Part shown: positions 1 to 64,000 of the stretch, piece by piece
Layout: every line of letters begins with the position of its first letter
Numbering within the stretch: position 1 is the stretch's first letter
IMG/VR virus record: IMGVR_UViG_3300027746_000020
Coordinates: 7,704-71,703 of that record
DNA: 64,000 nucleotides
DNA from: a virus
Strand: one strand, 5' to 3'
Notes under the pieces: generated by a model
What the model saw: the letters and a program-made list of their open reading frames with translations, nothing else
The model's database searches: none
What the model was told of the DNA's origin: nothing
Translations under genes and position numbers: made by a program

Positions 1-2
1 CC

Positions 3-53
3 CCCATCATCGCTGAGGTCGGCATCGGCGACACCTGGGCGGACGCGAAGTAG
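3..53 (+). CDS. C-terminal end of family A DNA polymerase (partial, runs in from the window edge)
   Basis: Frame 3 reads PIIAEVGIGDTWADAK*, matching the typical PolA C-terminal P-x-x-[AV]-E-x-G-x-G-x-x-W-x-x-A-[KH] pattern. Confidence 0.75.
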   Translation, partial: PIIAEVGIGDTWADAK

Positions 54-101
54 TCGCAATACAAGACAATCCTGCTACACTGAGATAGCCGAACTATTCC
101 C

Positions 102-317
102 ATGGCTGCCTCGCTTCACCAGGAAATCCGCCGCGACGTTTCGTCCGCCCTCGGGGAAGCGCAGTCTGAGAACTGCTGGGTTGAGGCCGGTATCGCCATC
201 GAGGTTGTCCGCCAGCGCCTTGAGCGGCACTTTCGGCATGTCATGTTCCAGAGCACGGATGATGGTGAGGCAACCCCCGGCGACGAGTACATTCGCATGC
301 TCCTAACTGGCTTGTGA
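102..317 (+). CDS. hypothetical protein (71 aa)
   Basis: ORF co-oriented between polymerase end and AbrB; -10-like TACACT at ~76-81. Confidence 0.6.
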   Translation: MAASLHQEIRRDVSSALGEAQSENCWVEAGIAIEVVRQRLERHFRHVMFQSTDDGEATPGDEYIRMLLTGL

Positions 318-393
318 GATTGACCCGTTCAGGGGTTGTCTGATCGGCATCCATGACCTATGCTGAGAGGGTCTTTTTCACACGACGCCCACA

Positions 394-834
394 GTGTCCA
401 CTGCTATCTCCGGTCGCGATCTCGTCACCCTGGTCAAGGAAAATCCTGAAGCCGGTCACCAGGAACTCGCCGCTATGGCTGGTTACACCCGCACCAACCG
501 GAAGGGTGAGGAAGTGATCAGCATAGACGCCTTCAAGGATGCTCTTCTGGTGGCCAAAGGTGTCAGCATCAAATCCGAAGTGCGTGGCCGTGCGGCTGCC
601 AATGAGACCACTGTCCACGCCGCTGGCGGCATCTTGATCGGCAGCATCTACGCCAAAATGGCCGGTGTAGGCCCTGGTGATGTCTATTCCATCACCGTGT
701 CGGCGGAGACCGGCCAGATCGTGCTGGATGTCATCTCCCGAGTGGAGGGTTCCCCTCGACCGTTCAAGGTTTACGAGCGTACTCTGAAGGCCAAGGATAC
801 GGCTGAACTCAGCACCGAGCCTGTAGCCGCCTGA
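394..834 (+). CDS. cyanobacterial-type AbrB-like transcriptional regulator (cyAbrB)
   Basis: SGRDLVTLVK..LAAMAGY...FKDALLVAKG and GRAAA.ETTVHAAGGILIGSIYAKMAGVGPGDVYSI resemble cyAbrB N- and C-terminal blocks. Confidence 0.85.
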   Translation: MSTAISGRDLVTLVKENPEAGHQELAAMAGYTRTNRKGEEVISIDAFKDALLVAKGVSIKSEVRGRAAANETTVHAAGGILIGSIYAKMAGVGPGDVYSITVSAETGQIVLDVISRVEGSPRPFKVYERTLKAKDTAELSTEPVAA

Positions 835-852
835 TCGGTTAAGCTCCGAGTA

Positions 853-885
853 GAAAGCCCCTGAGGTTCGCCCTCGGGGGCTTTC
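853..885. terminator. bidirectional intrinsic terminator between convergent genes
   Basis: GAAAGCCCCTGAGG-TTCG-CCCTCGGGGGCTTTC hairpin between stops at 834 (+) and 891 (-). Confidence 0.8.
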
Positions 886-890
886 CTGTG

Positions 891-1220
891 TCAGGGGAGC
901 TGCAGCTTAGAGCGGTTCAGGAACTCATCGACTGCTATCCGGCGGTGAAACCGGTATCGCGGTCGTTTGGGAGTCCCGATGTTTCTAATCGATTTGTTTG
1001 TAAATATCCCCTTACTCATGAAATAGCTGAGGCTATTGTGGTTCTTTATTCCAGCTAGTCTGCAAAACGCTGTACTGTCGACCCAGTCAGCGCGATCTTC
1101 GACATTCTCTTCACGACACTCTTTGTTTGAATTGTCGATGATCGCCAGCTCCAACCGCCGGAGACTGACTTCGATCAGGTCCAGGCGGACCAGGATGCTG
1201 GTGTGATCAACTCCGCTCAT
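891..1220 (-). CDS. small DNA-binding protein, possible excisionase/recombination directionality factor
   Basis: Directly downstream of integrase; WVDSTAFCRLAGI...GTPKRPRYRF resembles a winged-HTH Xis. Confidence 0.5.
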   Translation of the reverse strand: MSGVDHTSILVRLDLIEVSLRRLELAIIDNSNKECREENVEDRADWVDSTAFCRLAGIKNHNSLSYFMSKGIFTNKSIRNIGTPKRPRYRFHRRIAVDEFLNRSKLQLP

Positions 1221-1258
1221 GGACAGGATCGTATGGCTGATTCAACCAGAATAGGACA

Positions 1259-2320
1259 CTACAGGTTGAAACCGCTCCTCAGCTTGGACAGTTCTGCCGC
1301 ATCGAGCCATCGCTGATAAACCCGTTCATGGATTGCCACGCTGTGTCCCATGAGTCTTGCTGCGAGACTGCTCGGCACTCCTGCCATAAGCAGTCGAATG
1401 GCATACGCATGCCGCAGGTTATAGAGACCGAATGGGGATGGACCTCGCGTATGGATATAGTAATTAGCGCTCTTGGTGAACTGGTCTGACTTGTAGTTCG
1501 GTTTTTGCTCGTTGTGTAAATCGAACATTTTAACCCATGCCTGTGGAGCAGGCCACACAACTCGATAGCCTGTCTTTGTAGAATCGCCGATTTTAGCTTC
1601 ACTACTTGCTGTGAGCTGCACTTCCTGAACCTCATGAGGACGCAGCCCATAGGCAGCGCACATTCCGAACACCCATCTCCACTCTGGATATTTGACTGCT
1701 CCCCAAATTTCTAAAATCTGCTCGTCTGAGGGAATGTCCCTCGGTTGAAGGCAACGGAGAGAGTAACCTGATCGAGCGGCGCGTAATCGAGAGCAGTCGA
1801 TGCCACATGCGCTTGCAACTGTTGTTATCACCTGACCATAAGACTTACGCATCGCCGATTTCGCAGGCATACCCTCAATCACTCCCAACAGGAGTTCCCC
1901 GGATAGCTCCCCTGATGCTGGGACACGTTTTAGAGCTGGGCGCCAGCGCCGTACCCAATTCCCTTTGCCACCATCAGGTCGCTGCCCAAACCGCTCGGCA
2001 AAGATCCGAAGAGCTGTGGCGTGGAAGAACTCCAGGTCGGGTTTGGGCTCGTCCTCGGGGGGAGCCCAAACCTCCCAGGTGAACGTGCGCTGACGGAGCT
2101 GGAGGCCCAGGTTCATCGCCTGGCTCTCTGCGGCCCCCAGGCCCGCCAGGGTGGCCTCTACTCCTAGCGCTATCCGCTGCTGCCGGCGGCCTGCCCCGGA
2201 TCGTTCCGGCAGGGTTGCCACCAAATTCAGCCTCCTACCCCGGTGCTCGATGCGGCAGCGAAAACCTGCAGCTTTCAGACGATCATTGACCTCCCCGAGG
2301 GCGGTGGTGAAGCGATCCAT
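1259..2320 (-). CDS. int: tyrosine recombinase / phage integrase (cyanobacterial type)
   Basis: Catalytic motifs YGLRPHE, TKTG, YNLRHAYA, LMGHS, HERVY; start placed at MDRFTT (2320) rather than 2539. Confidence 0.92.
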   Translation of the reverse strand: MDRFTTALGEVNDRLKAAGFRCRIEHRGRRLNLVATLPERSGAGRRQQRIALGVEATLAGLGAAESQAMNLGLQLRQRTFTWEVWAPPEDEPKPDLEFFHATALRIFAERFGQRPDGGKGNWVRRWRPALKRVPASGELSGELLLGVIEGMPAKSAMRKSYGQVITTVASACGIDCSRLRAARSGYSLRCLQPRDIPSDEQILEIWGAVKYPEWRWVFGMCAAYGLRPHEVQEVQLTASSEAKIGDSTKTGYRVVWPAPQAWVKMFDLHNEQKPNYKSDQFTKSANYYIHTRGPSPFGLYNLRHAYAIRLLMAGVPSSLAARLMGHSVAIHERVYQRWLDAAELSKLRSGFNL

Positions 2321-2328
2321 CGGGAGAG

Positions 2329-2580
2329 CCTGGCTTGAACCTGGCTTAAAACAGTACACCTGTCTTGGCTTAAACAGGCCAAGCGAGCTACGAGACAGTC
2401 TGACTCCGAGGGTGCAGTTCGACTGCATCGCAGAGGGTTTGAGGTTGTGACTGAGTTTTGCACTAGAACATGCACACCCCTTCCCCCTCCCCCACCTAGG
2501 AGGGCCAGATCTGTGAAAGAGGTTGCTATGACTAAGCAAACGGTGGTGGCAGAGCCACCCTGGCTTAACTATGGCTTGTC
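2329..2580. other. putative attP with integrase arm-type repeats
   Basis: Direct 11-bp repeats CCTGGCTTGAA (2329), CCTGGCTTAAA (2340), CTTGGCTTAAA (2364), CCTGGCTTAAC (2559), TATGGCTTGTC (2570) in the intergenic gap 5' of int. Confidence 0.65.
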
Positions 2581-2639
2581 TAGCGGTCCTTTTCGGTTGC
2601 TGCTCGATGCTTCAGTTTTCCCGATCACCAGGCCTTTGC

Positions 2640-3101
2640 TCAGCCACCAGGCGGCAGGCCGGGAATCAACTGACCACCGCTGACGTACCAAACCCTGGCG
2701 CGTGCATTCACGGCGGAGCGGTCGTAGAGTTTCACCCCCATGGGGCCGACATAGCCGGGGGGTTCGCCTTCGGCACTGAGAGCAGACCACTCCATGCCGG
2801 GGATCAGGGACAGGATATGCGTCCGCTCGAAGATCGTGCCAACTTGGGGAAGGCCAGCGGTCAACAAAGTGGCTACGGCATCGGTCGCGGCGATGTTGAC
2901 GTGGTGGCCGTTGATTGTGGTTTCCCCACGCTGAATGGCGCCGATCTCATCGATATGCACGCCAGAAGCTGGGATCAATCTGTCACCGTCCAGTGTGGCC
3001 AATGGGGTGCCATCGGGGAACACCTGAGACGTAATGCCCTGCCGGAAGCATTCTCGATCAGGGCACCAGCAGAGCACCTCGATGACACTGAACGGCATCA
3101 C
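2640..3101 (-). CDS. hypothetical protein, last gene of structural block
   Basis: 153 aa ORF with 4-bp overlap to the upstream fibre gene. Confidence 0.65.
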   Translation of the reverse strand: MMPFSVIEVLCWCPDRECFRQGITSQVFPDGTPLATLDGDRLIPASGVHIDEIGAIQRGETTINGHHVNIAATDAVATLLTAGLPQVGTIFERTHILSLIPGMEWSALSAEGEPPGYVGPMGVKLYDRSAVNARARVWYVSGGQLIPGLPPGG

Positions 3102-4084
3102 ATCAACCCCCGGATGGTTGCCACCTGATCAGCTGAATAGGTGCCAGGTAGCACCATGATTCGGTCAATTGTGTAGCCGGGGTTGAGAGTGAGGGTGCCG
3201 GCTGACAGGGTTGCGCAGCCGGCTGGCTTCTCGATCAGCGTGACGTTTGTCGTCGGGAGGCCGGTGACACTGGCGGCATCTGCGAAGCGGGTGGCGGCTG
3301 CGGTAGTTGTCGGGACGTATGAACTGAAGGAATCTTTCGTTAAATTTACTCCCCATGCAATCACGGGGCCTGACGTTGATGTGCTGGCGCCAATTCTAAA
3401 TTCGCACCTTTGAAAATTAGTTGAACTAAAAGAATTGACAACTCTCCAAAACCCAGTAGCACCAAGCAGGCAGAAAACAGTAGCTCCACCAATTGGATTT
3501 GAAATATAAGTTACTGCGCCAGTGTTAAGGTTGACCGTTGCCAGCGCCCTGCTACTTGTATCCCCAACTGAAGGGGCCGCATCTACATATAAAGTAGCAT
3601 TACTGGAAGCAGCAAAAAGCGAAAAGTAATACGTTCCAGATGCTTGTGCTGTTGTGATCAGCTGCCTGACCCAGGAGCCATTTGTAGTTCCGGTATTTAC
3701 AATTGACTCAGCCCCTGTACCACCGCTGGGGTCTGTCGCATTGTTTGCTGTTACCGTAGTCGCGCTGACAACCCATGGCGAGACGTTTAACGATTCTGAC
3801 TGAAGCAGTATTTGGGATGCTTGCCCCTCAAACAGCAATCCTCGTCGAGTCAGGGACAAGGGATCAAAATCAAACCTCGCGACGTTTGTGCTGGCTGTTT
3901 GCAATAGGCCGTTGCTACCAATAAACGTACCGTTGCCGGAGCGAGTCAGTGTTAGCGACCCGCCAACACTGCCGTAATTTGTCAGCGTTCCTTGGAGGCG
4001 GAACTGATAATCGACCAGTGCAGATGGCTGGACAAAATTCAGCAGATCAGCCGTCCCACCAAACAGAAAAGCGCTTTTCATCAA
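3098..4084 (-). CDS. virion spike/fibre protein
   Basis: TRSGNGTFIGSNGLLQTA..VARFDFDP....GLLFEGQ and SSYVPTTTAAATRFAD blocks typical of phage spike-fibre domains; Thr/Ser/Gly-rich. Confidence 0.75.
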   Translation of the reverse strand: MMKSAFLFGGTADLLNFVQPSALVDYQFRLQGTLTNYGSVGGSLTLTRSGNGTFIGSNGLLQTASTNVARFDFDPLSLTRRGLLFEGQASQILLQSESLNVSPWVVSATTVTANNATDPSGGTGAESIVNTGTTNGSWVRQLITTAQASGTYYFSLFAASSNATLYVDAAPSVGDTSSRALATVNLNTGAVTYISNPIGGATVFCLLGATGFWRVVNSFSSTNFQRCEFRIGASTSTSGPVIAWGVNLTKDSFSSYVPTTTAAATRFADAASVTGLPTTNVTLIEKPAGCATLSAGTLTLNPGYTIDRIMVLPGTYSADQVATIRGLM

Positions 4085-4986
4085 TACGACTCCCGCACCT
4101 GGGCGGTGCTGGTGCCAGACGCCAGCAGGCCATACCAGGCTCCAGCTACGCCCGTGAAATCTGCTTGATCCAGAAACACTCCATTCCCGGCGGGAATTGT
4201 CAGGAACGTGTTTGCAGTCGTCACCGGTGTAGCGCTCCCGATACTGAGCGCTGCCCCTCCCAATGGATTGAAAATCAGCAATCGCTTCCTGCTCGTCCTG
4301 GCGGCCAGCAGCTGCACCGTCGTGGTCGAGGTTGCCACCGAGGTCTGAGCGTCAGCCGTTGGCAGCGCCAGGCTCTTGGAATCCAACGAGGTCAGTGACG
4401 AAACCGTCGGCCCATCGGTCGCCATTGTCACCCGTTGGGTGTTCGCATCCAACACGCCACCACCTCGGGTGATATTGGGTGAAACCGGCTGGGTTACACC
4501 TGAGCCATCCACCGGCCACCGACCACTGACCAATGACGGCAGCAACGATGCCAGATAACGCAGCCATCCACGCACCCCTGTCGATCCACTGGGCAGGGTT
4601 GGCGGGCTGGTGCCATCAGTGCCCAGATCCGCATCGATCGCGGCCAGTGTGGAGTTTGATGTGGCCTGGTTGGCTGCGGTAGCCGCTCCAGACGGCAGGG
4701 GCAACGCAGCCGCCGTGATGGCCATACTGGCCAGCCCATCATCCACGAAAATCTGTAGGGTATCGCCATTCGCGTGGCCCGTTGTGGGTGCCGTCAGCGT
4801 CAGCGTTGGAGACGCCCAGGTGCCGCCGTAACCAGCCTGCACCGGCAGGTAGAGCCAGGCTTGGCGGGTGACATTCAGGATCGCCAGAATCTGCTGCTGG
4901 CTGCCAGGGATTGGCGCCGAAAACGTCACCGTCTTGGCGGTGGCGTTGAAGCTGAATGTGGAAGCGTCGAGTACAGGGCCTTTCAT
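4081..4986 (-). CDS. virion structural/fibre protein
   Basis: Thr/Ala-rich; LPLPSGAATAANQ and PVDGSGVTQPVS motifs typical of phage fibres. Confidence 0.65.
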   Translation of the reverse strand: MKGPVLDASTFSFNATAKTVTFSAPIPGSQQQILAILNVTRQAWLYLPVQAGYGGTWASPTLTLTAPTTGHANGDTLQIFVDDGLASMAITAAALPLPSGAATAANQATSNSTLAAIDADLGTDGTSPPTLPSGSTGVRGWLRYLASLLPSLVSGRWPVDGSGVTQPVSPNITRGGGVLDANTQRVTMATDGPTVSSLTSLDSKSLALPTADAQTSVATSTTTVQLLAARTSRKRLLIFNPLGGAALSIGSATPVTTANTFLTIPAGNGVFLDQADFTGVAGAWYGLLASGTSTAQVRESY

Positions 4987-4990
4987 GGTG

Positions 4991-5260
4991 TTATCCCAAA
5001 ATGATCGCCATGGCGGCGGAATAGGAGAAAATCAATGACGGATCAGGGGTCAAACTAAACTGAACATCACCCCACCCTTCGCTTCCTTTCGGGCCATAAA
5101 CATCGCCACTTGCGCGCAAGTAGTAATCACCTTTTTCACCAAGTGCGACCGTTGGAGCCTCAGATCCGCTGAACCACCGTGAACCCGATGAACCCGGTGG
5201 GCCCGGTGAGAGGATCTCAACAACAAGCGGTCCAGTCTCAGCCCAGTAAGAAGAAGTCAT
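4991..5260 (-). CDS. small tail-associated protein
   Basis: GPPG plus W.SG..AP...LG..GDYYL...GDVYGPK motif common in phage tail proteins. Confidence 0.6.
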   Translation of the reverse strand: MTSSYWAETGPLVVEILSPGPPGSSGSRWFSGSEAPTVALGEKGDYYLRASGDVYGPKGSEGWGDVQFSLTPDPSLIFSYSAAMAIILG

Positions 5261-5652
5261 AGTGATACTGGCCCCCTGGTAGCACGAACTCGAAGTGGGG
5301 CAGGACCACGAGTTTGGTATAATCTAGATCCATTAGGATACACAAGAAGTAGATCCCAGAAACCAGATTCTTTTACGGAAGCTGTTTGCGTGGGCGTAGC
5401 TGAGATATTGATAGAACAACGCACTGTGTAGGTGAAAGTGTGAACTACCCCGTTGATTGCAAAAGACTTAGGCCAAGAACCTACCTCAGCACGAGTAACC
5501 CAGGTAGTAGTTAAGTCGAGTAGTTTAACTGTGTTGTTCCTGTTCCAAACTTCAGCATAAGCGTCCAGACCAGTACCATCGAAATAAAATTGAAAAGTCT
5601 GACTTACCGAGCCGCCCTGGTCGATCGGTAGCTGAAGTTCTGCCGGTTTCAT
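5257..5652 (-). CDS. putative tail/baseplate accessory protein
   Basis: L.IDQG...F ... GFWDLLL pattern; operonic overlap. Confidence 0.55.
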   Translation of the reverse strand: MKPAELQLPIDQGGSVSQTFQFYFDGTGLDAYAEVWNRNNTVKLLDLTTTWVTRAEVGSWPKSFAINGVVHTFTYTVRCSINISATPTQTASVKESGFWDLLLVYPNGSRLYQTRGPAPLRVRATRGPVSL

Positions 5653-5657
5653 AAGTC

Positions 5658-6047
5658 TTAATTACCTCTATCCTGTGTTTTGGTCATTTGGAGAAGTACA
5701 CCTTCATGGCGAGAGGTGATGTCCTCCAAATGATTGATTCGAGAGAAAATCTCGGTACGGAACGAACGTGTCTCTAATCGCATTTCGGCAAGTTCTTGTC
5801 CGATGTGGGTAACACTCTTGTGAATACCTTCAAAAGCGACAGCGGCTTTTTGTTGTTCTACCACAAAAGACTCAAATAGCTTATTGTGTCTTTCGTCGAG
5901 TTTATGCTTATAGCTAATTCTCTCCTTTTGAACTTCCGCTTTCGCCACAGCGACTGCTTTGAAATGACTATCCAATCGTTTCCCGATTATGAGCGAAACC
6001 AGCCCGAAAACCCCGGCAGTGATCGGGTTGACTAGGAGTTCGATCAA
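5658..6047 (-). CDS. membrane-anchored coiled-coil protein (possible lysis accessory)
   Basis: N-terminal hydrophobic helix followed by coiled coil. Confidence 0.5.
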   Translation of the reverse strand: MIELLVNPITAGVFGLVSLIIGKRLDSHFKAVAVAKAEVQKERISYKHKLDERHNKLFESFVVEQQKAAVAFEGIHKSVTHIGQELAEMRLETRSFRTEIFSRINHLEDITSRHEGVLLQMTKTQDRGN

Positions 6048-6107
6048 CGGACTGGGAGGTCAGCTCGATCCAAAGAATAGCGGGAACAGGGAGGCGGCCT
6101 CGGGGGA

Positions 6108-6968
6108 CTATTCGCGGAACAAGCGCACAGGTCCGGTTGTGGCGAAGTTGGCTGAACCTTGAATGAAATCATCAGCAGTCGTATCGATGCTGGTGTCAAC
6201 TAGGAGGATGTCTGCGTAGTAGTAGACGGAGCCGGGTAGAAATACTATGGTGTTTCCGTCGATAGTCGCGGTTCGTGCATCAGTCCGCTGCTTAAGATAG
6301 AATTTAGCCTTCCCTTTAGCATTGTTTTCTATCATTAGGGTCATTCTAAGAATTTGGTCAATGTCATGGGTTCCGTTAGAATTCTCGCTGAATTGAATTA
6401 GAAAATCGAAGGATCCAGACCCGGTAATAGCGGTTTTAACCGAGTCACCGAACCGCTCTCCGATCACGCCGGTATCAACTGTGTTTCCCCCGAGCTTGAG
6501 ATTCCATTTTTTAATATGTCCTTGAAACGCCCAAAGTGTTGTCCCGCTGTTGGCGGTGGTATAGTCTGCATAAACGGAGGGATATGCTTGGAGGCTGGTT
6601 TCGCTGTTGACTCCTGTAATTGTGGGACGGAAAGTGGTAAGGACGGTAGTGGCCGCCCCAGAACCGGTTAGACAAAGAATTGAGTGGGCCGCAGGAACGC
6701 CTGAGAGGCTGACTCTGGTCCCAGTTGTGTTGTCTTGAGCCCCAGCGGCAGTTGTGTGCAGGGTGACCCGGTCTAAGGTGTCCCTCCAAACGAAGCCGAT
6801 TTTAGTCCCACCGGAATGGATCAGAGTGACCGCATCGCCAGGCCAAAAAGCATCGGAATTTATTGTGAACCTATTGTTCGTAGTGTCCAACGCACTCGGG
6901 GGAAGGATTATCGGGTCGGGGTACGAACGTGTTAACTGAACAATACCGTCTTTACCGAGGAGCGTCAT
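6108..6968 (-). CDS. tail tube-like protein with insertion
   Basis: LGKDG N-terminus; HIKKWNLKL...DTGVIGERF....ITGSGSFD and SANFATTGPV resemble tail-tube fold. Confidence 0.6.
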   Translation of the reverse strand: MTLLGKDGIVQLTRSYPDPIILPPSALDTTNNRFTINSDAFWPGDAVTLIHSGGTKIGFVWRDTLDRVTLHTTAAGAQDNTTGTRVSLSGVPAAHSILCLTGSGAATTVLTTFRPTITGVNSETSLQAYPSVYADYTTANSGTTLWAFQGHIKKWNLKLGGNTVDTGVIGERFGDSVKTAITGSGSFDFLIQFSENSNGTHDIDQILRMTLMIENNAKGKAKFYLKQRTDARTATIDGNTIVFLPGSVYYYADILLVDTSIDTTADDFIQGSANFATTGPVRLFRE

Positions 6969-7366
6969 TAGAAGGACTTGGAGGTAGGCTTACCAGATAG
7001 TTGAAGGGAGAGCTTGCAAACATGTGCTTCGCCGAAAGCGACAGAGAGACCAATGTTGGTAATAACTGCAGAAGATGTCAGTTCGCGTTTGGTGTTAGTA
7101 TCCCAAACAAATTGAAAAATGCTAGTTACTTCAGCAACGTCTTCGTAAATTGCATTGATGATACCGACAGCAGCTGTATCAAGGGGGTCGTAGAAAAGAG
7201 TCGCAGAAGCTTTTGTATCGCGAATGCCTGCGATATAGGTGTGGTCAAATAAGTCAAGGGTCGTACTTCGTAATGCTTCGCGGGAAATATCTATGTCGAT
7301 GTTCTTCACCTTACCTACACGTAGCGTGTTGTAGTACAGACCTGCAGAGGCACCTGTGAGAATCAT
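6968..7366 (-). CDS. tail tube-like protein
   Basis: GKVKNIDIDISREALRSTTL....TYIAGIRD..ASATLFYDP ... LSLQLSG typical of short siphovirus tube proteins. Confidence 0.65.
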   Translation of the reverse strand: MILTGASAGLYYNTLRVGKVKNIDIDISREALRSTTLDLFDHTYIAGIRDTKASATLFYDPLDTAAVGIINAIYEDVAEVTSIFQFVWDTNTKRELTSSAVITNIGLSVAFGEAHVCKLSLQLSGKPTSKSF

Positions 7367-7791
7367 GCTGCGAAACTTGCGCGGAGTGCTCCTAAAGTAC
7401 CATCAAAGGCAAAATTGAAGGTGTCTCCGTTGGTGAGATTTTGAGGGTCAATGTAATCCCACCAGCAGATGGTCTTGTTACCTGCGGTAGAGTTGTACAA
7501 CACCGGATAGCGAAAAGTATTGACAGTGCCAGTCGGGTTAAAGGCGTAGTTAGTGAAGGTAGCTTTGTAAATACCTGAGGTCTGGCTAGAGGAAGTTACA
7601 GTGACTGTAAAGCCTCCGAGAGTATAGCCACCGCCAGCGGCTATCTGGGTGATGCCGGATAAGTCGGTAATCGTTGCCGTAGGTGCGGTGTTAGTCAGTG
7701 CGATCTTAAGAACGTCGGAACTGATGTTATGAACTTTGTTATGCAGATCGGCGACGTACTGATTGAAGAAATACTGCGGGGCAGTGGCCAT
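7363..7791 (-). CDS. virion structural protein
   Basis: D.LKIALTN..P ... GYTLGG ... FRY.VLYNST ... WDY ... L.NGDTF conserved phage structural motif. Confidence 0.65.
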   Translation of the reverse strand: MATAPQYFFNQYVADLHNKVHNISSDVLKIALTNTAPTATITDLSGITQIAAGGGYTLGGFTVTVTSSSQTSGIYKATFTNYAFNPTGTVNTFRYPVLYNSTAGNKTICWWDYIDPQNLTNGDTFNFAFDGTLGALRASFAA

Positions 7792-7913
7792 TGCTCAGGG
7801 TCGGAGGGTGGATCAGGCCCAGCCGGGAGGGGATAGGATTAGAATAGCGTTGAGCTAAAATTTATTTTCTTTGAGAATAGACCTATAACAAGGATGACTA
7901 CTCTGTATGATGA

Positions 7914-8915
7914 TTAAGCTCCGACGTAGCTATTAGCAAATAGCTGCCAGCTCGTACCGGTCGAGTTTCCTTCAAAAACCCAGCTCTGGTTGGCTCCCAA
8001 GGTAGATGCCGATGCGTATGCTGTGGTTGCAGAAGCTACCATAAACGGCTCAGTAGAGCTTGGGCTTACAAAGTTTCCTGTTCTTATTTCGATGAGTTGT
8101 GAAATACCGTCGTACTTCCAGAATGTGACTTCAACGATTCGGTTTGATGCTCCTGGAGTGGCGCTAGTTGACTGATTACCTTCCCACCTAAACCTAGCGT
8201 AACTAAGGGTAGTTTGAGTGTAGACACGCTGCCAAGAGCAATCGCGAGCACCGAACATTACTTTAGGTGCATTGGGAACACTTGCGCTAAGGCTACTGTA
8301 GACGCTTGAACCTACCCCAAAAGTTGCGTACCCGTTAGATCCTGGGTAGCAAGCTGAATAAGCCGTACCTGCGAGATAGAAAGAGAATGGCCAATTACCA
8401 AATAGCGTGTTTGTGTCGTTTTGGCTTAAGTCGACTATCTTGCTCCATCCTGAAAAAGTTGTAGCAGGGATAGAGCCTAGAAGCGGAGCTTGGACACCTG
8501 AGTAAATTCGTGGGTTAATACTTGGATTGTACATTTCCCCTTTCAACTGAACTGAGACATCACCAATACCTGCGGTAACGTTACTCAGTAGTGGCTCCTC
8601 GGAGAACCTCCAACCAGTGGATTTTACACCGACTATTCTGCCAGAGAAGTTTATGGATTTGATGCTTGAGACGATCTCGGGGGGAAGGACCAGATCGTAT
8701 AGACCGGAGAAACTGGACTCCCAGGCAGTGAAGATTGTCAGGATCTTGTTTCCGCTGATAGCGCGGAAATCAAGGGAAAGGGTGGAACTGTTGGGTTTGG
8801 AGGCGAGGAGTCGAGGGGAGGCGACAATGTCGCGAAATTTTGGCGTGGTGACGTTATACGTTGCAGGGGTGAACGTAAAGGAAGACGGCTTTAAGGCGGG
8901 GAATTGAATGGCCAT
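7914..8915 (-). CDS. minor tail protein (distal-tail-like N-domain plus variable C-domain)
   Basis: N-terminal FPALKPSSFTFTPATY domain paralogous to the domain in 8917-10980. Confidence 0.65.
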   Translation of the reverse strand: MAIQFPALKPSSFTFTPATYNVTTPKFRDIVASPRLLASKPNSSTLSLDFRAISGNKILTIFTAWESSFSGLYDLVLPPEIVSSIKSINFSGRIVGVKSTGWRFSEEPLLSNVTAGIGDVSVQLKGEMYNPSINPRIYSGVQAPLLGSIPATTFSGWSKIVDLSQNDTNTLFGNWPFSFYLAGTAYSACYPGSNGYATFGVGSSVYSSLSASVPNAPKVMFGARDCSWQRVYTQTTLSYARFRWEGNQSTSATPGASNRIVEVTFWKYDGISQLIEIRTGNFVSPSSTEPFMVASATTAYASASTLGANQSWVFEGNSTGTSWQLFANSYVGA

Positions 8916-8916
8916 A

Positions 8917-10980
8917 CTACGGGATTGTAGATATGTATTTAGTCCATGTTCCGGGCAGGCTGCTTATTGCCGGAGTCCATGTAGGTTTAGAGAAGATGAG
9001 ATCTGTCGTCGACACAGTCACATTTACTGCTGCTGACGGAGGGTTCGTGGAGAGAAGGTCATCGATTAGAGCACCTTGGGCTCGGGCCCACCCTACTTTG
9101 GTGTAGCTGGGAGAAGGTAGCTGAATCTCTCCTGTGTACCCACCTGCAGGTAAAAATATCTGACTTGTAATTTCAAATCTATCTGTGTGGCAGAATACGG
9201 AGCGGTTCATACCAAAACTTATATCGCCTGCCCCAGGGGATGTAGCACCGTAAGAGACCCCAGTTTCATAGATTACACGAGAATAGTCAGAGTTGTACTG
9301 AGATGCAACTGCTGAAAGAGATGGCCCAGTTAAACTCAAAACATTCTTTGGAAAAATTGTGCTTTCATGCACAAAAACGACATTACCTGTGCTATCAGCT
9401 TTGACTACAGACTGCTTACTCATATTAGTGATATTCTTAAAAGCAGTTATTGAGTTAAAATCTGCACTGAACTCGACCGTGGTGCCACCAGCAGCATTCA
9501 TAAGAATCTTACCATTAGAAAGTTTAACTGCCTTGGGGTATCCATCTGCCCTTCTACGCGTAGTATCAAATCTCCGTACTACTGTGACAGAGTTGGTGAC
9601 TAAGTTGAGAGTAATGAGTGAGTATCTATCTGTATCAGAAGGATTACTCAATATAGGTGTGCCCATACCACACACCATGAAGACGTCTGCGCTGTAACTG
9701 ATACAAGAACTCCTGTAATAATTTGAAGGGACTGCGTTGTTAACCCTAAATACTCTAAGGACATCCCCGTTGTTTGCATCTAAAATGCAAAACGTCGGCG
9801 AGAAAAGCTGAACCACAAGTTTATTGTTAAAAGCGTCATACTTAACCTCAGTTAAAAGGACGATTGAAACCCCTGCAATAGCTGTCATTTGAGTCGTCCA
9901 TAATACGTCACCATCTCCTGTAATTTTCAGAATGGCAATACGACTTCCTCCAGAAAAGCCCACATACAAAGCTCGCCCACTATCGTCATAGTCTAAATAC
10001 AGTTCAGTATTAACTCCTGGTGTATGAGCAATAAATTTGTTCCACGCGAGATCTCCGTTACTGTACAGTTTTGTAATTGAAATTCCCGGTGTTCCGCCGT
10101 TAGAGGTTAGTATGGCATGGTAAATTGAACCGAATTGACTAATTCTAACTCGACCGCCCGCCCCTGAGTCGTTACCTGAATACTTAGTCGTCCAAGCATC
10201 TGGTACATAATCAGTATCTGGGTCTTTACCTATGTAATCGCAGTCAGCACAGCTTGAGGTGGGCTCCTCAATCGACACAGCTGCAGCAAAAGGTGTGTTT
10301 CCGCCTACGCTTCCAGTAACCTGTACGATGTTAGGTACTAAGGAAACCTTCATATCACCGTAACCCTTTATCCTTCCCTGCCACTTAGGAACCTCCGCGA
10401 AAAACCATTTGATATAACTCCCGCCTGTCAGCATGTACGTCGCAAGTTGTTGCGCGACGCCTGCGAGCACCGCATCGGGAATGATTAAGCTCCCGTATGT
10501 CCCATTAACAGAGTCCCACAACGCCATAATCGTCTCTGCCGTCGAGTCGGAGATATTGGTGTAGTCAAGTTGCAGAGAAGCTCCACCTTTTGAATCCGCC
10601 CACAAATGGTGCTCTATCTCTCCCGACTGTGCCGGGTGCTCAGTGACAACGTACCTAGGCGGTTTGAATTGAAGTGCGGTAGGCACGATCTCGGGGAAGA
10701 ACTTACTGCTTGTAATCGTCCCCCCGAGTGTGCTTCTCTCAAGGACAAGATTACGACTGGTATGGGTAAATGTTAGTTTAGAGAATCTTCCTACGCTAGG
10801 AACTCTCGCAAGACGCAGTTCTTCAGAGAGCAGGCTATACGATTTAACAGATACACGACCTTGGATAAAGACTCTTGAAATGACAAGATCCCTTGTGACC
10901 AAGTCGGAACCCATGAGGTACAGGGAACTACGGCCTATAACAAGATTTTGACTTGCGTGGGTGAAGGTATAAATTGCCAT
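8917..10980 (-). CDS. minor tail protein with probable beta-propeller-like receptor-binding region
   Basis: FPEIVPTALQFKPPRY domain followed by beta-rich repeats (KLYSNGDLAW, KITGDGDVLW, LDANNGDVL). Confidence 0.65.
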   Translation of the reverse strand: MAIYTFTHASQNLVIGRSSLYLMGSDLVTRDLVISRVFIQGRVSVKSYSLLSEELRLARVPSVGRFSKLTFTHTSRNLVLERSTLGGTITSSKFFPEIVPTALQFKPPRYVVTEHPAQSGEIEHHLWADSKGGASLQLDYTNISDSTAETIMALWDSVNGTYGSLIIPDAVLAGVAQQLATYMLTGGSYIKWFFAEVPKWQGRIKGYGDMKVSLVPNIVQVTGSVGGNTPFAAAVSIEEPTSSCADCDYIGKDPDTDYVPDAWTTKYSGNDSGAGGRVRISQFGSIYHAILTSNGGTPGISITKLYSNGDLAWNKFIAHTPGVNTELYLDYDDSGRALYVGFSGGSRIAILKITGDGDVLWTTQMTAIAGVSIVLLTEVKYDAFNNKLVVQLFSPTFCILDANNGDVLRVFRVNNAVPSNYYRSSCISYSADVFMVCGMGTPILSNPSDTDRYSLITLNLVTNSVTVVRRFDTTRRRADGYPKAVKLSNGKILMNAAGGTTVEFSADFNSITAFKNITNMSKQSVVKADSTGNVVFVHESTIFPKNVLSLTGPSLSAVASQYNSDYSRVIYETGVSYGATSPGAGDISFGMNRSVFCHTDRFEITSQIFLPAGGYTGEIQLPSPSYTKVGWARAQGALIDDLLSTNPPSAAVNVTVSTTDLIFSKPTWTPAISSLPGTWTKYISTIP

Positions 10981-10981
10981 A

Positions 10982-13900
10982 TTATCCTCGCTGTATCACC
11001 CAGTTCGCGTCAGTGACATACGTTGTCCAATTCTTCGTGATCATCGAATACCCTTCCGCATCTGTTGGATGAAAGGTGGCGGACACCTCTATATCACGGT
11101 TGCTATCAATCGACACTTCGTCTACTTTGTACGTCCGTGTCTGTGATGATGTCTTTTTCTTAAGAAATATGATACCTACCGGCGAAGCTCTACCGTCCGT
11201 GCCGACTGTCAGAGTGATCTCGCTAACAGTAGGGCTGACTCCATCCCAAGCTGTCACAGAATGGGTGCCGACAAATAGAAGATCCGGCCTAGTGGTGATA
11301 AGCGTACCGTCCCCTAGTACGACACCATTAGCAAACTCGTCGTAGTAAGTGTAGTCAAGCGCAACCCTGATGTAGGCGCCTGGATATAGACCTCCTAGGA
11401 TACCTGAAGGTCGAGTGCTAAACTTTATTTCGTGAGTAATTAAACGACGTAGGCGTATAATGTAGCAAAGTGCATCCACACACTGTTCAAAATTTGTGCA
11501 GTAGTCAGATAGGTCAAACGATTCGATAGGGTCAGATTCTGGTCGGTCGGCTTCTCTGACCCTTACCTCCCGTTCCACCGGGAAAACTCCACTGTTGCTG
11601 AATGAGGAGCGAGAACGTTCCTCTCTCCATTTCCCAGAAGCCTGAATTGGTTGTCGGTCCTCCTCAGAAATGAATGAGAGAGAGAAAGACCCAGTAACAA
11701 TGTTCCCTGCGGTGTAAAGGCCCGTGATAGGAGGCTTGCCGTCCTCGGGGAAAACAACGGCAGGCTCCATCGAAAGCTTTCCGTTTTTCTCTGTAATATC
11801 GATCAACATCGTGGCTCCTATGTCGGCGAGCCATTGGCGTAAGTTTGTCTTCTCCGCCAAGACTCCGTCGAAAAAGTAGCGCCGCTTCTTTAGCCAGGTC
11901 GCGGTGTTGCTAAAGCCAGTACGGTCGATCTGCAGTTCGCTCATGGACTGGCCCAGTCCTAGACGGGAGCTACGGGCTAGGTCGTAGGCAATGTCGGGGA
12001 GCAGGTTAGATGGGCCGAAAGCATTTGCATCGAGGAGGCGGCGTACCATCCGGCCTCCGGTGACTCGGACGGAAAATTGGGAGAATTGGCTCCATTCGGT
12101 GGCGGCGCGGAACACTCCACCAACAATGGCGAGAGAGTCGTATTGAGGTGTTGTAGCGTTTGAGGTTATGACATTGACATAGACAACTTCATGTTCGGGG
12201 CCTTGAGATACAGTCGTTTGCACCTCTTCATAGACGAAAGCCTCCGCAACTTTTCCCCAAGGGTCAAGCATGGAGTTTTCATCGGTCCAGTTATAGCCTA
12301 GGTCTTGTGACGGTTCCCAAGCATAAAGCTTAAAATTATCAGGTGTATTCGATATGATCGTACCCGACCATGTGACTAGATAACCGCCTAGGTTTAATGT
12401 CGTAGAGGACGTTATATTCCCATCGAGTACGATGAATGGAGCTGAGGCGTAGCCATTTCTAATCTCCCACCCAGTAAGAGGTTCAAGTCGTACTTCGGGT
12501 TCAATAGCTGTAGGTAATTCAATACGAATATAGTTGTACATCGCTTGAGAGCTTTGACTGCGAAAGCCGAAAGAGGCGGGCACAGATGTCCAACTGCCAC
12601 CTTCGCTGCGAATGTACATACGGTGAAAAGAAAAACGTTCGGCGGTATCGTTGACTACCCCTGACTGGAAATTAGTGACGTAAATTGGTTTATCCTGACT
12701 ATAGACCTTTTTGTTTTCTCTAAACCCAGCGTCATAGTTAATATCAGCCATCGGCTTGGCGTCTTTGAAATTACAAAGACCTCCAGCTTTAATGCCTACA
12801 GTGGACTTGAAGCCTATTTCAAAACATTTAACCTGTTGGTTTATATGTATATTGGCAAGCGCACACCTAAATATCTGAGCAAAGTTTGTGGCGGACTTAT
12901 AGTTAGATCCGTTATTGAGGTTAGCCAGATTCAGCATTTGGTTTGTCGACTCTTTGCCCCATTCTGGAGGTTTAATGACTTTACCTGGATTATTTTCATC
13001 AATGTCGATTATCTGTGCAATACTAAGGCTACCCGCTCTTACTACTGTGAAAGTGTAATACATGGACGTTCCTCCTGAAGGAGGATTATTGTCAACTTCG
13101 CTGCGAAACACATCACCTTCTACTGATGTCGCAATCAATACTGCAAGACACGAACCTGCTTTGTATAGTTCACCTATAGTCAGCGCGTCTGCTGCGCTCA
13201 TTTGGCGACTAGCCACAGTGTTCGCAACATCCCCACAGTTTGCGTAAGCGTCTGGTGCCCCTACCGGATTATTCGTGTTGCCTGAATTAAAGCATATTCG
13301 TGTAGTCGCATCAGACGTACTGGAGAGAAGATAAGTAAATGTGTCTCCAACATTAAGCGCTGTAGATCCCGTGCTTGTGGAAATAATCCCACTACGCCCT
13401 GACCACCAGTATTTTGACTTCCACATCTCAGCGAGAGCTAGTGGATCGTCAATTATTTTTACAAGGTACGATTTACCATTATCTTGACTCTCGGTCGCTA
13501 TGTTAATAGTCGGCCTCATTCGCGGGTTGACACGGACTCCGAGGTTGTTTGGTATTAAGCTATAGACACCGAAACTTGTCTGCGTTGATGGTTTAGATGT
13601 GAAACATGAGTCAGGTAACCAAGCATTGCCTGTCGAACGGACACAGAAGACATCAGCACCTCCGGTGGTTTCAGCATTTCCAATATCAGTGGATGGCGAA
13701 CGACCCAATAAATAATTATCACTCTTTAACCGACCACCGTTGTCAGAGTAATACAGAGTTAGTCTACCTGCATCTTGCGCTGCAGCGGCAGAGCTTATGT
13801 CATAGCCACCTAAAGTATTGTCGCCTATGGCGAAGCTAGTCGGATCAATACAGGCAACCCGCCCTTCCCCGAGCATGAAGACTGCGCGTAGTACCTGACT

Positions 13901-14365
13901 TCCACCTGTACTAAGTAATTGGCTCCAGAGCAAGTCCATGTTGACTCTAACTCCGCCATAACGCCCTTCCGGCCTCGGGGGATTGCTTTGCGCTGCGAGG
14001 TAGCGCTGGTTGGCATAGATCACCGGGGTGGTAGTACCTAGAACAGCAGGACGCTGAACAGAGTCAAAACCTCGGCGAGGAGCAAACCGCTGGTTTCTGG
14101 TGATGGTGACTGGATCTTGGGTTTGAGTCCTGATCCCACCATTGCCTCCGGTGCTGGCCTTTGGCTTAAAGAAGCTGGCTGCAATAGTTAACCCTACGGA
14201 AATTATCGTTGAGATGATGGCTACGGTCTCCAAACCTGCCTGGGGTTTGGAAGGGTCGATCTTCACCTCACGGTTAATCTGCTCCTGGAACCACTCCATC
14301 TCTTCGGACGTCAGTCCGAGCATCTGCGCCAGGTAGTCGTGGCTGGGAAGCGGCCGGTAGCCCAT
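10982..14365 (-). CDS. tail tip / central fibre hub protein (lambda J-like position)
   Basis: 1127 aa; G...PVIY N-terminal motif; follows TMP, L-like and NlpC-like genes. Confidence 0.75.
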   Translation of the reverse strand: MGYRPLPSHDYLAQMLGLTSEEMEWFQEQINREVKIDPSKPQAGLETVAIISTIISVGLTIAASFFKPKASTGGNGGIRTQTQDPVTITRNQRFAPRRGFDSVQRPAVLGTTTPVIYANQRYLAAQSNPPRPEGRYGGVRVNMDLLWSQLLSTGGSQVLRAVFMLGEGRVACIDPTSFAIGDNTLGGYDISSAAAAQDAGRLTLYYSDNGGRLKSDNYLLGRSPSTDIGNAETTGGADVFCVRSTGNAWLPDSCFTSKPSTQTSFGVYSLIPNNLGVRVNPRMRPTINIATESQDNGKSYLVKIIDDPLALAEMWKSKYWWSGRSGIISTSTGSTALNVGDTFTYLLSSTSDATTRICFNSGNTNNPVGAPDAYANCGDVANTVASRQMSAADALTIGELYKAGSCLAVLIATSVEGDVFRSEVDNNPPSGGTSMYYTFTVVRAGSLSIAQIIDIDENNPGKVIKPPEWGKESTNQMLNLANLNNGSNYKSATNFAQIFRCALANIHINQQVKCFEIGFKSTVGIKAGGLCNFKDAKPMADINYDAGFRENKKVYSQDKPIYVTNFQSGVVNDTAERFSFHRMYIRSEGGSWTSVPASFGFRSQSSQAMYNYIRIELPTAIEPEVRLEPLTGWEIRNGYASAPFIVLDGNITSSTTLNLGGYLVTWSGTIISNTPDNFKLYAWEPSQDLGYNWTDENSMLDPWGKVAEAFVYEEVQTTVSQGPEHEVVYVNVITSNATTPQYDSLAIVGGVFRAATEWSQFSQFSVRVTGGRMVRRLLDANAFGPSNLLPDIAYDLARSSRLGLGQSMSELQIDRTGFSNTATWLKKRRYFFDGVLAEKTNLRQWLADIGATMLIDITEKNGKLSMEPAVVFPEDGKPPITGLYTAGNIVTGSFSLSFISEEDRQPIQASGKWREERSRSSFSNSGVFPVEREVRVREADRPESDPIESFDLSDYCTNFEQCVDALCYIIRLRRLITHEIKFSTRPSGILGGLYPGAYIRVALDYTYYDEFANGVVLGDGTLITTRPDLLFVGTHSVTAWDGVSPTVSEITLTVGTDGRASPVGIIFLKKKTSSQTRTYKVDEVSIDSNRDIEVSATFHPTDAEGYSMITKNWTTYVTDANWVIQRG

Positions 14366-14763
14366 CAGACGGGGATGTAATAACTAGGGTTGTGGAGTTT
14401 GTCGAGAGGAACGGTGGTCAAACCTTGGCGGTGGTGAACCCCGAGGAGTAGTCGATCGGGAACAACAACACCTATACCGAAGGAAATAGGGGTAATAAGC
14501 GGAACTAGAGACCAGAGTTCTTCTCTATGTGGAGCTTCGATGGTGACAAGTTGGAACGCTTCGTAGAGATCAGTCCAACGGCGTTGTCGTGCGAGGTCTT
14601 CCCAGTGAGGTTCAATATCTGGAGGATTCAATCCTAGATCGGTCATCATAATATGAGCCATCTTCAGACAACAACACGCTTCCCCTTCGCGGGGGTCGGC
14701 GCCTAATCGATGCGGGAGTCCCAGCCAGGAATGCCAGTCGGTGTAGTTGGATCGGGAGGCCAT
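14365..14763 (-). CDS. NlpC/P60-like tail tip assembly protein (lambda K-like)
   Basis: WLGLPHRLGADP..G.ACC pattern and synteny. Confidence 0.6.
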   Translation of the reverse strand: MASRSNYTDWHSWLGLPHRLGADPREGEACCCLKMAHIMMTDLGLNPPDIEPHWEDLARQRRWTDLYEAFQLVTIEAPHREELWSLVPLITPISFGIGVVVPDRLLLGVHHRQGLTTVPLDKLHNPSYYIPV

Positions 14764-14784
14764 AGGCCAGTCTATGACCGACGC

Positions 14785-15270
14785 TCAGGAGGAGATAATG
14801 TTACCGGAGGGAGGAAGATTACCTACGCGGAAGGACGAAAGGAAGCCTTTAGGGACTTGCTGAGATACTGCGTCGAGGGGATTTCTAAGGTTAATTGCGC
14901 ATTTTTCTTCGTCTTGTGGTCCGCCGCTACAGGCCCATATTTGTGTGAGTGCTGTTGTAGACTCGACTGGATCAACTCCTTCAGCAATAGTAATGATAAC
15001 TGTTTGTATTTCAATAAGCCAGCCGGAAAGGATGGCCTCGGTAAAGAGCGATACCGTTAAGTCATTAGGGATCGAGACAAGACCGCCAGAGGATGTGGCT
15101 CCGCCTCTTTTGGATGAGGTGCCGGAGACTCCGAAGGGGGCAAAGTTATAGTATTGTCCAGAGTAAAGTCTGGTTTTGTGGATGAAGTAGTTCTGGAACG
15201 CCCTTGCCGGGATGTAGTTACCAGATTTGTCTATAAAGCGGATGTATTCCGCGAAGCTAGATCGTATCAT
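14785..15270 (-). CDS. minor tail protein (lambda L-like position)
   Basis: Y.FAPFG and L.NPLDAV..QVP....VG.LP motifs; immediately after TMP. Confidence 0.6.
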   Translation of the reverse strand: MIRSSFAEYIRFIDKSGNYIPARAFQNYFIHKTRLYSGQYYNFAPFGVSGTSSKRGGATSSGGLVSIPNDLTVSLFTEAILSGWLIEIQTVIITIAEGVDPVESTTALTQIWACSGGPQDEEKCAINLRNPLDAVSQQVPKGFLSSFRVGNLPPSGNIISS

Positions 15271-18200
15271 TAGCCTAACCCCAGAGCTTTACGAATGCGT
15301 GGGTCACCGTGCATGCCGCTGTAGGCGAGGTCACGACCCTGATGTGCCGCTTGCCGCATCCCTTTTCTGAATTGCTCTTCAGTGACATAGTTGACGCTAC
15401 CGATAGTTTGAGCGTCATACTTGACATTGATGTCGCCACCGGAAAGGGTCATCGGGCTCGGGGAAGAGGGGGTTCCCATGGGGGTCAGGGCGGCACGGGT
15501 TTCCTGGAACATCCCAGCGGTGGCGTTTGCTGGGAGGATTGAGCCGGACCCGGAGGGGGAGAAAAGCTCAGGGCCGTTTTCACCGACGAGGTAGGAGCGA
15601 TTGGGGAGGACCGGGCCGCCGGAGGCGCGGGCACCGCCGAAGAGGCCGCCTGTGGAGAAGAGGCCACCGCCCAGCAGGCCCCCGATGCCGCCGAAGATCC
15701 CGGCCAGGCCGGTGAGGGTGTTGAAGGTGCCTCCCTTGCCCATCTGGGAGATGCCTCCGAAGATGGTGGCCGCGCCCGTAGCGAGACTGGTGATTCCCCC
15801 GAGGGTGGTCTGCAGACCGGATGCTGCCTGGGTGGCGGCTGGGGCGATCTCCTTGAGGTTCTTGGTAACGCTCGCCAGGGCAGTGGAGGTGTCCATTCCA
15901 GGCGCAGCGGCACCGAAGGCGGACTCGGGGGAGAAGCTAGAGAGGGTTGCTGGGAAGGAGGTTTGAACGCCGGATAGCGAACGAGGGCCGTTAACGATGT
16001 TGTTAACCGCTCCTGTAGCTGAACTGTAAAGCGCAGCCGTTAGATTATCCACTGCAGTGGAGACATTTGTAAGAGCCGTTGTATTAGCCACCATTGGGTC
16101 ATTTTTGACCCCGAGAAACTTAGAGAATACAGCATCCATTTGCTTTTCAAGCGGATTAAAGGCATATTCCGAGAACATGTCTAGGATCTTGCCGGTGAAG
16201 CCTTCGGTGAAGGACTTAACAGATTCACCTATGTCTCCGCCAGACAGGGCCGCTCTGAATATACCTTTGAATCCTGTGATGAAGGTGCTGGTCGCTTCGT
16301 GAGCCATGGCAAGTTTCTCGGCGACCTTTGCGGTCGCTCCTTCAAAATTACCAAGAGCGACTGCGCTTGAACGAAGTGCAGCAGCGTTTCTCTCAAATAA
16401 AAATGAAGTAGCCGGATCTTTAAGTTCTTGGCTTTTGCTAAGACGCTCTTGCTCAATCTGTAGATTGGTTGAAGAGAGTCGTGCTCCAACGTAGTCATTT
16501 TTGGCACGAAAGAGTGCCGATCTATCAGACTGCATTTGCAGCATGGACAGACTCTGCCTAGTAGTAGCTTGCTCTATATTGTCCTTAAGTTCAACAGCGT
16601 ATTTTTGAGCACGGGTCAGCACAACAAGCTCACGCTTTAAGTCGTATTCTTTTTCAAGATCTGCGAGGAACACCTCACGTCTTGCAGCTTCGTCCTTCTC
16701 TAATGCAGCAACTTCCTGAGCTGTGACTCCTTTGAGGTTCTTGTATTTCTGCAACCATATAAGTGTTTGTTCGTTAATCGCGGCTTTAGCCTTAGCCTCC
16801 TCCATGTCAATTTGATATATCTCAGGGTCGAAAGCTTTACCTGCTTCTTCTGATATTGTACGAAGGCTGATTTTAAGATTCTCTACTGAGTTATCGAGTT
16901 CCTTAAAATCTCTTTTGGGATATAGATTCTTCAGAATATCTGTGAACTGAGCTTTGCTATTTATGGTGTCGAGTCGGGCCTGTAGAGCAGCGAACTGAGT
17001 GTTTAACGCTTTTAGGGCATCAACTGCGTCTCGATACTCCCTGGTCTGAATTGCCGGGAGATTCTTCAGGTTCATCACAGGTTGAGATACGGTGAAGGCT
17101 GTTGGAACGGCGCTATTACCGCTGCCGAGGGCCTTCTCCATTGCAGCTCGCCTTGGGCCGGTTGCAGCCTCGGCACCGCCCTTCAAGGAGGTGAACAGGG
17201 CGTTACCTCCCTTACCGACGCGAGCCCCGCTGAGCATGAGTTCAGCGTTGTTAAAATCTCCTGCGTCGATGTATCCAGCAGCGACAGGGTTTAATGCACG
17301 AATGTATTTGGAGACAGCAGAGAACTGTTTGTTTTTGTCATCGGCGAGAAGGTTCGCCGCTTCCGCCGGAGTTAGTAAGCCCCTGGTTAAGGCGTCTGTG
17401 CGTGTAGAGTCTTTGAATTGAAAGCGCCCTAATGTCCCTGAACTCCGGTTAATTGCAGAGTTGTTGTCTGTGCTCTCTCCCATAGCTACCATAGACAGAA
17501 AGCGGAACATGTTAGAAGCGATACCGCCACCAGTCGAGGAGGCATTACCTTTAATCTTCAGACTATTAGCGACAGTATTGACAGGATCGACGAGCTTACC
17601 CATGACATCTACCAGCTTGTAATGGAGATGAGGGTCGTACCCTGGTGGTGGGTTGTTGATGGTCCCAATTTGCATGCCTGGAGAAACACGAGAACCTACT
17701 CTCATGTCACTCCCTAGTCGTATATGACCGTAGGTTCCGGTCTCCCCGCTATCGTACTTGACCACCGCAGCATCGCCATTACCGCCGAAGTTCTTAAGGA
17801 TATTGATGAGTGTTCCTGCAAGACGGGCGTTAACGCGAGAACCTGGAGCGGCCCCGATGTCCTGAGCCCCGTGGGCTTCGACTACGCCACCTGCGCGTGT
17901 ACGCGGGGAAGTGAAACCGCCACCATTGGCGGTTGGAGTTATCACGCCGCCGGGAAGGATATTTCCCTCACCGTTCTGCCCCCCAGCAGCGAGAACCGCA
18001 GCTTCGTTCTGCTTTTGAGCTAGAACGTAGTTTGCAACGTCCATTTCAAACTTACCAATCCTCTCTTTGATCGCGAGGATGCGTTCTTCCACAGAAAGTC
18101 TGTAATCAACGACGGATTTGTCAAGTGCCGCTGCTTGTACCTGAAGCTGACGCTTGGTGGCCTCAAGTGATAGTTCGGCTTTTTTCTTGGTCGATATGTA

Positions 18201-20873
18201 GTCATTAAGCGCATTTAGCGCGGCACCGGCAGCACCATTTTCACCTTCAATCAGCTTCTTGTTGCGAAGCTCAATTTGACGGATAGCGATGTCGGATGTG
18301 AGCTTAAAAATGTCTAGAGCCTTATTGTCAAGCTGCTGCTGCATATCAAACATTTTGTCTTTGTGAGAACGCTCGATGTTCTGGCGTTCTTTGTCAAGAT
18401 CTTTCTGGTCTTTGGCTAGTTGCTTAGCGTTATCAGCCTGAATCTTAAAGTTATCCATTGCGCGATCTCGATCGAGCGCACGGGCGATCTTAGAAATAGC
18501 TAGCTCAATATCAATCTTACGCCTCTCTGTCGCATCTAAGTCATTCTGTTGAATACTTTTCTTGGAGATTCCAGGTTCTACCCCCGAGAGCGATGCGTTA
18601 GGATTTTGAATTGAACCCAGCTGTGCTAATAATTCCGCGAATGAGTTAATACCGGGAGTTTGCATATCATACTTTAAGTCATTGATCTTTTTACGAAGTT
18701 CTTCAAGCTCCTGTATTTTTTTGTTAAAGCTAGTATTTACCACAGATCGTTCAAAGTCACGCGCAGCTTTGGTTGCCGCATCGGCGCTATCTCCAACATC
18801 CTTGTAGGTTGTGGCTAAGCGCACCAACGCAAGTTCAGCCCTCTTGTCCGCTGCAGCCTCTTCCTGGGCTCTTTGAAAACGCATAAATGCGTCTAGCACC
18901 ACCGTGATAGCAACCTGGAATGCAAGTGCAGAGACAAGAGATGAGGCAAGAGATAGGGCCATACCCTTGGCTCCGTTTGCCAAACCTTTCATCCCAACAC
19001 CCATTGTTGTAAATTTAGCACTGGCGTCAGTGGCACCTTTACCTGCTTGTTGAAGAGCTACGGTTAGTTCCGTTAGGGCTACTTTAGCTCCTTTGATAAA
19101 GGCCAGTGGAGTAATAAATGCTGTAGCAACACCAGCTAGTGACAGCATTAGAGCGCCGATAGCCCCGACAAGTGTGCCTATAGTTACAATTACTCCACCA
19201 ATGACTCCGATTACCGTGGCCATAACCGGTCCTACAGTACCCTTGATAAAATTAAATAGCGCAACCATTGTAACTATTGTATCAAGTCCAGCTCTCTTGA
19301 GCAAACCTAGTGTAGTGGTGATTTCACTAAAGTATTTGACTATAGGCTGACTGAGTAAACCAGCATACAATTTGAACAAGCCGCTAAAAGTATTGACAAG
19401 TCCAGCAGCAGCCTCTGTCATATTCGCGATTAGGCTTAAAAGTGTTTCAAAGTTCGCTACTTTAATTTCAAGAAATGTTTTAGCGAGCAGCGCGAACGAC
19501 TGAACTATGTTCTCAACCGTAGGGGCGAGTGCAGCGATAATCCGCGACACAGCACCTATTGATCTATTAGCGACCCTCTCAATAGCGCTAAAGGCTTTGT
19601 CTGCTATATCTCTAGCTTTATCAGCGAATGCGACAGTGCGGTCGCTCTCGGGGGAAGAATCCGCCACCCTACCTCTTACCTGTCCGCTAAAGGCGGTTAT
19701 GATATTACCGACTGTACTTCCCGCTTTGGAGGATATGTCGAAGATCTGCCCCTTAATCTTGTTTAAGGTGTCGAAGACTTTCGTCAACCCTCCGACCAAT
19801 GGACCGAGAAGCCCTGCGCCAAACTTCTGGCCGATCAGTTCCTGAAGATCCTTGATATTCGAGTACACACCTCTGAATCCTTGTGCCGCGATCTTCTGCC
19901 CTGCAACAGCCGCGCCCAGCTTGTCTTGCAAAAATGCGACAATCCCTCCAGCTTTGCTCTTTGCATCTACGATGTCCTTATTCGTGATCCCTAGCGACTT
20001 CGCCAGGTAGGAGTCCATCGTGATGTCGCCCCGTAGGATAGATCCGATCTCCTGGCGGGCCTGGTAAAGGGGTAGTCCGAATGTCCCGAGAGCGGCGGCG
20101 AAGTTGATCGCCAGGTCTTCTGCTTCCTTGAGCCCTCCACCGATTTGACCAATCTGCCCCGCTACGATGCCAAATACCTCGATGACATCATTGGAGGTAA
20201 CTCCAGCCAGCTCAATAGAACGGGCGCGTATACTGTCAATGTTTTGTCCAATCTCGTCGGTGAGGCCAACAATCTTTTGGTACGGGTCGGTGATCTCTGT
20301 GCCGTTTTTGAAAACTCGATTGGTGGAGGCTAGCGTTGTTTGAGTCTTGAGAATTGTCTCCTGGAGTTGGATTTGACGACCAATGGTCTCATCGAAAAGA
20401 CCACCAAAAGCCGCTTTGAGAATGTTGGTGCCTTCCTTTAGAACATAGAGACTGAAGCCGATCTGGGCCAGCTTTGTGACGAGAATGTTTGAGGCGGAGG
20501 AAGCCGAGCGCATCCCGGTTTCCAGGGCACCACTGGCAGTGGAGACTTCTTTGATACCACTCGCTACGCGAGCGATCCTCGGACCAGTGTCCCCAAGCTT
20601 ACGCGCCCATTCCTCTGTTTCCTTAATCGGCTTGAAAACATCGCCGATCACCGGCATATTTTTAGTGGTATCGTAAAACTTGCGAACATTATTTGCTGCT
20701 GAGGTTACTTTGTTCTCAATATCGGCAAAACCTTTTTCGATGTCACTAAACGACGGAATATCGAACTTTAGGTTTCTAGTCTTCTCTACTTTCTCTGCAA
20801 GCTTGTCGATCTTATCTAACTTCTTCTCTGCATCTTGAATATCACTTGTGACCTTTATGTTATAGTCGGTCAC
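15270..20873 (-). CDS. tape measure protein with M23 peptidase and lysozyme-like domains
   Basis: 1867 aa helical/Ala-Gly-rich; HGAQD...YGHI...HLHY (M23); AMGES...GRFQF (lysozyme-like); RASGGPV...YLVGENGPELF C-terminal TMP motif. Confidence 0.92.
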   Translation of the reverse strand: MTDYNIKVTSDIQDAEKKLDKIDKLAEKVEKTRNLKFDIPSFSDIEKGFADIENKVTSAANNVRKFYDTTKNMPVIGDVFKPIKETEEWARKLGDTGPRIARVASGIKEVSTASGALETGMRSASSASNILVTKLAQIGFSLYVLKEGTNILKAAFGGLFDETIGRQIQLQETILKTQTTLASTNRVFKNGTEITDPYQKIVGLTDEIGQNIDSIRARSIELAGVTSNDVIEVFGIVAGQIGQIGGGLKEAEDLAINFAAALGTFGLPLYQARQEIGSILRGDITMDSYLAKSLGITNKDIVDAKSKAGGIVAFLQDKLGAAVAGQKIAAQGFRGVYSNIKDLQELIGQKFGAGLLGPLVGGLTKVFDTLNKIKGQIFDISSKAGSTVGNIITAFSGQVRGRVADSSPESDRTVAFADKARDIADKAFSAIERVANRSIGAVSRIIAALAPTVENIVQSFALLAKTFLEIKVANFETLLSLIANMTEAAAGLVNTFSGLFKLYAGLLSQPIVKYFSEITTTLGLLKRAGLDTIVTMVALFNFIKGTVGPVMATVIGVIGGVIVTIGTLVGAIGALMLSLAGVATAFITPLAFIKGAKVALTELTVALQQAGKGATDASAKFTTMGVGMKGLANGAKGMALSLASSLVSALAFQVAITVVLDAFMRFQRAQEEAAADKRAELALVRLATTYKDVGDSADAATKAARDFERSVVNTSFNKKIQELEELRKKINDLKYDMQTPGINSFAELLAQLGSIQNPNASLSGVEPGISKKSIQQNDLDATERRKIDIELAISKIARALDRDRAMDNFKIQADNAKQLAKDQKDLDKERQNIERSHKDKMFDMQQQLDNKALDIFKLTSDIAIRQIELRNKKLIEGENGAAGAALNALNDYISTKKKAELSLEATKRQLQVQAAALDKSVVDYRLSVEERILAIKERIGKFEMDVANYVLAQKQNEAAVLAAGGQNGEGNILPGGVITPTANGGGFTSPRTRAGGVVEAHGAQDIGAAPGSRVNARLAGTLINILKNFGGNGDAAVVKYDSGETGTYGHIRLGSDMRVGSRVSPGMQIGTINNPPPGYDPHLHYKLVDVMGKLVDPVNTVANSLKIKGNASSTGGGIASNMFRFLSMVAMGESTDNNSAINRSSGTLGRFQFKDSTRTDALTRGLLTPAEAANLLADDKNKQFSAVSKYIRALNPVAAGYIDAGDFNNAELMLSGARVGKGGNALFTSLKGGAEAATGPRRAAMEKALGSGNSAVPTAFTVSQPVMNLKNLPAIQTREYRDAVDALKALNTQFAALQARLDTINSKAQFTDILKNLYPKRDFKELDNSVENLKISLRTISEEAGKAFDPEIYQIDMEEAKAKAAINEQTLIWLQKYKNLKGVTAQEVAALEKDEAARREVFLADLEKEYDLKRELVVLTRAQKYAVELKDNIEQATTRQSLSMLQMQSDRSALFRAKNDYVGARLSSTNLQIEQERLSKSQELKDPATSFLFERNAAALRSSAVALGNFEGATAKVAEKLAMAHEATSTFITGFKGIFRAALSGGDIGESVKSFTEGFTGKILDMFSEYAFNPLEKQMDAVFSKFLGVKNDPMVANTTALTNVSTAVDNLTAALYSSATGAVNNIVNGPRSLSGVQTSFPATLSSFSPESAFGAAAPGMDTSTALASVTKNLKEIAPAATQAASGLQTTLGGITSLATGAATIFGGISQMGKGGTFNTLTGLAGIFGGIGGLLGGGLFSTGGLFGGARASGGPVLPNRSYLVGENGPELFSPSGSGSILPANATAGMFQETRAALTPMGTPSSPSPMTLSGGDINVKYDAQTIGSVNYVTEEQFRKGMRQAAHQGRDLAYSGMHGDPRIRKALGLG

Positions 20874-20919
20874 GGGCTCGTGGAGGGGTATATGCTTTAC
20901 ACCAGGCTATCGCCGAGGC

Positions 20920-21426
20920 TCACCCCTCGTTCAGGCTCGGGGGCACTTTCAGCAGGGCGTCCTTGACCTTGAGTGGAATTCTTCCGGTCGAGGCTAGCTT
21001 TTCAATGATTTTCTTGGTACTGGACTTGAGTAGCCCAGTTTCTGTGTCTGTATCCTCGCTGGGGTGTTTAAGTTCAGGGAATGGGAGGAAACTCTTAGGT
21101 GGTACATCAGGGACGTCTTTATCCCCATAGACTTGACGGTGTAGGTATTGAATTAGGTAGTGGACCCCCTGAGCTGCTGTTACAGAAGCGACGTTGGAGT
21201 CGTATTTTGCCCTGAAGTCAATATCCGCTAAAAGCTCGCGAATGGTAGATAGCGGTGTACGAAGGAAGCGTTCTGCTGGAAAATCTGCGCCAATGTATGA
21301 GCCTCGTATAACGAGATAGACCTCCTCCCAGTTGGTCTCTCCTTGACGTAATACTGACCTAAGATCAGCGATAACTTTGTCTAAGTCGAAGTTTTCGCTT
21401 TGGGGGTCGTCGTAGCAGGCTCGTTT
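20920..21426 (-). CDS. tail assembly chaperone, -1 frameshift extension (lambda gpT-like); absent from ORF track
   Basis: ~168 open codons (KRACYDDPQSENFDLDKVIADLRSVLRQGETNWEEVY...PPSLNEG*) in the -1 frame after slippery G GGA AAC, with no ATG. Confidence 0.85.
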   Translation of the reverse strand, partial: KRACYDDPQSENFDLDKVIADLRSVLRQGETNWEEVYLVIRGSYIGADFPAERFLRTPLSTIRELLADIDFRAKYDSNVASVTAAQGVHYLIQYLHRQVYGDKDVPDVPPKSFLPFPELKHPSEDTDTETGLLKSSTKKIIEKLASTGRIPLKVKDALLKVPPSLNEG

Positions 21427-21935
21427 CCCACTTGCCCTTTTTTATCCGAGTCAGGCCAGCCATCACGTTCCCAGAGAATGAACTGCCTCATGGCCTGTAA
21501 GACACCACGATGGACGCCTTCAGTGTCTTCAGTTGTCCAGTCAGTTGTTTTGATGTATTCACTCTCTTCGGGGAGTTTAACTTCACCTCTATATTGCATC
21601 AACACCGTACCATACTTCACCAAAGCATCAATATCATCCTCTACTGATTCATTGAGCTTAGTGAGTTCAGGAAGATAGGAGTAGACGAGTTCCTCGTTCT
21701 CGGGAGCACTAGCGTTGGACAACACTTCCAAGGCTTGCTTGTTTGTAAGGCCATTCTCTTTGGCAATCTTCCTTGCCAATTCCATTGACCCCAGATTGGC
21801 CTGGGCTGATGCTTTCTCAATGGCACTGATGGCCTTGATCTCACCGGGTGTAAGATCATTAAAAATTGGAAATCGGAAAGGTCCGATTTCGTGATATTGC
21901 TCGGTCGTAAATAAGAGGCTTGTGTATTTAGCCAT
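21381..21935 (-). CDS. tail assembly chaperone (lambda gpG-like)
   Basis: Acidic 184 aa between major tail gene and TMP; carries slippery site. Confidence 0.8.
   Translation of the reverse strand: MAKYTSLLFTTEQYHEIGPFRFPIFNDLTPGEIKAISAIEKASAQANLGSMELARKIAKENGLTNKQALEVLSNASAPENEELVYSYLPELTKLNESVEDDIDALVKYGTVLMQYRGEVKLPEESEYIKTTDWTTEDTEGVHRGVLQAMRQFILWERDGWPDSDKKGQVGNEPATTTPKAKTST
21423..21429 (-). other. programmed -1 ribosomal frameshift site GGGAAAC
   Basis: In-frame X XXY YYZ heptamer (GTG GGA AAC) near the 3' end of the chaperone gene. Confidence 0.85.
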
Positions 21936-22173
21936 GGTGGATAGGCAGCTCTACGTTCCATGCCCTGGTAGGGGTCGGTCGGTGGAGCAGATCTTCGGGG
22001 AGGGATACCGCAAGTGTAGCATCGCCGGAGGAAAGATGGACAATTTGGGATTGAATCAAGGGTTCAATGTACATAGCCCCGACATGTAGAAGTTCTCCTG
22101 TCAGTGTACAGTCGATAGCAAAGATTGTACAGATGGGATCTAGGAGCAATTCATAGGTCGAGGATTTTGACAT
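21928..22173 (-). CDS. hypothetical protein
   Basis: 81 aa ORF overlapping chaperone start. Confidence 0.6.
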   Translation of the reverse strand: MSKSSTYELLLDPICTIFAIDCTLTGELLHVGAMYIEPLIQSQIVHLSSGDATLAVSLPEDLLHRPTPTRAWNVELPIHHG

Positions 22174-22192
22174 TGGCTAAGAACAACCTTCC

Positions 22193-22219
22193 AAAGAAAA
22201 AGCCCCCGAGGACGGGGGC
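22193..22219 (-). terminator. intrinsic terminator after major tail gene
   Basis: Minus strand GCCCCCG-TCCT-CGGGGGC-TTTTTCTTT. Confidence 0.85.
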
Positions 22220-22240
22220 GGAGAGACGGTGAAACCAGGA

Positions 22241-23269
22241 TCAGGCAGTACGGAAGCTGGTAGAGAAGCCACCCATGTTCCGGCGGGTGCCGGTTGCGCT
22301 GGCAGTGCCGGTTGAGTCCACGGCTTGAACAACAGCCCCATCCCTGACGATGAACTTGTAGTTGGTGGCAGCGGCCAAAGCTGTCGCTGGGGTGATGGTG
22401 GCGACGGCTGTACCGGTGTTGTAGGCCACGCTGCAGGGCACCTGGACCCCGGTCGAGGCCAGCTCCAGGCGGAATCCAGAACCATCGGTCTGACCCAGGC
22501 TGGTCTGGGTCAGCGCGAGTGTGCCGTTGCTGGTGTAGGTGACCGTGAGCGGCGCGGTGGTCACGATCGCTGTGGCGTTGTCAGCAGGAACCGGAGCGTA
22601 CCGGCGGGTGCCGGAGGACAGAGTGGCGTTAAAGGTTTGCAGCAGGCCGCTCTGTACTGAGCCGTAGCTCAAACGGACGGAGCCTGCGTCGTAGAGACCG
22701 GAGACAACGCGACCCCGCCCGATTAGGTCGTAGGAGACTTGAGTGAGGTTCTGGGGATCGACACCAGGCTTGAGGTTCTGCACCGAGCAGTTGACCCCGG
22801 TGAAGGAGTAGATCCAGTTGCCGCTAGTACCGTTGGCTTGGCCGAGTTCCTGCAGGATCTCCAGGTAGATCTCAGTGTCGTCGGTCTGGGTGGCGAGTTC
22901 AAGAATTCGGTAACCTTCTTCGTAGGCGCCACGGAAAGCAGGCACGGTGGCACCCGCTGGGTACTCCATGTCCTTCATCAGGAAGGAGGTGATGGAGCCC
23001 TGCCAACCTGCACCAGTCTTGCGGCTGTCTTCCCAGTTGTCATCGCCCAAGAGGCGGAACTTATTGTCTTTGTCAGTCTTTGACCAGTTCAGGGATTGGA
23101 TACCCTGAATTTCGGTGTAGGTCACACCAGTGTCCAACGTCGGAAGGGTGATGAAACCAGCAGAGTTCCTAGAGCCGAAGTAACGGGCACCAAGAGGAAG
23201 TGCGATACAGCGCACGATGGTGTCGGAAGCGTCGTGAAAACTCTGGCCGACAGCGTAGTCGTAAGGCAT
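22241..23269 (-). CDS. major tail protein with C-terminal Ig-like domain
   Basis: Position upstream of chaperone; C-terminal PAD.AT.I...LTVTY...ATITP...L.....Y...V Ig-like pattern; followed by terminator. Confidence 0.8.
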   Translation of the reverse strand: MPYDYAVGQSFHDASDTIVRCIALPLGARYFGSRNSAGFITLPTLDTGVTYTEIQGIQSLNWSKTDKDNKFRLLGDDNWEDSRKTGAGWQGSITSFLMKDMEYPAGATVPAFRGAYEEGYRILELATQTDDTEIYLEILQELGQANGTSGNWIYSFTGVNCSVQNLKPGVDPQNLTQVSYDLIGRGRVVSGLYDAGSVRLSYGSVQSGLLQTFNATLSSGTRRYAPVPADNATAIVTTAPLTVTYTSNGTLALTQTSLGQTDGSGFRLELASTGVQVPCSVAYNTGTAVATITPATALAAATNYKFIVRDGAVVQAVDSTGTASATGTRRNMGGFSTSFRTA

Positions 23270-23278
23270 GGAGATTCC

Positions 23279-23761
23279 TCAGGGACGGAGGATAGGGCTG
23301 ATGGAGGTTCCGCGAAAGCGGGCTGTCAGGGATTCCAAGGCAACCTCGGACCTGGGCATGTACCGAAGGTTAGCTGTGGTGAAAAGCCGTCCCATTCGGG
23401 ACTGGATCTCACGAAGAGTCAGGGTATTTTGGGTCGTCTCTAAGAAACCGAAGTTGGTGAATGTGATCTTCCATGTGGAGACAGCGATGACCTGACCTTT
23501 ACCTGGAATGATGGACTCATCGGGGACTTCAGTGATAATGCACTGAATGCCAGAAGGTTTCCAGGTTGAGGGGACCAGGGTCGAACCTTCGACATAGACG
23601 CTTGGTATAATCTGCCCTGTTTTAGTGGTGAATAGCCCTGGCCATAGAGAGATCGGCTTGAGCGTGATGTCATCAGTTTCGTAATACTCCAGAACATCAC
23701 GCTCAATCGGATAGCGGATATGTGCCGCTGTGGGTTGGTATGTCCCGCCGCTTACTGTCAT
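23279..23761 (-). CDS. tail terminator/completion protein (by synteny)
   Basis: Start MTVSGG at 23761 with ATGA overlap to upstream stop. Confidence 0.55.
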   Translation of the reverse strand: MTVSGGTYQPTAAHIRYPIERDVLEYYETDDITLKPISLWPGLFTTKTGQIIPSVYVEGSTLVPSTWKPSGIQCIITEVPDESIIPGKGQVIAVSTWKITFTNFGFLETTQNTLTLREIQSRMGRLFTTANLRYMPRSEVALESLTARFRGTSISPILRP

Positions 23762-24135
23762 GACTTTGTACCCCGTAAATTCTCTGCAAGAAGCTTCGCG
23801 TACATCGCGGGGAGTTCTTTGATAGGGTCTCGCGTCCAGGGGCGACCTGGGAATCGAACGCCCTCGGGGGAGGTGCCTCCTTCGTGAACTTCGGTTGAGT
23901 AGTCCGCCTCCCAAGTGATCTCGAAGCCACCGCTGGGGAGCATGCGAGGTTGGGCGCTATCCCGCAACCGGCCGGTATCGACGATGTCGCGAATCTTGGG
24001 GTTGGTAGGATAGGCCCATTCAGGGGAGTTCATCTCCTCCCGGCATCGCCGGTTGAACCAAACTGCAAGATCCTCCAGCGTCTGCCGATGAGCGTTGTCG
24101 AAATCCTGAGATATTGACCGCACAGCGATTGGCAT
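23758..24135 (-). CDS. HK97 gp10-like neck/tail completion protein
   Basis: IVDTGRLRDS ... YSTEVHEG ... PGRPW motif. Confidence 0.75.
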   Translation of the reverse strand: MPIAVRSISQDFDNAHRQTLEDLAVWFNRRCREEMNSPEWAYPTNPKIRDIVDTGRLRDSAQPRMLPSGGFEITWEADYSTEVHEGGTSPEGVRFPGRPWTRDPIKELPAMYAKLLAENLRGTKS

Positions 24136-24530
24136 CAGCCACCTCCAGTGACGCGGAACGTCCCCTGAACCATCTGTCGAATGTCGATTCGGGCGGCTTG
24201 ATCCATGCTGAGATCAAAGATCAATTCAAACCGGCCTACCAACCCGTTGATTCGGGCAACAGCTTGGGAGCCATTGGTGATACGAGGGTCCAACGTGCTC
24301 GGGGAGAGGAGCCTCCCGGAGGTGGCGTAGAGGGCTTGATCGGAGCCAGGAGCAGACTTCCAGTCGGGTCGCTGGATGGTCAATGCAGCTAGATACTCCA
24401 ACGTTGTCATTCCGAATATGTAGTTCCCTGTCGCCGGATCTAAGGTCGCCTGAGGTGTCGCAACTTCAAACGCAAGCTCTGCGTTACCCCAAGGTGCGTA
24501 CGCAGCAATTAACTCGGGGTTGATAGCCAT
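24135..24530 (-). CDS. head closure/head-tail joining protein (by synteny)
   Basis: DPATGN motif; position after adaptor. Confidence 0.55.
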   Translation of the reverse strand: MAINPELIAAYAPWGNAELAFEVATPQATLDPATGNYIFGMTTLEYLAALTIQRPDWKSAPGSDQALYATSGRLLSPSTLDPRITNGSQAVARINGLVGRFELIFDLSMDQAARIDIRQMVQGTFRVTGGG

Positions 24531-24542
24531 CCCAGTGGTCCT

Positions 24543-24884
24543 TTAATAAAATAGATCTGATGCAGACGAATACGCAAATCCGCATACGGGAAGACAATCC
24601 CGCATGCGTTTGTACTCCTGGCCGTAAAGGGTCGCGTCGTAGCCCATACCTACAGCTTGTCCCGAGGGCGATCCGACTTGCGTACCAATCTGTATGACCC
24701 GTTGGGCTAATAAATGTGCTGTGAGGTAGGCAACAGCGTCGGTGCGGATCCCTTCATCACTCCAGACGTCAGCCGGGGTGTCGCGCTCGGCTTTGTCGAT
24801 CATTAACTCGATGACCGTGACCTGCTGCTCACCGAACTCGGGGAATCGACTCAGGAAGGTGGGGCTGGTCAGCGGCAGGCCCAT
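24543..24884 (-). CDS. head-tail adaptor, DUF4054-like
   Basis: FLSRFPEF ... YLTAH ... TLYGQEY signature. Confidence 0.8.
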   Translation of the reverse strand: MGLPLTSPTFLSRFPEFGEQQVTVIELMIDKAERDTPADVWSDEGIRTDAVAYLTAHLLAQRVIQIGTQVGSPSGQAVGMGYDATLYGQEYKRMRDCLPVCGFAYSSASDLFY

Positions 24885-24888
24885 CTGA

Positions 24889-25320
24889 TCAGTCCCCGCC
24901 GGTCAGCGTGTTGATGCGACGGGCGATAGCTTGGCGGATAGGCACCCGCTGCTCGTCAGCGAGCCAGGCATCGAGCTTTTGAAGGTCATGGGTTGAGGCC
25001 ACGACCTTCACAGCATCGGGGATCTGGAGGTTGGTGATGGAAACCTCATCAGGGACTTTGAGGTCGTCCTTGTTCAGAGTTTCCTTGACTTCAGCCGCTT
25101 CCATAACCCGTAGGGCCCCGAGGTCGAGCAGCCTACGGGTGTACTCCTTCTCCTGGATCTTCTCCCACTCGTCTTCTTCGACTTTGTTCAGTCCGTCACG
25201 AATACGAATAGTCGTGCTCTCCCCCGTAACCTCTGCGATAAACGAGAAGTTGATCGAACACTCCGGCGCCATCGGAGGATTTTCAAGCTCGGGGGAGTAG
25301 AAGAGGTTGACACTAGCCAT
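24889..25320 (-). CDS. hypothetical head-associated protein
   Basis: 143 aa acidic ORF directly after capsid gene. Confidence 0.65.
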   Translation of the reverse strand: MASVNLFYSPELENPPMAPECSINFSFIAEVTGESTTIRIRDGLNKVEEDEWEKIQEKEYTRRLLDLGALRVMEAAEVKETLNKDDLKVPDEVSITNLQIPDAVKVVASTHDLQKLDAWLADEQRVPIRQAIARRINTLTGGD

Positions 25321-25364
25321 GAGCGGGGAAGACCCTAAAGGATTCAGGAACAGGTTACAGCTTA

Positions 25365-26282
25365 TCAGGCTTTCTCCATGACCATCACCGAACGGGGGTA
25401 GTAGATAGCCACACCACCGTGACGAGCGTGGGCCGGAACGGTGTATTCCAGGCCCTGCAGTTGAGGCGCGAAGAACTCCAGGGGTTGCGGGAGGTGCATC
25501 TCCAGCTTGTCCGGGTTGCGGTTGTAGCAGATGATCCGGTCCTTGGACAGGAAACCACCGGAGTTGGCAGCGGTGAGTTCGTTGATGGGTTCGATGTCCT
25601 TGATCACTTCATTGGTGTCAAGGAAGAACTGCATCACGGTAGTGTCGGAAACAGTTCCGAGCTTTGTGGTGCTGATCTTGCGGAAGACGTTGTAGGGCAC
25701 CAACAGGGTGTCCGGCTGCTCCTTCATGTTGCTGTTGTTCACGATCCGAGTGACCGGCTCGTTCAGCAGCTCCAGTTGCTCATCTGCAGTAATAGCGGCG
25801 GTGTCGAACCACTTGTCAGGAACGATCTTGTCGAGCTGGTCGGAGTTAAAGAAGCCGCGAAGACCGGCTGCGGAATCACCGAAATAGGCGAGACGCTGCA
25901 TCGTCTCTTCATAGACACGACGGACGGCATTGGCCCGACGCTGTTCAAGATTGGTATTGGGGACTTCCGCAGCCGCCCGGAGTTCCTGCATCGTGTAGCC
26001 GAAGGACGAACCGTAGGATTCCACTTTGTGGGTGACCTCCTTGCGGAAGACATCGGCGCGGGGCAGATCCTTCGCCTTGTCGGCGATCCGCCGCATGGAA
26101 CCCTGTTGGTCGTAGATGCGGTATGTGTAGCTATCCTTGCCACGGGACACTTCCCCGTTGATGGGGAGGATCATAGAGTATCTGATGTCCGCGTATTGGA
26201 CTTCAAATGCCTTGGGTAGGATGTGCTCAAGTTCCCTCGCGAGGAAGAAACCGATGTTGTCGAGGCGGATGTCGTTAGGCAT
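25365..26282 (-). CDS. major capsid protein (DUF2184-like, HK97 fold)
   Basis: FLARELEHI....FEV.Y, FGYTMQELRAA, AYFGD...L.G..N, GGVAIYYP; start at MPNDIRLD. Confidence 0.9.
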   Translation of the reverse strand: MPNDIRLDNIGFFLARELEHILPKAFEVQYADIRYSMILPINGEVSRGKDSYTYRIYDQQGSMRRIADKAKDLPRADVFRKEVTHKVESYGSSFGYTMQELRAAAEVPNTNLEQRRANAVRRVYEETMQRLAYFGDSAAGLRGFFNSDQLDKIVPDKWFDTAAITADEQLELLNEPVTRIVNNSNMKEQPDTLLVPYNVFRKISTTKLGTVSDTTVMQFFLDTNEVIKDIEPINELTAANSGGFLSKDRIICYNRNPDKLEMHLPQPLEFFAPQLQGLEYTVPAHARHGGVAIYYPRSVMVMEKA

Positions 26283-26368
26283 GATCAGAGCCTCTCGCGA
26301 GGGAAAACAGGAGGTAGAAGGAGGGGGTTGAGGTGTGGGAAGAGCCACCAGAGGCGGCCCTAAGGTGA

Positions 26369-26998
26369 TCAGACGTCAGCGGTGAACGTGGCGGCAGCCA
26401 TCTCGATCTCCAGGAGAGCGAGGCCAGCAGCCGAGGTCTTGGTCAACCAACGGGCGCCGTTGGTGATCTGGGTCGTCCGGGTGCCCGAGGCGGTCTTGCA
26501 GAACCGGCCCAGGAAGGAGCCAGCGGTCGTGCCGGAGTAGTCGGTATCCCAGAAGCGGACAGCGTCGGTGAGGCCCACGGCCTCGGTGACGAACACCCAG
26601 ATCTGGCCCCGGCGGAGGACATTGACAGCCTTCCGGTTGGGATAACCGGTACGACCGTCCGAGTAGAGGTTGGTGCCGGGGATACCACTGGAGGTCGACA
26701 GGTAGCTGGCGTTTCCAGAAGTGACACCCTCGAATGTGAAGGAGTCGATCAGGATGCCCATGTTCCCGGTGGTGCCGGTTGCCAGGGTGACAGCGTTGTC
26801 GTCCCGACCAGTGGTTGTGTCAACCTGGACGAGAGCCCCAAAGGGCAGAGCCGCGCCGGTCTGATTGATCCCGGAGAAGGGGTCGTACGAATTCATGTTG
26901 CCCAGCATGCCTTCGTGGGCGGCCACGGAGGTGAAGGGATAGCTGGACTGCACCCCGATAGGGGTGGTGACCGTGGTCGGGGTGAAAGCTACAGCCAT
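26369..26998 (-). CDS. capsid decoration/cement protein
   Basis: LPFGALV and VNVLRRGQIWV motifs; between protease and capsid. Confidence 0.75.
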   Translation of the reverse strand: MAVAFTPTTVTTPIGVQSSYPFTSVAAHEGMLGNMNSYDPFSGINQTGAALPFGALVQVDTTTGRDDNAVTLATGTTGNMGILIDSFTFEGVTSGNASYLSTSSGIPGTNLYSDGRTGYPNRKAVNVLRRGQIWVFVTEAVGLTDAVRFWDTDYSGTTAGSFLGRFCKTASGTRTTQITNGARWLTKTSAAGLALLEIEMAAATFTADV

Positions 26999-27050
26999 GA
27001 GGTAAGACGGCTACGCCGCAGGAAAGGGGTTGATTGATGGGGGATAAAGA

Positions 27051-28385
27051 TCAGCGCTTGCGAGAAGCGGTGAGGGGTTTCTGCCAGTCCTGGGTGATCT
27101 TGCTGGCGTAGCCATCCGATGCGACAGCAGCGTCCTTGCGTTGGACGCCCCGCAGGGCGGTGCGGAGGCGACCAGTGGAATCGCCTGCGGCGTCAGAACG
27201 GGATTTCTGCGAAGACGCGGGCTCGGGGGCAGGCTCCTCTTCGTCGTCGGAGTCGAGGGTGGCGAGGGCGCCTTCTACGCGGCCCCGCATCAGCTCGATG
27301 GACATGTCATCGTCGGGAGCTTCGCCGAAGATGTTCTCGTAGGCGGAGAGGTAAAGCTCGTCATCTTCGATGCCGTCAAAGACGAAGTCGTCTTCAAAGG
27401 CGGGGGCAAGGCGGCGGAGGGTGTCCAGTCGAGCGGAAACCAGTGCGTCGATTCGCTCAGCGGGGATCTGGGCGAGGAGGGCTTCGATGTTGTCTTCGTC
27501 GAGCTTAATTTCCCCGGCTTCACCACCTTCGTCGAGAACGGCTTGGAGGCCATCGGCGCGACCCTCGGCGGCTTCCTTCTCGTCCTGAAGCTCGCTGAAA
27601 TCAGCTTTGATGGTGTTCAGTTCTTCAGCCAGCTCGGTATTGGTCGAGCGAAGATCACTGATCTCCTTCGCACTGTCACGCACGAAAGCTTGAATGAGGG
27701 GAGCGACGTCGGAGGCGACATCAACGTCGACCCCATCGAGCTTGATGCGAACAGTGGACATGGCGGCGATTGCGGGGGTTACGGACTCGGGGGGATCGAG
27801 AAGTTCCTGGTCAAAAGATACTGCGGAGGTGGAGTCGAGCCTGTCGAGCAGTAGACGGACTTCCGGGCCAGCCCTCCCCTTGGGGACGATGGCGATGTGA
27901 TTGACGCGAATGTTGCGTTGGACACCGTCGTAGGCTTCGCCGGAGGGCGTTTTGCCAGGGGTGGGGTCGTAATCGACCCGGTATCCGGCGGAGACCTCCA
28001 CTGCGTGATCAGCGGAGTCTTTGCGTTGGATGTTGTCGATGGCCTTTTTGTCTGTGACAAGAAGGGCGACTTCAACGAAGCCGTCGCTGAAGCGGACTTG
28101 GGAGCCAGCGTGGCCTACCTGGAACATCTTGGTGTTCTCCGCGTCAAGGAGGACGGGCGGATGTTTCCAGGTGACCGGCTTCATGCCGAAGGAGCCGAGA
28201 GTCTCGGGTTTGGAGACTTCGGAATCCGGGCGGTATTCGGTGGCGATGGAGCCATCAGCGCGGCGGTATCGCTGGGTTCCGGTACGAGCGGCGCGGCACC
28301 AGACCTTGAGGTAACCCGTTTCCGGGTCGATTTCGCTGCCCGTGATGGGGACGGAGGCGAAGTCGTAGCGGGTGGCTTCGGTCAT
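27051..28385 (-). CDS. prohead protease-scaffold (DUF2213-like)
   Basis: GYL.....ARTG.Q.Y, PVT..HP, EVSAGY, YD.VQRNIRVNHIAIV.KGRAG plus acidic coiled-coil tail. Confidence 0.9.
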   Translation of the reverse strand: MTEATRYDFASVPITGSEIDPETGYLKVWCRAARTGTQRYRRADGSIATEYRPDSEVSKPETLGSFGMKPVTWKHPPVLLDAENTKMFQVGHAGSQVRFSDGFVEVALLVTDKKAIDNIQRKDSADHAVEVSAGYRVDYDPTPGKTPSGEAYDGVQRNIRVNHIAIVPKGRAGPEVRLLLDRLDSTSAVSFDQELLDPPESVTPAIAAMSTVRIKLDGVDVDVASDVAPLIQAFVRDSAKEISDLRSTNTELAEELNTIKADFSELQDEKEAAEGRADGLQAVLDEGGEAGEIKLDEDNIEALLAQIPAERIDALVSARLDTLRRLAPAFEDDFVFDGIEDDELYLSAYENIFGEAPDDDMSIELMRGRVEGALATLDSDDEEEPAPEPASSQKSRSDAAGDSTGRLRTALRGVQRKDAAVASDGYASKITQDWQKPLTASRKR

Positions 28386-28418
28386 GCGCCAGTTTACGGC
28401 TGGCGTTTAACCTCATCG

Positions 28419-29558
28419 TTAATCTTCCCAGTCACCTGGAACATAACTAGGGATAGGGATGTGTCGAACTCTGGCTTGCGGGCGTGCTCGACGTTTAGCT
28501 AGAGTTCGCAATGGTTGATTACTGTCCTTGGCAAGCGCAATCGCGAGACTGTTGTAGTAGCCAGTGACTAGCTTGTCTGCAATATCAGTATCGTAGTCTT
28601 TTAATAGTATTTGCAGGTTAAATTGCTTGTCCTTCCATCGGCTTAAAAACACATCCGCTTCATAACCGTGCATACCTACACGGTATGGGACCTGGAACAT
28701 TTCTTGAATGAAGTAGCCTGGATTTTCTGTGTTGAATTCAGCCGAGCCAAAGTCAATAAGCTTAATGTCTTTAGTCTTAGGGTTGAACAATATGTTTTTA
28801 AGGTGTGCGTCATTATGCGCAATGCCTGCAGTATGTAGTGTTCTGTACATACCCAACATTTTCTGCTTAACCTCGTACGGTGCGGTTGGGTGTAGATTAA
28901 AGAATGAGCTGGCGTTCGCCCATTTCTGTTTGTATATCTGCGTATAACCGTCCAAATGCTCTGTCACCAGTGTTGCGTCTGTCACTTTGTGCAATCTTGG
29001 ACTCGGGACACCATTTCTATTGGCATACAGCAACATTTCGCCCTCGGGGAGGAGGCTATCCCTACCCGCTCTAAAGGCGGCCGTAGGTTCGTCACCGTCA
29101 TTGTGTAAATACTTGATTCCGTACTTTTTCGATGGGTGGACAACATAATGTCCATACGCCCCTTCACCTACTAGACAGCGAGGGAAGGGTTCAAAAGCAT
29201 CTTCTCTAATCCAGTTGTCGATCTTAGACGCGGCACAAGCAATGCGCTTGTCGCGTTTGTTCTCCTCAAAGACATCCCACTTCTTCCCACCATGCCGCGC
29301 CTCGCGCTCGATCCGGTCCCAGTCCTCGCCGGGGGAGGAGAAGCCCTTCCAGTTGGGATCGCGGCGGCCCCAGCGGCGACGGGCGGCGAAGCCAAGGGTG
29401 GCTACGCCTGCGATCGCTCCTGCCCCGAGGGCGACTTTGCCGATCAGGCTCGGGGTGATGCGGGAAGTTGTCTTCTTAGAGCACTTCTTGTTGTCGGCGA
29501 TGCCGGATTTCCCGCACTTCTTGTCGAGGCGAACCCTCGCTGCGGTCAGCAGTTCCAT
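28419..29558 (-). CDS. Ser/Thr-type protein kinase with N-terminal RLD/Cys module
   Basis: VGEGAYG Gly-loop, YGIKY, HNDAHLKNILF catalytic loop, KLIDFG. Confidence 0.88.
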   Translation of the reverse strand: MELLTAARVRLDKKCGKSGIADNKKCSKKTTSRITPSLIGKVALGAGAIAGVATLGFAARRRWGRRDPNWKGFSSPGEDWDRIEREARHGGKKWDVFEENKRDKRIACAASKIDNWIREDAFEPFPRCLVGEGAYGHYVVHPSKKYGIKYLHNDGDEPTAAFRAGRDSLLPEGEMLLYANRNGVPSPRLHKVTDATLVTEHLDGYTQIYKQKWANASSFFNLHPTAPYEVKQKMLGMYRTLHTAGIAHNDAHLKNILFNPKTKDIKLIDFGSAEFNTENPGYFIQEMFQVPYRVGMHGYEADVFLSRWKDKQFNLQILLKDYDTDIADKLVTGYYNSLAIALAKDSNQPLRTLAKRRARPQARVRHIPIPSYVPGDWED

Positions 29559-29857
29559 TTTCTCAACGACTTGTTAATCCGCGAATCGGGATCATTCGCG
29601 GTCTTCGCGCTGGTGAGCTTCCGCTTCATCCCCGACATGCGGGAGCAGAAGGCTTTCCTGCGCTTCGCTTTCTTGGAGTCTGGGCTGAGCTTGGAGGGGT
29701 CGGTTGTCACCGCCAGGGAGAGCTTGGAGCCTGGATTCTCCCGGCGGTAAGCGGCGATGCCCTTGGCGTTCAGGCCGCCCTCGGGGTTCTTGCCTTCCTT
29801 GCGTTGCCAGGCGGGAGACTTGTTGTCGAGGCGGATGGTGAGGGGTGTGAGTTTCAT
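29546..29857 (-). CDS. small basic protein (DUF6321-like) with IRLD leader
   Basis: SPAWQRKEGKNPEGGLNAKG...RRKAFCSRM...SRINKSLRKWNC, a conserved phage family recognised from memory. Confidence 0.75.
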   Translation of the reverse strand: MKLTPLTIRLDNKSPAWQRKEGKNPEGGLNAKGIAAYRRENPGSKLSLAVTTDPSKLSPDSKKAKRRKAFCSRMSGMKRKLTSAKTANDPDSRINKSLRKWNC

Positions 29858-31254
29858 CTGCCTCTCGCCTGCCTATGGTGCCGCACCTTGAACACAGCTC
29901 GCTTCGCGGCAGCATAAACACTGCCGACATCCTGCCCATAGCCTTTACCGAGTGTCGTGACATTCCGCTTGAAGTTCTTCGCGGACATCGCCGCGTTAGC
30001 TGCGTTCTTCGCAGCCTGCGCTCGATTGCCCATGGCGATGTTGCCCAAGGCGAAGCCTCCGTGCATCACGGGCTCACCCAGGCCAGCGGCGGCGGCCCGC
30101 ATGTTGGCTCGCTTGTGGAACAGGGCGGTGCCGACTAGGCCAGCCCCAGCGATGACAGCTCCTGCCTTGAGGGCTTTCACTGGTTTGTTCCACGATGCGC
30201 GGCATCGGTGGTTCTTGGGGATGCAGGCATTACCACAGGGCTTGGAGTTGGGGCCGCATTTGAGCTTCTTGTCGTTGCCAACGAAAGCGTCTTTGCGTTT
30301 GCCTTTGAGGAGAACACCAGCAACTAGGGCCCCACTAACCGCAGCCGCCCCAGCCACAACTTTAGTGCGTAGCTTACGTTTTGCCGTAATCCTGCCTACT
30401 TCTTCCAATTCCGCATACTCCGGCTGCTTACGCGCAAACTTCACCCAGTCATCCATATCTTCTTCGTTGGTTATTCGTTTGCCGTAACGCTTTTGCATAT
30501 CTGCTACTAACTGCTTTCTGTGAATATCAAGTTGAGCATTCGTAGCTTTGTGTAGATCCGACGTCACTCCAGTCGGCTGCCCTTTACCTTTATGACACTT
30601 CTCACCAGGAGATACGCCACTACCGCCGCACTTAACATCCAAACGTGAAGTGGCGTCCTTGCGCTTCACGCCTCTAGCGGGCTTCCTGTATCCAGGCTCC
30701 TGCTTACGCCTTGCAGCTTCCATGGTTAGCTGCGCTGTACGCAACAGCGACCGTCGCTTCCCTCCTTCGCTTGATTCCCGCATCAATCCTGCAGTCAGCT
30801 TGAGCGGAGGTTTGCGGTAACCCGGTTCTTGCTTGCGCCTGGCAGCTTCCATGGCCAACATCGCCTTGCGGCGAAGGGATCTCCTCTTTATGTCCCTGAC
30901 CATCCCATTTGACCCTTCAGACGTAAACTTCATCGAAGGCTTGACTGAAGTTGCTTTGTGGACAACTTCAGTCACACCCTTTTGAGCAGCTCGTCGCACC
31001 GCCTCGGGGGCGTTGAGGATCTGCTTGCGGGAGGAGGTCATGGTCAGGCCAGCCCCGAGAGCGGTCGCACCGGCTACGGCAGCACCGATGGCGAGCTTCC
31101 GTCCGCGAGAGGAGCCGGGTTTCGGGCTCGGGGGAGCGGGGGCTTGGGCGCTGTTGTTGGGGGTGCCTACGCCTTTGTGACACTTCTTGCCTTGGGCAAT
31201 GTGCCCGGAACCGCACTTGAGGTCGAGGCGGAGTTGACCTGCAGTGAGGGTCAT
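29854..31254 (-). CDS. basic modular protein with three C-G-x3-[IV]-x5-C modules
   Basis: CGSGHIAQGKKC, CGGSGVSPGEKC, CGNACIPKNHRC, each followed by a Gly/Ala hydrophobic helix. Confidence 0.8.
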   Translation of the reverse strand: MTLTAGQLRLDLKCGSGHIAQGKKCHKGVGTPNNSAQAPAPPSPKPGSSRGRKLAIGAAVAGATALGAGLTMTSSRKQILNAPEAVRRAAQKGVTEVVHKATSVKPSMKFTSEGSNGMVRDIKRRSLRRKAMLAMEAARRKQEPGYRKPPLKLTAGLMRESSEGGKRRSLLRTAQLTMEAARRKQEPGYRKPARGVKRKDATSRLDVKCGGSGVSPGEKCHKGKGQPTGVTSDLHKATNAQLDIHRKQLVADMQKRYGKRITNEEDMDDWVKFARKQPEYAELEEVGRITAKRKLRTKVVAGAAAVSGALVAGVLLKGKRKDAFVGNDKKLKCGPNSKPCGNACIPKNHRCRASWNKPVKALKAGAVIAGAGLVGTALFHKRANMRAAAAGLGEPVMHGGFALGNIAMGNRAQAAKNAANAAMSAKNFKRNVTTLGKGYGQDVGSVYAAAKRAVFKVRHHRQARGR

Positions 31255-31257
31255 TGG

Positions 31258-32256
31258 TTATTTACCCCCGGCCCGTTTGCGCCATGCGGCTGCCCGAGCA
31301 TTTGTGAACTCCCTTTCGGCAGCGGTGGTCTTCCGATCAGGTGCAGGCCCAGAAGAACCCCTGAGTAGACCAGCCGGCACAGCTCTTGCAGTGGTGTTGA
31401 CGCTCCCCTTGCGCTGACTCCAGCGCCGGGACGGCCCTTCGGGGTTACCGGCGGCGCGGGCTGCTGCGGAGTATTCCTCGTTGGACATATTGCGATAACG
31501 GTTGCTCCTTTTGGTCTGAGCCCGCTTAAATCCAGTTACTGCTCCTTGCCTCATCCTCTCGAGATCCCCACCCAACACAGCACGACCCCCTGAATACGCA
31601 AGATTGACTACGGCACGGTTAAGCCCGCTATTTTGGAGTTTCGTATTGCCTGTAGCTTTACCTTCAGCGATGTTACCTACGCCCTGAAGAGCACCGAAGC
31701 CGCTAGCGGCATAGCCGTATGCTTTAGCTTTATGCCGATTACCTTTAATCGCATGCTCAAAGGACTTAATAGCGGACGCAGCGCTCGCAATTCGCGAACC
31801 GATTCCCAGAGCCCTGCCCCCATATTCTTGCAATTTACTGCCAGTACCCCCTTTAGGGGTTCTTCTCGCCATTCCACCAGCACCAGACCTGCACTTCTTC
31901 CCACGACCGATGTACCCATTACCGCACTTCGTACCCTGCCCTTTGCCAGCAGTCGCCATGGCATCGAGCCTTGCGCGGATGTAGCTCTTGCTGCGGTCCT
32001 GAATTCCCAGATCGCATGCGTCGAGGTACTCCATGGGAGTGAGCGCAGCGTCCATCTTCCCCCCTTTGTCACAGCCACAGGAGCCTTTCTTCTTCCCCTT
32101 CTTCGCGCATTTCGCGCAGGGCTTCTTCCCATGCGGAGCATCGTCGTACTCGGGGCCCTCGCCCTTCTCCATCATCGGAGACTCGGATTTCTCTTCGGCA
32201 GCGCTGCCCTCGGCGGCCTTCCTACCCTTCTTCGTAAACGATGCAGGAATTGGCAT
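31258..32256 (-). CDS. basic Cys-rich protein with one C-G-x3-I-x5-C module
   Basis: ARLD...CGNGYIGRGKKC; additional CAKC...CGC cluster. Confidence 0.78.
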   Translation of the reverse strand: MPIPASFTKKGRKAAEGSAAEEKSESPMMEKGEGPEYDDAPHGKKPCAKCAKKGKKKGSCGCDKGGKMDAALTPMEYLDACDLGIQDRSKSYIRARLDAMATAGKGQGTKCGNGYIGRGKKCRSGAGGMARRTPKGGTGSKLQEYGGRALGIGSRIASAASAIKSFEHAIKGNRHKAKAYGYAASGFGALQGVGNIAEGKATGNTKLQNSGLNRAVVNLAYSGGRAVLGGDLERMRQGAVTGFKRAQTKRSNRYRNMSNEEYSAAARAAGNPEGPSRRWSQRKGSVNTTARAVPAGLLRGSSGPAPDRKTTAAEREFTNARAAAWRKRAGGK

Positions 32257-32281
32257 GGCCTAGAGGGAGGACTTCGTCTCC

Positions 32282-32863
32282 TCAGGCTACCGCTGGGGTT
32301 GAGGGAAGGATCCTGTGGACCCATGCACTCTTTAGCTTGTAGTCAGGCTGACTGTTGTACTTCCGTGCCGAATCCCAACGGCTGACACCAGCTACGCAAG
32401 CGGCGTAAATGATGTTGACTGAGTAGAACCCGTCGTAGAAATTCACTCCAGGGTTATTGTAACGCCAGAGAGCACCGTCGAACTCCGACCAGGGATCTTT
32501 GACGTCGAAGGAATAGGTGCCATTGGTCGGCTCCTTTACCCCATCGAGAGCGATCACATGGCCGGAACCGGTGAACCAGCCATGGGTGATCAGGAATTCC
32601 CCGGCCTTCAGGTAGCCGACAATGTCATTGAGCGAGGCGGCGGGGTTGTAAATGTACCGCTTACCGACAAAGCCTTTGAGGACCACACCCATGTTAGCGG
32701 GACTTCCTGCTTCACCAGGGAGCCGGTCCAGCTTGCGGCGAATACCGATGACGTCCGCATCGCCAACTGCCATTGCGATACACGCCGATTGGCATGTGTA
32801 GGGGTCAGGCTGGGAGAGATTAAGCGCGTGAACTGCAGTCTTCCATTCTTTTGCGATGGGCAT
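32282..32863 (-). CDS. papain-like (C39-like) cysteine peptidase, candidate endolysin
   Basis: Q....TCQSACIAM, SGHVIALDG, V.DPW catalytic pattern; start MPIAKE at 32863; adjacent to holin-like gene. Confidence 0.75.
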   Translation of the reverse strand: MPIAKEWKTAVHALNLSQPDPYTCQSACIAMAVGDADVIGIRRKLDRLPGEAGSPANMGVVLKGFVGKRYIYNPAASLNDIVGYLKAGEFLITHGWFTGSGHVIALDGVKEPTNGTYSFDVKDPWSEFDGALWRYNNPGVNFYDGFYSVNIIYAACVAGVSRWDSARKYNSQPDYKLKSAWVHRILPSTPAVA

Positions 32864-32865
32864 GA

Positions 32866-33093
32866 TCAGCGGCTCCGCAGTAACATGGTGATAACAGACA
32901 GAAGCTGACCGATTTGTTGGTAGATCGCGTTCGCCTTGATTGCGGGAATCGCTGCAAGACCTTCGGAATAGAAGGTGGTGAACGCAAAAAACAGGACGAG
33001 CCAGTTGATCGTGTCGGTAGTCGCGGCTGACGCTGCAAGCGGAATGCAGACAGCCACCAAGGCTGGGAGGGATACAAGGGTGGCGAGCTTCAT
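32866..33093 (-). CDS. holin-like membrane protein
   Basis: 75 aa, hydrophobic segments, SEGLAAIPAIKANAIYQ motif, basic C-terminus. Confidence 0.65.
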   Translation of the reverse strand: MKLATLVSLPALVAVCIPLAASAATTDTINWLVLFFAFTTFYSEGLAAIPAIKANAIYQQIGQLLSVITMLLRSR

Positions 33094-33190
33094 GAGGACG
33101 CAAGCGATGCGCTCAGGCTATCTGCGGGAGGTAGCCTCCCAGTTACGAAATAGGGTGCAGGCTCGGGGGCAAATACAGCGGGCTTGTGGT

Positions 33191-35023
33191 CTAGGCCAGG
33201 ACGCCAGCACCTCCAGTAAGCCCAATACGGGCGATCAAGCTACCAATAGCTTTGGCGTTATACGCTGCAGTGTGCTTATCTGCAAAAGCTTCAGTTCGTC
33301 CGGCAGAGGATGCAACTGACTGCTTGCCGCACTTGTGTACTTGCGGAATATAGCTTTCGCCACAGGGCTTTCCTTTCCCTGTGTCATAACGACTCAAAGT
33401 GCCTAAGTATGCTGCCATGTAGATATTAGACGGACGATCTACCTCATCTCCCCTCCGAGACGCTCTCGGGGATGGCGCGGTATCACCGATACTAAGCCTG
33501 GTGTAACCCTGCTGCCTAAGGTAATCGCGAGCGACATTAACACCGCTCATCGGATAACCTGCCATGTCTTCGGCAGCTGCCTGTATCACCCGTGCGGACG
33601 GAGTAGATACGCGGTTACCCATGACACTGGTGTCATAGCTGTACCGCTGGATAAACTCTGCATGACTAGGGCCTGCGATAGGGACATCACGCAATGCACC
33701 GGGCAGGCGCGTATGTAATACTTGCGCGTGAACAATGTTGACATGTTCGATTAGGTTACGCTGCTCAGGGCGAACCCGGTCACCGGGAAATACTGCGGCG
33801 TAATCCGCTAGCGCACGGAAATGGGAGTTGAACTGAGTTCGCGTATCGCTAAACACCCGAGCCGCGTCATTAGTGAAGTCGTGACCATCGGGTTTGTTGA
33901 TCAGTTGGCGAAGCTGTTCTCTTACCTGATTCTGAAACTGAACCGGGGCTCCGGCAAAGTCGCGGCGTACGGTTTGCTCAATATATTGAGAACGAGCCTC
34001 ATTCCGCCTACGCGGGCCGTCTCTGCCTGTAGCGTTGATATTGAATCCTTGGTTCATCGCATCCCGTTTCAATGCTTGGGATTGATTCGCCAAGGTTCCT
34101 GCCATGTGTCTTCTAAGAAACGCGACGTCATTAGCTAGACTACCTGTGCGTGTCCCTGCAAGGCCGTGTTGTTGGGAGAGGAAGCTATACGTAGCATCAT
34201 CGACAAACACGCTGCGACCGTCGACAGTAGTGTTCAAAACCGCTTCACGACTATTACGTTTCCAGTCGTCGAAGGACTGTCCTTCTCTTGCGGCTGCTTC
34301 CGCTGTTCTGTTAAGAGAGGCTAGAACATTGTTCCGCCCATTATGTCCGAGACCGCCGTTGCGGACGGTCTCGGGGACATCTGCCATCCGCTGGGTGAGA
34401 GCATCGGGCCCCCTGTTTTCCAGGTTGGAGACTCGATAGGCGACATGCATCCCTGCGCTTTGGGCTTGGGTTCGTTGCTGAGCACGAATGCCCCCGAGAC
34501 CGGGGATCCGATCCATGACTGCGGAGACACCGGCACGGACGGAATCGTCGAGCTGGCGGCCGGGACCACTGGCATAAGCAGGCCAGCCTCGCTTCATCAC
34601 GTTGTGGAGGGCAAAGCCTCCGGTGACCAGAGCGAGCCCGATGGTGAGGTTGCGGGTGTTCTTGTCGAGTGATTCGCGGACTTTCTTTTTCTTCTCAACA
34701 TCGCCGGGGATAGCTTTGACAATTCCGCGCTTGATGGCGCGGGTGCCGCCTTCCACTTCGGAAACATTGCCGGTAACTACGCCCTTGACAACACGCTTTG
34801 TGCCGCGCTGGATGTTGGCAGCACCGCTTAGTGGGTCGAAGTTTGAAGCGCGTTGGTGACTGTCATGACCTTCACCTTTAATCCGGCAGTCCCAATCTGC
34901 CGGAATACAGCGTCTACCGCACTGCTTGTTAGGTGGTTTACATTTAATTGTGCCTGAAGTCTTCCGCCTCGCATCAAGCCGCGTCTGGATAGCAAGAAAA
35001 GTCGCAGCGCGGGTATTGGTCAC
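33191..35023 (-). CDS. large basic protein with two C-G-x3-I-x5-C modules, in the position usually held by a minor head protein
   Basis: TRLD...CGRRCIPADWDC at N-terminus; SRYD...CGESYIPQVHKC near C-terminus. Confidence 0.8.
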   Translation of the reverse strand: MTNTRAATFLAIQTRLDARRKTSGTIKCKPPNKQCGRRCIPADWDCRIKGEGHDSHQRASNFDPLSGAANIQRGTKRVVKGVVTGNVSEVEGGTRAIKRGIVKAIPGDVEKKKKVRESLDKNTRNLTIGLALVTGGFALHNVMKRGWPAYASGPGRQLDDSVRAGVSAVMDRIPGLGGIRAQQRTQAQSAGMHVAYRVSNLENRGPDALTQRMADVPETVRNGGLGHNGRNNVLASLNRTAEAAAREGQSFDDWKRNSREAVLNTTVDGRSVFVDDATYSFLSQQHGLAGTRTGSLANDVAFLRRHMAGTLANQSQALKRDAMNQGFNINATGRDGPRRRNEARSQYIEQTVRRDFAGAPVQFQNQVREQLRQLINKPDGHDFTNDAARVFSDTRTQFNSHFRALADYAAVFPGDRVRPEQRNLIEHVNIVHAQVLHTRLPGALRDVPIAGPSHAEFIQRYSYDTSVMGNRVSTPSARVIQAAAEDMAGYPMSGVNVARDYLRQQGYTRLSIGDTAPSPRASRRGDEVDRPSNIYMAAYLGTLSRYDTGKGKPCGESYIPQVHKCGKQSVASSAGRTEAFADKHTAAYNAKAIGSLIARIGLTGGAGVLA

Positions 35024-36978
35024 TTCTCGTCCTCGGGGGCTGGGCTCATCGTGAATACAGTCTGCTCGGGCAGGAAAGCAGTCAGCCCCTTCCGCGCCGC
35101 CCGGAGCGAAGCGAAGCCGGTGACCAGCGGACCAGGGACGATCACCTCGTCGAGCTTGATCGTGGTGCGGAAGGCGGCGTACCGGCGCGAGCGGCTGGGC
35201 CCGATCAGCACCAGGCGGGAGAGATCGGGGCTGCCATGGGCGTCCACGCGAGACTCATCGCTCACCCTGCGGCCCATGCTCATGCCGTCGATGTGCTTGA
35301 GGACGTTGATGTTGAGGTCGAGGGCCTCGTAGCTGTCGGTCTTGGGTGCGGCCTTGGGTTTGGGCTTCGGCTTGGCGGCGGGCTCCTCCTGTGGTTGAGA
35401 CGCTTGCGACTCAGGTTGAGACCCGCCAGGGGCTTCGCCGGATTGATCCACAGGAGGCAGGATCCCGCCTTGATCCGCAGGAGCTGCGTTCGGATCGGGC
35501 TCGGGGGGAATCGGCTCACCATCCGGCCCCAAGCCTTGCGCCTGGAACGACTGCGCCTGCAGTTGATTCATATTGTTCTCAAACTCCGTGTCCTGCTGCA
35601 TCTCCAACTGTGCTGATACATTTTTATCCAGCACGGTTTCGATGCTGTAATTGGTCGAGCCGAAGCGGTTGTTGCGGATCTCGACGGGCTTAAGTACCCC
35701 GATGGTGACGTAAATCTGGTCGACAGAAGCTTGTGATGCGCGAAGCGCGGTCTTCTCCGTGTCCGTTTCGGTGAACACCGAGGGGAAGTGAACCTCCCAG
35801 GAATCCGGCACCTTGCCCCGCATTGGGCTCTCTTTCGCCAACATCAGCATGGTGAAGAGGTCCGAGACGGGCTCCTGGCAGTAGACGGTTTGCCAATCTT
35901 CGACAAGGGACGCCCAGACACGTTCTTCAAACCGACCTTCTTTCCCGAGGCCACCGGGGCTGGTGCCCATCAGGATCGAGGCGGGCCAGCCCGTCGTGGC
36001 CTGCATGTATTCCGCAAACGGGGCGGTGGCCTGAGCCATGTTGCCGAGGGCTCTTTCGGAAAAGCCGATTTCCTCGTCTTTATCGAGGATCATCCCGCCG
36101 TAGGTGGAGCGGGCCAGGTTGTTGACCTCCATCCGCTTCATGATCGCAGCGGAGTTCCCGGCTTTGACCATGTTCATCAAGCCGGGGATCTTGTGCCAGA
36201 AGACGGAGGCGTCCGTGATGCTTGATTCCAGGCCACGCACTGCGGATTCGTAGGTCTTCCAGGCTTCCCAAACCGCCTGGAGGGGGGCTTGGCCCCAGCC
36301 GCTCTGCTGTTGGCGCTGCCGCCAGGGGAGATAAAGCCCGTCGAACCGGATCACACGGGTGTGGTGGATCGTGATGTTCGTCGTGTTGTTGATCTGTTCA
36401 GGATCGAGCTTCTGATTGGTCGTGATGCGGTACGCATTTGGCTTGGACTGATCCATGACGGACATGTCCATCGGGAAGATTTCGTGCCGGGAGAGGGGGC
36501 AGAGCCCGCGAATGCCACGAATGTGGGCGACGTTGACAGGTTCGGACGGGTCTTCGACACCGTCGTCGATGAGCATGACGATGGCAGCCCCGCCGTAGAG
36601 ACGCTGGAGGCGGATCGCTTCTGCATAGGCGCGGTAGAAGGAGACTTGCTTGAGGTACGCCTCAAAGTCTTTGATCTGATCGACTTCGTCGGAAGACTTA
36701 TCTCCTCCCAATGTGATCGTCGGTCTGTGCTTCAGCACAGCATCCGCGATTGCGTCGACGTAGCGCCGAGGGAGTCCTACTGAGTAGAGGGCTTCAAGCT
36801 CCGGGTGGGAGAGCATGAAGGAGAAGCTGGGGCGGGTGTGTTGGGTCTTATCTCGACCGTAAACACCCATGCCGGTTAAGCCATTGACAAGGGCACCGTC
36901 AATACGCGCAAACTCTTCATCGCTGCGGTATTCAGCCGAGGAGGAGTTATCGGTAGTTTCGGAAGATGCTGTTGTCAC
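35020..36978 (-). CDS. portal protein (DUF1073-like)
   Basis: DG.LVN.LTGMG...DK, RLYGGA.I, IHHTRVIRF.G, P.SIL.G.SPGGL; follows terminase. Confidence 0.9.
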   Translation of the reverse strand: MTTASSETTDNSSSAEYRSDEEFARIDGALVNGLTGMGVYGRDKTQHTRPSFSFMLSHPELEALYSVGLPRRYVDAIADAVLKHRPTITLGGDKSSDEVDQIKDFEAYLKQVSFYRAYAEAIRLQRLYGGAAIVMLIDDGVEDPSEPVNVAHIRGIRGLCPLSRHEIFPMDMSVMDQSKPNAYRITTNQKLDPEQINNTTNITIHHTRVIRFDGLYLPWRQRQQQSGWGQAPLQAVWEAWKTYESAVRGLESSITDASVFWHKIPGLMNMVKAGNSAAIMKRMEVNNLARSTYGGMILDKDEEIGFSERALGNMAQATAPFAEYMQATTGWPASILMGTSPGGLGKEGRFEERVWASLVEDWQTVYCQEPVSDLFTMLMLAKESPMRGKVPDSWEVHFPSVFTETDTEKTALRASQASVDQIYVTIGVLKPVEIRNNRFGSTNYSIETVLDKNVSAQLEMQQDTEFENNMNQLQAQSFQAQGLGPDGEPIPPEPDPNAAPADQGGILPPVDQSGEAPGGSQPESQASQPQEEPAAKPKPKPKAAPKTDSYEALDLNINVLKHIDGMSMGRRVSDESRVDAHGSPDLSRLVLIGPSRSRRYAAFRTTIKLDEVIVPGPLVTGFASLRAARKGLTAFLPEQTVFTMSPAPEDEK

Positions 36979-37025
36979 GCCGGTTCCTGCGTGTGCTCAG
37001 TGTAGCTTCGCTCTCGGGGGAGTTA

Positions 37026-37168
37026 CGACTTTCCAGGGTTCGTCCCGACTTTCCAGGGTTCGTTCCGATAAACCAGGGGTCGATTTCCCGACTTTCCAGG
37101 GTTCGTTCCGATAAACCAGGGTTCGTCCCGACATTCCAGGGTTCGTCCCTACATTCCAGGGTTTTGGG
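37026..37168. repeat. seven tandem ~20-bp repeats, consensus CGAC(T/A)TTCCAGGGTTCGT(C/T)C
   Basis: Copies start at 37026, 37046, 37066 (23 bp), 37089, 37109, 37129, 37149; invariant CCAGGG core. Confidence 0.95.
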
Positions 37169-37187
37169 AGAATCGAGGGTGAAGCTT

Positions 37188-38684
37188 TCAAGCTGCGCGG
37201 AGGAAGCCAATGAGATCGACAGAACCGGGGGCCGCCATGGCTGCCAGTGCCAGGGCTATGACCGTGTCATCGTGGGCGGATCCTCCAGCGTTGCGCTTCC
37301 CCTTGTCGTCGCGGCGGAACGCTCGATGCTCGTCCGCGATGATCCCGTCAGGGAAGATCAGGTCATTGTCCTCCATCATGTACAGAGTTCTGTCTGTGAT
37401 GGCGTTCTTTATTGGGTCGGACATGTAGACAAGTTCGATCTTGGTGCCTGAGGATTGGAGAGCCAGTGCTTCTGCGATGATTACCCCCATTGAGTTCTTT
37501 TCTACAATTACTTCTGATGGGAGGAAGTTGTCGATTAAGTCTTTGACTTTCTGCAGGCTATAAGGCGAGGAGCGATTGTTCTCGCGGTACATGGCCGCTA
37601 CGCGGTTCGGTTTTGAGGTGATGTCTAGGACTACTGCGGTGAAGTAGTCGTCGCCGCCGCCGTTGGGGTCGACGCCCATGGAGTAGACGCGGTTGGCCAT
37701 CCCACATTCTGAGAAGGCGCCTTTGGCGCAGGTTTTGACCAGGCTGCTGGGGTATATCGCCGATGCTGTCGAGCCAAACTTCAGCTCAAACTCAGCATCC
37801 CACTGGTTCTTAGTGAGCTTCTCTTGCTTGCGGTAGTTCTCCGCCCAATCCGGGTCTGCCCCGTATTGAGGGTGCATGGAGTAATGGAGTGCGACTCGCG
37901 CCCAGCCGTCCTCTCTGCCGACTTCGTCGAGCATGGCCTGGAGACCGACGAAGTCGCGCCTTTCGACGTAGTCGTACCAGTCAGAAGGGAGACCAGTTGT
38001 CCATTTTTCCCCGAACCAGTTCGACTCCATGTCTGGAGTGGAGACGACGATCACCTTCCCGGCCCTGCCGAGCTTCATGAGAGAGGGGTTTGCGCCCTGG
38101 TAGATGTCGGCTACCCCCTCGATGAAGGCCGCTTCGTCGAGGAAGAGGACGGAACAGGCGGGGATACCACGACCACCCCGGCCTGTTGCGGGGAGGAAGT
38201 GGAGAGTTCCTCGGCCCCGCCAGGAGAGGCGTGTGTCGCTGTTGGAAAGCCAGGTGAGGGATTCGTTTTTGAGAGATTCGACCATGAAGCGGACACGCTT
38301 CGCCAGTTCCTGGGAATCTTTCTGGGTTTTTGAGATGATTACGGCTGTGAAGCCGGGTTCGGTTAATGCCCTATTGGCTAGATAGTTACAGATGACCTCG
38401 GATATACCAATCTGCCGGGATTTGAGGACTTGGATCCGCCGTGCTCGGTGAAGGATCTTGACGAAGTCCTTCTGGAATTGATATGGGTTGAACGGCTGAA
38501 CAGCCGCACCCTCATCGTCACCAGTTTGGATCCATGTGAGCGGCGCGAAGTCCTGCCAATTTTCGACTGAGGGGAGCGATGTCACCAGCTTTGCGCTGGC
38601 GTGAAGCATCGCTGCAGCTTCCCTCAGCTCGGTTTCTTTTTCAAGCCGTGCCAGTCGAGTACGAAGTGAAGAGCCGTATTTCAC
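37188..38684 (-). CDS. terL: terminase large subunit
   Basis: LKSRQIGIS Walker A, LFLDEAAF Walker B, VSTP, MGVDP and HDDTVIALAL nuclease motifs. Confidence 0.95.
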   Translation of the reverse strand: MKYGSSLRTRLARLEKETELREAAAMLHASAKLVTSLPSVENWQDFAPLTWIQTGDDEGAAVQPFNPYQFQKDFVKILHRARRIQVLKSRQIGISEVICNYLANRALTEPGFTAVIISKTQKDSQELAKRVRFMVESLKNESLTWLSNSDTRLSWRGRGTLHFLPATGRGGRGIPACSVLFLDEAAFIEGVADIYQGANPSLMKLGRAGKVIVVSTPDMESNWFGEKWTTGLPSDWYDYVERRDFVGLQAMLDEVGREDGWARVALHYSMHPQYGADPDWAENYRKQEKLTKNQWDAEFELKFGSTASAIYPSSLVKTCAKGAFSECGMANRVYSMGVDPNGGGDDYFTAVVLDITSKPNRVAAMYRENNRSSPYSLQKVKDLIDNFLPSEVIVEKNSMGVIIAEALALQSSGTKIELVYMSDPIKNAITDRTLYMMEDNDLIFPDGIIADEHRAFRRDDKGKRNAGGSAHDDTVIALALAAMAAPGSVDLIGFLRAA

Positions 38685-39163
38685 TAGATGTCAACTACTC
38701 TATACGTCGCCTCATCTTCCGCAGCTTCTAGTTGATGAAAGTCCGCAGCAGCAGCGTTTGTTGTGGCCCCTGAAAGGAGCATTAGCCTCCGCTCCAAGCG
38801 GGCGATAGTGACTTCCATCTCCCTCTGCTCTTGGTAGGCATTGGCAGAGTCCATGATCACCTTCGCGGCCCGAATCCGATCAGCGTCTTCGGATGTCGAG
38901 CTGTTCATAATGCCTTGGAGGACTTGAAGGCACTCAGGGACAAGACCTACACCTTGAGTGCCTGTCATGTCCGTCCGCTCTTGGAGCTTTCGGTTGACGA
39001 CGGACATGAACTGGGGAGTGTGTCTCCAGCTCCATAGGGTTTTGTTGGTCACTCCCGCCGCCTTGGCAGCGTCTGTCATCGTCTTCCCTGCGACGATGGC
39101 ATCAGCCGCTATGACCTGTTTGACGGTTAGGCCGTCTGCGTTGACTGGATTCTGGGCGACCAC
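38684..39163 (-). CDS. terS: terminase small subunit (HTH)
   Basis: LTVKQ...A.AAGV...TLWSW...P.F HTH directly upstream of terL. Confidence 0.75.
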   Translation of the reverse strand: MVAQNPVNADGLTVKQVIAADAIVAGKTMTDAAKAAGVTNKTLWSWRHTPQFMSVVNRKLQERTDMTGTQGVGLVPECLQVLQGIMNSSTSEDADRIRAAKVIMDSANAYQEQREMEVTIARLERRLMLLSGATTNAAAADFHQLEAAEDEATYRVVDI

Positions 39164-39356
39164 TTCTGGAAAGGTTGGGGCGCGTTGTGACTGGGATAAG
39201 TCTACCTGAGATTACCTGTTTCTGAACAGGACAGGGGCAGCCGCGATAGTCGGTCCAGCTCAGAGGTGAACTTCCAGAGGGAGCGATGGTCGTATGTCTT
39301 GAGGTCATTGGCGGCCAGCCTGTGCCCTGCGGTCACCACAACCTGCAAAATGGCCG

Positions 39357-39779
39357 CTACTCCTGCGTGGGTTCCGGTTGCGAAGTGTCTGCAGATGGCA
39401 GGATTTTGGGATGCGGATGCGGATGCGGATAGTTGGGCGAGTTCATCCAAGGAGCATATTCCAGCAACATCACATCTGTTGTGTTCGGCCTGATGCGATC
39501 CGTCATTATTTTGATAAGCGCCTCCAGGAGTTCGATCACGCATAGTTCTGGGTCGGGGTAGGATTTTTCGACGTAGTTCATGTCGATACGAACCGTCATC
39601 CCAGTGGGTTTGTATATGGGATGGTTGTGACTTACTTCAAACCGTAGGAGGTAGTTGTATGTGTCAGGGCGGGAGAAGGTCAGATGGACTAGGGGGAAGT
39701 TCTGCTTGACCTCATAGGACACCCGGAAAGGAAGGAAGTGGGGAAGGTCAGTCATGCTCCAGTTTGGCGCGGGGGTCAT
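39357..39779 (-). CDS. hypothetical protein
   Basis: ORF in operonic chain. Confidence 0.55.
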   Translation of the reverse strand: MTPAPNWSMTDLPHFLPFRVSYEVKQNFPLVHLTFSRPDTYNYLLRFEVSHNHPIYKPTGMTVRIDMNYVEKSYPDPELCVIELLEALIKIMTDRIRPNTTDVMLLEYAPWMNSPNYPHPHPHPKILPSADTSQPEPTQE

Positions 39780-40285
39780 GGGGCGGTCTCATCCTGGGTC
39801 TCATGAGTCTCACCCGTAGAGGAGAAGATCCGGCGGGCCGCCTTGATGACGATGGCCATGTCGACCTCGGGGTAGGCCCAGCGATTGCAGTCCGCCAGCA
39901 GGTCTTCCATACCTCCCAGCCCACTTCGGGGATGGATGGGCAGGATCATGAGCAGTTCATCGCCTGTCTTGATCTTGCCTTGGATGTACTCACGGAGTCG
40001 GATGATCAATGTCCGCATCGTCCCACCGTTGCTAAATCCTCTCCAACTCCCATTGTAGTGTGTGTAAATGTAGCGCTTGCTGTAGCTGTCGTAGAAGCTG
40101 ATACGGCTTTGCCCATCGAAGAGCAGATAGCTGATGGAGCCTTCATGATTGAAGAACTTCCGCCCGTGCGTGGCGATGATGTTGATAAACTCATTGGCTT
40201 TCGCCAGTCGTTCGGCTTTGTCGGGCAGTGCCCGCAGGCGCGGGGTGGGCGATGCCCGGTAATAGCCTTGAGATGGGCTACACAT
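39776..40285 (-). CDS. hypothetical phage protein
   Basis: IATHGRKFF ... WRGFSNGGTMRTL, conserved-looking motif; overlapping neighbours. Confidence 0.7.
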   Translation of the reverse strand: MCSPSQGYYRASPTPRLRALPDKAERLAKANEFINIIATHGRKFFNHEGSISYLLFDGQSRISFYDSYSKRYIYTHYNGSWRGFSNGGTMRTLIIRLREYIQGKIKTGDELLMILPIHPRSGLGGMEDLLADCNRWAYPEVDMAIVIKAARRIFSSTGETHETQDETAP

Positions 40286-40526
40286 TGGTTTTACCCTTTG
40301 GGCTCGGGGTGGGGGTGTAATAAACGCAGTGGTCTTTAAGCTCTTCCCGGCGGTTTATGTATCCGCCATCCGGCCTCGGGGGATCTCTCATCCCCAACCA
40401 GTAAAACGACTGGGGCAGCTCTGGGATCTTGATCACCTTCTTGCATCTACCGTCGCCACTTGGGTGAAGGCGGCCAGAGGCGGTTCTTTTCCAATCAGCA
40501 AAGATGCAGTCATTACAGGACTTCAT
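40278..40526 (-). CDS. small Cys-containing hypothetical protein
   Basis: CNDC..A.WKRT..GRLHPSGDG.C. Confidence 0.65.
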   Translation of the reverse strand: MKSCNDCIFADWKRTASGRLHPSGDGRCKKVIKIPELPQSFYWLGMRDPPRPDGGYINRREELKDHCVYYTPTPSPKGKTNV

Positions 40527-40846
40527 GAGAATTTCCCTCCAGTGGGTTTTGTGCTGCGTCGTTGTTCAAACAAATCACAATCAGCCGCGAAGGTTTTCCC
40601 CTCGTAGACAGGATCTGGCATGCCTTGCGAACAGGGATCCGATCCGCCCCGCCAGAACCGGCATGCCGTGCAGAACTTGGCTGGGGTTCGTCGGGGCAGC
40701 TCGGGGGCGACAGCTCGGTGGGTGCGGCCCAATCGGATCTGGGAAACGGCCTGCTTGGAAATACCGAAGCGTCGGGCCATACTCTTCAATGATTCGCCAC
40801 TAATAAGGATTAGGTGGACGTCAGCGTCGCTCAATCTCATTGTCAA
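40523..40846 (-). CDS. HTH protein with C-terminal Cys cluster
   Basis: LKSMARRFGISKQAVSQIRLG HTH; CTAC...C...C. Confidence 0.7.
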   Translation of the reverse strand: MTMRLSDADVHLILISGESLKSMARRFGISKQAVSQIRLGRTHRAVAPELPRRTPAKFCTACRFWRGGSDPCSQGMPDPVYEGKTFAADCDLFEQRRSTKPTGGKFS

Positions 40847-41523
40847 ACCTTTGCAAGGGTCACGCCATTGGCCTGCCCCTGGTACTTGCCGTCGCCGTAG
40901 GGCGTGTCACATGGCAAGCCTTCGTAGAACAGAGCCTGGCAGATCCCCTCGTTGGTGTAGATGCGGCAATCGGCGCCGCTGCTGTTGGAGATCTCCAGGG
41001 TCAGGTGGCCCTCCCAACCGGCTTCGCCTGGGGTGAGGTTCACGATGATGCCGCAGCGGGCGTAGGTGCTCTTGCCGATGAACTGAGCGGTGACATTGGG
41101 TGGGAGCTTTAGATACGGGATTACCACTCCAAGGCCATAGGTGTGGCCAGGGAGGACAAAGTAGGAGCCAGCTCGATCGTCATGGTGACGATCTGCGTGA
41201 GCCAGGCAGCGATCATCAAAATTCTTGGGGTCTACAATCAGGCCAGGGACGTGGCGAAAGATGCGGAAGTCCTTGGGTGAAAGGGTTAGGTCGTAGCCGT
41301 AGGAGCTGGTGCCGTAACTAATCACTGGGCGCTGGAAGTGTCCATAAGGAGCAGATCCGGGAAGAGGGATTTCAATTTCCCGGATCTTCCCAGGCTCAAA
41401 CGGGCTGATCATGCCCTCGGCGGCGAGCTGGCGGATGCGCCAGTCGGGAATAGGGCCGGCTGCACGGGGGATCTTAATGGGCGCCTCGCAAGGGATGAAG
41501 TTGAAGTCTGGTGTTGAGTTCAC
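40843..41523 (-). CDS. dcd: dCTP deaminase
   Basis: ISYGTSSYGYD, GKSTYARCG, PGEAGWEG.LTLEISN, NEGICQ, GKYQGQ.GVT. Confidence 0.95.
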   Translation of the reverse strand: MNSTPDFNFIPCEAPIKIPRAAGPIPDWRIRQLAAEGMISPFEPGKIREIEIPLPGSAPYGHFQRPVISYGTSSYGYDLTLSPKDFRIFRHVPGLIVDPKNFDDRCLAHADRHHDDRAGSYFVLPGHTYGLGVVIPYLKLPPNVTAQFIGKSTYARCGIIVNLTPGEAGWEGHLTLEISNSSGADCRIYTNEGICQALFYEGLPCDTPYGDGKYQGQANGVTLAKV

Positions 41524-41592
41524 GGGAGGGGTTCGTAAATGGTGCGGACTCGGTGCTTCGTGGTTGCCGGGGAGGATCAGGGCATCGGGGGG

Positions 41593-41850
41593 TCAGGCAT
41601 CGGGGGTCTCTGGATCGTGTGCATCTGCCCAGGCGAGTGCATCCGCCTGAGTAGCAAATGGGCCAGCGTGCCCCCTACCCCCCAGCGCCATGCCGTTGCT
41701 GCCAGGCCAAGGGACAATCCCCTGATTGGCATACGCAACGCCAGCAGACATCCCCTCCGCTGGATCCCAGGATCTGACCACTGCAAACCAGCCGTCTACT
41801 GCTGGCATTGGGTCCCAGCACCAGTCGGTGATAGCGGTGGGGTTGGTCAT
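41593..41850 (-). CDS. hypothetical protein
   Basis: ATGA overlap; GPF.T..DAL.WA motif. Confidence 0.6.
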   Translation of the reverse strand: MTNPTAITDWCWDPMPAVDGWFAVVRSWDPAEGMSAGVAYANQGIVPWPGSNGMALGGRGHAGPFATQADALAWADAHDPETPDA

Positions 41851-42302
41851 AGTGGTGTAATCAATTTGCTTACGGCCCAGTTGCGGACAGATTGCCAGCG
41901 GCGGCGGCGTGACTGCTCGTCGTTGCGCTTGTCACGGAACTCGTTCGCAGCAATAACTGCATGGGCCAGGGTTTCGCTGATGTTGAACGGCTCGGCCAGA
42001 TCGCGCCAGTCCACATCTGGATCGGTCAGGTCGTGCGACAGCGGCACAGCCTGTGGACCTCGCTGCAGTCTTACAGCGCCGAGAGCGCAAACGCAGCCGG
42101 TCTCGGGATCCTCCAATGCTCCGGCTGTCAGCTCTGACGTTGGCAAAGCGTCCAACGCATCCATCAACTGCTGCGTTATTTCAGTTGGCTTCATCTGTTG
42201 GGCTTGAGGATTTTGCTCAGTGTAAATTTGAATGGCTGCGTGTAGAGAGAGAGAAGCGCCTTGCGGTAATCGTTGTTCATACCCATTTCGGTGTGTGGTC
42301 AT
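41847..42302 (-). CDS. hypothetical phage protein (start may be downstream)
   Basis: L.DALDALP...L ... G.VCALGA ... RW..VR.W. Confidence 0.6.
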   Translation of the reverse strand: MTTHRNGYEQRLPQGASLSLHAAIQIYTEQNPQAQQMKPTEITQQLMDALDALPTSELTAGALEDPETGCVCALGAVRLQRGPQAVPLSHDLTDPDVDWRDLAEPFNISETLAHAVIAANEFRDKRNDEQSRRRRWQSVRNWAVSKLITPL

Positions 42303-42732
42303 CGATAATTCCCAGAACCTCGTTCACTTCTAGGCCGTCCGAGAGGTTAAGAATTAAGTCCCTTATTTGTGTGAAGGCTTCTTGTGCTTCAACTTCTCTA
42401 GGACTTAGCTCTTCTGGCACTGAAGGCGCCAAGGCGGGGTGCCCCCAGCGGGTGAGGACGGCGCGAGCGTACGCAAACACCTGCTGTTCCGTCATTTCGT
42501 ACTGAACTGGATCACCGGCTGTTGCCTGGAACCGATACAGCCGAGTGTCGATAGCCAGTTGCAGCAACTCCTCATTGCTCGGTTCTTTTCCCTCCGACTC
42601 AGCCAACTCGGCGCGGGCGCGAGCGACGAGGGACTCCATTTGGCGCCTGGTATCGCTGCTGACAGTGAAATCCAGGGCATCGTCAAGCTGCTGCGCAAGC
42701 TCAGCGCACAGGGTGCGGAAAATGGCGGTCAT
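42277..42732 (-). CDS. hypothetical protein
   Basis: FRTLCAEL...ARARAELA...PS.EEL...YARAVL.RWG modules. Confidence 0.65.
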   Translation of the reverse strand: MTAIFRTLCAELAQQLDDALDFTVSSDTRRQMESLVARARAELAESEGKEPSNEELLQLAIDTRLYRFQATAGDPVQYEMTEQQVFAYARAVLTRWGHPALAPSVPEELSPREVEAQEAFTQIRDLILNLSDGLEVNEVLGIIDDHTPKWV

Positions 42733-42923
42733 GGTGTTTCTGTGTAAAGTCCGAGGGAAATTGCTTCACCTGCTGTTAGTGGGTTGCAACAGGCGGGACA
42801 TGGAGCGTTGACGTGACAGCTACATCCGCCTCTTAGGTCGACCAACTCTGCGTATAAACCATCATCATTTGCCACTTTTTCTTCAAGTTCTTCAAGTTCG
42901 GCGTCGTCAATCTGCAGGCTCAT
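42729..42923 (-). CDS. small Cys-rich protein
   Basis: GCSCHVNAPCPAC motif; start MSLQID. Confidence 0.6.
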   Translation of the reverse strand: MSLQIDDAELEELEEKVANDDGLYAELVDLRGGCSCHVNAPCPACCNPLTAGEAISLGLYTETP

Positions 42924-42969
42924 GGCATTTTTGTAAAAATAGTCAATGGTTAAAAACGGATTGCGGCTG

Positions 42970-43311
42970 CTACCCTCCCCACCAACCCACCGGGGATGCG
43001 GGCGGCAAGGCGGGAGGTGTGGACTGGGCGGCGCCATGCTGGCGGCCCAGGTCGTAGACGGCGCGGCCAAACTCCACAAAATCGCTGTCGAATGTGGGCC
43101 CGTGACTTGACCACGAACGCATGGCCAGCAGCTCCTCATCCGTGGCCACCGGAGCGGCCTCGGGCGAGGGGGTGGGCTCGGGGATCGGTCGCTGCTCAAG
43201 CGTCCCCACTCGCTCCAGCAGGAACAACAGCACCTGGGAGTAGGTGTCACCGACAGCAGCGGACTGTCGTAGCCAGGCCACGGTTTCATTGGAAATTTTC
43301 GCTTCAGTCAT
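42970..43311 (-). CDS. hypothetical protein
   Basis: ATGA overlap with thyX stop. Confidence 0.6.
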   Translation of the reverse strand: MTEAKISNETVAWLRQSAAVGDTYSQVLLFLLERVGTLEQRPIPEPTPSPEAAPVATDEELLAMRSWSSHGPTFDSDFVEFGRAVYDLGRQHGAAQSTPPALPPASPVGWWGG

Positions 43312-44123
43312 GGTGAGAGCCTCGCTTTGCCCCAGCGGTTAGCTTTGTACCAACCGGCTATTTCAGGAGTCCACTTCTGGAACTCGATCATCAGCAGCTC
43401 GCAGAGCGCTTGGATTTCAATCTGAGCGTCGAGCTTCGCTCGGAGATCGAGGAAGTGCATCAGGGAGCGGAGGTTGAAGGAGACGACAAAGTTCTGTCGA
43501 AAGTCGAAAGGCATGTAGCCTCGGGCGTGTTCTTCGGCAAAGCCTGCGTGTAGTTTGTTCGCGTAGCGTTCCGCGAGAAAGACGCATAACTTCTGGTCAG
43601 AATTGAGCCCATCTTCGGAGTAGATGTATTCATCTCCACCACGGTCTTTGTACCGACCTACGGGGCGGAAATAAACCAGATCAGAGATGTGGAATTGATC
43701 AGGATCGTAGCTCTCATCATTAGAAACGACCCGTTTGAATCTTTCCCCGGTGTATCGGGAAGATTGGACATCGAAGGAGACCGCTACGCGATGCGTCCGG
43801 GCCTGCTGCATCACGGAGTGGGGGAAGCCCGCTGTCGCGATCGTGATCTGAGGGTGCTCAAGAGGCCCGAAGTGGCCCCGACCTCCGGCCAAGAGGTGTT
43901 TGAGGAGGGCCTGGCCTGCTTCGTCCTCGGGGGGAGGTGTGTCGTCGATGACGGAGCCTTCGGAGTAGTCCTGGTGCATAGCCAACCAGGCGGTTTGGTT
44001 GGGCTGAGGGGTGGCTGCTACGGTCTTGGTTCGTAACCGAGGATCAGCACGGAGAAGGTAATCAGGGGTTACGAGAGTGTACTCAGTTTGAGTGGGAGTG
44101 GGTTGCTCGGTTTGATTACTCAT
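43308..44123 (-). CDS. thyX: FAD-dependent thymidylate synthase
   Basis: GHFGPLEH, QARTHRVAVSFDVQSSRY, E.ARG..P, NLRSLMHFLDLR...AQ.EI. Confidence 0.95.
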   Translation of the reverse strand: MSNQTEQPTPTQTEYTLVTPDYLLRADPRLRTKTVAATPQPNQTAWLAMHQDYSEGSVIDDTPPPEDEAGQALLKHLLAGGRGHFGPLEHPQITIATAGFPHSVMQQARTHRVAVSFDVQSSRYTGERFKRVVSNDESYDPDQFHISDLVYFRPVGRYKDRGGDEYIYSEDGLNSDQKLCVFLAERYANKLHAGFAEEHARGYMPFDFRQNFVVSFNLRSLMHFLDLRAKLDAQIEIQALCELLMIEFQKWTPEIAGWYKANRWGKARLSP

Positions 44124-44476
44124 TGGGAAAAGGCGATGGGGTTGAGAAGTTTCTTAGCTGCGCGTAGTCTCCGCATCAGCAATTTCTGAGCCTTCTTAGG
44201 CATCGTGGTCACATGCCATAAGCCGCAAAAACTGCATGCGTAGGGTGTGCCTGTGAAACCAGTTTGACGTAGGTAGGTCGTAACTTCACTACGGGTGGTG
44301 TAGGCGGCTTTGGTCGCGCATGCGCCGCTGACACGGCTGATTAGGTACTCCGCGTCTGAGATGTCGGAGGTGGTGATGTCTGGGGACGGAGAGATAGAAA
44401 TTTGATGTGGCTCAGAGAAGGGTTGAGGTTTGAATTCGGTGCGGCGGGGACGCGAGAGGTGGCTGAACTTCGCCAT
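44120..44476 (-). CDS. small Zn-finger protein
   Basis: C..K.AY ... Y.CSFCGLWHVT. Confidence 0.6.
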   Translation of the reverse strand: MAKFSHLSRPRRTEFKPQPFSEPHQISISPSPDITTSDISDAEYLISRVSGACATKAAYTTRSEVTTYLRQTGFTGTPYACSFCGLWHVTTMPKKAQKLLMRRLRAAKKLLNPIAFSQ

Positions 44477-44576
44477 CGGCGGGAGAGGAGTGAGATCAGG
44501 CGGACTTGATGAGGATAGGGCAGGAAGGCCAACCCTTTCGTGAAACGGTTGGCGATGACGACGGAGAAGGGGATCA

Positions 44577-44909
44577 TCAGGGATCTTTGGGTGGGGGATT
44601 GGGCCGTATTCCACGGGGGACAATAGTAGGTTTTGGTTGGTAACCTCTTAATCGATTTCCGTTACCTCTTTGCCGGGAACCTTCTGTGAAAGAAGGGATA
44701 ACTGTGAAAGAAGGAGTGGTGGAGGCTGTTGTCTCTTGCTGTTTCTCCAACGCAATAGCTGCGCGGGCGTAGGCGACGATGGCCGCGCCTGCGTCTATGC
44801 CTTTAGGTTGGATAGACGTTGTCATTGAATAATCTCTCCAGGAATTACCTCGATGCGAGAAGAAGTCGAATGACAGTTGGAGCAGTTGGTCATCGGTGAG
44901 TGCCATCAA
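44577..44909 (-). CDS. hypothetical protein
   Basis: LTDDQL...YARAAIA module; operonic. Confidence 0.55.
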   Translation of the reverse strand: MMALTDDQLLQLSFDFFSHRGNSWRDYSMTTSIQPKGIDAGAAIVAYARAAIALEKQQETTASTTPSFTVIPSFTEGSRQRGNGNRLRGYQPKPTIVPRGIRPNPPPKDP

Positions 44910-45097
44910 TCCTCATCCTCTTCTGGGAGATAGCTCACAGCGGCGGAGCCTAGACGAGTACGCCCAGAAGCTGTTTGCTGGGCTCGGTGGACAGCTGCTG
45001 AGGTTTCTCCGAGGGCGGACATAAGTGGGCTGGCGACGGGAGCCAGCTCCTGGAAGAAAGCTGCGGCAGCAGCGAAGAACGGAAGAGGGGTCGTCAT
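44906..45097 (-). CDS. hypothetical protein
   Basis: ATGA overlaps on both sides. Confidence 0.45.
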   Translation of the reverse strand: MTTPLPFFAAAAAFFQELAPVASPLMSALGETSAAVHRAQQTASGRTRLGSAAVSYLPEEDED

Positions 45098-45501
45098 GGG
45101 GCGGAAGTAGGAGGGGTCGAGTCGCATTGTTGAACGGCGGACGGATGGAGAATGCTGCTGTCAAGCAGCGACATCCGGTAGCGGTTGACCGCTGCGTGGA
45201 GGATGTAGGCAGGGGGGACTTCAAGTTGGTCGGCCAAAGCCTTGATGAAGTCGAAATTCTCCGGGGTTAGGGAAGTGTTGAAGCGCTTCGTGAGGGTTGT
45301 CCCCATGTAGCGGTAGCGCTCGACGGTCTCGGGGGAGATTTCGCCGCGCTGAGCTGCAACCTGGAGTCGCTTGTGGACGGTCTGCCGGGAGACGTTGAGC
45401 CTCCGAGCGACTTCTGCGTAGTTACAGATGCCGATCTCATTCAGGAGCTTTTCGCTCTCAGCAATGATCTGCTCTACTGAGACTTTTGAGACGTATGCCA
45501 T
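45094..45501 (-). CDS. HTH DNA-binding protein with possible C-terminal RHH
   Basis: YAEVARRLNVSRQTVHKRL HTH. Confidence 0.75.
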   Translation of the reverse strand: MAYVSKVSVEQIIAESEKLLNEIGICNYAEVARRLNVSRQTVHKRLQVAAQRGEISPETVERYRYMGTTLTKRFNTSLTPENFDFIKALADQLEVPPAYILHAAVNRYRMSLLDSSILHPSAVQQCDSTPPTSAP

Positions 45502-45526
45502 TAAACCTCCATGGGGAGGCTACAGC

Positions 45527-45727
45527 CTACTTCTGCCCTACGTCTCCGTGAAGTGAGGGTATGTGAAAGTCCCCCACAGGGAAGAAACGGGTCGGCAATT
45601 CCTTCTGCCGCAAGTTCTCGTTCGCTCTTGTAATCTCTTCTGTCGACGCAGTCGTCGTGTAGAGGGACGCTCCTGTCTCTATGTGACGAAGTTCGTATGC
45701 GGAGAAGCCCTCCTTCATCGTAGACAT
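45527..45727 (-). CDS. hypothetical protein
   Basis: 66 aa ORF with phage-like composition. Confidence 0.5.
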   Translation of the reverse strand: MSTMKEGFSAYELRHIETGASLYTTTASTEEITRANENLRQKELPTRFFPVGDFHIPSLHGDVGQK

Positions 45728-46032
45728 GCGGCAGCCAGCCCTTTAGGGGGGCTTTATGAGATGTTGGACAAAACTCCGTCGCAGCAGGCGCAATGCCGGG
45801 GCGGCTGGTCAGGCCCACACAGTCTGGCGCGGAGGGTGAGGGTGGGGATACGGGACACATGAGACTCATTGAGATATTCCATTGATGGAGATGATCCGAA
45901 CGGTCAGGGCGGCGGTGGTGCTGGTCATGAAGAGCATGAGGAAGGTCGGCCGATGAAGGAGGTAGCCGATTCCGTAACCAGTGAAGCTGGCGCAGGCGGC
46001 GACAGCCTGCAGCTGTGCATCGGGTGTCATGA

Positions 46033-46314
46033 TCATTGGGAGTAATCTCCGGGGTAAATCAGGGTGTCGTCGGGGAGAACACGGACCTGGGCTTCTACCA
46101 TTGCCAACTTCCCCTTTTGGATCTCAACCCACGCTTCCAACGAGGTGCAGGCGGCTTGTAGGAGGCGGTTCTGCAGCCCGGTGGGCTGGTGGCGGGCCTG
46201 ATCGAGGCCGATGGTTGTGAGTTCCAGGATTAGGTCAGTGAACTGGACAATGGAGGAGTTCAGCCGTTCAGCGTTGGATGCAGGGGTGACAACTATGGGG
46301 TGCTTCGGAGTCAT
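46033..46314 (-). CDS. hypothetical protein
   Basis: Start MTPKHP abutting the Tad2-like stop. Confidence 0.55.
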   Translation of the reverse strand: MTPKHPIVVTPASNAERLNSSIVQFTDLILELTTIGLDQARHQPTGLQNRLLQAACTSLEAWVEIQKGKLAMVEAQVRVLPDDTLIYPGDYSQ

Positions 46315-46592
46315 CAGGCATCCTCGTTGAAAAGGCACCAGTCATTAGCGAGGAGATCGTCGAAAAGGCACCAGTCATTAGCGAGGAGATCACTTTGACT
46401 GGCTAGCCAGGGGACACGGTCGCCTTGAACGGTTGTAATGAAGATGTACGGAAGCGTCATCTTGGAGTGTTGATCGGGAAGCTGGAGTTGAATCCATTGG
46501 TTCGCCCCGTTCCACCCTTTGCGGGTTAAGCGGTGGCCGTCGTGAAGCTCTTTTAGGGCTTCACTAAAGGAGAATAGAGACTGTGTACTCAT
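46314..46592 (-). CDS. DUF2829 / Tad2-like anti-defence nucleotide-sponge protein
   Basis: F.F.EAL..L..G.R..R.GWNG.. and PYI......G..VPWLASQ.DLLA.DW signature. Confidence 0.85.
   Translation of the reverse strand: MSTQSLFSFSEALKELHDGHRLTRKGWNGANQWIQLQLPDQHSKMTLPYIFITTVQGDRVPWLASQSDLLANDWCLFDDLLANDWCLFNEDA
46329..46391. repeat. 33-bp-period tandem duplication within the Tad2-like 3' end
   Basis: GAAAAGGCACCAGTCATTAGCGAGGAGATC at 46329 and 46362. Confidence 0.95.
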
Positions 46593-47575
46593 GACTCCAC
46601 CTTGCTCCAGTCGATGACAATCGCCGGGTGTACTTCACCCAGGACGAGAGTCAGGGCGAAGCCCTTTGGGGTGCTATCGAGAACTGCCTCCTGAATGATC
46701 CCCACCAGGGCGTTGCGCTTGGCGCGGGTGGCGGGGAGCTGCTCCGCGTCGGATACGGGCTCGGGGGCAGATCGGCGAGTCTCAGTCTGAGTCTCATGAG
46801 ACTTCGCCTTGGCCTCCGCCTCTGCGGCCTTGCGCTCGGCAGCTTCGGCCTTCTTCCGCTCCGCTTCGATGGCGGCCTCCGCCTCCTTGGCCTCTTTGGC
46901 TCGGAGCCGCTCCGCCTTGGCCTCCGCATCGGCTGTGGCTTTCGCGGCGGCGGTCTCAGCGATCTCCGCTTCGCGGCGAAGACGGGCGGCTTCCGCCTCC
47001 TCCTCCCGCTTCTTCTGCCTTGCGGCCTCCGCCTCTTCGTGGTCGATGGCGGCTTGCAGGGCCTCCTCCAGTGCGGCGCGTGTGATCTGGATCTCCGCGT
47101 CAGCCTTCGGGGTGAACTCCTCAAAGGTCGTCGGGTCGATCTCTGTGAGGGCGTCGAGGAGCTTCATGATCCGGGCGGAATCCCCGTGGGGGCCCCGGCG
47201 CATCTCGCTGATGGTGTCGATACCAGCTTCGTGATCAGCGATTCGCTCTTTTTCGGCCTCTTCGATGCCTTTGATGATCCGCTCATGCGGTTCGATCAGG
47301 GCGGTTACTCGCTCTGTCAGCTCCTTGGCGAAGCCGTTGACGTTGCGGATGTAGGACTGAGCTTCGTCGTTCTGCGCTTTGCGCGTACGGTCGATGGAGG
47401 TTCGGACCTGGCGGAGCCCGTAGATGTAGCTCCGGGCGGCCTTGTTAATCGCCGGGTTGCTGTAGTCACCGAAGGTTGTGACGGCTTTGGACTCTGCGAT
47501 TTCGACTTCGGAGGTGATCCGGTCGAATGGGGTGAGGACCGTGGTGTCAAGGACTGGGCTTTTGGTGAGAGTCAT
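46589..47575 (-). CDS. long coiled-coil protein (Ala/Glu/Lys-rich)
   Basis: AR.....LR.VRT.IDR.RK...A......V...AKEL...V..LI.P pattern plus EAEAAR repeats. Confidence 0.75.
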   Translation of the reverse strand: MTLTKSPVLDTTVLTPFDRITSEVEIAESKAVTTFGDYSNPAINKAARSYIYGLRQVRTSIDRTRKAQNDEAQSYIRNVNGFAKELTERVTALIEPHERIIKGIEEAEKERIADHEAGIDTISEMRRGPHGDSARIMKLLDALTEIDPTTFEEFTPKADAEIQITRAALEEALQAAIDHEEAEAARQKKREEEAEAARLRREAEIAETAAAKATADAEAKAERLRAKEAKEAEAAIEAERKKAEAAERKAAEAEAKAKSHETQTETRRSAPEPVSDAEQLPATRAKRNALVGIIQEAVLDSTPKGFALTLVLGEVHPAIVIDWSKVES

Positions 47576-47898
47576 CGGGGGAGTGCAGCGGGCTCGGGGG
47601 TAGGGGTTTTTGCCAGGGTCTGGAAATGGCCTGCTCGCCTGTGCATGTCAGCGGTGAGCATGTTCAACTGGAGAGCGGCCTTTTGTAGCCGAAGTTTGTC
47701 CTCTTCGGTTAGAAGTTGACCTTGCTCCATGCGGTATTCACTGTGTAGAAGGTCATTCCTGATGCGGCGGAAATGTTCTGCAGCGTTTTGATAGCGGATC
47801 GCTTCTGCGTAATCCGCACCGTGAGGATGTTGCGAAGCCGGGGTTTGCGGTTCCTCCGATGTTGTGGTTAAATGTTCTTGTCGCTGGTGAGGCTGCAT
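47572..47898 (-). CDS. hypothetical protein
   Basis: Operonic ORF preceded by partial leader motif. Confidence 0.55.
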   Translation of the reverse strand: MQPHQRQEHLTTTSEEPQTPASQHPHGADYAEAIRYQNAAEHFRRIRNDLLHSEYRMEQGQLLTEEDKLRLQKAALQLNMLTADMHRRAGHFQTLAKTPTPEPAALPR

Positions 47899-48185
47899 GG
47901 CTGATCCGGTAGATGGACAGTGGAGGGCTCCTGTGGTAGGGGGCCTTCTTTTCCTATGACGAACATCGCTAGTTGTAGTTCAACGTAGCAATCGTCGTTA
48001 CCTCTTAACTCATGAAGCGTGGCGTCTCGGCGATAGATCCAGTTTCGGCACAAGGGGTCTTCGACTACTCGCACTAGGTCACCTACCTTTAGAGTCTCAT
48101 GACCATGAGTTCTTATTACGATGAACCATGATGGACTTGGCGCTACAAATCCTGCGTTTGTCTCTGCTTGATGTTTAATGGCCAT
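47868..48185 (-). CDS. hypothetical protein
   Basis: Start MAIKHQ. Confidence 0.5.
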   Translation of the reverse strand: MAIKHQAETNAGFVAPSPSWFIVIRTHGHETLKVGDLVRVVEDPLCRNWIYRRDATLHELRGNDDCYVELQLAMFVIGKEGPLPQEPSTVHLPDQPCSLTSDKNI

Positions 48186-48429
48186 GGGATCCTCTACTAA
48201 GAAGGTGACGACCCCACGCGATTCCCAGTGCTGTTGCAGTTGGGTGCGGGGGGCGCCCATATTCGCGCTGGAACCAGGCTGCGTATTCAGCCTCTAGATC
48301 TCGATCTGAGATGTCAGCGTCAGCGGCACGGGCGGCGGCGATAGCGCGTTCTGCGATCCACTGACCTTGCAGTTGGGGGTCAACAGAGCGAGCAGATTCG
48401 ACGATGTTGATGATGGTGAGATCGGTCAT
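48175..48429 (-). CDS. hypothetical protein
   Basis: Operonic overlap. Confidence 0.6.
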   Translation of the reverse strand: MTDLTIINIVESARSVDPQLQGQWIAERAIAAARAADADISDRDLEAEYAAWFQREYGRPPHPTATALGIAWGRHLLSRGSHGH

Positions 48430-48785
48430 GAGGCGGATACCTCGATGCCCTGTGTGAATTCCTCCGCTTCAGCACGGGCGTCGATCTTCTGGTAGGCGAG
48501 TTTGAGTAGCTCGTCGACAGAGAGATCGTTCGCGTTGAGGAAGAGGTTATCAAGAGCGGATGCTGGGCCTACCTTGACGGGGCCTCTTGAGATCAGATGG
48601 AGGTTGACGACACGCGCAGGGTAATCCTGACATTCCATGTGGATTACGTCGAAGCCACTGAAGATGAATGAAGAATGGTTCCATCGCATTGCGAGGGTCT
48701 TCCCATCAGAGACAAGGTTTATTCCGTGATGATTGTTGCGGTCCATCGCAAACCCTCCATATTCGGTGTTGTAGGAGATTGGCAT
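48426..48785 (-). CDS. hypothetical protein
   Basis: Operonic overlap. Confidence 0.6.
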   Translation of the reverse strand: MPISYNTEYGGFAMDRNNHHGINLVSDGKTLAMRWNHSSFIFSGFDVIHMECQDYPARVVNLHLISRGPVKVGPASALDNLFLNANDLSVDELLKLAYQKIDARAEAEEFTQGIEVSAS

Positions 48786-48788
48786 AGC

Positions 48789-49151
48789 TTAATAGGGGAT
48801 TTTGCGGCCAAATTCGTCGCGTTTGTAGTACGCAGTCGACGCAATCTCCTCGGGAGTCTTCTTTAGAAGCTTGGCAAGTTCCGTCTCAGCACGGGCCAGG
48901 GTTGTGCGCATCTGCTCAACTTCGCGGATGCGAGCCTTGATCACCTCTTTGGCTTCATCGCGGACGATAGTCCGTGTCTCTGCGAGGGCCTCTTCGTAGA
49001 TCGCGAAGGTGCTATCAGGGGAGATGATTTCGGAGGAGGTAATTGGAGTGTTGTCGTGCTCGGGGGGAGCACCTTCTTCAGGGCGGGGCATGGCTTGAAC
49101 GCGAGTGCAGTAGAGGAGGTAGCCGAAGTTCGTTGAAGTGGGCATGGACAC
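48789..49151 (-). CDS. hypothetical coiled-coil protein
   Basis: Helical C-terminal half. Confidence 0.55.
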   Translation of the reverse strand: MSMPTSTNFGYLLYCTRVQAMPRPEEGAPPEHDNTPITSSEIISPDSTFAIYEEALAETRTIVRDEAKEVIKARIREVEQMRTTLARAETELAKLLKKTPEEIASTAYYKRDEFGRKIPY

Positions 49152-49169
49152 CGTGTAGGGGGTGCGGTG

Positions 49170-49194
49170 GGGAGGAGGTGAATCACCTCCTCCC
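49170..49194. other. perfect 11-bp hairpin after DUF932 gene (terminator or processing site)
   Basis: GGGAGGAGGTG-AAT-CACCTCCTCCC; no clear U tract. Confidence 0.6.
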
Positions 49195-49205
49195 GCCCGT
49201 TTGGA

Positions 49206-50381
49206 TCAGGCGATGGTCAGGAGGCAAGCCTCGCGGGCTGCCTCGATCCGGTCAGAGCCGGTGCCACCCCAGAGGGCTTCCAGCCGGGTGCGGGCCGCCT
49301 TGATGGGGTCTTTGGTACGACCTGCATCGTGCGTCTCAAACTGGGTGATCGCTTGGAGCAAGCCATAGACCGTGCCGGGGATGATGTCGATCCCGGTGTT
49401 GCCGGAGTAGTGGCTGCGGATCGTTCCGATCTGAGTCTCCAGGTCTTCGAGGGTGCGCTCTCGAAGAGCACCTGACTCCTTGTCCTTGATGGGGGACCCC
49501 AGCTCTTTGGCGTAGGTATTGCGGAGGATGAAGTCCGCAGCTTCCTTTGTGAGCTTCGTTGTGGTCAGAGGCCGCAAGGCAGCAATGTCCTGCTGGAAGG
49601 TCTGGTTCTGGATGTCGATCAGGGAGGGGAGGTTCTTCATCCACTCGGTGATTCCGGCGGAGTGGCGAAGCTTGAGGCCCTGGCCTGCGGCTTTCGCCTT
49701 GGCTGCGCCCTTGCCGCTGATGTAGCGAACTTGGTTCGCACAGCGGAGCATCATGTCGGAGAAGAAGATGGAGAAGGCAGTGGTTCCGTCGAAGGAGTTG
49801 CAGGCGTGGAGGAAGCGACGGACTGAGTGACCTTCGGCAACGTCTGCGACGATGTCGATGTAGGCGGAGACGACGACCTTGCGGCCATGGTCGAGGACCA
49901 GGATGTTGTCGATGGTCGCGTCTTCGCGGAGGTAGTCGAAGAGGTTGATGAGGCCCTCCATCTGAGCCGGGGTGTAACCCCGTCCGACATCACCCAGGAA
50001 CTGCATCGTGTCCGTGCGGACGATCGCCTTGCGCTCGGTGATGGGATTCCAGAAGGGTGCCACATGGGGGCCGCAGTCTTCGGGGACAGCGTTGAACGCC
50101 AGGGGGCGAGAGACGACCGTGAAGTCCGCGCCAGCGGCGGCGAATGCCTGGCGGGGGGTGGCGTCAGCCGGGTTGATGTAGCCGCCTGCGGCAACAGCCT
50201 GCGGGGCGCGGCCCAGGAGGAGCTGCTCATTCCGGGCGTAGGCCGTGGTGGCCTTGCCCATCAGGGCGCCGGAGACGGAGAGGGCTTCGGAGCTATCGCT
50301 CCGGGTGGGCTGGGTGTGGGAGGGATCCGAGGCGGGGGCCAGGTTGGCGTACTCGGGGGTGAAGGCGGGGGTGGTCTGCAT
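49206..50381 (-). CDS. DUF932/DUF945-like protein
   Basis: AIVRTDT...LG.VG..YTP.Q, L..GRKV, NSFDG, R.CANQ, RHS, GT.YGLLQAITQF.TH. Confidence 0.85.
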   Translation of the reverse strand: MQTTPAFTPEYANLAPASDPSHTQPTRSDSSEALSVSGALMGKATTAYARNEQLLLGRAPQAVAAGGYINPADATPRQAFAAAGADFTVVSRPLAFNAVPEDCGPHVAPFWNPITERKAIVRTDTMQFLGDVGRGYTPAQMEGLINLFDYLREDATIDNILVLDHGRKVVVSAYIDIVADVAEGHSVRRFLHACNSFDGTTAFSIFFSDMMLRCANQVRYISGKGAAKAKAAGQGLKLRHSAGITEWMKNLPSLIDIQNQTFQQDIAALRPLTTTKLTKEAADFILRNTYAKELGSPIKDKESGALRERTLEDLETQIGTIRSHYSGNTGIDIIPGTVYGLLQAITQFETHDAGRTKDPIKAARTRLEALWGGTGSDRIEAAREACLLTIA

Positions 50382-50448
50382 GGCGGAAGGGGCGGCCCGT
50401 GGGCCAGGGGTGGTGGTAGATGGACAGCCGCGAGTGCGGAGTAGAGTC

Positions 50449-50477
50449 AACCTATCAAGAAGGGGAGAGGTTGTCAA
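50449..50477 (-). promoter_or_regulatory. sigma70-type promoter
   Basis: Minus strand TTGACA-17 bp-TAGGTT upstream of DUF932 gene. Confidence 0.8.
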
Positions 50478-50566
50478 CCGATTCAGGAAAGGTTTGTGTG
50501 AGTGCGCTGAGAAAGGAGGCGCAGCCTGGGCTTACGTCAGGAAGGTTGACTGCCAGGTGGTGAGGG

Positions 50567-50899
50567 TCAGCCCTTGTCGATCTCGACAAAGGCGACCCAG
50601 TTTGGGTCGGTCGGGTCGTAAGCGTCCTCCAGGACTGGGCGGAGATCTGCGCGGGAGACGCGGATGACGCCACCATCGGCACCCCATTCGTGGAAGTGGC
50701 CGCCGATGTGGGTGCGGATGAGAATGTCGTCGACGGTCGGGATGACGATCTCGGGGCCGAAGCTCTCAACGATGAAGGCTTCACGGTCTACAAGATTCAT
50801 CGTGTGAAAGTCTTCGTCAGACACGGCTCGTTGCGGATCGACGTACTCACGCCAGAGGTTGAGGTCTGCAGCTTGTTGGGCGTAGGTAGGTTTGTTCAT
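50567..50899 (-). CDS. hypothetical protein
   Basis: D.NLWREYVDP motif; ATGA overlap. Confidence 0.65.
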   Translation of the reverse strand: MNKPTYAQQAADLNLWREYVDPQRAVSDEDFHTMNLVDREAFIVESFGPEIVIPTVDDILIRTHIGGHFHEWGADGGVIRVSRADLRPVLEDAYDPTDPNWVAFVEIDKG

Positions 50900-51108
50900 G
50901 ACGCAGCAGAAGCGGATTCGCGGGTGAAGGTGAAGGCCCAGTCGGGGTCACCTTCGGTCTTGATCCAGGTGCAGAAGCTCCGGTCGGGGGAGGTCACGAA
51001 GATCTCCCCGTCGCGGAGCTGCTCCAGGGTGCAGATGGGGTTGCCGTGGAGGCTGTTGGCGAGGCGGTTCTTCGCCTTCGGCGAGAGGGGGGTGAGGATG
51101 ACGTTCAT
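50896..51108 (-). CDS. hypothetical phage protein
   Basis: P.S.KAKNR.AN ... W....D.DW. Confidence 0.65.
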   Translation of the reverse strand: MNVILTPLSPKAKNRLANSLHGNPICTLEQLRDGEIFVTSPDRSFCTWIKTEGDPDWAFTFTRESASAAS

Positions 51109-51413
51109 GGAGTAAAAAGCTCAGTACAGAGTTTCTGTGCTTCGACAACAGCGTTGAGATGATCACTCCGCACTGGTGTCTCATTGATTTGGACGTAAGT
51201 CCAATCGTCGTAGCCGACGCTGGCGTCTTGGAGTGCAGCCTTCATCGCGTCAGCGTTGCTAATGCCTAGGGAGCGATAACGACAGTAGTGGCTGGCGTAG
51301 AGGTTGGGAAGGACGGTGGAGGCGGTAGCCGCAGTTGGGAGGAGAAAGGGGGGCAGGAGTAGGAACAGAGGAAGGAAGCGGACCATGGGGGCGGGAATGA
51401 GAATCGTTATCAC
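51105..51413 (-). CDS. putative exported protein
   Basis: Signal-peptide-like N-terminus, two Cys. Confidence 0.55.
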   Translation of the reverse strand: MITILIPAPMVRFLPLFLLLPPFLLPTAATASTVLPNLYASHYCRYRSLGISNADAMKAALQDASVGYDDWTYVQINETPVRSDHLNAVVEAQKLCTELFTP

Positions 51414-51712
51414 CGCCTAGGTTCGGACGGCGAAGGGCTCTGGTTGAGGTGTTCAATGTGACGCTCAAGGTAGGTGTGCGCCTTATGCAGCCCTTCACGG
51501 ATCGTATCCCGCTCTGCAGTTGCTCGCTCCCAGCTCCCCGAAGGGAGCGGGTAGTAATTGCGAGCGTGGAAGTCGATGGCGTAGAAGGAGTTGATGGCCT
51601 TCTGCAGATCACGGCGGGCGTTGATGTACCCGTCGCGAAGCGACTCACGGCTGTTGCCGTTGAGGTGGATGAGGGGGAAGGTGAGGCGGGTTTCGGTGGA
51701 AAGGGCGGACAT
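51410..51712 (-). CDS. hypothetical phage protein
   Basis: P.IHLNGNS...L ... FHARNYYP motif. Confidence 0.7.
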   Translation of the reverse strand: MSALSTETRLTFPLIHLNGNSRESLRDGYINARRDLQKAINSFYAIDFHARNYYPLPSGSWERATAERDTIREGLHKAHTYLERHIEHLNQSPSPSEPRR

Positions 51713-51957
51713 CAGGTAGTGCCTTTGCAGTTTGGACAGCGGAAAGTGAGGTAGTCGCCTCGCCCATCGTCACCGGAGTAAGAACCCCAGCCGATTGGCA
51801 TGGCATTAGGTCCAGGCTTGATCTCTGCGATCTCTGCGGGGTTGTTGACTTCTACGGTGACTACGTCGCCGGAGCCAAAGCCCCCACATGTAGAGCATCG
51901 GTAGATAGCCTGCCCTTTGACGGTGATGGAGTTGATGTAAAGATGGCGCATCAGCAA
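51712..51957 (-). CDS. small Zn-ribbon protein
   Basis: CSTCG ... CPNCK. Confidence 0.6.
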   Translation of the reverse strand: MLMRHLYINSITVKGQAIYRCSTCGGFGSGDVVTVEVNNPAEIAEIKPGPNAMPIGWGSYSGDDGRGDYLTFRCPNCKGTT

Positions 51958-52316
51958 CCCTCCACATCGGTGACGTCCTCGGGGGAGGTGGCGATGGGCC
52001 GATGGCTCTGGCGGACGAATTCCGCGATGGCGTCGAAAGTGTCAGAGTCCCACTCTTTGCCATTCATTTCTTTATGAATTGCATCCATCGCATCGGAATC
52101 AGAGGTGACGTATTCCCCACAGTGGTGGGTCAACCCTAGGAACTTGTCTATCCCTAGGTTAATGTTGTTGTATGTGGTCTTTAATGAGTTGATCTCGGTT
52201 TGTAGAAAGTGGATCCGCTTGAGGATATCGGAGCCCATACCCGCGAGGTCAGCGCAGGGGTTGATGGGGTCAGGACCACAGTTGCGTTCAAGCGCTGTAA
52301 GAGTCTTGTTGTCCAT
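51951..52316 (-). CDS. hypothetical protein
   Basis: C-terminal G.EWDSDTFDAIA module shared with 56400-56702. Confidence 0.6.
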   Translation of the reverse strand: MDNKTLTALERNCGPDPINPCADLAGMGSDILKRIHFLQTEINSLKTTYNNINLGIDKFLGLTHHCGEYVTSDSDAMDAIHKEMNGKEWDSDTFDAIAEFVRQSHRPIATSPEDVTDVEGC

Positions 52317-52362
52317 TGATCAACCGGCTGTTGCCGGAGCGAGAAAGTGGAGAGGGGAGATG

Positions 52363-52695
52363 TCATCCGTTGAACCGAAGTGAAGGATGTAGACATGTGT
52401 AGAACGCCTCCGGATCTTTAAGCGCTTCTGCCTCTTCTTTGATGTAAGAGAGAAAGAAGCGCTCCGGGTTTACCTGGGCTGAGCTAGTGCATAAATGCCA
52501 GCGTAGATATAGAATCTTGTAGATCACATGATCTCGGCATTGATCTAATGTCCACCCGTCACGAATCCTACACAGTAGATCTTCATTTTGATCACTATTG
52601 ATCAGATACTCCTCAATGCTTTCTACAGCATCACTAATCTCCTGCTTAATCATTTCATCAACGACCGTGGGATTGTTTGGGGAGAGTTTGTGCAT
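52363..52695 (-). CDS. hypothetical protein
   Basis: Operonic ORF, AT-richer. Confidence 0.55.
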   Translation of the reverse strand: MHKLSPNNPTVVDEMIKQEISDAVESIEEYLINSDQNEDLLCRIRDGWTLDQCRDHVIYKILYLRWHLCTSSAQVNPERFFLSYIKEEAEALKDPEAFYTCLHPSLRFNG

Positions 52696-52854
52696 GAGAT
52701 CAATCGGCTGCTGCCGGGGCGATGTGTTCGTACTCGTAGTCTTGAACCGAAGGATGGCAATGAAGGAGGTGATCGACGAATGTCATTACACCGGCATCAT
52801 CCTGTGGTTGACGAAAGTAGACAGTGATTACAACTAAGTCGTGGTTGGACATGG

Positions 52855-54054
52855 TCATTCACCGGCTGCTGCCGGGGCGAGAGAACGGTTGCGGGCGCCT
52901 GTTGCCTGCTTCGCCACGGAGACGGAAGCCCCGGCGGCATAGCCGGCGGCGCGGCCTGCGGCGGACTGTGAGCCCTTGCGGGCAGCACCCTTACCCAGAG
53001 AAGGGTGCAGCCATGTCATGTATTCGTTGGCCGCTTCTTTCTCTTTGACGAAGGAGGATCGGAGCACCAGGCCGGGAACGTGAGTGATCCCGTTAGTGGC
53101 GGTGATACCCTCCTCCATGCGGCGTTCGTGATCGTCGCGGAGCGCTTTGGCGACACGCTGAGCCACACCTTCGCGGAAGGCTATCCAGTAGGAGCGGCCT
53201 CGGGGGACGGCGAGGACACTCCGCCCTTCACGCTGGTGCAGCTTTCTGACATCATTGTCCGCCTTCATCTCCTTCTCTACGACCCTGTCGATTGCACCTG
53301 TGAGGTACTCGATTATGTCGTAAGCCTGAGGGATCTTGATGCTCCGCCCGTAGAAGTGGATATGGGTACAGGCGTCCTGTGTGCGGCGGTAGGTGAATGT
53401 GCAGCCGTGGGTGTAAGCCACTGCTCTGAGCACCGACATAAGCCAGGTGTTCATCACCTTGGCGGTCCAGATGTGTTCCTTGACGATCTCAGGAAGGTTC
53501 TCCGCTAGGGCTCCAGCATGGGAATCTAGGCTGAGATTGTTCTTGCTGGTGAACTCTGCGTACTTGGCGGCAGCCAAGGCTGCTTCGTGTTCATTGGAGG
53601 ACGTAGTCCTCGCAAGAAGCGCAAGCGCTGTTCGTTGGGCACGGGCGGCCTCTTCCCCTTCGGGGGTCTTCGCCAGTTCGTGGTAAATGTCCACTGCCTG
53701 TCGTTGAAGAACACCATTGACATGGTTGGCAAGGAGCCGGAACTCTTTGCCGTGGGTGGGGACGTCTCCGTATTTGATGTGTTGAACGTGGTGGCACAAT
53801 TCATGCAGACCAACGTCGATGATTGCCTGGGATTGACGTTCGGGCGGGAGGCCACGGAAGAAGTCGGGATCGAGGCTGATGGTTGAGGCCGAATACCAGC
53901 CTGCCCAGCGCTGCCTGAGCTTCTTGGCAGAGGTTGAGCGTTCCCAGTGGAAGGCCCGGAGGGGCAAGGTCGTGTCTGGGAAGAGCGTGGCCAGTTGCTC
54001 GTTGAGCCAGGCGAGGACTTCGGCCTCGGGGGTAGAAGTGGAGAGGATCTTCAT
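52855..54054 (-). CDS. SprT-like zinc metallopeptidase fused to DUF2786-like domain
   Basis: LHELCHH...HGKEF (HExxH) plus LALLAR..S.NEHEA..A..K. Confidence 0.8.
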   Translation of the reverse strand: MKILSTSTPEAEVLAWLNEQLATLFPDTTLPLRAFHWERSTSAKKLRQRWAGWYSASTISLDPDFFRGLPPERQSQAIIDVGLHELCHHVQHIKYGDVPTHGKEFRLLANHVNGVLQRQAVDIYHELAKTPEGEEAARAQRTALALLARTTSSNEHEAALAAAKYAEFTSKNNLSLDSHAGALAENLPEIVKEHIWTAKVMNTWLMSVLRAVAYTHGCTFTYRRTQDACTHIHFYGRSIKIPQAYDIIEYLTGAIDRVVEKEMKADNDVRKLHQREGRSVLAVPRGRSYWIAFREGVAQRVAKALRDDHERRMEEGITATNGITHVPGLVLRSSFVKEKEAANEYMTWLHPSLGKGAARKGSQSAAGRAAGYAAGASVSVAKQATGARNRSLAPAAAGE

Positions 54055-54081
54055 GAGGACTTGTTGAGCGGTGGGTCAGTC

Positions 54082-54204
54082 TCAGCTGCAGGCCCGCCGC
54101 CAGTAGGACCAACTGCGGCCTAACTGTTTGCGGACGTTGAAAGAGTCGGAGAAGCCGCCCATGGCGTAGAACTGCTTCCGGGTGATGCGGTAGTAGCCCA
54201 TCAT
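54082..54204 (-). CDS. small protein (40 aa), below ORF-track cutoff
   Basis: MMGYYRITRKQFYAMGGFS...; ATGA overlap with upstream small ORF. Confidence 0.5.
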   Translation of the reverse strand: MMGYYRITRKQFYAMGGFSDSFNVRKQLGRSWSYWRRACS

Positions 54205-54371
54205 TTGTATTGGCCCACAGGTTCAGTGAGGCTGAAGCTGTAACTCCCGCTTATGTTTGAGCCAAAACCGGAGGTGTAGCCTTCTTCTATTAGACGGCGC
54301 ACTTCATCGAGGGCGTAAATAGCGTCGTCTTCGTGCTTGCCTTCGATGTGGATGTTGAATGCGATGCTCAT
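54201..54371 (-). CDS. small protein (56 aa), below ORF-track cutoff
   Basis: MSIAFNIHIEG...ALDEVRRLIEEGYTSG. Confidence 0.55.
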   Translation of the reverse strand: MSIAFNIHIEGKHEDDAIYALDEVRRLIEEGYTSGFGSNISGSYSFSLTEPVGQYK

Positions 54372-54374
54372 CGC

Positions 54375-54797
54375 TCAGGCCCCCGCAGCCTTGCGGGAAA
54401 CCGCGAGGGCGACGTAGACGGTGGGGGTGTTGATGGCGCGGCCATCGGATTGCTCCAGCTTCTGCTGTTGCTGCACCTTGAGCATCTCGTTCTGCAGCAG
54501 GAGCGAATACTCCCAGTTAGCGCGTTCCTTGCGTTGCACCTGAAAGTCGCCGACGTCGATGCGGCTGACGTTGTTCTTGATGCAGTGGGCTTTGAGGAAG
54601 GCGGTGTGCCCATCGAGCAGAGCCTTCAGCCTGTCGATTTCCAGCTTGAGCTGGAAGGCTTGCGCCACGCGAGTGCCGATCTCCCCGTTGGGGGAGTAGG
54701 ACTTCGGCGCAGCCGGGGCCTTGCGGCGGACGGTGCCGGAGCCGTTGCTGGAGCGGGGGGCAACGACGCAGAGCGTCGGGCGTGTGGAAGTGGTCAC
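54375..54797 (-). CDS. hypothetical coiled-coil protein
   Basis: GTG start VTTSTR ~30 nt after leader motif; strong GC3 bias. Confidence 0.65.
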   Translation of the reverse strand: MTTSTRPTLCVVAPRSSNGSGTVRRKAPAAPKSYSPNGEIGTRVAQAFQLKLEIDRLKALLDGHTAFLKAHCIKNNVSRIDVGDFQVQRKERANWEYSLLLQNEMLKVQQQQKLEQSDGRAINTPTVYVALAVSRKAAGA

Positions 54798-54931
54798 GGT
54801 GAGTGAACGGGCAGGGCCCGGAGGGTGGTGGTAGATGGACAACTGGCAAAGCCAGGGCGCAAGGGCGCCAGGAAACCTCCGAACGGGTGAGGATCGGAGG
54901 CTTCGGGGTGCCGTCGCAGGGAGCGAAGCGC

Positions 54932-55111
54932 TCAACGAGAGGGGAAGGGAGGAGCGGGCTCGGGGGAGAGAGCTTGAGGGAAGGTGGGGGGTAGGGGTGG
55001 CGCAGTTCGCATCCCCTCGTTGATCAGCACTGTTGACAACAACAGACCGAGGACGAATCCGATGAAGGTGTCGGGATGACGCCAGGAGGGGGTTCCGGGG
55101 GGAGGGCTCAT
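54932..55111 (-). CDS. small membrane protein
   Basis: FIGFVLGLLLSTVLI transmembrane segment. Confidence 0.45.
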   Translation of the reverse strand: MSPPPGTPSWRHPDTFIGFVLGLLLSTVLINEGMRTAPPLPPTFPQALSPEPAPPFPSR

Positions 55112-55190
55112 GATCAGAAGGGGAAGGGGAAGGGGGAGGTGGGACGTGCGGGCATGATGGGGGCATCGTATGCCCCCGTTCAGGAATCGG

Positions 55191-55883
55191 TCAAGCCGCG
55201 CCACGGGCGATTGCGGCGGCTTTCTTGCGGCCTGAGCCGTGGGCCGGGAAGGTGACTACGACCTTGCGGTCGGATCGAGCGCAGAGGGGGATGCCTCGCG
55301 GCCCACCGCAGTTCTTGCAGTTGATGTCGTCCCGCAGGGTTGCGGGGCATTGAACGAATGTCACGCCTTCCTCGCGGAAGCAGGTTGGAGCTTCCGGGGG
55401 GACGACGCAGACCGTAGGGAGGCCGCGCAGCGCGTTGAGGGCGGCAACGTGAGTGTCCTCACAGGAGACGTTGATGGTGAAGCCGTAGGTAATGGCTTCA
55501 CGAATGGCGGAGAGGTTGTGTGTGTTGAGTCTGTGGTGCGTGTAGGTCCACGCTGCACGAAGACGCCCTGCGACTATGGCTAACTCGTTGACCAATTCGG
55601 GAATGAGATAGCCTCCGGCATGAGGCAGATCGCCAGCCACGTTGTGGCGGAACATGTCGGTGGGGCCCAGGCGTCGGAGCTTGTGGATGAACTCGCCCCA
55701 GGGGGAGCCGCGCTCGGGGACTTTCTTCCAGTGGAGAAGGGATCTGCCGTAGGCGGCGTAGCAGCCTTTGCCTGCGAATGGGCAGGTTGGAGCACAGGAG
55801 GATTGCTCCGTCATAGAGACGGCAATGGGCCCGGTCTTGCCGTTGGCGGAGACGGGGACGAAGTGGACGACAGGGGCGCTCAT
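55191..55883 (-). CDS. Cys-rich phage protein, possible Fe-S/radical-SAM-like
   Basis: S.N.KTG.I, CAPTCPF...GCYA, FRHNVAGD, WTYTH, CPA......C.NCG....LC. Confidence 0.7.
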   Translation of the reverse strand: MSAPVVHFVPVSANGKTGPIAVSMTEQSSCAPTCPFAGKGCYAAYGRSLLHWKKVPERGSPWGEFIHKLRRLGPTDMFRHNVAGDLPHAGGYLIPELVNELAIVAGRLRAAWTYTHHRLNTHNLSAIREAITYGFTINVSCEDTHVAALNALRGLPTVCVVPPEAPTCFREEGVTFVQCPATLRDDINCKNCGGPRGIPLCARSDRKVVVTFPAHGSGRKKAAAIARGAA

Positions 55884-56359
55884 TTTTTGACAAGGGTGGA
55901 GAGGCAGACTGCATCATTCTTAGGACGCTCATAGGCATCCCAACCTTCTGGCAGATCGTAGCCGGGGAGATTTTTTAGAAGCTTTGAATTGAGATCCTGG
56001 AGTATCTTGAACGCTGGGGAACTCTTCCATCCTGGATGTTCACAGGATTGGTAGCTCAGGCAGCCCCCGGCTCTAGCGATTACGCCGGGTTGTGGAAGGA
56101 GAACGATCCGCCTGAACTTGGTCGCCTTGAGGCTACGGTAGTGAGCCCCGCAGTAGTCTTCAGCGTCCTCGTAGCAATGTTGGATTGATCGCCAGTTCTC
56201 GTCAATGAGGGCGTCACGGACGAGTTGAGGAGCGTTTTTGTCTGTCGCTCCGTCGATCCCCTTGTACTTGAGGTACAAGTGGGTGGAGTCACGGGGATCG
56301 TTGAAGTATGCGGAGACGAGGAGGTCAAAGAGATCGTTGGAGCAGAGGAAAGCTGACAT
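55880..56359 (-). CDS. hypothetical phage protein
   Basis: MSAF, L..EN.RS...Y, CL.YQSCEH..W..S.A motifs. Confidence 0.7.
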   Translation of the reverse strand: MSAFLCSNDLFDLLVSAYFNDPRDSTHLYLKYKGIDGATDKNAPQLVRDALIDENWRSIQHCYEDAEDYCGAHYRSLKATKFRRIVLLPQPGVIARAGGCLSYQSCEHPGWKSSPAFKILQDLNSKLLKNLPGYDLPEGWDAYERPKNDAVCLSTLVKK

Positions 56360-56399
56360 GGGGGGAGGGGATGATTGGGCTTGTACGGTTACTTGAACG

Positions 56400-56702
56400 T
56401 CAACTTGTACGACTAGCTACCAGATCAGGACGTTCCTGCTGTATTGCATCGGCGATGGCTTGAATGGTGTCAGGGCACCACGGAGTGTCCGCGCCTTCGC
56501 CCCATAGAGCATCTGCGATGGCTTGTAAAAGCTGTTCTGTCTTTAAGACAAGGATACCATTCTCTTTTCCGATTCGGGCTATCTCGGAATCAGGGAAGTT
56601 GTCAATGTTGTACCACTCTTCCTCTGTGAAAGCTTCATCGGGGACCAGATAGCAAGACTCAGCGGACAGCATGGTGCCGGTTGAGTCGATAATTGTCGAC
56701 AT
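56400..56702 (-). CDS. hypothetical protein
   Basis: C-terminal W..DT..AIA module. Confidence 0.6.
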   Translation of the reverse strand: MSTIIDSTGTMLSAESCYLVPDEAFTEEEWYNIDNFPDSEIARIGKENGILVLKTEQLLQAIADALWGEGADTPWCPDTIQAIADAIQQERPDLVASRTS

Positions 56703-56707
56703 GGGGA

Positions 56708-57115
56708 TCAATCGAAGGTACGGTGGACAGTAAACGATGCGAAGCCTTCCTGGCTAATAATCGCTACGCGATTGCCAGCAGGATCCCGGAGGATAGATTG
56801 ATTGCCTCCGGTAAACATGTTGCACTTGAATGGTTCGATCACGCAACCTTTGTACTGCGGATGTTTAACAAAGAACGCTTGTTCCGGTGTTAGCTCCGGG
56901 TCAAGCCTGCAAGAGAACACGTTGGGATGCTCGCCGCAGGAGACAACCCGGCTGGAGACGAACTCCAGGAGGGGGTGATAACGGTAGTCGCGAGGGTAGG
57001 GTTCGCCGGAGAAGGTGCCCCATGCCCAGACCACAGCTTCCGCTGCGGAGAAGGCGGATGGGTTGGTTGGGACGCACTCGCCAGTGGCGAGGTTTATTAC
57101 TTTGAGGTTTGTCAT
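56708..57115 (-). CDS. hypothetical protein
   Basis: Operonic ORF. Confidence 0.55.
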   Translation of the reverse strand: MTNLKVINLATGECVPTNPSAFSAAEAVVWAWGTFSGEPYPRDYRYHPLLEFVSSRVVSCGEHPNVFSCRLDPELTPEQAFFVKHPQYKGCVIEPFKCNMFTGGNQSILRDPAGNRVAIISQEGFASFTVHRTFD

Positions 57116-57116
57116 T

Positions 57117-57287
57117 TCAAAGACTCCGCATTAGAGTTAAAGTTTCTTCTGCCTGCTTGGTCAAAAAGCAGTCTGAATGGATTGTGAATAATCTTGTATA
57201 GTCCGAGGGCACACCTCCGAACTTACGAGCCCTTTCAGATGCGGAGGGTATTAGCGCAATGTCTTTACCACAGTGAGAGCATTTCAT
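57117..57287 (-). CDS. small Zn-binding protein (56 aa), below ORF-track cutoff
   Basis: MKCSHCGKDI.L.PSA.ERA.K.G..P.DY..LF..H..C. Confidence 0.6.
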   Translation of the reverse strand: MKCSHCGKDIALIPSASERARKFGGVPSDYTRLFTIHSDCFLTKQAEETLTLMRSL

Positions 57288-57556
57288 GGGAAGAACGAGT
57301 TGTAGGATCGTATTGGTGCTAAGTTCGCGTAATGCTTGACTTTTATGTCAACTTCGACCCCTCTTTCCTTGCAAGCTTTTAGGAAATAACCTGCATCACA
57401 ATCCTCCTCTAAATAAATAGTGGCACCTCTTTGGTAAGAGCAAGAGGATATTTTGCTAAAATCATCTCCCATAATCATGCGAGCTATGTCACGGTTGACA
57501 TGTAGCCAACCATGACCAGGATCCGCAGTAAAGTGGAGCCTTACTGGTTTTTTCAT
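57284..57556 (-). CDS. hypothetical phage protein
   Basis: DPGHGWL, IS..SY, YLEEDCDA..F motifs. Confidence 0.7.
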   Translation of the reverse strand: MKKPVRLHFTADPGHGWLHVNRDIARMIMGDDFSKISSCSYQRGATIYLEEDCDAGYFLKACKERGVEVDIKVKHYANLAPIRSYNSFFP

Positions 57557-57765
57557 TCAGCGTCGGCGGTCTCTTGCGACCGGGAATAGGACGAGATTCC
57601 ACTAAACCTGCCATCGGCGATCATCTCGTCGACGGCAGCTTGTTGTTCTTCCATTGTGTGAAACCATTCCAGAACAGGCCGAGTGCCGTGTTCTGTGGTG
57701 AAGCGTTGTACCCACACGGAGTACCTACAGCCCCGGCCGTGGTTGTTGCGGAATTGGTAGGGCAT
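57553..57765 (-). CDS. hypothetical protein
   Basis: Start MPYQFR. Confidence 0.5.
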   Translation of the reverse strand: MPYQFRNNHGRGCRYSVWVQRFTTEHGTRPVLEWFHTMEEQQAAVDEMIADGRFSGISSYSRSQETADAE

Positions 57766-57769
57766 GGCC

Positions 57770-57991
57770 TCAGGAATAGAGCTGGAGTTCGGCATCTTTG
57801 CCGTAGCGGGCATAGAGATCCGCCGCGTATTCGGCGGAGATCGTGCGGGTCGTCAAGACCCTGCCGGATTGAGTGCGGGCTTCGGAGAACCACCAGCCAG
57901 GGCCGTGCATCTCACTGCGGCGGAAATGGACCCAGGCGGATTGGCTCGGAACGAATACGCTCCAGGCGTAGACACTAGCGAGTTGTGGCAT
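57770..57991 (-). CDS. hypothetical protein
   Basis: Start MPQLAS. Confidence 0.5.
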   Translation of the reverse strand: MPQLASVYAWSVFVPSQSAWVHFRRSEMHGPGWWFSEARTQSGRVLTTRTISAEYAADLYARYGKDAELQLYS

Positions 57992-58211
57992 GACTTTTTC
58001 CTGAACCGGTGAGTCTGAGGCGGCGAGAGAGTTCATCGGCATAAGTGAACGCTTGATCTGCGTAATACCCTTCGCGGACGGGGTTAAACCCACGGAGGTT
58101 TTCCGCCACTTGGCGGCAGTCGCGGATAATGAAGCGGAGCGATCCGAGATCACAAGTCGCCGCATGGCTCCGCCAACGGGCGAAGTCCTGGGGGGTGGCG
58201 TATTCGATCAT
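57975..58211 (-). CDS. hypothetical phage protein
   Basis: L.FII.DC..A......NP..EGYY.DQ..TY..EL.RR. Confidence 0.65.
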   Translation of the reverse strand: MIEYATPQDFARWRSHAATCDLGSLRFIIRDCRQVAENLRGFNPVREGYYADQAFTYADELSRRLRLTGSGKSHATTR

Positions 58212-58525
58212 GGGAGCCGTTCCATCACGAATGTGCCGTACTTGTCGGCTCCTATTGTGGAGAAACAGACGAGTCGGTAGGTAGCTCTTGGGTTGAATCG
58301 TGACAGAGCTTCTAACACTGCGGCTAAATGATTCTCGTGCATAGTCAGAGAATAGTCCTTGGATTCAGAAGCTCGAACCATTCCGCAGTGAGCGATGAAG
58401 GCGGTGTTCCCGTTACTATCAAGGGTTTTGACAGTTCGGACTACATCCAGGATCGGACGCGGCGTGGTAGTACGCCAAACGTCCATCGCGGCCCTGGCCG
58501 GATGAACAGTGATTGTCGCTGACAT
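58208..58525 (-). CDS. hypothetical protein, first ORF after early leader
   Basis: Start MSATIT ~25 nt after leader motif. Confidence 0.55.
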   Translation of the reverse strand: MSATITVHPARAAMDVWRTTTPRPILDVVRTVKTLDSNGNTAFIAHCGMVRASESKDYSLTMHENHLAAVLEALSRFNPRATYRLVCFSTIGADKYGTFVMERLP

Positions 58526-58568
58526 AGGTGTCAGACGGGCAGAGCCCGGTGGTAGTTGGACAGAAAAT

Positions 58569-59248
58569 GCCCCCGAAGGGGCAATACGACATAGGGGGAA
58601 TTGAACCACGGCTTGCGCCGTCCCGTAGGGCCCATACGAAAAGCCCACCCCGTAACAACGGAGTGGGCTAATCGCGCCTTGCCTAGCTTGCGCTAGGTAT
58701 GTCGAAAGATTTTTTCGTTGTTTGACCTCAGGCCAACGAATTGAACCATAATACCTACATCCGTCGCATAACCCTGACGGTAGGGAGCCCTTGCGGGAGT
58801 GGGGCCATGTAGGAGCGCCCCGTATCTAAGCAGCAGGAGGCCCAACCCCCCTGAGAAGTGTGCGTAGGGCCTGACAACCCCCGGTAGCACACCGCATACC
58901 TGCTTGCACTGTGAGCCCGGTCCCTCTGCACGAGGATCCTGCTTGCTAACGACGGGATCTGGCTCTCACCGGCCTCCCCATCTAACGCACACTACTGCCC
59001 CCTCCGGTAATCCGGTGCTACTAGAAACCTCACCCCCATCAGCCGACATGAAAGTCGGGAGGGATTATCGGCCCGTTCGCCGCGCTTGCTCAGGATGATA
59101 CCTGGCCGCCGGGATTTGAACGTGCGCCACTACAGCCCATCAAAGGTCCGTAGCTCACAGCTATAGCTCCAGGGTCGGCCTGGCCCGCCGCGCATGATCG
59201 GATGCGCTATTTATGGTCAGTTCACATAGGCGGTCGGTTCGGGAATGT
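58569..59248 (-). ncRNA. candidate large structured RNA / early leader ending in a tRNA-like domain
   Basis: No credible ORF; three GCAA tetraloops, one UUCG, T-loop-like GTTCAA motifs, several long-range complementary blocks; downstream of three promoters. Confidence 0.6.
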
Positions 59249-59254
59249 GAAAGT

Positions 59255-59283
59255 AGTATGGCATGGATTGGCGGATCCGTCAA
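59255..59283 (-). promoter_or_regulatory. early promoter P3
   Basis: TTGACG-17-CATACT with TGn extension. Confidence 0.75.
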
Positions 59284-59377
59284 GCGGTTCGGCCGGCGCC
59301 GGATCCGGGAACGGATCGCGACTGACGGGAGAGGAGATCCAGGGCGCGACGGCCGCCGGTTCTCTCCCGTTGGATCC

Positions 59378-59407
59378 AACCTACCACGGGATGGGCGGGA
59401 TCGTCAA
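59378..59407 (-). promoter_or_regulatory. early promoter P2
   Basis: TTGACG-18-TAGGTT with TGn extension. Confidence 0.75.
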
Positions 59408-59475
59408 CTGATTGGCCCGTCGGATCCGTGGGGATCGCGCAGCAAGAGGAAACCCGCCCGTGCGCGACGTGCGCG

Positions 59476-59504
59476 AGTCTACCACAGATCGGCGGATCCG
59501 TCAA
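59476..59504 (-). promoter_or_regulatory. early promoter P1
   Basis: TTGACG-17-TAGACT with TGn extension. Confidence 0.8.
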
Positions 59505-59605
59505 GTTTGCTGGAGTCTTATCGAGACTCAGCCTGCGACAGGCACACTGTCTATATGGCACATACAACGTCTACAAAAATGTAAATATATGTAATTTTTT
59601 ATGCT

Positions 59606-60199
59606 ATGCTTTCAGGGCATCTGATTCCTGAACCGGTGACCGAGCAGCTCTGTTTGAACCTGGGTGATGTCCCTGTAACCGTTGGGGGTCGAGTACCCAA
59701 GCCGATCCCGGAGGTAGTGTTGGAGCTATTCAGACTCTCATCTACCTCCCCGTCTGGTCTGGTGTGGGTTCATGATCGACCTCATAAGAGAACAAAAGCC
59801 GGTGACCCAGTTATTGGTAGCTTGATCAACAACAAATATAGATTGGTTCATGTTCCAGGGCATGGGCCTCACTACGCCCATCGAATCGTTTACTTCCTAC
59901 AGACAAAAGAGAACCCAGGTCACATGGTTGTGAGGCATTTAGCCGATGGAGACTTGGTACTAGGTTACCAAAGTGACAACTTACGAGATTCGCAAGGGAT
60001 ACTTAAAAAGCCTAAGGAAGGGTACAAGACTTGTAGAATGTATGAATACAAAGGTGATACCTTCAATCTTACTCGCTTGTGCAAACGGTTAGAGTTGGAC
60101 TACATGCGAATATACCAAATGACACGAAAAGGTAGAGACATTAGAGAAGTATTGGCAGAGCATGGCTTTGCCGATGTGAAGCTACTATTTACTCCCTGA
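59606..60199 (+). CDS. HNH homing endonuclease-like protein
   Basis: SPSGLVW...KAGD..G, Y.AHRIVY.L, VVRH...NL; AT-richer, opposite strand to neighbours. Confidence 0.75.
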   Translation: MLSGHLIPEPVTEQLCLNLGDVPVTVGGRVPKPIPEVVLELFRLSSTSPSGLVWVHDRPHKRTKAGDPVIGSLINNKYRLVHVPGHGPHYAHRIVYFLQTKENPGHMVVRHLADGDLVLGYQSDNLRDSQGILKKPKEGYKTCRMYEYKGDTFNLTRLCKRLELDYMRIYQMTRKGRDIREVLAEHGFADVKLLFTP

Positions 60200-61123
60200 C
60201 ATCTGCAGCCTCTCCATTTCAATCCTTAAATTATCCCTCCCTGACTTCAGCAACTGCCCGATCCTCGACTTGCTCAACTGCATATCGCTCGCTACCTCTT
60301 GCAGCCCCTTCTCTTTGACAACAATCTCCTCCAGCACATACCTCTCCTTCTCCGGCAGGCGCCGCATCGCGGCGGAGATCATCCGATGCTCTGCCGAAGG
60401 CAGGGCCAAGACGGGAGCTTCGCCGGGAGAGAGGGGGTCGAAGGGGGTGAAAGAGGAGGGAGGAGCGAAGCTGAAGCCGTCGTCCTCGGGGGAATCCACC
60501 GCCGGGATCAGCTCAATCAAGTTACTGCCTCCTTCGATGCCGGGGCGGTCGAGGCTTGCGGCCTCCGTCATGGCGTAGACCTGGCCGATCAGAAGCATGC
60601 GCTCAGGGCTGATCTTGGCGTAGGCGGCCAGCTCCTCCAGCGTGGGCTTCCGGCCTGTCCTTGACTGCATCTCCTGGCTGTACCGCTGAACCTTATTCAG
60701 CGTTTCGTAGTGGCCGATGGGAAGGCGGATGGTCCGCCCTTGGTTGTGTAGGGCTCTGGTGATGCCCTGGCGGATCCACCAATAGGCATAAGTGGAGATG
60801 CGGTAGCCGCGAGCCGGGTCGTAAAGCTCCAGGCCGCGAACCAGGCCGATGTTTCCTTCTTGTATAAGGTCGGAGAACTCCAACCCCTTGTGCTGAAACT
60901 TCTTCGCAATGGAGACCACCATTCGTAGGTTGGTGTTCACCATCGCTTTCATGCTGTGGCGCCCCCGCCGCTCTACCGTCTGCTTTGAGGCTGTCTGTTC
61001 ATGATACGAAAGTGGGTGCATCCATTCATGAATGCGGCGGCAGTGGAGAAGTTGAGCTTCCTCGCAAAGGATTGGGTACTTACCCACTTCCTGCATATAG
61101 CTGTGAAGTTCAGCATTAGCCAT
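60185..61123 (-). CDS. RNA polymerase sigma factor, sigma70 RpoD/SigA-like
   Basis: NLRMVVSIAKK, DLIQEGNIGL, YDPARGYRISTYAYWWIRQGITRA, RTIRLP, region 4 HTH. Confidence 0.95.
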   Translation of the reverse strand: MANAELHSYMQEVGKYPILCEEAQLLHCRRIHEWMHPLSYHEQTASKQTVERRGRHSMKAMVNTNLRMVVSIAKKFQHKGLEFSDLIQEGNIGLVRGLELYDPARGYRISTYAYWWIRQGITRALHNQGRTIRLPIGHYETLNKVQRYSQEMQSRTGRKPTLEELAAYAKISPERMLLIGQVYAMTEAASLDRPGIEGGSNLIELIPAVDSPEDDGFSFAPPSSFTPFDPLSPGEAPVLALPSAEHRMISAAMRRLPEKERYVLEEIVVKEKGLQEVASDMQLSKSRIGQLLKSGRDNLRIEMERLQMSGSK

Positions 61124-61138
61124 CAGCGGATTTAGGTT

Positions 61139-61417
61139 TTACCCTGAGTGAAATTCGGTGAAGCCGTCTGGGTCTTCTGTCGCAGGCTCCGAGAGAAACG
61201 CACCGTAATCCGAGTCTGTATGAATTAAGACATCGGGATGGAAGGAGTCGATTTCGATCTCCGAGTCGCCCCGCCACCAGCCGCAGAGGATCAATGTTTC
61301 CCCATACTCACCTTCCGTGTAGTTCATCACCGTCATGACTGGGCCGTTAGCGAAGCGGACGCGATGACCCCGGCGAAAGCCGGTGGTGTCGTCAAAGGTG
61401 CTTACAGCGTTAGTCAT
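61139..61417 (-). CDS. YodC/DUF2158-like protein
   Basis: G..VR...GP.MTV ... C.W ... F.PD.L. Confidence 0.7.
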   Translation of the reverse strand: MTNAVSTFDDTTGFRRGHRVRFANGPVMTVMNYTEGEYGETLILCGWWRGDSEIEIDSFHPDVLIHTDSDYGAFLSEPATEDPDGFTEFHSG

Positions 61418-62001
61418 ACGGGAACCCCCAGGAGGATGTTATTGATCGTCATGTGTAAGTCCTTGATCGAGCCGCTATTGACGATGGTCTCTTGGAACTG
61501 AGATCGGTCGAGGGGCTGTTGGGAGGAGTGCGCCATCACCTCGGTGTTTACGGCTGCGCTCGGGCGCTCCACCCGCCAGAGGGTGCTGGAGAGGTGGGAT
61601 TTGACGATGTCCAACTCATTCGGGAATCGGACATCATCGACCACGACACGACCGTAGATGCCGAGTTCCTCGACGGAGTGTTTCCAGGCGAGCAGCCAGA
61701 TTTCGGGATGGATCAGTTTCCGGCCCCACTCGGTGCTGAGTGTCTGCATCATGGACCTTGGGGTCACATCCAGTTCTGGGAGGATCTGTTCTTTAAGGAC
61801 AGGGTCGTTGAGGAGCTTGTCCCCGTAGACCTTGCTGTAGCCGAAACACTGAAGTAGCGTCCGCGTCATCAACTTCAGCGGATCGGCGAAGGGAATACGG
61901 TGGTAGTTGTACTCTTCGACCAGGAACTTGGCAATGGTGGTTTTGCCGGATCCCGGAATGGGTGAGTGAATACCGATCAGCCTGGGAAGGTTGGAAGTCA
62001 T
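61414..62001 (-). CDS. deoxynucleoside monophosphate kinase
   Basis: GSGKTT, FADPLK, TPR..MQ.L.TEWGR, VVDDVRFPNE, H.S. Confidence 0.88.
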   Translation of the reverse strand: MTSNLPRLIGIHSPIPGSGKTTIAKFLVEEYNYHRIPFADPLKLMTRTLLQCFGYSKVYGDKLLNDPVLKEQILPELDVTPRSMMQTLSTEWGRKLIHPEIWLLAWKHSVEELGIYGRVVVDDVRFPNELDIVKSHLSSTLWRVERPSAAVNTEVMAHSSQQPLDRSQFQETIVNSGSIKDLHMTINNILLGVPV

Positions 62002-62675
62002 CAGTAGGAGGAGTTCGCGTAGCGGTTGCGAGCTTGGAAATGAATGAACAACTGCTTTAGCTCATCCCTCTGGAGAAGGACGACCTGATAGCAAGCGTCG
62101 GGGATGGCCACGACAATGCGGGCTCGGGGGATGAAAAGCTTGACCTCGCTGTAGACGAACTCAGCGGCGGCGGTGTAGGCGGCTACTTGGAGTTTGTAGT
62201 CGTAAAGCTTCTCATCGTCTGCGGCCTTCTCCGCCGATTTCCAGTCACTCAGGCTGATCTCCCCACCATCGTCTTCGTGGTATCCGAGATGATCGAGCGA
62301 TCCAGCAAAGCCGTCTGGATGCCAGACAGCCCCTTCCATCAGGGCGGTGTGTCTGATCTTGCGGACGAATGGGCGGATGCTGTTCCAGTAGGGAGTGGCC
62401 AAAATGCAACGTTTCGGTTCTTCTCCTGTCAGGAGGAAGTGTTCGATGCTGTTGTGCATCTTCGTCCCGCGCCAACCAGCGACCTTAAGGATCTGGTCTG
62501 CTTTATCTTTCCCCTTCCACTCCCTCCACTCATTGATCTTGGTCATGTTCTTCGACCGCTGGAGCTTGTTCGTTACACTCCCCGCCCAACCTAGTGGTGT
62601 GTTGTAATGGCGTCCGCCGAGGGGATGGTCATCTTCGCGCTCTAGCGTGTGCTTCGGAAGGGTTATGTAGTCCAT
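62001..62675 (-). CDS. PD-(D/E)XK exonuclease
   Basis: SVT..L, RGT.MH..IE, FAG.LD, DWKS, Y.LQVAAY. Confidence 0.85.
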   Translation of the reverse strand: MDYITLPKHTLEREDDHPLGGRHYNTPLGWAGSVTNKLQRSKNMTKINEWREWKGKDKADQILKVAGWRGTKMHNSIEHFLLTGEEPKRCILATPYWNSIRPFVRKIRHTALMEGAVWHPDGFAGSLDHLGYHEDDGGEISLSDWKSAEKAADDEKLYDYKLQVAAYTAAAEFVYSEVKLFIPRARIVVAIPDACYQVVLLQRDELKQLFIHFQARNRYANSSY

Positions 62676-62921
62676 TCAGTATTTGACCCCGTCGATTGGT
62701 TTAAGCAGCTCATCTGCAGTGCATCCCAGGATACGCGCACAGCCGAGGAGTACCTCAGGGTCAATATAGCGAGTGGCTTGTTTCCGGGCTCGGGAGAGAG
62801 CCCCGCTGGAGATTTGGAGAGAGTCCGCCATCGACTTGAGGCTGATGCCCTTCTGGATGGCCAGCACCTCGACGTTCCGCCCGAATGTTCGGATGATCTG
62901 CGCGGAATTCGGGGTCTCCAT
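62676..62921 (-). CDS. XRE-family HTH regulator
   Basis: KGISLKSMADSLQIS...LSR ... A.ILG...DELL. Confidence 0.8.
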   Translation of the reverse strand: METPNSAQIIRTFGRNVEVLAIQKGISLKSMADSLQISSGALSRARKQATRYIDPEVLLGCARILGCTADELLKPIDGVKY

Positions 62922-62952
62922 GGGATCGACGGGGTTGTTGACATTTTACATG

Positions 62953-62978
62953 AAAAAGGGGCGGGAGAAGCCCACCCC
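62953..62978 (-). terminator. intrinsic terminator after SSB-like gene
   Basis: Minus strand GGGGTGGG-CTTCT-CCCGCCCC-TTTTT. Confidence 0.8.
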
Positions 62979-63004
62979 ACTCAGGAATCAGACGGAAGCG
63001 TAGA

Positions 63005-63658
63005 TCACTCGTCGTCTTCATCGGCACCGGCAGCCTTGGAAGCCTCCGGCTCAAACGGGTTGCCGTTGTCAAAGAGTGCCTCCAGATCGCCGCCACTCTC
63101 CAGAAGCGCTTCGTAAGCTTCCTGAATGTGGTCGCCAACGGCTTTCGGAGGAGCGGCCTTCAACGAATACTTCGTGAAGTCGTTTTCCTTCTTCCTGGTG
63201 ATCTTGATGTCGTACTCCTGCGGATCGCCAAAGTCGGGGTCGACAATGGCGGCGTGGAGATCCTGGAGAATGGTCTTCTGGTCGATCATTAGAACAGAGA
63301 TCCGCTCTTTGGCGTAATCCCAGACGAAGCCGGCGATGAACCGCTTAATGTCAGCAGCTTTACCGCTCTGCTTGTTGATCTGCAAATTGCCGGGGATCTC
63401 GTCACCTTCCGGTTTAGTACGCCACCGAACTGGCTTACTCTTACCGTCAGTCTCGACCCAGGTGCTGTAACCAGTGATGGCGGCACCGAGAAAGCGGTAG
63501 CGGAAAGGCTTGCCTTCGTCGAGCTTGGAAAGGCCAACGTAGGCGTCGTTGGCGGCTGAATCTCTGGCAACGTCCTCGACCTGATCGTCGGAGAGGAACG
63601 CTGACGTCGGGCGCTTAGCTTTAGCTTCGGCGGCCTTGGTAGCGGTAGCTGCGGGCAT
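63005..63658 (-). CDS. single-stranded DNA-binding protein-like
   Basis: F.A..VWDY, GDP..YDIKITR...TKY, L.ALF.NGNPF and acidic tail DEDDE; start MPAAT. Confidence 0.7.
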   Translation of the reverse strand: MPAATATKAAEAKAKRPTSAFLSDDQVEDVARDSAANDAYVGLSKLDEGKPFRYRFLGAAITGYSTWVETDGKSKPVRWRTKPEGDEIPGNLQINKQSGKAADIKRFIAGFVWDYAKERISVLMIDQKTILQDLHAAIVDPDFGDPQEYDIKITRKKENDFTKYSLKAAPPKAVGDHIQEAYEALLESGGDLEALFDNGNPFEPEASKAAGADEDDE

Positions 63659-63722
63659 GGCGGTAGAAGGACAGTAACGATTTAACTGGGTTGAGACTGT
63701 TTCGCCTCGGGGACAACAACCC

Positions 63723-63944
63723 TCAGGGAGGTGTTGGGATCGACAGGGCCAGGGCGTGAGCCCGGATGATCTGCTCACAAACCTCAGAAGGTGAGGTGCT
63801 TTTGGCTTCCGCGAGAGTTACCAAGTGGGCATGGGCCTGATCGGTGAGGTGCAGATGACGCTTCCGTTTGGGAGCGCCATAGCGCCGGTAACCAGATCGT
63901 GCAGGCTCTGTCGACTGATTCAAGAATAGGTCAGAACGGGACAT
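63723..63944 (-). CDS. ribbon-helix-helix DNA-binding protein
   Basis: KRHLHLTD.A..HL..LA....S.SEV.EQIIR. Confidence 0.7.
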   Translation of the reverse strand: MSRSDLFLNQSTEPARSGYRRYGAPKRKRHLHLTDQAHAHLVTLAEAKSTSPSEVCEQIIRAHALALSIPTPP

Positions 63945-64000
63945 AGGTCAACCTATCGCAGAGGGGAGAAAGGGAGAGATCAACCAATTTCAGAACAGGG

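Follow-up and report, generated by a model that had tools for sequence, protein, structure and literature searches.

A Leader, Cysteine-Hairpin and Gly/Ala-Helix Unit Shared by Genes between Portal and Prohead Protease: Candidate Tag of a Proposed Phage Head-Cargo Cluster

Introduction

The position after the portal gene is that of MuF/SPP1 gp7 minor head proteins and MuF polymorphic toxins, whose variable effector domains are delivered from the head. An uncultured phage, represented by a 71.7-kb virus record (IMGVR_UViG_3300027746_000020), raises the question of what else this slot may hold. Between its portal and DUF2213 protease genes lies an array in which a motif C-G-x3-[IV]-x5-C, an R-x-D site ahead of it and Gly/Ala-rich hydrophobic helices recur. 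An initial annotation of the window, the 64,000-nucleotide stretch of the record analysed here, took these parts for one reusable module serving head packaging, protease release and membrane passage, and knew of no described system with this architecture. We consider how the array is built, how its parts recur in relatives, and which function accounts best for them.

Results

TerL (37188-38684) and the portal gene (652 aa; 35020..36978, minus strand; PF06381, E 1.1e-53) lie on one side of the array; on the other are genes for the prohead protease (27051..28385, minus strand; PF09979, E 1.9e-41), cement (26369-26998) and the major capsid protein (25365-26282). The protease combines a DUF2213 domain (residues 23-178) with an acidic, scaffold-like C-terminal half. 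Six genes fill the slot, all on the minus strand: the open reading frame g610, which comes first (33191..35023); a C39-like cysteine-peptidase-fold gene of 193 aa (32282..32863; weak PF13529 match, E 0.007); g332 (31258..32256), an open reading frame with tblastn relatives; g466 (29854..31254), an open reading frame in which the motif scan finds three modules; a DUF6321 gene of 103 aa (29546..29857; PF19846, E 7e-19); and a kinase gene (28419..29558; Kdo 25.2 bits, cut-off 21.3; Pkinase 30.9, cut-off 31.7). Start/stop overlaps at 35020-35023, 29854-29857 and 29546-29558 couple the array to the head genes, and neither promoter-like sites (1 against 4.9 expected) nor terminator-like sites (14 against 13.5) are in excess. 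MuF is, as first reported, not recognisable: PF04233 has no match at E ≤ 1 in the whole record.

A six-frame regular-expression scan of the window finds the Cys motif nine times. Seven matches lie on the minus strand within four open reading frames, at 29481-29516 (kinase gene), 30202-30237, 30595-30630 and 31180-31215 (g466), 31891-31926 (g332), and 33329-33364 and 34886-34921 (g610), and are exactly the sequences listed by the initial annotation. The other two (47730-47765 and 47846-47881, plus strand) fall in frames with stop codons inside or adjoining. In 100 mononucleotide shuffles of the window the mean is 0.95 matches and the maximum 4. Two of the seven copies, the first of g610 and the third of g466, belong to a four-cysteine variant, C-x6-C-x3-C-x6-C, that had been missed. 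Across 115 diverse modules the motif's C, G and C are invariant and its I nearly so. The additional upstream and +4 cysteines covary: among 272 contexts 55 have both, 217 neither, and none has one alone. A larger set of 627 contexts contains 127 with both and 474 with neither; the −7 cysteine never occurs alone, and 26 contexts have the +4 without the −7 cysteine, all 20 of those inspected having a cysteine at −5 to −8. We propose that the Cys loop is a β-hairpin held by its pair of invariant cysteines, sometimes joined by a second pair. AlphaFold2 (AF2) predicts a two-strand hairpin in g610 (strands 33-35 and 38-40) and in g466 (337-340/343-346, pLDDT about 88), but the two 2-Cys modules of g466 fall below pLDDT 50. 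A disulfide or a bound metal in the hairpin is speculative.

An R-x-D site lies 2 to 17 residues upstream of all seven motifs (RLD five times, RKD and RYD once each), as had been noted. When the sample is widened to 200 motif sites, R-x-D lies within 40 residues upstream of 196 of them; for control positions taken from those open reading frames the figure is 122 of 991. At the start of proteins the site closes a leader of about 11 residues, M-x-L-T-P-x-x-φ-R-x-D, which heads 145 proteins of the pooled set and is kept at the internal junctions of fused genes. In the 19 complete arrays, those at loci reaching from portal to protease, φ-R-x-D starts exactly at residue 8 in 25 genes, at least one per array.

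The same tripeptide marks other head proteins. RLD occurs nine times in seven adjacent head genes, against once in 37 other open reading frames examined. The capsid protein has I-R-L-D at residues 5-8 (26259..26270, minus strand), and [IV]-R-x-D stands at that place in 11 of 11 clade sequences; capsid proteins of S-CBS4, CL131 and PaV-LD, phages that all have a DUF2213 protease, carry an N-terminal R-x-D likewise. The portal's N-terminal A-R-I-D (residues 24-27) aligns with an R-x-D column kept in 28 of 28 clade portals; conserved columns fall at positions 25, 211 and 577 of the window's portal. The protease contains 11 R-x-D against 3.4 expected, a number reached in none of 300 shuffles. Nine of its R-x-D columns are kept in 15-20 of 20 homologues, among them one at the N-terminus (20/20), one at the domain end (R182/D184, 20/20) and six more in the scaffold half. 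No conserved R-x-D column was found in cement (16 sequences) or TerL (17 sequences). Because R-x-D is common to the capsid and portal N-termini and the protease-scaffold, and not to cement or terminase, it is probably the head-protease site. Conserved R-x-D in folded regions (portal 211, capsid 75, protease 42 and 121) is probably structural, so conservation alone does not make an R-x-D a site. The portions of the literature consulted contain no documentation of DUF2213 protease specificity.

The hydrophobic helix, defined by a Kyte-Doolittle mean of 1.2 or more over 17 residues, is less regular than the claim that one follows each copy. It starts within 30 residues after four of the seven motifs (kinase, first and third of g466, C-terminal of g610) and is delayed by 75-80 residues after two (second of g466, first of g610); the g332 copy is followed merely by a weaker, amphipathic Gly/Ala stretch.

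The start of g610 overlaps the portal stop. A leader of about 17 residues ending in T-R-L-D precedes a four-Cys hairpin, a large all-helical body and a C-terminal junction (all coordinates here and below on the minus strand). R15 and D17 of the leader R-L-D (residues 15-17; 34973..34981) are invariant in 39 aligned homologues, as are all four cysteines (C28, C35, C39 and C46; 34886..34942). The AF2 model (mean pLDDT 77.2) is helical from about residue 60 to 510, and a hydrophobic helix (126-143; 34595..34648; Kyte-Doolittle 1.48) lies inside its helix 109-146. The motif scan places the junction at R-Y-D 545-547 and a Cys loop, 554-565 (33329..33391), near which AF2 models strands, with low pLDDT, at 551-554 and 557-560; the Kyte-Doolittle scan finds a terminal Gly/Ala helix at 592-610 (33194..33250). 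No payload follows that helix here; a homologue at locus L048 extends to 1040 aa. Homologues, up to 1534 aa long, stand immediately after the portal in all 19 complete arrays. No fold match to g610 was found at E ≤ 0.001.

The most widely conserved array gene, with a tblastn match in 76 of the 80 loci listed, is g332. A charged N-terminal region leads to an internal R-L-D (96-98; 31963-31971), the Cys loop and a Gly/Ala-rich amphipathic tail; its Atlas model has a pLDDT of 0.54. In g466, module 1 consists of a leader (31222-31254), Cys loop and helix (31036-31098); module 2 of R-K-D...R-L-D (30637-30663), Cys loop and helix (30298-30372); and module 3 of R-K-D (30289-30297), the four-Cys motif (30202-30258) and helix (30112-30183). 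Every one of its 29 homologues has one to three motif copies, in shuffled order. AF2 models helices at 353-460 with pLDDT 86-92; the Gly/Ala helix 353-379 is predicted with high confidence to pack on two further helices and not to form a free membrane span.

As first described, the DUF6321 gene lacks a Cys loop but has a leader, of 11 residues (29825-29857). In the kinase gene a leader ending in V-R-L-D (29523-29558), the Cys loop and a Gly/Ala helix (29379-29453) precede an atypical kinase domain (about 28710-29045; Kdo/Pkinase profile matches), the only recognised payload domain behind a Cys module in the window. Of the unrelated payloads first proposed, the kinase is matched to a family, whereas g610, g332 and g466 have no Pfam, PHROG or NCBIfam match. 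The C39-like gene, overlooked before, is untagged, with neither leader nor Cys loop, and occupies the position of MuF in relatives. Its product, 61% identical in amino acids to S-CBWM1 gp037, probably acts on the cell wall; some of its 265 homologues carry a fused PF00959 lysozyme or PF01832 glucosaminidase.

A back-translated motif scan of IMG/VR matched at least 119 stretches. The 80 loci listed, which hold 327 motif copies, form one clade with the order TerL-portal-array-protease-cement-capsid, and all match head or array proteins of the window. The slot between portal and protease is occupied by the array at all 19 loci that span both genes. CL131, a cultured relative, has its tagged genes ahead of the tape-measure gene instead. 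A MuF gene (PF04233, E 9e-12) lies within 18 of the 19 complete arrays.

A profile of the module matched 651 cluster representatives at a threshold of E ≤ 0.001, of which 203 remain at E ≤ 1e-10. The strict motif is present in 144 of 145 new top matches; one profile match that lacks it, P0099 (14 stretches), is probably a false positive from biased composition. The 26 longest matches carry ART-PolyVal, InPase, LPD1, NUDIX, DnaJ, LRAT, kinase, 2H, GNAT and HD domains, and the longest module-bearing protein has 3641 aa and seven modules. Both the payload DUF6321 and the four-Cys domain occur sometimes as their own gene behind a leader and sometimes internally, directly after R-x-D (DUF6321 in P0006 and P0007). 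Kinase payloads follow a leader/Cys unit also in P0021 and P0026-P0029, and are found in 19 of the 80 loci listed. A reusable unit ahead of exchangeable payloads, and its multi-module genes, are thereby borne out in the sequences of hundreds of related proteins.

The unit is, judged by its sequences, three separable parts (leader, Cys hairpin and helix) rather than one module. Leaders without a Cys loop precede DUF6321 in the window and DUF5872 at locus L040, and in other lineages the Cys loop occurs without R-x-D or helix (P0060). In the cultured S-CBWM1, which has no DUF2213 protease, a four-Cys loop, C-x5-C-x3-C-x6-C, starts an APH-like kinase gene. The three parts, therefore, need not share one function.

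Discussion

Beyond the observed anatomy, conservation, modular shuffling and R-x-D distribution, we infer packaging, cleavage at R-x-D and ejection, and give slightly better than even chances to the array being a head-cargo cluster. The six slot genes would be expressed late, and their products would join the procapsid as it assembles. This cargo would be trimmed at R-x-D by the DUF2213 head protease and, in the following round of infection, exit the capsid along with the DNA. The leader would be an address ending in the protease site, like the T4 capsid-targeting sequence, and the Cys hairpin, with its basic 12-residue loop, the tag that this branch of polyvalent proteins generally uses at junctions. 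The Gly/Ala helix may anchor each freed payload, such as the kinase or DUF6321, in the host membrane, although insertion is speculative, or may bundle cargo. The shared unit is most likely an undescribed tag for a known load-cut-deliver capsid strategy. Hydrophobic helices in a DNA-filled capsid would need shielding, which counts against this explanation, as do the untagged C39-like gene and the payload-less C-terminal module of g610.

It is rather unlikely that the proteins are packaged uncut, with leader, R-x-D and Cys loop forming a folded handle that docks cargo to portal, scaffold or DNA; polyproteins would stay intact, and R-x-D would serve as a salt bridge or cap. In 127 of the 272 contexts R-x-D stands exactly two residues ahead of the first cysteine; in these it may belong structurally to the hairpin domain instead of being cut. 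It also precedes 157 of 183 internal sequences that resemble post-leader ones, mostly as the same R-x-D-L-K-C-G string, and giant proteins of up to seven modules persist as single open reading frames. However, the distance from R-x-D to the loop varies from 2 to 25 residues over those contexts, R-x-D precedes the loop-less payloads DUF6321 and DUF5872, and conserved copies without a Cys loop stand at the N-termini of capsid protein and portal, with six more in the protease's scaffold half. Nor are leader and loop confidently co-folded by AF2.

Late, membrane-anchored proteins of the producing cell, encoded at a variable “moron” position within the head operon and serving, for example, superinfection exclusion, lysis timing or envelope remodelling, are an improbable alternative. 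The Gly/Ala helices with basic flanks do resemble membrane anchors, there is a weak Gly-zipper_YMGG match (E 3.6e-4, below cut-off), the slot also houses an untagged cell-wall-type enzyme, and in S-CBS4 glycosyltransferases and a methyltransferase fill it. Kinases have, at second hand, been reported in purified particles of other cyanophages (PMC10665884), which speaks against this alternative. It also leaves unexplained why the leader shares R-x-D with capsid protein, portal and scaffold, the polyvalent payload repertoire with MuF inside the array, and the synteny of 19 of 19 complete loci.

The ejection proteins of T7 (gp14-16) and P22 build a DNA conduit through the envelope; in long-tailed phages the conduit is usually supplied by the tape-measure protein. 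That the array encodes such structural pilot proteins, with enzymes as secondary passengers, is more doubtful again. Its conserved core, g610 (tblastn matches in 51 of the 80 loci listed) and g332, lacks enzyme domains; g610 is predicted to have a 450-residue helical body with hydrophobic helices; LRAT/NlpC-P60 domains are fused to 12 of its 39 relatives, and a cell-wall-type enzyme adjoins it in the window. Against this, known ejection proteins were matched by neither fold nor sequence at the thresholds used, a weak test, and a long tape-measure gene of 1867 aa is present in the phage. Pilot proteins overlap with the head-cargo explanation, because both require packaging. A chance or low-complexity motif, which the biased composition of linkers and helices and the probable false positive P0099 might suggest, is ruled out by the shuffle counts (7 against 0.95), the 327 copies and the invariance over 115 modules.

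The head-cargo architecture is, by analogy, the polyvalent-protein/MuF-slot strategy (PMC5512222) combined with logic like that of the T4 capsid-targeting sequence; contrary to the initial annotation, it is not without precedent. Iyer, Burroughs, Anand, de Souza and Aravind (2017; PMC5512222) described polyvalent proteins encoded beside portal/MuF genes and predicted to be packaged and injected, summarised the role of MuF, and proposed processing by embedded zincin-like metallopeptidases. As in those proteins, the module-bearing family includes ART-PolyVal, InPase, LPD1, NUDIX, kinase, GNAT, 2H and papain-like peptidase domains, domains are shuffled, and cassettes occur as small neighbouring genes. 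The words cysteine, transmembrane, linker and ribbon each occur zero times in that paper's main text, so a Cys-loop/helix junction unit is not described there. The array differs in that its domains mostly occupy individual genes that each carry a leader, and in its inferred processing enzyme, the head protease. Like MuF systems it follows the portal, and relatives hold a MuF gene inside it; unlike them, this genome has no MuF domain and payloads are not fused to one.

The prohead protease of T4 follows the cleavage rule hydrophobic-x-Glu. T4 internal proteins IPI-III and Alt, diverse anti-host proteins whose capsid targeting sequence is cut by gp21, likewise carry a short N-terminal address on unrelated cargo, ending in a protease site that also marks capsid and scaffold proteins (according to PMC3012670). 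The array leader, φ-R-x-D, is unrelated in sequence and its protease is of the DUF2213 family; the array adds a Cys hairpin and hydrophobic helix, and reuses its tag at internal polyprotein junctions. The inner-body and ejection proteins of the giant phages SPN3US and phiKZ involve a protease family and cleavage site different from those of the array, and we know of no repeated Cys-loop/helix unit in them. In these phages the prohead protease processes many proteins inside the head, recognising a short consensus, and they are ejected into the host (as described in PMC7411985 and PMC10052503).

Atypical APH/ChoK/RIO-like kinases have been reported in purified particles of S-CBWM1, S-CRM01, S-TIM5 and S-CREM2, which, unlike the array phage, are myoviruses; the sections of that report consulted describe no shared tag on them (PMC10665884). 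S-CRM01 has T4-like N-termini and no Cys motif. S-CBWM1 lacks the DUF2213 protease, the R-x-D leader and the helix, and the four-Cys motif that opens its kinase gene is of matching pattern.

The Array and Its Setting

The virus is uncultured; its 71.7-kb record is rated complete by CheckV, and the window covers most of it. The head module lies on the minus strand and comprises TerL (37188-38684), the portal (35020-36978; PF06381), a head protease of the DUF2213 family joined to an acidic scaffold-like half (27051-28385), a cement protein (26369-26998), and a major capsid protein of the DUF2184 type (25365-26282). In the gap between terL and portal, at 36966-37210, open reading frame translations repeat the same short peptide strings, which fits the tandem 20-bp repeats reported at 37026-37168. 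Six genes, designated g610, C39-like, g332, g466, DUF6321, and kinase, lie between portal and protease. Because several of them overlap their neighbors by a few bases, and promoter-like and terminator-like sites are not in excess along this stretch, the array seems to belong to the late head operon.

The initial annotation had described here a set of proteins sharing a modular tag, and that observation is confirmed, with refinements that concern the helix and the four-cysteine form. A six-frame scan recovers the seven reported copies of C-G-x3-[IV]-x5-C in their places and finds only two further matches, both in stop-ridden frames; shuffled windows hold a mean of 0.95 copies, against 7 in the array. 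R-x-D precedes every copy (7/7), at a distance of 2-17 residues. The hydrophobic Gly/Ala helix, said to follow each motif, is less regular than claimed: four of the seven copies have it within 30 residues, two have it at 75-80 residues, and in g332 it is weak. Two of the seven copies have the four-cysteine form C-x6-C-x3-C-x6-C. The DUF6321 protein does possess the leader and lacks the Cys loop. The unit is made up of three separable elements: a leader ending in R-x-D, a Cys loop, and a helix.

Many phages probably deliver numerous enzymes into the host along with their DNA. To our knowledge, how these enzymes are directed to the capsid has been worked out in very few model phages, examples being the capsid targeting sequence (CTS) of T4 and the binding of SPP1 gp7 to the portal. 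We lean slightly toward the view that the array encodes head cargo: the leader would address the products to the procapsid, the DUF2213 protease would cut them at R-x-D, and the pieces would leave the capsid together with the DNA.

Distribution among Relatives

Homologues of g466 occur in metagenomes only; each of the 29 carries one to three motif copies, in varied order, fused to kinases or to DUF6321. When K-C-G-x-G-x-I-x-x-G-x-K-C was back-translated into a degenerate DNA pattern and scanned against IMG/VR, at least 119 stretches matched, and the 80 loci retrieved, from which the genomic context of the relatives was taken, carry 327 strict motifs. All 80 match head or array proteins of the window, with identities of ~48% for TerL, ~47% for the portal, and ~66% for the capsid protein. 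Gene order is the same in 19 of 19 portal-to-protease loci: portal, a g610-like gene (536-1274 aa), a gene of ~290 aa, a g332-like gene, one to four leader genes, and protease.

The ~290-aa gene encodes the minor head protein MuF (PF04233, E 9e-12) and is present in 18 of the 19 complete arrays. The absence of MuF from the window, remarked on initially, extends to the whole 71.7-kb record, which yielded 0 matches to PF04233 at E <= 1 in a search where control genomes did give matches. The place that MuF holds in the relatives is taken in the window's subclade by the C39-like gene (32282-32863, minus strand). This gene has no tag; it shares 74.5% nucleotide identity over ~215 bases, and 61% amino acid identity, with gp037 of the cultured Synechococcus myovirus S-CBWM1, where gp037 adjoins two kinase genes. 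Its 265 homologues include fusions to lysozyme or glucosaminidase domains; the product is therefore probably a cell-wall enzyme, and the same fusions led us to drop it as a candidate for the array's processing peptidase.

A profile built from 115 diverse modules and searched against 1.84 billion representatives returned 651 proteins at E <= 0.001 and 203 at E <= 1e-10, up to 3641 aa in length and with up to seven modules; the strict motif is present in 144 of 145 new top matches. Whole g610 and g466 gave no tblastn match at E <= 0.01 among 50,697 cultured-phage records, and an isolated 31-residue four-Cys piece found Aphanizomenon phage CL131 (E 0.03) and Planktothrix phage PaV-LD (E 10). The nearest cultured portal is that of Synechococcus phage S-CBS4 (35% identity), with CL131 at 29%; both are cyanophages. 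In contigs of prokaryote genomes the g610 family was seen only on L130 and L131, two short contigs of MAGs (2.9 and 3.6 kb) that bear the labels Burkholderiaceae and Rubrivivax, and the profile scan of genome contigs found no prophage of this family in any named isolate.

The Leader and the R-x-D Site

The leader, M-x-L-T-P-x-x-phi-R-x-D, is shared by 25 genes in 19 arrays, with phi-R-x-D starting exactly at residue 8, and it begins 145 proteins of the pooled set. It stands without the Cys loop ahead of DUF6321 in the window and of DUF5872 in a related locus (L040); fused genes retain it at internal positions, often preceded by another R-x-D. Of 200 motif sites, 196 have an R-x-D no more than 40 residues upstream; the same is true of 122 of 991 control positions from those ORFs.

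RLD is found nine times among seven adjacent head genes of the window, against once in 37 other ORFs examined, and the protease-scaffold protein contains 11 R-x-D where 3.4 are expected. Across the clade, R-x-D stands at residues 5-8 of the capsid protein (11/11) and before the conserved start of the portal (28/28). Nine R-x-D columns of the protease-scaffold are conserved; they include the N-terminus, the exact end of the DUF2213 domain (R182 and D184 are invariant), and six more in the otherwise variable scaffold half. No conserved R-x-D is present in the cement protein or in TerL, neither of which lies inside the procapsid. S-CBS4, CL131, and PaV-LD all encode DUF2213 proteases, and their capsid proteins bear the same N-terminal R-x-D. 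R-x-D is distributed as would be expected of a maturation-protease site, a role that we infer for it from these motifs. The literature yielded no published specificity for DUF2213 proteases, and a literature search on E217 cryo-EM turned up nothing on cleavage.

Phage T4 offers a parallel. Its CTS ends in the T4 prohead-protease site itself, which also processes capsid and scaffold, and R-x-D follows the same pattern here as far as sequence motifs go. In T4 (PMC3012670), the same short site is found on the capsid protein and the scaffold and on the peptide that targets internal proteins. The array would work alike without being a member of that system, which has a T4-type CTS and a T4-type prohead protease, whereas the array has DUF2213 and an unlike leader consensus. 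This consensus also differs from the T4-like N-termini of the cyanophage S-CRM01.

The array products might instead be packaged but left uncut, with the module serving as a handle domain. A predicted complex of the protease domain (residues 1-190) with the module alignment (score 0.02, mark 0.32) favors neither side. We regard the uncut state as unlikely, and cleavage of head cargo, which would fit the distribution of R-x-D, is the reading that we prefer.

The Cysteine Hairpin and the Helix

In the Cys loops of 115 modules, C, G, and C are invariant and I is nearly so. Among 272 contexts, an upstream Cys and a Cys at +4 are both present in 55, both missing in 217, and found one alone in 0. In a set of 627 contexts, Cys stands at -7 and +4 in 127, at neither position in 474, and at -7 alone in 0; +4 Cys without -7 Cys occurs in 26, and all 20 of these that were inspected have a Cys at -5 to -8. 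Loss of the other pair leaves the core cysteines invariant, and the loop is therefore most simply read as a hairpin stapled by one cysteine pair, the second pair being optional. At the four-Cys motif, AF2 predicts a hairpin of two strands both in g610 (pLDDT 62-77) and in g466 (~88); the two-Cys modules of g466 are modelled without confidence. The commonest type among the 627 contexts has two Cys and no His, and His at both +4 and +9 (the Cys-His-His-Cys type) occurs in 73. A zinc knuckle or zinc ribbon would have four metal ligands (Cys/His) in a hairpin. A metal site is possible for the Cys-His-His-Cys type and for the four-Cys type (55/272); candidate roles for the hairpin are a staple, a metal site, or contact with DNA or lipid. 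Residues 130-190 of g466 (~30685-30867), just before the junctions, form a basic helix ending in a conserved E-P-G-Y-R-K/R; this piece occurs twice in g466 and also in most homologues, and the AF2 prediction is likewise helical, its pLDDT reaching 87.

P0060, a metagenomic protein of 2212 aa, contains six Cys loops of the form P-C-G-x-S-F-I-x5-C-H, with neither R-x-D nor hydrophobic helices, and these loops separate InPase, ART-PolyVal, and a poly(A)-polymerase-type nucleotidyltransferase (PolyA_pol)/HD unit. They suggest that the Cys loop is a general junction element, serving also in lineages whose proteases are presumably different, to which R-x-D and the helix may be lineage-specific additions. 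A wider proposal, offered tentatively, is that the two- or four-Cys hairpin constitutes a general, undescribed junction and loading tag of polyvalent proteins in many lineages; the DUF2213 lineage would have added an R-x-D protease site and a glycine-zipper helix, so that one operon would give rise to separately released, membrane-targeted effectors. If that were true, leader, hairpin, and helix would form a transferable cassette with which selected proteins could be loaded into capsids, and the first cleavage rule for DUF2213 proteases would be at hand.

The hydrophobic Gly/Ala helix starts no more than 30 residues after the motif in 159 of 272 contexts and is missing within 80 residues in 38. 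Its resemblance to glycine-zipper membrane helices is one of composition only: a single relative scores 20.6 bits with Gly-zipper_YMGG of Pfam (E 3.6e-4), below the cut-off of 28.9, and the window proteins give no match to this family. Insertion of the helix into the host membrane is conceivable, if doubtful. The helix would also accord with late membrane proteins that are never packaged; given the R-x-D pattern shared with the capsid protein and portal, we consider this distinctly improbable and retain head cargo as the preferred reading.

Structure searches were uninformative. The g610 model had no match at E <= 0.001 in the PDB and BFVD libraries, and ESM Atlas held no usable match for g332. 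The best VIA-align match of the g466 model had a Z of 7.6 (MrpF, rmsd 5.1, 82 aligned), the rest being generic helical bundles; all fall within the noise level that the tool states for helical proteins. The array proteins show no lipobox or signal-peptide pattern, and this idea was dropped.

Payloads and Kinship with Polyvalent Proteins

The array genes of the window have at most one recognized domain each (kinase, DUF6321), and LPD families, ART-PolyVal, InPase, and zincin-like MPTase were not found in the six. The kinase payload (28419-29558) scores 25.2 bits with Kdo (cut-off 21.3) and 30.9 with Pkinase (cut-off 31.7), and matches Bud32-type models at E 1.8e-8; an NCBIfam search of the window proteins gave weak kinase matches only. 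Its translation contains the strings H-x-D-x4-N and D-F-G, and by this predicted catalytic-loop/DFG region, compared with kinase models, the payload can be placed in the protein-kinase-like superfamily. Literature on DUF6321 was not found. The 3' part of the DUF6321 gene (29546-29662, minus strand) has 72.7% DNA identity to a gene of hypothetical product in 34 records of Synechococcus phage ACG-2014f, a possible sign of gene exchange with marine cyanomyoviruses.

The 26 longest module-bearing proteins include ART-PolyVal (2/26), InPase (2/26), LPD1 (1/26), and ATLF zincin (1/26), together with NUDIX, DnaJ, DUF676, LRAT, histidine phosphatase, poly(A)-polymerase-type nucleotidyltransferase, kinase, 2H, GNAT, and HD domains. 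LRAT/NlpC-P60 is found in 12 of 39 g610-like proteins and kinases in 3 of 39. In the giant metagenomic proteins P0074, P0049, and P0155, a four-Cys module with helix recurs every 350-500 residues. That the array products are mainly structural ejection proteins is a further alternative, which we consider improbable.

Judged by its recognizable domains, the payload repertoire of the module-bearing family is that of the polyvalent proteins (Iyer et al. 2017). Polyvalent proteins carry two to fifteen conflict-type domains per polypeptide; the window genes have no more than one recognized domain, and members found by the profile, P0060 among them, are multi-domain. They are encoded next to portal, MuF, or virion genes, as are the arrays here, in the portal-protease slot of the window and of all 19 complete arrays. 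Iyer et al. (PMC5512222) predicted that such proteins are packaged and injected and proposed processing by embedded metallopeptidases; the words cysteine, transmembrane, linker, and ribbon are absent from the main text of that paper. For MuF polymorphic toxins and minor head proteins, a MuF domain is required; it is missing in the window record and is a separate 290-aa gene in the relatives.

The strategy is known from polyvalent proteins, MuF-slot effectors, the T4 CTS, and virion kinases. The three-part tag and the R-x-D rule were not found in Pfam, PHROGs, NCBIfam, or the literature searched. A short tag recognizable in sequence, marking at least 651 protein clusters here, would let virion cargo be predicted from metagenomes; it would indicate the substrate rule of DUF2213, a widespread but unstudied family of head proteases, would account for cassette swapping of unrelated enzymes (kinases, ADP-ribosyltransferases, NUDIX, pyrophosphatases), and would give a handle for packaging foreign proteins.

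Cultured Carriers

Because cultured carriers exist in CL131 and PaV-LD, the proposal of head cargo is directly testable. CL131 gives eight matches to the profile (best E 3.4e-9); R-x-D and four-Cys modules are present in gp044, gp045, gp047, and the 1811-aa gp048, which lie just before the tape-measure gene. In PaV-LD, whose virion proteome has been published, the motif follows Y-R-Y-D or F-R-V-D in ORF061, 065, 078, 079, and 080, the first two lying between portal and protease. The APH-like kinase gene of S-CBWM1 has the four-Cys start of the module pattern in a phage that lacks the DUF2213 protease, the leader, and the helix. Kinases of S-CBWM1 are reported, at second hand, from purified particles (PMC10665884). 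The CL131 virion comprises 23 proteins by LC-MS/MS, listed in Table S5 of PMC6293099, the main text of which does not name ORF044-048.

Two further features of cultured phages deserve mention. In CL131, gp012 (L002, the CL131 genome, 8800-12981) is a 1393-aa fusion of the portal with further domains, and its C-terminal string of Cys-x-Cys type is like the end of S-CBS4 gp13. We take such an end to be typical of MuF-like minor head proteins; gp012 would then represent, in a cultured relative, a polyvalent fusion of portal and MuF. In the T4-like cyanophage S-CRM01 (L134), g126-g131, which surround a virion kinase and a cytidylyltransferase, have similar 10-residue N-termini in the style of the T4 targeting sequence, and these fit another tag for the same cargo strategy.

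What the first reader, a model, noticed from the sequence alone, without database searches (positions are those of the whole stretch)
58569..59248. ~700-nt ORF-poor, highly self-complementary early-leader RNA: candidate large ncRNA or antiterminator
Seen on the minus strand, directly downstream of three promoters. A long-range helix CTGTGAGCT-A-CGG (59160-59148) / CCG-GGCTCACAG (58920-58909) closes a ~250-nt domain. Further complementary blocks: AGTGTGCGT/ACGCACACT (9 bp), GTAGCAC/GTGCTAC, GGAGGCC/GGCCTCC, AGCAGG/CCTGCT, CCTACAT/ATGTAGG, TTCGTTG/CAACGAA. Local hairpins include CCGAC-TTTCAT-GTCGG and CCC-GCAA-GGG, and there are three GTTCAA T-loop-like motifs. Several blocks occur in the non-nested order A,B,C...A',B',C', implying pseudoknots or alternative folds. 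Established: phages encode large ornate RNAs (GOLLD, ROOL) and cis-acting antiterminator RNAs (HK022 put). Inference: a functional RNA made first in infection. I cannot assign it to a known family.
Basis: partly seen in the sequence, partly recalled or inferred. Interest (0 to 1): 0.8.

Follow-up and report, generated by a model that had tools for sequence, protein, structure and literature searches.

The report
New large structured phage leader RNA
Just after its strong early promoters, this uncultured freshwater phage makes an abundant, intricately folded RNA of about 550-690 bases that matches no known RNA family, begins with a tiny start-stop reading frame and ends in a tRNA look-alike; what it does is still unknown.

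Summary
The region is a real, conserved, expressed non-coding RNA. It is a new family, and its function is unresolved.

**No known family.** Rfam, ARAGORN and seven relatives gave no family match.

**Homologues.** They occur on 34 other IMG/VR contigs, as about 20 distinct sequences in three lineages.

**Covariation.**
- Window versus its 88% relatives: 10 of 163 pairs changed on both sides, against 0-2 in slid controls.
- Sister lineage, core domain: 12 of 59 pairs, against 0-5.
- Cross-lineage arm: 11 of 21 pairs, against 1-6.

The long-range helix, CCTACAT/ATGTAGG, TTCGTTG/CAACGAA and the TTTCAT hairpin hold. AGTGTGCGT/ACGCACACT and GTAGCAC/GTGCTAC are refuted. Only one of the three GTTCAA motifs is a true T-loop. 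The folding z-score is only -1.8.

- A conserved start-stop or two-codon mini-ORF sits at the 5' end (21 of 28 leaders, against 1.2 in shuffles).
- A tRNA-like 3' module spans 58704-58587.
- A lake metatranscriptome contig covers 58787-59359 at depth 124, against 4-5 for the neighbouring genes.
- Relatives carry other sequence between the same flanks.

**Best guess (about 0.4).** It is a discrete, stable, trans-acting early RNA. Cis-regulatory and RNA-immunity models remain open.

The scan's first stage had noted a similar leader on another genome (e1-6081165).

The parts
59476..59504 (-). Early promoter 1 (TTGACG, 17 nt, TAGACT, with TG before the -10)
   Evidence: Consensus scan. The promoter block is 70% identical in L002.
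59378..59407 (-). Early promoter 2 (TTGACG, 18 nt, TG-n-TAGGTT); predicted start about 59371
   Evidence: Read by eye; it does not pass the scan's -10 rule. The RNA-library contig ends at 59359 and runs into adapter sequence there.
59325..59370 (-). Hairpin at the 5' end of promoter-2 transcripts
   Evidence: 9-nt perfect inverted repeat (I8). The same hairpin forms with different letters in L320.
59255..59283 (-). Early promoter 3 (TTGACG, 17 nt, CATACT); predicted start about 59248
   Evidence: Consensus scan.
59222..59227 (-). Start-stop mini-ORF AUG-UGA (AUG-UAA in L320; AUG-NNN-stop in most relatives)
   Evidence: Found in 21 of 28 unique leaders within 80 nt of the last promoter, against 1.2 +/- 1.1 in shuffles; all three stop codons are used.
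59169..59207 (-). Two 5' hairpins (GCGCA/UGCGC and CCAGG/CCUGG)
   Evidence: The second becomes CCUGU/ACAGG in L320, and CCUGG/CCAGG, ACGGG/CCCGU and CCGGG/CCCGG in the sister lineage.
58908..59161 (-). It contains helices at 59138-59133/58941-58933 and 59128-59118/58995-58984, and an inserted hairpin at 58982-58951.
   Evidence: GGGCUG/CAG-GAU-CCU here corresponds to GGGCGC/GCG-GAA-CCU in the other lineages.
59018..59109 (-). Three-way-junction arm: hairpin 59104-59091, then stacked helices 59074-59070/59029-59025 and 59065-59060/59037-59032, then the TTTCAT hairpin 59058-59043. Conserved single strands: GCGAAC, UGA, AGUAG.
   Evidence: A covariance model seeded only on the sister lineage places its best outside hits exactly here (E 0.22). 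In the cross-lineage alignment A13, 11 of 21 pairs changed on both sides. Each lineage folded alone gives the same topology.
58714..58893 (-). 3' domain: hairpin 58893-58857, hairpin 58853-58834 (loop GUUGGG), helix 58821-58801 crossed by 58813-58807/58760-58754 (possible pseudoknot), hairpins 58797-58788 and 58780-58761, hairpin 58740-58714
   Evidence: Compensatory changes against L320/L319 in helices 16 and 19 (2 pairs each) and 22 (1 pair; the alignment is out of register there). L013 has a different stem with the same GUUGGG loop (by eye).
58586..58704 (-). tRNA-like module: 7-bp acceptor stem, 6-bp GCAA hairpin, 11-bp arm (58669-58642), and a T-arm with loop UUCAAUU whose stem is interrupted by a 23-nt insert
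   Evidence: L320 lacks the insert and has GGGGG-UUCAAAU-CCCCC. The acceptor stem (1 pair) and the long arm (2 pairs) covary. It is not called a tRNA by ARAGORN or by Rfam (tRNA-Sec, 15 bits against a threshold of 47).
58561..58583 (-). Intrinsic-terminator-like hairpin GCCCC-UUCG-GGGGC followed by a U run
   Evidence: One compensatory pair in L320 (helix 30), where no U run follows.
58787..59359 (-). Stretch covered by a 598-nt contig of a lake metatranscriptome, 100% identical to the window
   Evidence: word depth 124.2, against 4.3 and 5 for the two contigs on 57747-58545. Contigs give presence only, not ends or levels.

Best explanation
**What it is (about 0.9).** It is a new family of large, highly structured non-coding RNA, about 470-580 nt in relatives and about 550-690 nt here. 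It is encoded in the untranslated leader between a tandem array of sigma-70-type early promoters and the first early genes of a clade of uncultured, probably temperate, tailed freshwater phages.

**Parts of the window's copy.**
- A start-stop mini-ORF.
- Two small hairpins.
- A roughly 250-nt core closed by a long-range helix, with a conserved three-way-junction arm.
- A lineage-specific 3' domain with a likely pseudoknot.
- A tRNA-like module and a terminator.

**How it most likely works (about 0.4, inferred).**
- The RNA is released as a discrete, stable, abundant molecule. Its 3' end would be made by termination at 58642 or 58568, and/or by RNase P cutting in front of the tRNA-like module at 58704.
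- Its 5' end would be protected by hairpins and by a ribosome parked on the start-stop.
- It then acts in trans, as a folded RNA or RNA-protein particle, on a host component early in infection.
- Its position matches that of the first, variable anti-host gene behind T7's three early promoters (recalled). Relatives carry unrelated leaders between identical flanks. Both fit a swappable host-takeover or anti-defence module.
- The target is unknown.
For: **Shown**
- No Rfam family matches in the window, in L320 or in 7 relatives.
- Homologues are found by nhmmer in IMG/VR loci.
- Covariation: 10 of 163 pairs in A6, against 0-2 slid and 0 of 500 shuffles. 12 of 59 in A4, against 0-5. 11 of 21 in A13, against 1-6.
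- A model seeded without the window finds it at the homologous place. The next model finds unseeded L318 (E 5e-6) and L013 (E 1.4e-3).
- Paired sites hold 50 G-U cells and 0 A-C cells (A6), and 44 against 5 (A4).
- Frame-breaking indels rule out the small ORFs.
- The RNA-library contig has depth 124.2, against 4.3 and 5 on the downstream genes. Its end carries a read-1 adapter on the plus strand, as expected for a minus-strand RNA in a stranded library.
- Two terminator-like hairpins follow the RNA.
- The mini-ORF is enriched.
- Cassette exchange: L003 and L014 share 94-95% identical ends of the leader but have unrelated middles. A public contig joins 58555 to 59296 with 1226 other letters between.

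**Inferred**
- Trans action, RNase P processing and ribosome parking.
Against: - No experiment or data set shows a trans target, a defined 3' end or a processed form.
- The RNA evidence is one run of assembled contigs. Depth is a per-contig figure, and DNA carry-over cannot be excluded.
- The relative with the closest sigma factor (L002, 75%) lacks this RNA, so the function is dispensable or replaceable.
- Early genes lie directly downstream, so polymerase must pass the terminators. That invites a cis-regulatory role.
- Folding energy is unremarkable.
- A6's structure was drawn from the window, and A13 was fitted to the model. The 'cells paired' figures therefore lean towards the structure.
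- L319 and L320 are near-duplicates, so the 10 double changes in A6 reflect essentially one comparison.
Confidence: 0.45

Rival explanations
1. **Cis-acting regulatory leader.** The folded RNA controls whether polymerase stops at the terminators in front of the early genes. It would work by attenuation, by a protein- or ligand-dependent switch, or by a put-like modification of polymerase. The accumulated RNA would then be a by-product.
For: - The RNA sits between the promoters and the first early gene, and terminator-like hairpins follow it.
- In relatives, the terminator and about 60-120 nt before it are far better conserved than the RNA, across all leader types. That suggests a regulated site.
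- Alternative pairings exist, such as AGCAGGA/UCCUGCU (I2).
Against: - A 250-nt core with conserved junction letters is far more elaborate than known attenuators or put RNAs (recalled: put is about 70 nt).
- Unrelated leaders are exchanged in front of the same terminator and the same first gene.
- In L320 a 191-aa ORF separates the RNA from the common terminator.
- The alternative pairings are invariant, so unsupported.
Confidence: 0.2
2. **RNA-based immunity or early-operon control.** This would work like the P4 CI RNA or the P1/P7 C4 RNA. A piece processed from the leader by RNase P pairs with the leader or with early mRNAs and shuts off early expression. The exchanged cassettes would then be immunity types.
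For: - An integrase-like gene lies at window 1259-2539 (PHROG 1, E 5e-12), so the phage may be temperate.
- P4 CI and P1/P7 C4 RNAs are RNase P substrates (PMC5499578, passage read).
- A tRNA-like module could direct RNase P.
- Exchange of a cassette between conserved flanks is typical of immunity regions (recalled).
- The RNA dominates over the neighbouring genes in the one RNA data set.
Against: - No conserved complementarity to the leader or to early-gene leaders was found. The duplex energy against the early-gene leaders is within the range of shuffles (-84.3 against -78.2 +/- 4.9).
- The sister lineages lack the tRNA-like module.
- GGATCC-type palindromes overlap the promoters, and relatives have a helix-turn-helix gene just upstream. 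These point to ordinary protein repression.
- The Pfam integrase match is below threshold.
Confidence: 0.12
3. **Large oligomeric RNA particle of the GOLLD/ROOL kind.** It would be an RNA-only or ribosome-associated assembly carrying a covalently linked tRNA-like element.
For: - It shares their size, ornate fold, phage origin and unknown partners.
- GOLLD and ROOL are phage or prophage RNAs often found near tRNAs. tRNAs sometimes lie in the GOLLD linker, ribosomes bind GOLLD in pull-downs, and GOLLD has one conserved and one variable half (PMC12286853, passages read).
- Here there is a tRNA mimic, a ribosome-loading start-stop, and a conserved core with a variable 3' domain.
Against: - There is no sequence or model match to GOLLD or ROOL.
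- No conserved self-complementary loops were found by eye.
- Nothing here tests oligomerisation.
Confidence: 0.1
4. **Not a functional RNA.** It would be a DNA-level element (origin, packaging or protein-binding array), or a set of small protein genes.
For: - The promoter region is full of repeats.
- The opposite strand folds slightly better than shuffles (z = -2.61).
Against: - Paired sites hold G-U pairs but almost no A-C pairs.
- Compensatory changes preserve pairing.
- Frame-breaking indels rule out the small ORFs.
- The sequence is present in an RNA library.
Confidence: 0.03

Closest known systems
GOLLD and ROOL RNAs (large ornate phage and prophage RNAs of unknown function)
   Same: - Several hundred nucleotides long, with many covarying helices.
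- Phage-encoded, with no known protein partner.
- Associated with tRNA or tRNA-like sequence.
- One conserved and one variable half (PMC12286853, passages).
   Different: - No match to either Rfam model.
- A different secondary structure.
- Sits in the early leader behind tandem promoters, not in a tRNA island.
- Carries a start-stop mini-ORF.
- Oligomerisation is untested.
P4 CI RNA and P1/P7 C4 RNA (leader-derived regulatory RNAs cut out by RNase P)
   Same: They are made from the untranslated leader of a phage early operon, and RNase P-type processing is plausible (PMC5499578, passage).
   Different: - Those RNAs are under 100 nt (recalled) and lack a T loop equivalent (the same passage). 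They act by pairing with sites in the same transcript (recalled).
- Here the RNA is 6-8 times larger, no target complementarity was found, and no Rfam match appeared.
tRNA-like 3'-end modules such as MALAT1/mascRNA (recalled)
   Same: A tRNA-shaped element lies directly downstream of a long structured non-coding RNA. It could let RNase P create the long RNA's 3' end.
   Different: That system is eukaryotic. Here cleavage is only inferred, and the module fails tRNA detectors. Its D-arm position holds a GCAA hairpin and its anticodon position holds an 11-bp arm.
T7 early region: three host promoters A1-A3 followed by the anti-restriction gene 0.3 (recalled)
   Same: Three tandem strong host-type promoters fire into a first, variable product made before anything else.
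   Different: The first product here is an RNA, not a protein. The phage carries its own sigma factor gene upstream and an integrase-like gene.
Start-stop and two-codon minigenes (bacterial start-stops, lambda bar minigenes)
   Same: An AUG is followed at once, or after one codon, by a stop. It is conserved while the stop codon and the middle codon vary.
   Different: Bacterial start-stops are reported from ribosome profiling (10.1101/520783; search listing and start of abstract only). The bar minigenes are recalled. No translation data exist here.

Membership tests
Any Rfam 15 family (including GOLLD, ROOL, OLE, raiA, 6S, RNase P RNA, tmRNA, riboswitches, C4) | Score at or above the family's gathering threshold in cmscan | tested here: not met
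   - 0 matches in the whole window at gathering thresholds.
- At E up to 10 on 58000-59800, only a 14-nt hairpin fragment of PhotoRC-I (12.9 bits against 45).
- 0 matches at E up to 1 in 7 relatives.
- That these named families are in Rfam is recalled.
tRNA | Cloverleaf recognised by ARAGORN or the Rfam tRNA models | tested here: not met
   ARAGORN found 0 genes in the window and in 6 loci. The best Rfam match was tRNA-Sec at 15 bits against 47, E 6.7, in L320.
tRNA | 7-bp acceptor stem stacked on a 5-bp T-stem with a 7-nt UUCRANY-type loop | tested here: met
   - Acceptor 58704-58698/58593-58587, with one compensatory pair.
- T-arm GGGGG-UUCAAAU-CCCCC in L320; in the window the stem is interrupted by 23 nt.
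- The T-loop consensus is recalled.
tRNA | D-arm with GG loop and a 5-bp anticodon stem with a 7-nt loop | tested here: not met
   The D position holds a 6-bp stem with a GCAA loop. The anticodon position holds an 11-bp stem with a 4-6-nt loop.
tmRNA | tRNA-like domain formed by the 5' and 3' ends, plus a tag reading frame | tested here: not met
   ARAGORN found none and no Rfam tmRNA model matched. The acceptor stem encloses only 118 nt.
HK022 put-type antiterminator RNA | Two short stem-loops just downstream of the promoter that make polymerase resistant to terminators in cis | not testable with these tools
   I know of no model to search with, and the definition is recalled. Indirectly against it: the RNA contig has depth 124, against 4-5 downstream.
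P4 CI / P1 C4-type leader RNA | Short processed RNA with conserved complementarity to sites in the same leader or target mRNA | tested here: inconclusive
   The duplex search against four early-gene leaders was not better than shuffles. The inverted repeats listed are either refuted or invariant in L320.
New family defined here (type-A early-leader RNA) | Core arm (hairpin plus three stacked helices, with GCGAAC, UGA and AGUAG) enclosed by GGGCNN/NNG-GAN-CCU and a long closing helix, behind a promoter-proximal mini-ORF | tested here: met
   The window is hit at 59018-59109 by a model seeded without it. Helices are kept with compensation. The mini-ORF lies at 59227-59222.

The most novel reading that the evidence does not exclude
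The first product of infection would be a self-contained RNA machine. It would be an ornate RNA, possibly oligomeric like GOLLD or ROOL, that docks a ribosome on its start-stop codon pair and carries its own tRNA mimic. Related phages would exchange it as a cassette to disable or decoy a host translation, tRNA-processing or defence component.
Probability: 0.15. Interest if true: 0.9.

Novelty: new variant of a known kind. Interest (0 to 1): 0.72.

Why it matters
Large, intricately folded bacterial and phage RNAs of unknown function are rare. The known ones (GOLLD, ROOL, OLE) proved structurally surprising when solved.

This family adds one with an unusually informative setting:
- a fixed place at the very start of the early transcription unit, behind three strong promoters;
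- a conserved ribosome-loading start-stop;
- in one lineage, a linked tRNA mimic;
- natural exchange against unrelated leaders between identical flanks;
- evidence of high abundance in a lake.

That makes several questions directly testable. What do phage 'ornate' RNAs do? Do they engage ribosomes or tRNA enzymes? Is the first thing some phages deploy an RNA rather than a protein?

Tried and rejected
- **Folding energy.** z = -1.80 on the RNA strand and -2.61 on the other strand, so it does not discriminate.
- **RNAalifold on sequence-only MAFFT alignments of all lineages** (A2; A8). These recovered few helices, because loops of different length put the stems out of register. I used lineage-wise alignments and covariance models instead.
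- **Model R1 (211 positions, sister lineage only).** It did not find the window, L281 or the third lineage, even with filters off.
- **Pattern AGCGCANCCNANCANGCGCGGC in metagenome contigs and genome contigs**. The listed loci (80 of 115 and 70) held no true homologue by nhmmer.
- **blastn against GenBank phages.** No match. tblastn with the sigma factor found only hits below 60% identity, so there is no named relative.
- **RNA-RNA duplex search against early-gene leaders.** Within the range of shuffles.
- **Metatranscriptome gaps.** No contig of the metatranscriptome lay on 58546-58786 or on 59386-60400. A hole proves nothing, so I draw no 3' end and no silence of the sigma gene from it.
- **Hidden rows.** 164 rows of differences were not shown, so the roughly 94% relative seen in run X3 could not be used for covariation.
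- **Pfam on the ORFs inside other leaders and on L320's inserted 191-aa ORF.** Nothing.
- **Resemblances held only as leads.** The idea that GAA and AGUAG at the three-way junction form a loop-E (bulged-G) motif, and that GGCUCUGCC near the common terminator is boxA-like, are recalled resemblances only. Neither was tested.
- **Literature searches**. None surfaced a description of this RNA. Supplements were not consulted, so candidate-motif lists in the supplements of PMC5737381 could hold it.
Full report
**Setting**

The window is the last 64 kb of a 71.7-kb IMG/VR virus record rated complete. It encodes a terminase, a portal and a major capsid protein. It also has an integrase-like protein at 1259-2539 (PHROG 1, E 5e-12; the Pfam match is below threshold).

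Nearly all genes are on the minus strand. Read in that direction, the layout is:
- a sigma-70-family gene at 61123-60185 (Pfam regions 2, 3 and 4);
- an HNH-endonuclease-like ORF on the other strand at 59606-60199;
- an AT-rich tract;
- three TTGACG promoters;
- the ORF-poor stretch of the finding;
- two terminator-like hairpins (58669-58642 and 58583-58568);
- the first small early gene, with its ATG at 58527.

The sigma factor's nearest cellular relatives that carry names are cyanobacterial, at about 40-50% identity. No named phage is close. A cyanobacterial host is plausible but not shown.

**Is it a known RNA?**

No. All 4227 Rfam models gave nothing at gathering thresholds over the window. 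At E up to 10 the region gave only a 14-nt hairpin fragment. ARAGORN found no tRNA or tmRNA. Seven relatives gave nothing at E up to 1. L320 gave only a sub-threshold tRNA-Sec alignment over its tRNA-like end.

**Homologues**

A sigma-factor search brought in 80 viral loci. The RNA was detectable by nhmmer in L003 (and its identical copies), L018 and L013. It was not detectable in L002, the relative with the closest sigma factor (75%). L002 keeps the promoters and the 3' flank but has about 1 kb of other sequence between them.

The relatives end their leaders with a highly conserved terminator. A scan for it returned 45 loci. Of the 40 new ones, 25 hold the full RNA and 15 hold only the 3' end.

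A pattern from the window's core found L319 and L320. They are 88% identical to the window over 548 nt, that is 59170-58631. The same scan found L318 and L321, which are relatives of L281.

In all, the RNA is on 34 other contigs, in about 20 distinct sequences. They fall into three lineages:
- the window's lineage (window, L320/L319, L281, L318);
- a compact sister lineage (L003, L018, L313, L307 and the L278 group);
- a third lineage (L013, L288, L297, L305, L306).

**Structure and covariation**

I drew a structure for the window from these comparisons and counted it on the window/L320/L319 alignment.
- Of 163 pairs, 96.6% of cells are paired.
- 10 pairs changed on both sides, against 0-2 when partners are slid; 0 of 500 shuffles reached this.
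- L319 and L320 are near-duplicates, so this is essentially one comparison. The structure came from the window, which inflates the percentage paired but not the double changes.

In the sister lineage, the RNAalifold structure of the core has 59 pairs. Of these, 95.1% of cells are paired and 12 pairs changed on both sides, against 0-5 slid.

For a cross-lineage test I built a model of the 92-nt arm from the sister lineage alone.
- Its three best outside hits were L320, the window (at 59018-59109) and L281. Each lay at the homologous place, at E 0.2-0.5.
- A second model that included those three then found unseeded L318 (E 5e-6) and L013 (E 1.4e-3). It found L297 and L288 more weakly, again at the homologous places.
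- On the resulting 10-sequence alignment, 11 of 21 pairs changed on both sides, against 1-6 slid; 0 of 500 shuffles reached this. That alignment is fitted to the model.

Each lineage's arm, folded alone, gives the same hairpin-plus-three-helix topology in most sequences. The windows flanking the core give a long closing helix of different sequence in each lineage.

Paired sites hold 50 G-U cells and 0 A-C cells in A6, and 44 against 5 in A4. The folded strand is therefore the transcribed one.

Held up:
- the closing helix;
- CCTACAT/ATGTAGG;
- TTCGTTG/CAACGAA;
- the TTTCAT hairpin.

Refuted by the L320 substitutions, which are compensated elsewhere:
- AGTGTGCGT/ACGCACACT;
- GTAGCAC/GTGCTAC.

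Invariant, and in competition with covarying helices:
- GGAGGCC/GGCCTCC;
- AGCAGG/CCTGCT.

The covarying 58813-58807/58760-58754 helix crosses a possible 58821-58801 hairpin. One pseudoknot is therefore plausible.

**Features not in the finding**

1. *Mini-ORF.* The RNA begins with AUG-UGA at 59227-59222. L320 has AUG-UAA, and most relatives have AUG-NNN-stop, using all three stop codons. The motif lies within 80 nt of the last promoter in 21 of 28 unique leaders, against 1.2 +/- 1.1 (maximum 5) in shuffles. It also occurs in leaders of other types. At least three of the seven misses are promoter mis-calls, judged by eye.
2. *tRNA-like module.* The last 118 nt (58704-58587) fold into a four-way junction with a 7-bp acceptor stem and a T-arm. 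L320 has the uninterrupted GGGGG-UUCAAAU-CCCCC. The acceptor stem and the long arm covary. It is not a tRNA by any detector. The sister lineages lack it.
3. *Expression.* A lake metatranscriptome holds three contigs identical to the window. One, 598 nt long, covers 58787-59359 at word depth 124.2. Two cover 57747-58545 at depths 4.3 and 5. The deep contig ends at 59359 in read-1 adapter sequence read along the plus strand. This suggests many fragment ends about 11 nt below promoter 2's predicted start, and a minus-strand RNA. This is one run of contigs, so it is a hint at level and start and no evidence for a 3' end.
4. *Exchange.* L003 and L014 share leader ends at 94-95% identity and the same first gene, but have unrelated middles. 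At least four other leader types exist between the same flanks. A public contig joins 58555 to 59296 with 1226 other letters between.

**Mechanism**

Shown: a conserved, folded, transcribed RNA followed by terminator-like hairpins.

Inferred: it accumulates as a discrete molecule and acts in trans. I favour this at about 0.4, for four reasons.
- The core is far more elaborate than known cis leaders.
- The RNA is exchanged independently of the terminator and the downstream gene.
- In L320 a 191-aa ORF separates it from the common terminator.
- The RNA contig is much deeper than its neighbours.

The position behind three tandem promoters, together with the variability, recalls T7's first anti-host gene (recalled).

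The rivals remain open:
- a cis-regulatory leader;
- a P4 CI or P1 C4-like RNA controller, given the integrase-like gene and a possible RNase P site (PMC5499578, passage);
- a GOLLD/ROOL-like particle (PMC12286853, passages).

The scan's first stage had already noted a similar leader with a tRNA-like element on another genome (e1-6081165).

Noticed in passing
L010:7893-8560, L014:8090-8795, L006/L015, L002:7262-8290, L287: Relatives carry at least four other, mutually unrelated leaders of about 420-1400 nt between the same promoter array and the same terminator. The L010 type (668 nt) and the L287 type (561 nt) are also ORF-poor, so further unknown structured RNAs may sit there.
   Followed up: partly
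L003:8330-8394 and the same place in 45 viral loci; weaker in window 58520-58560: The terminator CCCCCUGG-CGCACUGCG-UCCGGGGG with its U run, the preceding GGCAAUGGGCAUUCGGCUCUGCC...ACGCACAAAC, and a following 7-bp hairpin are conserved almost letter for letter across leader types. That is much more than a plain terminator needs. It may be a regulated (nut-like) site. The boxA resemblance of GGCUCUGCC is recalled, not tested.
   Followed up: partly
window 59268-59504: GGATCC or CGGATCCG palindromes overlap or abut the -35 boxes and recur between the promoters (I5). Relatives have a 125-aa ORF with a weak helix-turn-helix match just upstream of the array (L003:7087-7464). This may be an operator-repressor pair.
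   Followed up: no
window 59606-60199 (+): An HNH-endonuclease-like ORF (phrog_99, E 1.1e-8) lies on the opposite strand between the sigma gene and the promoters. Relatives have same-strand genes at that place.
   Followed up: no
window 1259-2539 (-): A 426-aa ORF matches PHROG 1 integrase (E 5e-12). It is below the Pfam Phage_integrase threshold (17 bits against 27.1). The phage may be temperate.
   Followed up: partly
window 58548-58562, 54827-54841, 50412-50426 (-), compared with 59381-59390: The 15-mer repeated in front of early genes gives 7 matches at up to 3 mismatches, against 1.5 expected. It is the reverse complement of the extended -10 region of promoter 2 (I6). It may therefore act as an antisense promoter-like element, or pair with promoter-1 transcripts.
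   Followed up: no
L320:4196-4771 (-): In L320 and L319, a 191-aa ORF with no Pfam match is inserted between the tRNA-like module and the common terminator. It includes a GCCGCT repeat whose length differs between the two contigs.
   Followed up: no
window 59572-59606 (-): An AT-rich tract (ATACATATAT..ACATTTTT) directly upstream of the promoter array is conserved in all relatives examined. It may be an UP element or a protein-binding site.
   Followed up: no
window 59325-59370 and the segments between the promoters: Each inter-promoter segment forms a hairpin. The one after promoter 2 is kept in L320 with different letters. Transcripts from the upstream promoters therefore start with stable 5' hairpins.
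   Followed up: partly

What the first reader, a model, noticed from the sequence alone, without database searches (positions are those of the whole stretch)
58587..58704. 118-nt tRNA-mimic with a hairpin inserted in the T-stem
Seen (minus strand): 7-bp acceptor-like stem CGACATA/TATGTCG. The D-arm position holds CCTAGC-GCAA-GCTAGG. The anticodon position holds a 12-bp arm AGCCCACTCCGT-TGTT-ACGGGGTGGGCT followed by a T run. The T-arm reads GGG[ACGGC-GCAA-GCCGT]GG-TTCAATT-CCCCC, i.e. a canonical T-loop whose 5-bp stem is interrupted by a GNRA hairpin. A GCCCC-TTCG-GGGGC hairpin follows immediately. There is no anticodon loop or CCA. Inference: an RNase P/RNase Z processing signal that frees the early mRNA, a decoy for tRNA-targeting defences, or an attenuator, since the long arm plus U run looks terminator-like.
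Basis: partly seen in the sequence, partly recalled or inferred. Interest (0 to 1): 0.7.

Follow-up and report, generated by a model that had tools for sequence, protein, structure and literature searches.

The report
tRNA-shaped RNA module in cyanophage leader
A freshwater cyanophage carries, between a long non-coding leader RNA and its first early gene, a 118-base fold that copies the acceptor and T arms of a tRNA but cannot decode. It may be a cutting signal for tRNA-processing enzymes, but this is unproven and no relatives were found.

Summary
The 118 nt fold locally into exactly that shape (-60.6 kcal/mol, z = -6.0). It is not a tRNA, tmRNA or Y RNA by ARAGORN, Rfam or the tRNA model.

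The T-arm/acceptor half matches tRNA: GGTTCAATTCC, and a 5 + 7 bp stack with no spacer. The D loop, the anticodon loop and an unbroken T stem are missing. The "anticodon arm" is a canonical intrinsic terminator, and a second terminator follows the element.

The host is probably a cyanobacterium. The element ends a ~690-nt non-coding unit that follows three tandem promoters and lies ahead of the first early gene. Related phages share the promoters and the 5' part of the non-coding RNA, but not this module. The closest relative has a different cassette in the same slot.

No homologue turned up in any collection, so covariation is untestable. Strain variants keep the element almost unchanged.

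Chance estimates run from 1 of 600 shuffles (strict, post hoc rule) to 25 of 200 (permissive rule). In long contexts other pairings compete with the fold.

Best reading (about 0.38): a t-element/mascRNA-like punctuation signal for RNase P and RNase Z. Main rival (0.30): tandem terminators that resemble a tRNA by accident.

The parts
59476..59504 (-). Tandem promoter 1 (TTGACG, 17 nt, TAGACT)
   Evidence: Promoter scan. It shares the motif TTGACGGATCCGCC with promoter 3.
59378..59406 (-). Tandem promoter 2 (TTGACG ... TAGGTT). Read by eye; not reported by the scan.
   Evidence: Sequence. The same three-promoter layout is seen in L003, L018 and L013.
59255..59283 (-). Tandem promoter 3 (TTGACG, 17 nt, CATACT). 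The swappable leader cassette starts just downstream of it.
   Evidence: Promoter scan. Homology with L002 stops right after the -10 box.
58705..59250 (-). Long non-coding leader RNA body. Its 5' part is conserved in related phages. The last 86 nt (58790-58705) are not unusually structured and end in an A/U-rich, unpaired stretch.
   Evidence: No credible ORF. nhmmer matches to L003/L004/L017, L018 and L013. Alignments. An RNA-library contig identical to the window covers 58787-59350 and runs on beyond 59350. Spacer z = +0.30.
58587..58704 (-). The 118-nt tRNA-shaped element as a whole.
   Evidence: Fold, (z = -6.0). Single copy in the 71.7-kb record.
58698..58704 (-). Acceptor-like stem, 5' strand (CGACAUA).
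   Evidence: Pairs with 58593-58587 at probability 0.81-1.0 in the 118-nt context.
58682..58697 (-). D-position hairpin: 6 bp plus a GCAA loop, with no G18G19.
   Evidence: -8.9 kcal/mol, z = -4.2. Pair probability 0.97-1.0 in every context tested.
58629..58678 (-). Anticodon-position arm: GGC/GCC plus GCGA/UCGU, carrying the 12-bp hairpin 58669-58642 (UGUU loop) and a U run. This is intrinsic terminator 1.
   Evidence: Terminator scan: 12 pairs, 8 of them G-C. Hairpin -23.2 kcal/mol, z = -6.2. Pair probability 0.95-1.0.
58625..58628 (-). 4-nt variable-loop equivalent (CUAC). It holds the only listed substitution of strain variant X3 inside the element; runs X7 and X8 show the same change.
   Evidence: Fold. 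58625 G>A on the plus strand in runs X3, X7 and X8.
58594..58624 (-). T arm: GGG[ACGGC-GCAA-GCCGU]GG-UUCAAUU-CCCCC. A 5-bp stem is interrupted after its third pair by a 14-nt hairpin (58621-58608). The T loop is 58605-58599.
   Evidence: Matches GGTTCRANYCC. T-stem probability 0.38-0.43 and inserted-hairpin probability 0.86-0.99 in the 118-nt context. Runs X7 and X8 lack 2 nt of the GCAA loop; by my reading this leaves a 4-bp hairpin.
58587..58593 (-). Acceptor-like stem, 3' strand (UAUGUCG). It abuts the T stem with no spacer and is followed by UAUU, not CCA.
58564..58583 (-). Intrinsic terminator 2: UGCCCC-UUCG-GGGGCA plus UUUU.
   Evidence: Terminator scan. -12.0 kcal/mol. In X3, two of the three listed changes here lie in the loop and one in the outermost U-A pair. 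The five G-C pairs are unchanged.
58208..58525 (-). First early gene (105 aa, no assigned function), 39 nt downstream of the terminator-2 U run (U run ends at 58564; ATG at 58525).
   Evidence: ORF list. Only weak family hits. The leader and gene start are shared with L002.

Best explanation
The 118 nt form one compact RNA domain that reproduces the half of a tRNA read by end-processing enzymes. That half is a 7-bp acceptor stem stacked on a 5-bp T stem, with a consensus T loop. The decoding parts are replaced by stable hairpins.

The domain sits at the 3' end of a long non-coding leader RNA, made from three tandem promoters of a freshwater cyanophage, and just upstream of the first early gene.

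Proposed mechanism:
1. Many transcripts stop at the terminator that forms the long arm (58669-58642), or at the second terminator (58583-58568).
2. On read-through transcripts the full cloverleaf closes.
3. Host RNase P cuts at its 5' edge (58705/58704). RNase Z or exonucleases trim at its 3' edge (about 58586).
4. This separates the structured leader RNA from the early mRNA, and may release a tRNA-shaped small RNA.

In other words it would be a punctuation signal, like plant mitochondrial t-elements or the MALAT1 mascRNA.

Shown here: the fold, the motif, the terminators, the position in the transcription unit, and retention in strain variants.
Inferred: every enzymatic step.
For: (1) The local MFE is exactly the cloverleaf, z = -6.0, with 0 of 200 shuffles as stable. 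It is kept in 151-nt and 201-nt contexts.

(2) The only GGTTCRANYCC in 64 kb lies here. This is the motif used to find t-elements (PMC1920247, passages read).

(3) The helices are stitched with tRNA spacing. T stem to acceptor has 0 nt, the variable loop has 4 nt, and the acceptor plus T stack is 12 bp. The all-Watson-Crick version of this arrangement appears in 1 of 600 shuffled windows, and in 986 kb of other loci only at one tRNA-sized site.

(4) The processing determinants are perfect while the decoding parts are unrecognisable. That is not the pattern of uniform decay.

(5) The 5' flank is unpaired and A/U-rich, with U at -1. The spacer has z = +0.30, against -6.0 for the element. The 3' flank is a short trailer plus a terminator.

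(6) The promoter scan of 58000-59700 reports no site between the tandem promoters and the ATG at 58525, so the early mRNA has to be made through the element.

(7) The phage sigma factor's cellular relatives are cyanobacterial: 78 of the 80 kept loci carry cyanobacterial names and 2 are "uncultured bacterium". That cyanobacterial tRNA genes mostly lack an encoded CCA and rely on RNase Z is my recollection, not a call.

(8) Strain variant X3 is about 94% identical over 908 nt. It has 1 listed change in the 118 nt, in the variable loop, against 12 in the 96 nt downstream.

(9) Precedents: RNase P cuts phage M3 RNA, the phage C4 RNA precursor, tmRNA and other non-tRNAs (PMC11143913, passages). A 7-bp acceptor-like stem made a Y RNA cleavable by RNase P (PMC4201824, passages).
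Against: - No tRNA-type model scores the element: ARAGORN 0 genes; Rfam at E <= 10 on 171 nt gives 8 hairpin-level hits and none of tRNA, tmRNA or YrlA type; RF00005 finds 0 in the whole record at E <= 10.
- The T stem needs a 14-nt insertion and has a pair probability of only about 0.4.
- There is no G18G19 D loop to build the elbow.
- The long arm is a good intrinsic terminator and would truncate the element in many transcripts.
- In 381-741-nt contexts other pairings win. A G run at 58852-58839 competes for the T loop and CCCCC, and 58797-58785 competes for the variable region.
- A permissive chance rule fires in 25 of 200 shuffles. The strict rule is post hoc.
- No homologue was found anywhere, so there is no covariation.
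- Related phages do without the module.
- The low divergence in X3 extends over 338 nt (58584-58921), so it may reflect recent recombination rather than selection on the element.
Confidence: 0.38

Rival explanations
1. Tandem-terminator insulator with an accidental tRNA look. The region is simply four stable hairpins, two of them intrinsic terminators. They end the abundant leader RNA, protect its 3' end, and throttle read-through into the early genes. The 7-bp closing stem and the T-loop match have no tRNA-related role.
For: Both terminator-like sites pass the scan, at -23.2 and -12.0 kcal/mol. Relatives carry a terminator hairpin at the same place without any cloverleaf. No tRNA model matches. 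The permissive chance rate is 25 of 200. GGTTCRANYCC alone is expected by chance. The cloverleaf closure is not favoured in long contexts. In X3, the two terminator-2 loop letters and the outermost U-A pair change while the five G-C stem pairs are kept, as expected of a plain hairpin.
Against: The helices abut with zero-nucleotide junctions in tRNA order and with a 12-bp acceptor/T stack. The strict rule fires in 1 of 600 shuffles. Two extra GNRA hairpins and a closing stem are not needed for termination. The element has z = -6.0, against -0.03 to -3.1 for the equivalent tails of four relatives.
Confidence: 0.3
2. Trans-acting tRNA mimic. The excised or terminated RNA binds a host or phage factor that reads the acceptor/T-arm half of tRNAs. 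Candidates are a tRNA-end-modifying toxin or defence enzyme, the CCA-adding enzyme, EF-Tu, or a modification enzyme. The RNA would act as a decoy or sponge.
For: Same structural evidence as the main reading. The unit is driven by three early promoters. Bacterial Y RNAs with tRNA-like domains are modified by tRNA enzymes, and one is CCA-tailed (PMC4201824, passages).
Against: There is no anticodon loop, so anticodon nucleases cannot be the target. No partner gene is in the record: TROVE 0 and CCA-adding-enzyme domain 0. It is a single copy with no relatives. No RNA evidence exists for a stable 118-nt species.
Confidence: 0.12
3. Riboregulator or attenuator. The 3' half of the element alternates between the cloverleaf and long-range pairing with the leader RNA (G run 58852-58839 with the T loop and CCCCC), or the 5' strand GACAUA pairs with UAUGUC at the start codon. 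Either switch would set termination or translation of the first early gene.
For: There is a 14-position pairing (13 pairs, one bulged U) between 58852-58839 and 58607-58593, and a further pairing of 58797-58785 with 58633-58622, in the 381-nt MFE. The cloverleaf and the alternative differ by only 0.9 kcal/mol in 481- and 741-nt contexts. The 8-mer CCTATGTC occurs both in the acceptor 3' strand region and at the start codon, 58528-58521.
Against: In strain X3 two of the six start-codon letters that would pair are changed (58526, 58522) while the element is kept. Neither alternative pairing touches the terminator-1 hairpin, whose probability is 0.95-1.0 in all contexts. No ligand or sensor is evident. 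8-9-mer repeats are expected by chance in 800 nt (my arithmetic).
Confidence: 0.1
4. Decayed tRNA gene or integration scar. A former phage tRNA gene, or the tRNA-derived core of an attP site, that picked up insertions and has no present function.
For: Phages often carry tRNA genes; more distant relatives have tRNA-sized hits next to the sigma gene (L027, L033, L044, L047). The T arm and acceptor are tRNA-like.
Against: The 20-mer covering the T loop and acceptor strand is absent from 185,579 species genomes. With up to 3 mismatches, 19 of 401 cyanobacterial genomes match, against a similar number of hits for the reversed control, and 5 of 5 hits checked are not tRNAs. The only integrase-like signal is below cut-off and about 57 kb away. 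Decay would not spare exactly the processing determinants. The element is nearly unchanged in strain variants.
Confidence: 0.08

Closest known systems
Plant mitochondrial t-elements (tRNA-like processing signals; PMC1920247, passages read)
   Same: A non-canonical cloverleaf kept only for its acceptor stem and a perfect GGTTCRANYCC T arm. It is embedded in a longer transcript next to an mRNA end. It is proposed or shown to direct RNase P and RNase Z cuts, with non-templated C/CA on the released piece.
   Different: Organelle rather than phage. t-elements are about 74 nt without insertions. Here the T stem carries a 14-nt hairpin and the anticodon arm is an intrinsic terminator. No ends have been mapped here.
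MALAT1 / MEN-beta mascRNA module (PMC8457004, search listing and start of abstract only; the rest recalled)
   Same: An abundant long non-coding RNA with a cis tRNA-like structure at its 3' end, whose cleavage by RNase P makes the mature 3' end and releases a small tRNA-like RNA.
   Different: A eukaryotic nuclear RNA with a triple-helix end. Here the setting is bacterial, with terminators. Abundance of the leader RNA is only hinted at by contig depth, and cleavage is not shown.
Phage RNase P substrates: phi80 M3 RNA and the P1/P7 C4 antisense RNA precursor (listed in PMC11143913, passages read)
   Same: Phage-encoded non-tRNA transcripts that host RNase P recognises through a tRNA-like acceptor/T stack.
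   Different: I did not compare sequences or structures. Those RNAs belong to enterobacterial phages, and their mature products have known regulatory roles.
Bacterial and phage YrlA Y RNAs (PMC4201824, passages read)
   Same: A non-decoding RNA with tRNA-like T arm, D arm and acceptor-like stem. Mycobacterium smegmatis YrlA, which has a 7-bp stem, is cut by RNase P and CCA-tailed.
   Different: YrlA is encoded next to Rsr/Ro60 and has its ends in a Ro-binding stem. Here there is no TROVE gene, no Rfam match, and the RNA ends lie at the acceptor stem.
tmRNA tRNA-like domain
   Same: Acceptor stem plus T arm, with the anticodon arm replaced by a long helix.
   Different: There is no ARAGORN or Rfam tmRNA match. 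Pair 3:70 is A-U rather than G-U. There is no tag reading frame and no encoded CCA.
Phage T4 stable RNAs C and D
   Same: Small non-decoding RNAs transcribed with phage tRNA-type processing signals.
   Different: Not compared here. They lie in a tRNA gene cluster, whereas this phage record has no tRNA gene.

Membership tests
Canonical tRNA gene (Rfam RF00005 / ARAGORN) | Scores with the tRNA covariance model or with ARAGORN | tested here: not met
   ARAGORN finds 0 genes in the window. At thresholds lowered to 70% or below it gives only scattered low-grade calls. RF00005 finds 0 at E <= 10 in the whole record, while 14 of 14 control genomes ring. There is no tRNA hit at E <= 10 even in a 171-nt search.
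Canonical tRNA gene (Rfam RF00005 / ARAGORN) | 7-nt anticodon loop on a 5-bp stem | tested here: not met
   The position holds a rod of about 19 bp that ends in a UGUU tetraloop.
Canonical tRNA gene (Rfam RF00005 / ARAGORN) | D loop with G18G19 for the elbow contact | tested here: not met
   6-bp hairpin with a GCAA tetraloop.
Canonical tRNA gene (Rfam RF00005 / ARAGORN) | 7-bp acceptor stem abutting a 5-bp T stem with a GTTCRANNC loop | tested here: inconclusive
   The sequence and spacing are met. However, the T stem is split by a 14-nt hairpin and has a pair probability of about 0.4.
tRNA-like processing signal (t-element / mascRNA class) | Conserved GGTTCRANYCC T arm in a non-canonical cloverleaf with an acceptor-like stem | tested here: met
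   GGTTCAATTCC at 58607-58597 is the only match in 64 kb. The cloverleaf is the local MFE.
tRNA-like processing signal (t-element / mascRNA class) | Transcript ends coincide with the element's edges; non-templated C/CA on the released piece | not testable with these tools
   Only assembled contigs of public runs could be laid, and these cannot show ends.
tRNA-like processing signal (t-element / mascRNA class) | Cleavage by RNase P and RNase Z | not testable with these tools
   Needs an enzyme assay.
Intrinsic (factor-independent) terminator | G+C-rich hairpin followed by a U run | tested here: met
   58669-58642 (12 pairs) plus UUUUCGU, and 58583-58568 (6 pairs) plus UUUUCUGU. Termination in vivo was not tested.
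YrlA / bacterial Y RNA | Rfam match and an adjacent Ro60 (TROVE) gene | tested here: not met
   No Rfam hit. TROVE: 0 matches in the record, while the control rings in 2 genomes.
tmRNA | ARAGORN or Rfam tmRNA match, G3-U70 pair, tag reading frame | tested here: not met
   Pair 3:70 is A-U.
attP core / host tRNA 3' fragment | Identity with the 3' end of a host tRNA or tmRNA gene, with an integrase nearby | tested here: not met
   0 exact matches of the 20-mer in genome contigs. Matches with <= 3 mismatches in 401 cyanobacterial genomes are at control level, and 5 of 5 checked are not tRNAs. The only integrase-like hit is below cut-off, at window ~1316-1438.

The most novel reading that the evidence does not exclude
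A bacterial-virus counterpart of the MALAT1-mascRNA arrangement. The cyanophage makes an abundant, structured early non-coding RNA of about 500 nt. Its 3' end is set by host tRNA-processing enzymes acting on a cis tRNA-shaped module. The cut also releases a 118-nt, CCA-tailed, non-decoding tRNA mimic. That mimic then acts in trans on a host factor that reads tRNA acceptor ends, for example a tRNA-end-directed defence toxin.
Probability: 0.12. Interest if true: 0.78.

Novelty: new variant of a known kind. Interest (0 to 1): 0.42.

Why it matters
If the reading holds, it would extend tRNA punctuation to a DNA phage of cyanobacteria. tRNA punctuation is known from organelles, from eukaryotic long non-coding RNAs and from a few enterobacterial phage RNAs. 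It would also show that RNase P and RNase Z substrates can tolerate a hairpin inside the T stem and a terminator in place of the anticodon arm.

It also draws attention to the unit the element belongs to: a leader RNA behind three tandem promoters, conserved in a small group of freshwater phages, represented in a lake metatranscriptome, and matching no Rfam family. That unit is exchanged as a cassette between close relatives.

If the rival reading holds, the element is an ordinary double terminator. The case then warns that T-loop plus closing-stem look-alikes arise by chance in hairpin-rich phage leaders.

Tried and rejected
1. Homologue searches for covariation all failed.
- 17-mer in viral contigs: 1 hit, L082, in unrelated sequence with no cloverleaf context and no tRNA.
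- 19-mer in metagenome contigs: 3 hits, L083-L085. blastn shows no similarity beyond the pattern, and they hold no tRNA.
- 20-mer in genome contigs: 0 hits.
- Single-sequence covariance model R1, searched over 79 sources (733,660 bases): only itself, plus two hits at E = 2-3. One of these overlaps a tRNA-sized hit of my detector in L027.
- R1 on 151 cyanobacterial genomes: 4 genomes at per-genome E of 0.045-0.82. Two of these match the hairpin only.
- R1 on the phage's own record: single copy.
- Leader 18-mer in viral contigs: only L002's contig.
- Degenerate leader-RNA pattern: only L018's contig.
- phages collection by blastn: no match.

2. RNA coverage. No listed contig of the RNA run X2 covers 58546-58786, which includes the element. 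The DNA runs X7 and X8 also break between 58719 and 58758. The gap therefore says nothing about processing or expression.

3. Contig depths of 124 for the leader RNA and 5 for the first gene in X2 are one figure per contig. I use them only as a weak hint that the leader RNA is abundant.

4. ARAGORN with lowered thresholds gives only inconsistent calls, for example a 75-nt "tRNA-Ala" at 58660-58586 at the 70% threshold.

5. Two further T-loop-like spots were rejected. GTTCAAATCC near 59125 and TGGTTCAATTC at 58748-58738 have no T stem and are not conserved in L003, L018 or L013.

6. The 9-mer repeats found by the repeat finder are at chance level for 800 nt. The 11-mer repeat is borderline (my arithmetic).

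7. Start-codon pairing of the acceptor 5' strand is not conserved in X3.

8. The YrlA, tmRNA and attP readings are rejected in the membership tests.

9. Relatives' tails show no analogous cloverleaf.

10. Earlier findings of this scan: nothing for this genome or for this sequence.
Full report
**What is there.**
RNAfold of the 118 nt returns the same architecture:
- A 7-bp closing stem, CGACAUA/UAUGUCG.
- A 6-bp hairpin with a GCAA loop directly after it.
- A composite arm (GGC/GCC, GCGA/UCGU) that carries a 12-bp hairpin with a UGUU loop.
- A 4-nt linker, CUAC.
- A 5-bp G/C stem with the loop UUCAAUU. Its 5' strand is interrupted after the third pair by a 14-nt GCAA hairpin.

The energy is -60.6 kcal/mol, against -40.3 +/- 3.4 for 200 shuffles (z = -6.0; none of the 200 folds as well). 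The fold is unchanged in 151-nt and 201-nt contexts. A C(UUCG)G hairpin with a U run follows after four bases.

**What it is not.**
- ARAGORN finds no tRNA or tmRNA in the window.
- Rfam at gathering thresholds finds nothing in 64 kb.
- At E <= 10, a 4.5-kb search gives two irrelevant hits. A 171-nt search gives eight hits that cover single hairpins or terminators, and none is of tRNA, tmRNA or Y-RNA type.
- The tRNA model finds nothing at E <= 10 in the whole 71.7-kb virus record, while it rings in 14 of 14 control genomes.
- The record has no TROVE/Ro60 gene and no CCA-adding-enzyme domain. Its one integrase-like match is below cut-off and about 57 kb away.
- The 20-mer covering the T loop and the 3' acceptor strand is absent from one genome each of 185,579 species.
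- With up to three mismatches, 19 of 401 sampled cyanobacterial genomes match, against a similar number of hits for the reversed control. Five of five inspected hits are not tRNAs.

So the element is not a tRNA gene, a tmRNA piece, a Y RNA, or a copy of a host tRNA end.

**How tRNA-like it is.**
The resemblance is confined to the half of a tRNA that end-processing enzymes read.
- GGTTCAATTCC fits the T-arm consensus GGTTCRANYCC. This is the motif used to find plant mitochondrial t-elements (PMC1920247, passages read). It is the only match in the window, though the motif alone is expected by chance (41 of 100 shuffles).
- The T stem's 3' strand runs straight into the 7-nt 3' acceptor strand. 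This gives a 12-bp stack, and the linker before the T stem has four bases.
- The D position has no G18G19. The anticodon position has no 7-nt loop.
- The T stem is split, with a pair probability of only 0.34-0.43.

**Is it more than chance?**
- A permissive rule of my own (T loop, 5-bp T stem with or without an inserted hairpin, abutting 7-bp stem, G-U allowed) finds the element. It also fires in 25 of 200 Markov shuffles of the window.
- With Watson-Crick pairs only, as observed, it fires in 1 of 600 shuffles. In 986 kb of fetched loci it fires only at one 82-nt, tRNA-sized site. That rule was set after seeing the element.
- The true figure lies between these two. In a scan of very many windows, some such look-alikes must arise by chance.

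**Competing folds.**
- In 381-nt and 741-nt contexts the acceptor and T-stem probabilities fall to 0-0.03.
- The competitor is a G run at 58852-58839, which pairs with the T loop and CCCCC. In addition, 58797-58785 pairs with the linker region.
- Forcing the cloverleaf costs 7.8 kcal/mol in 381 nt, but only 0.9 in 481 nt and 741 nt.
- Thermodynamics therefore does not decide. The three hairpins themselves stay at 0.57-1.0 throughout.

**Context.**
- Nearly all genes of the window are on the minus strand.
- Upstream lies a sigma-70-family gene at 61123-60185. The best cellular relatives I fetched are 33-45% identical. 78 of the 80 kept loci carry cyanobacterial names and 2 are "uncultured bacterium".
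- The runs that hold the locus are labelled lake or freshwater.
- The phage is therefore most likely a freshwater cyanophage.
- Between the sigma gene and the first early gene (ATG at 58525) lie, in order:
  - A free-standing HNH endonuclease ORF on the other strand.
  - Three tandem promoters. Promoters 1 and 3 share TTGACGGATCCGCC; promoter 2 has the same TTGACG -35 box.
  - About 690 nt with no credible ORF.
  - The element, at the 3' end of that stretch.
  - A second terminator.
- The scan found no promoter-like site between the tandem promoters and the ATG. The early genes must therefore be transcribed through the element.
- The 86 nt before the element are not unusually structured (z = +0.30) and end in an unpaired A/U-rich stretch.

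**Relatives.**
- Of 600 pattern-matched stretches in viral contigs, 599 encode a sigma relative, and the best 80 were kept.
- L003/L004/L017, L018 and (partly) L013 share the three-promoter layout and the 5' part of the non-coding RNA. A three-sequence consensus fold has 57 pairs, 8 of them with a change on both sides. That is too few sequences to prove a structure.
- None of these relatives has the element. ARAGORN finds no tRNA in 20 of 20 loci scanned. Their equivalent tails fold with z of -0.03 to -3.1 and show no cloverleaf.
- The closest relative, L002 (75% sigma identity), keeps promoter 3 and the leader just before the ATG. Between them it has about 1 kb of different sequence, in which I read apparent ATG-initiated frames by eye; no ORF list was run on L002.
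- One contig of run X3 shows the same swap: 58555 joined to 59296 with 1226 other letters between.
- The transcribed leader, element included, therefore behaves as an exchangeable cassette.

**Strain variants and RNA.**
- A 1545-nt contig of run X3 covers 58437-59344 with 51 differences and 8 gaps. 38 of its differences are listed.
- Of the 38 listed differences:
  - 1 lies in the element (58625, in the 4-nt linker).
  - 0 lie in 58705-58921.
  - 12 lie in 58488-58583.
  - 25 lie in 58922-59308.
- At the average listed density, about 16 would be expected in the 338-nt quiet block (my arithmetic). This shows either constraint on the 3' half of the leader RNA plus the element, or a recent recombination. 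It does not single out the element.
- Runs X7 and X8 lack two bases of the GCAA loop of the inserted hairpin. By my reading this leaves a 4-bp hairpin, so that tetraloop is not essential. Most of their other differences were not listed.
- In the RNA library X2, contigs identical to the window cover 58787-59350 and beyond, and 58350-58545. Contigs cannot show ends.

**Most likely mechanism.**
I read the 118 nt as one folded domain that keeps what RNase P, RNase Z and the CCA-adding enzyme recognise, and discards the decoding parts. That selective retention is what t-elements and mascRNA show, and it is not what a decaying tRNA gene would show.

Placed between a structured leader RNA and the first early mRNA, it would act as punctuation:
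1. Transcripts that pass terminator 1 close the cloverleaf.
2. RNase P cuts at 58705/58704.
3. The 3' side is trimmed near 58586. The mRNA is then left with the terminator-2 hairpin at its 5' end.

Every enzymatic step is inference. The precedents come from passages I read. Bacterial RNase P cuts phage M3 RNA and the phage C4 RNA precursor (PMC11143913). A Y RNA with a 7-bp acceptor-like stem is cut by RNase P and CCA-tailed (PMC4201824). That the lack of an encoded CCA is normal for a cyanobacterial host is my recollection, not a call.

I give this reading 0.38. The main rival, a double terminator whose tRNA look is accidental, gets 0.30. It draws on the failed model searches, the split T stem, the embedded terminator, the permissive chance rate, and the absence of the module in relatives. 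Trans-acting mimic (0.12), riboregulator (0.10) and decayed tRNA or attP scar (0.08) follow.

**Novelty.**
- My literature searches turned up no description of a tRNA-like element in a cyanophage leader, or of a tRNA-like processing signal with a hairpin in the T stem.
- A survey of candidate structured RNAs in IMG/VR exists (PMC10690425, passages read).
- If real, this is a new variant of a known kind. If the rival holds, it is ordinary.

Noticed in passing
window 59250-58705 (-); L003 6830-7390, L018 7170-7665, L013 ~6897-7354: A non-coding RNA of about 450-550 nt follows three tandem promoters at the head of the early operon. Its 5' part is conserved in a small group of freshwater phages and it matches no Rfam family. 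An RNA-library contig identical to the window covers 58787-59350 and runs on beyond 59350. It may be a new phage RNA class, and it seems more interesting than its tail.
   Followed up: partly
window 59504-59476, 59406-59378, 59283-59255 (-): Three tandem sigma-70-type promoters about 100-120 nt apart. Promoters 1 and 3 share TTGACGGATCCGCC. The same triple layout, with TTGACGG or TTGACA boxes, is seen in L003, L018 and L013.
   Followed up: partly
window 58555-59296; L002 6257-7294: The whole transcribed leader is an exchangeable cassette. L002 and one contig of run X3 keep the flanks but carry about 1.0-1.2 kb of unrelated sequence there. In L002 I read apparent ATG-initiated frames in it by eye; no ORF list was run.
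   Followed up: partly
window 58584-58921: A 338-nt block with 1 listed difference in strain variant X3, flanked by stretches with 12 differences in 96 nt and 25 in 387 nt. This points to constraint or to recent recombination.
   Followed up: partly
window 59606-60199 (+): A free-standing HNH endonuclease ORF (phrog_99, E = 1.1e-08) on the opposite strand, between the sigma gene and the promoters. It is absent at that place in L002, so it is a possible homing endonuclease that could drive local mosaicism.
   Followed up: partly
window 60185-61123 (-): A phage-encoded sigma-70-family factor with regions 2, 3 and 4. Its best cellular relatives are cyanobacterial at 33-45% identity, which points to a cyanobacterial host.
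   Followed up: partly
window 58852-58839 and 58607-58593 (-): A 14-position complementarity (13 pairs, one bulged U) between a G run in the leader RNA and the T loop plus CCCCC of the element. It competes with the cloverleaf in long-context folds.
   Followed up: partly
window 58748-58738 and 58608-58598 (-): The 11-mer TGGTTCAATTC occurs twice, 140 nt apart, on the RNA strand. The upstream copy has no T stem and is not conserved in relatives.
   Followed up: yes
window 43308-44123 (-), 61414-62001 (-), 55191-55883 (-), 52855-54054 (-): ThyX (Thy1, E = 8.5e-39), a dNMP-kinase-like protein, a DUF7227 protein (E = 2.3e-64) and a protein with SprT-like and DUF7168 domains lie among the early and middle genes.
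   Followed up: no
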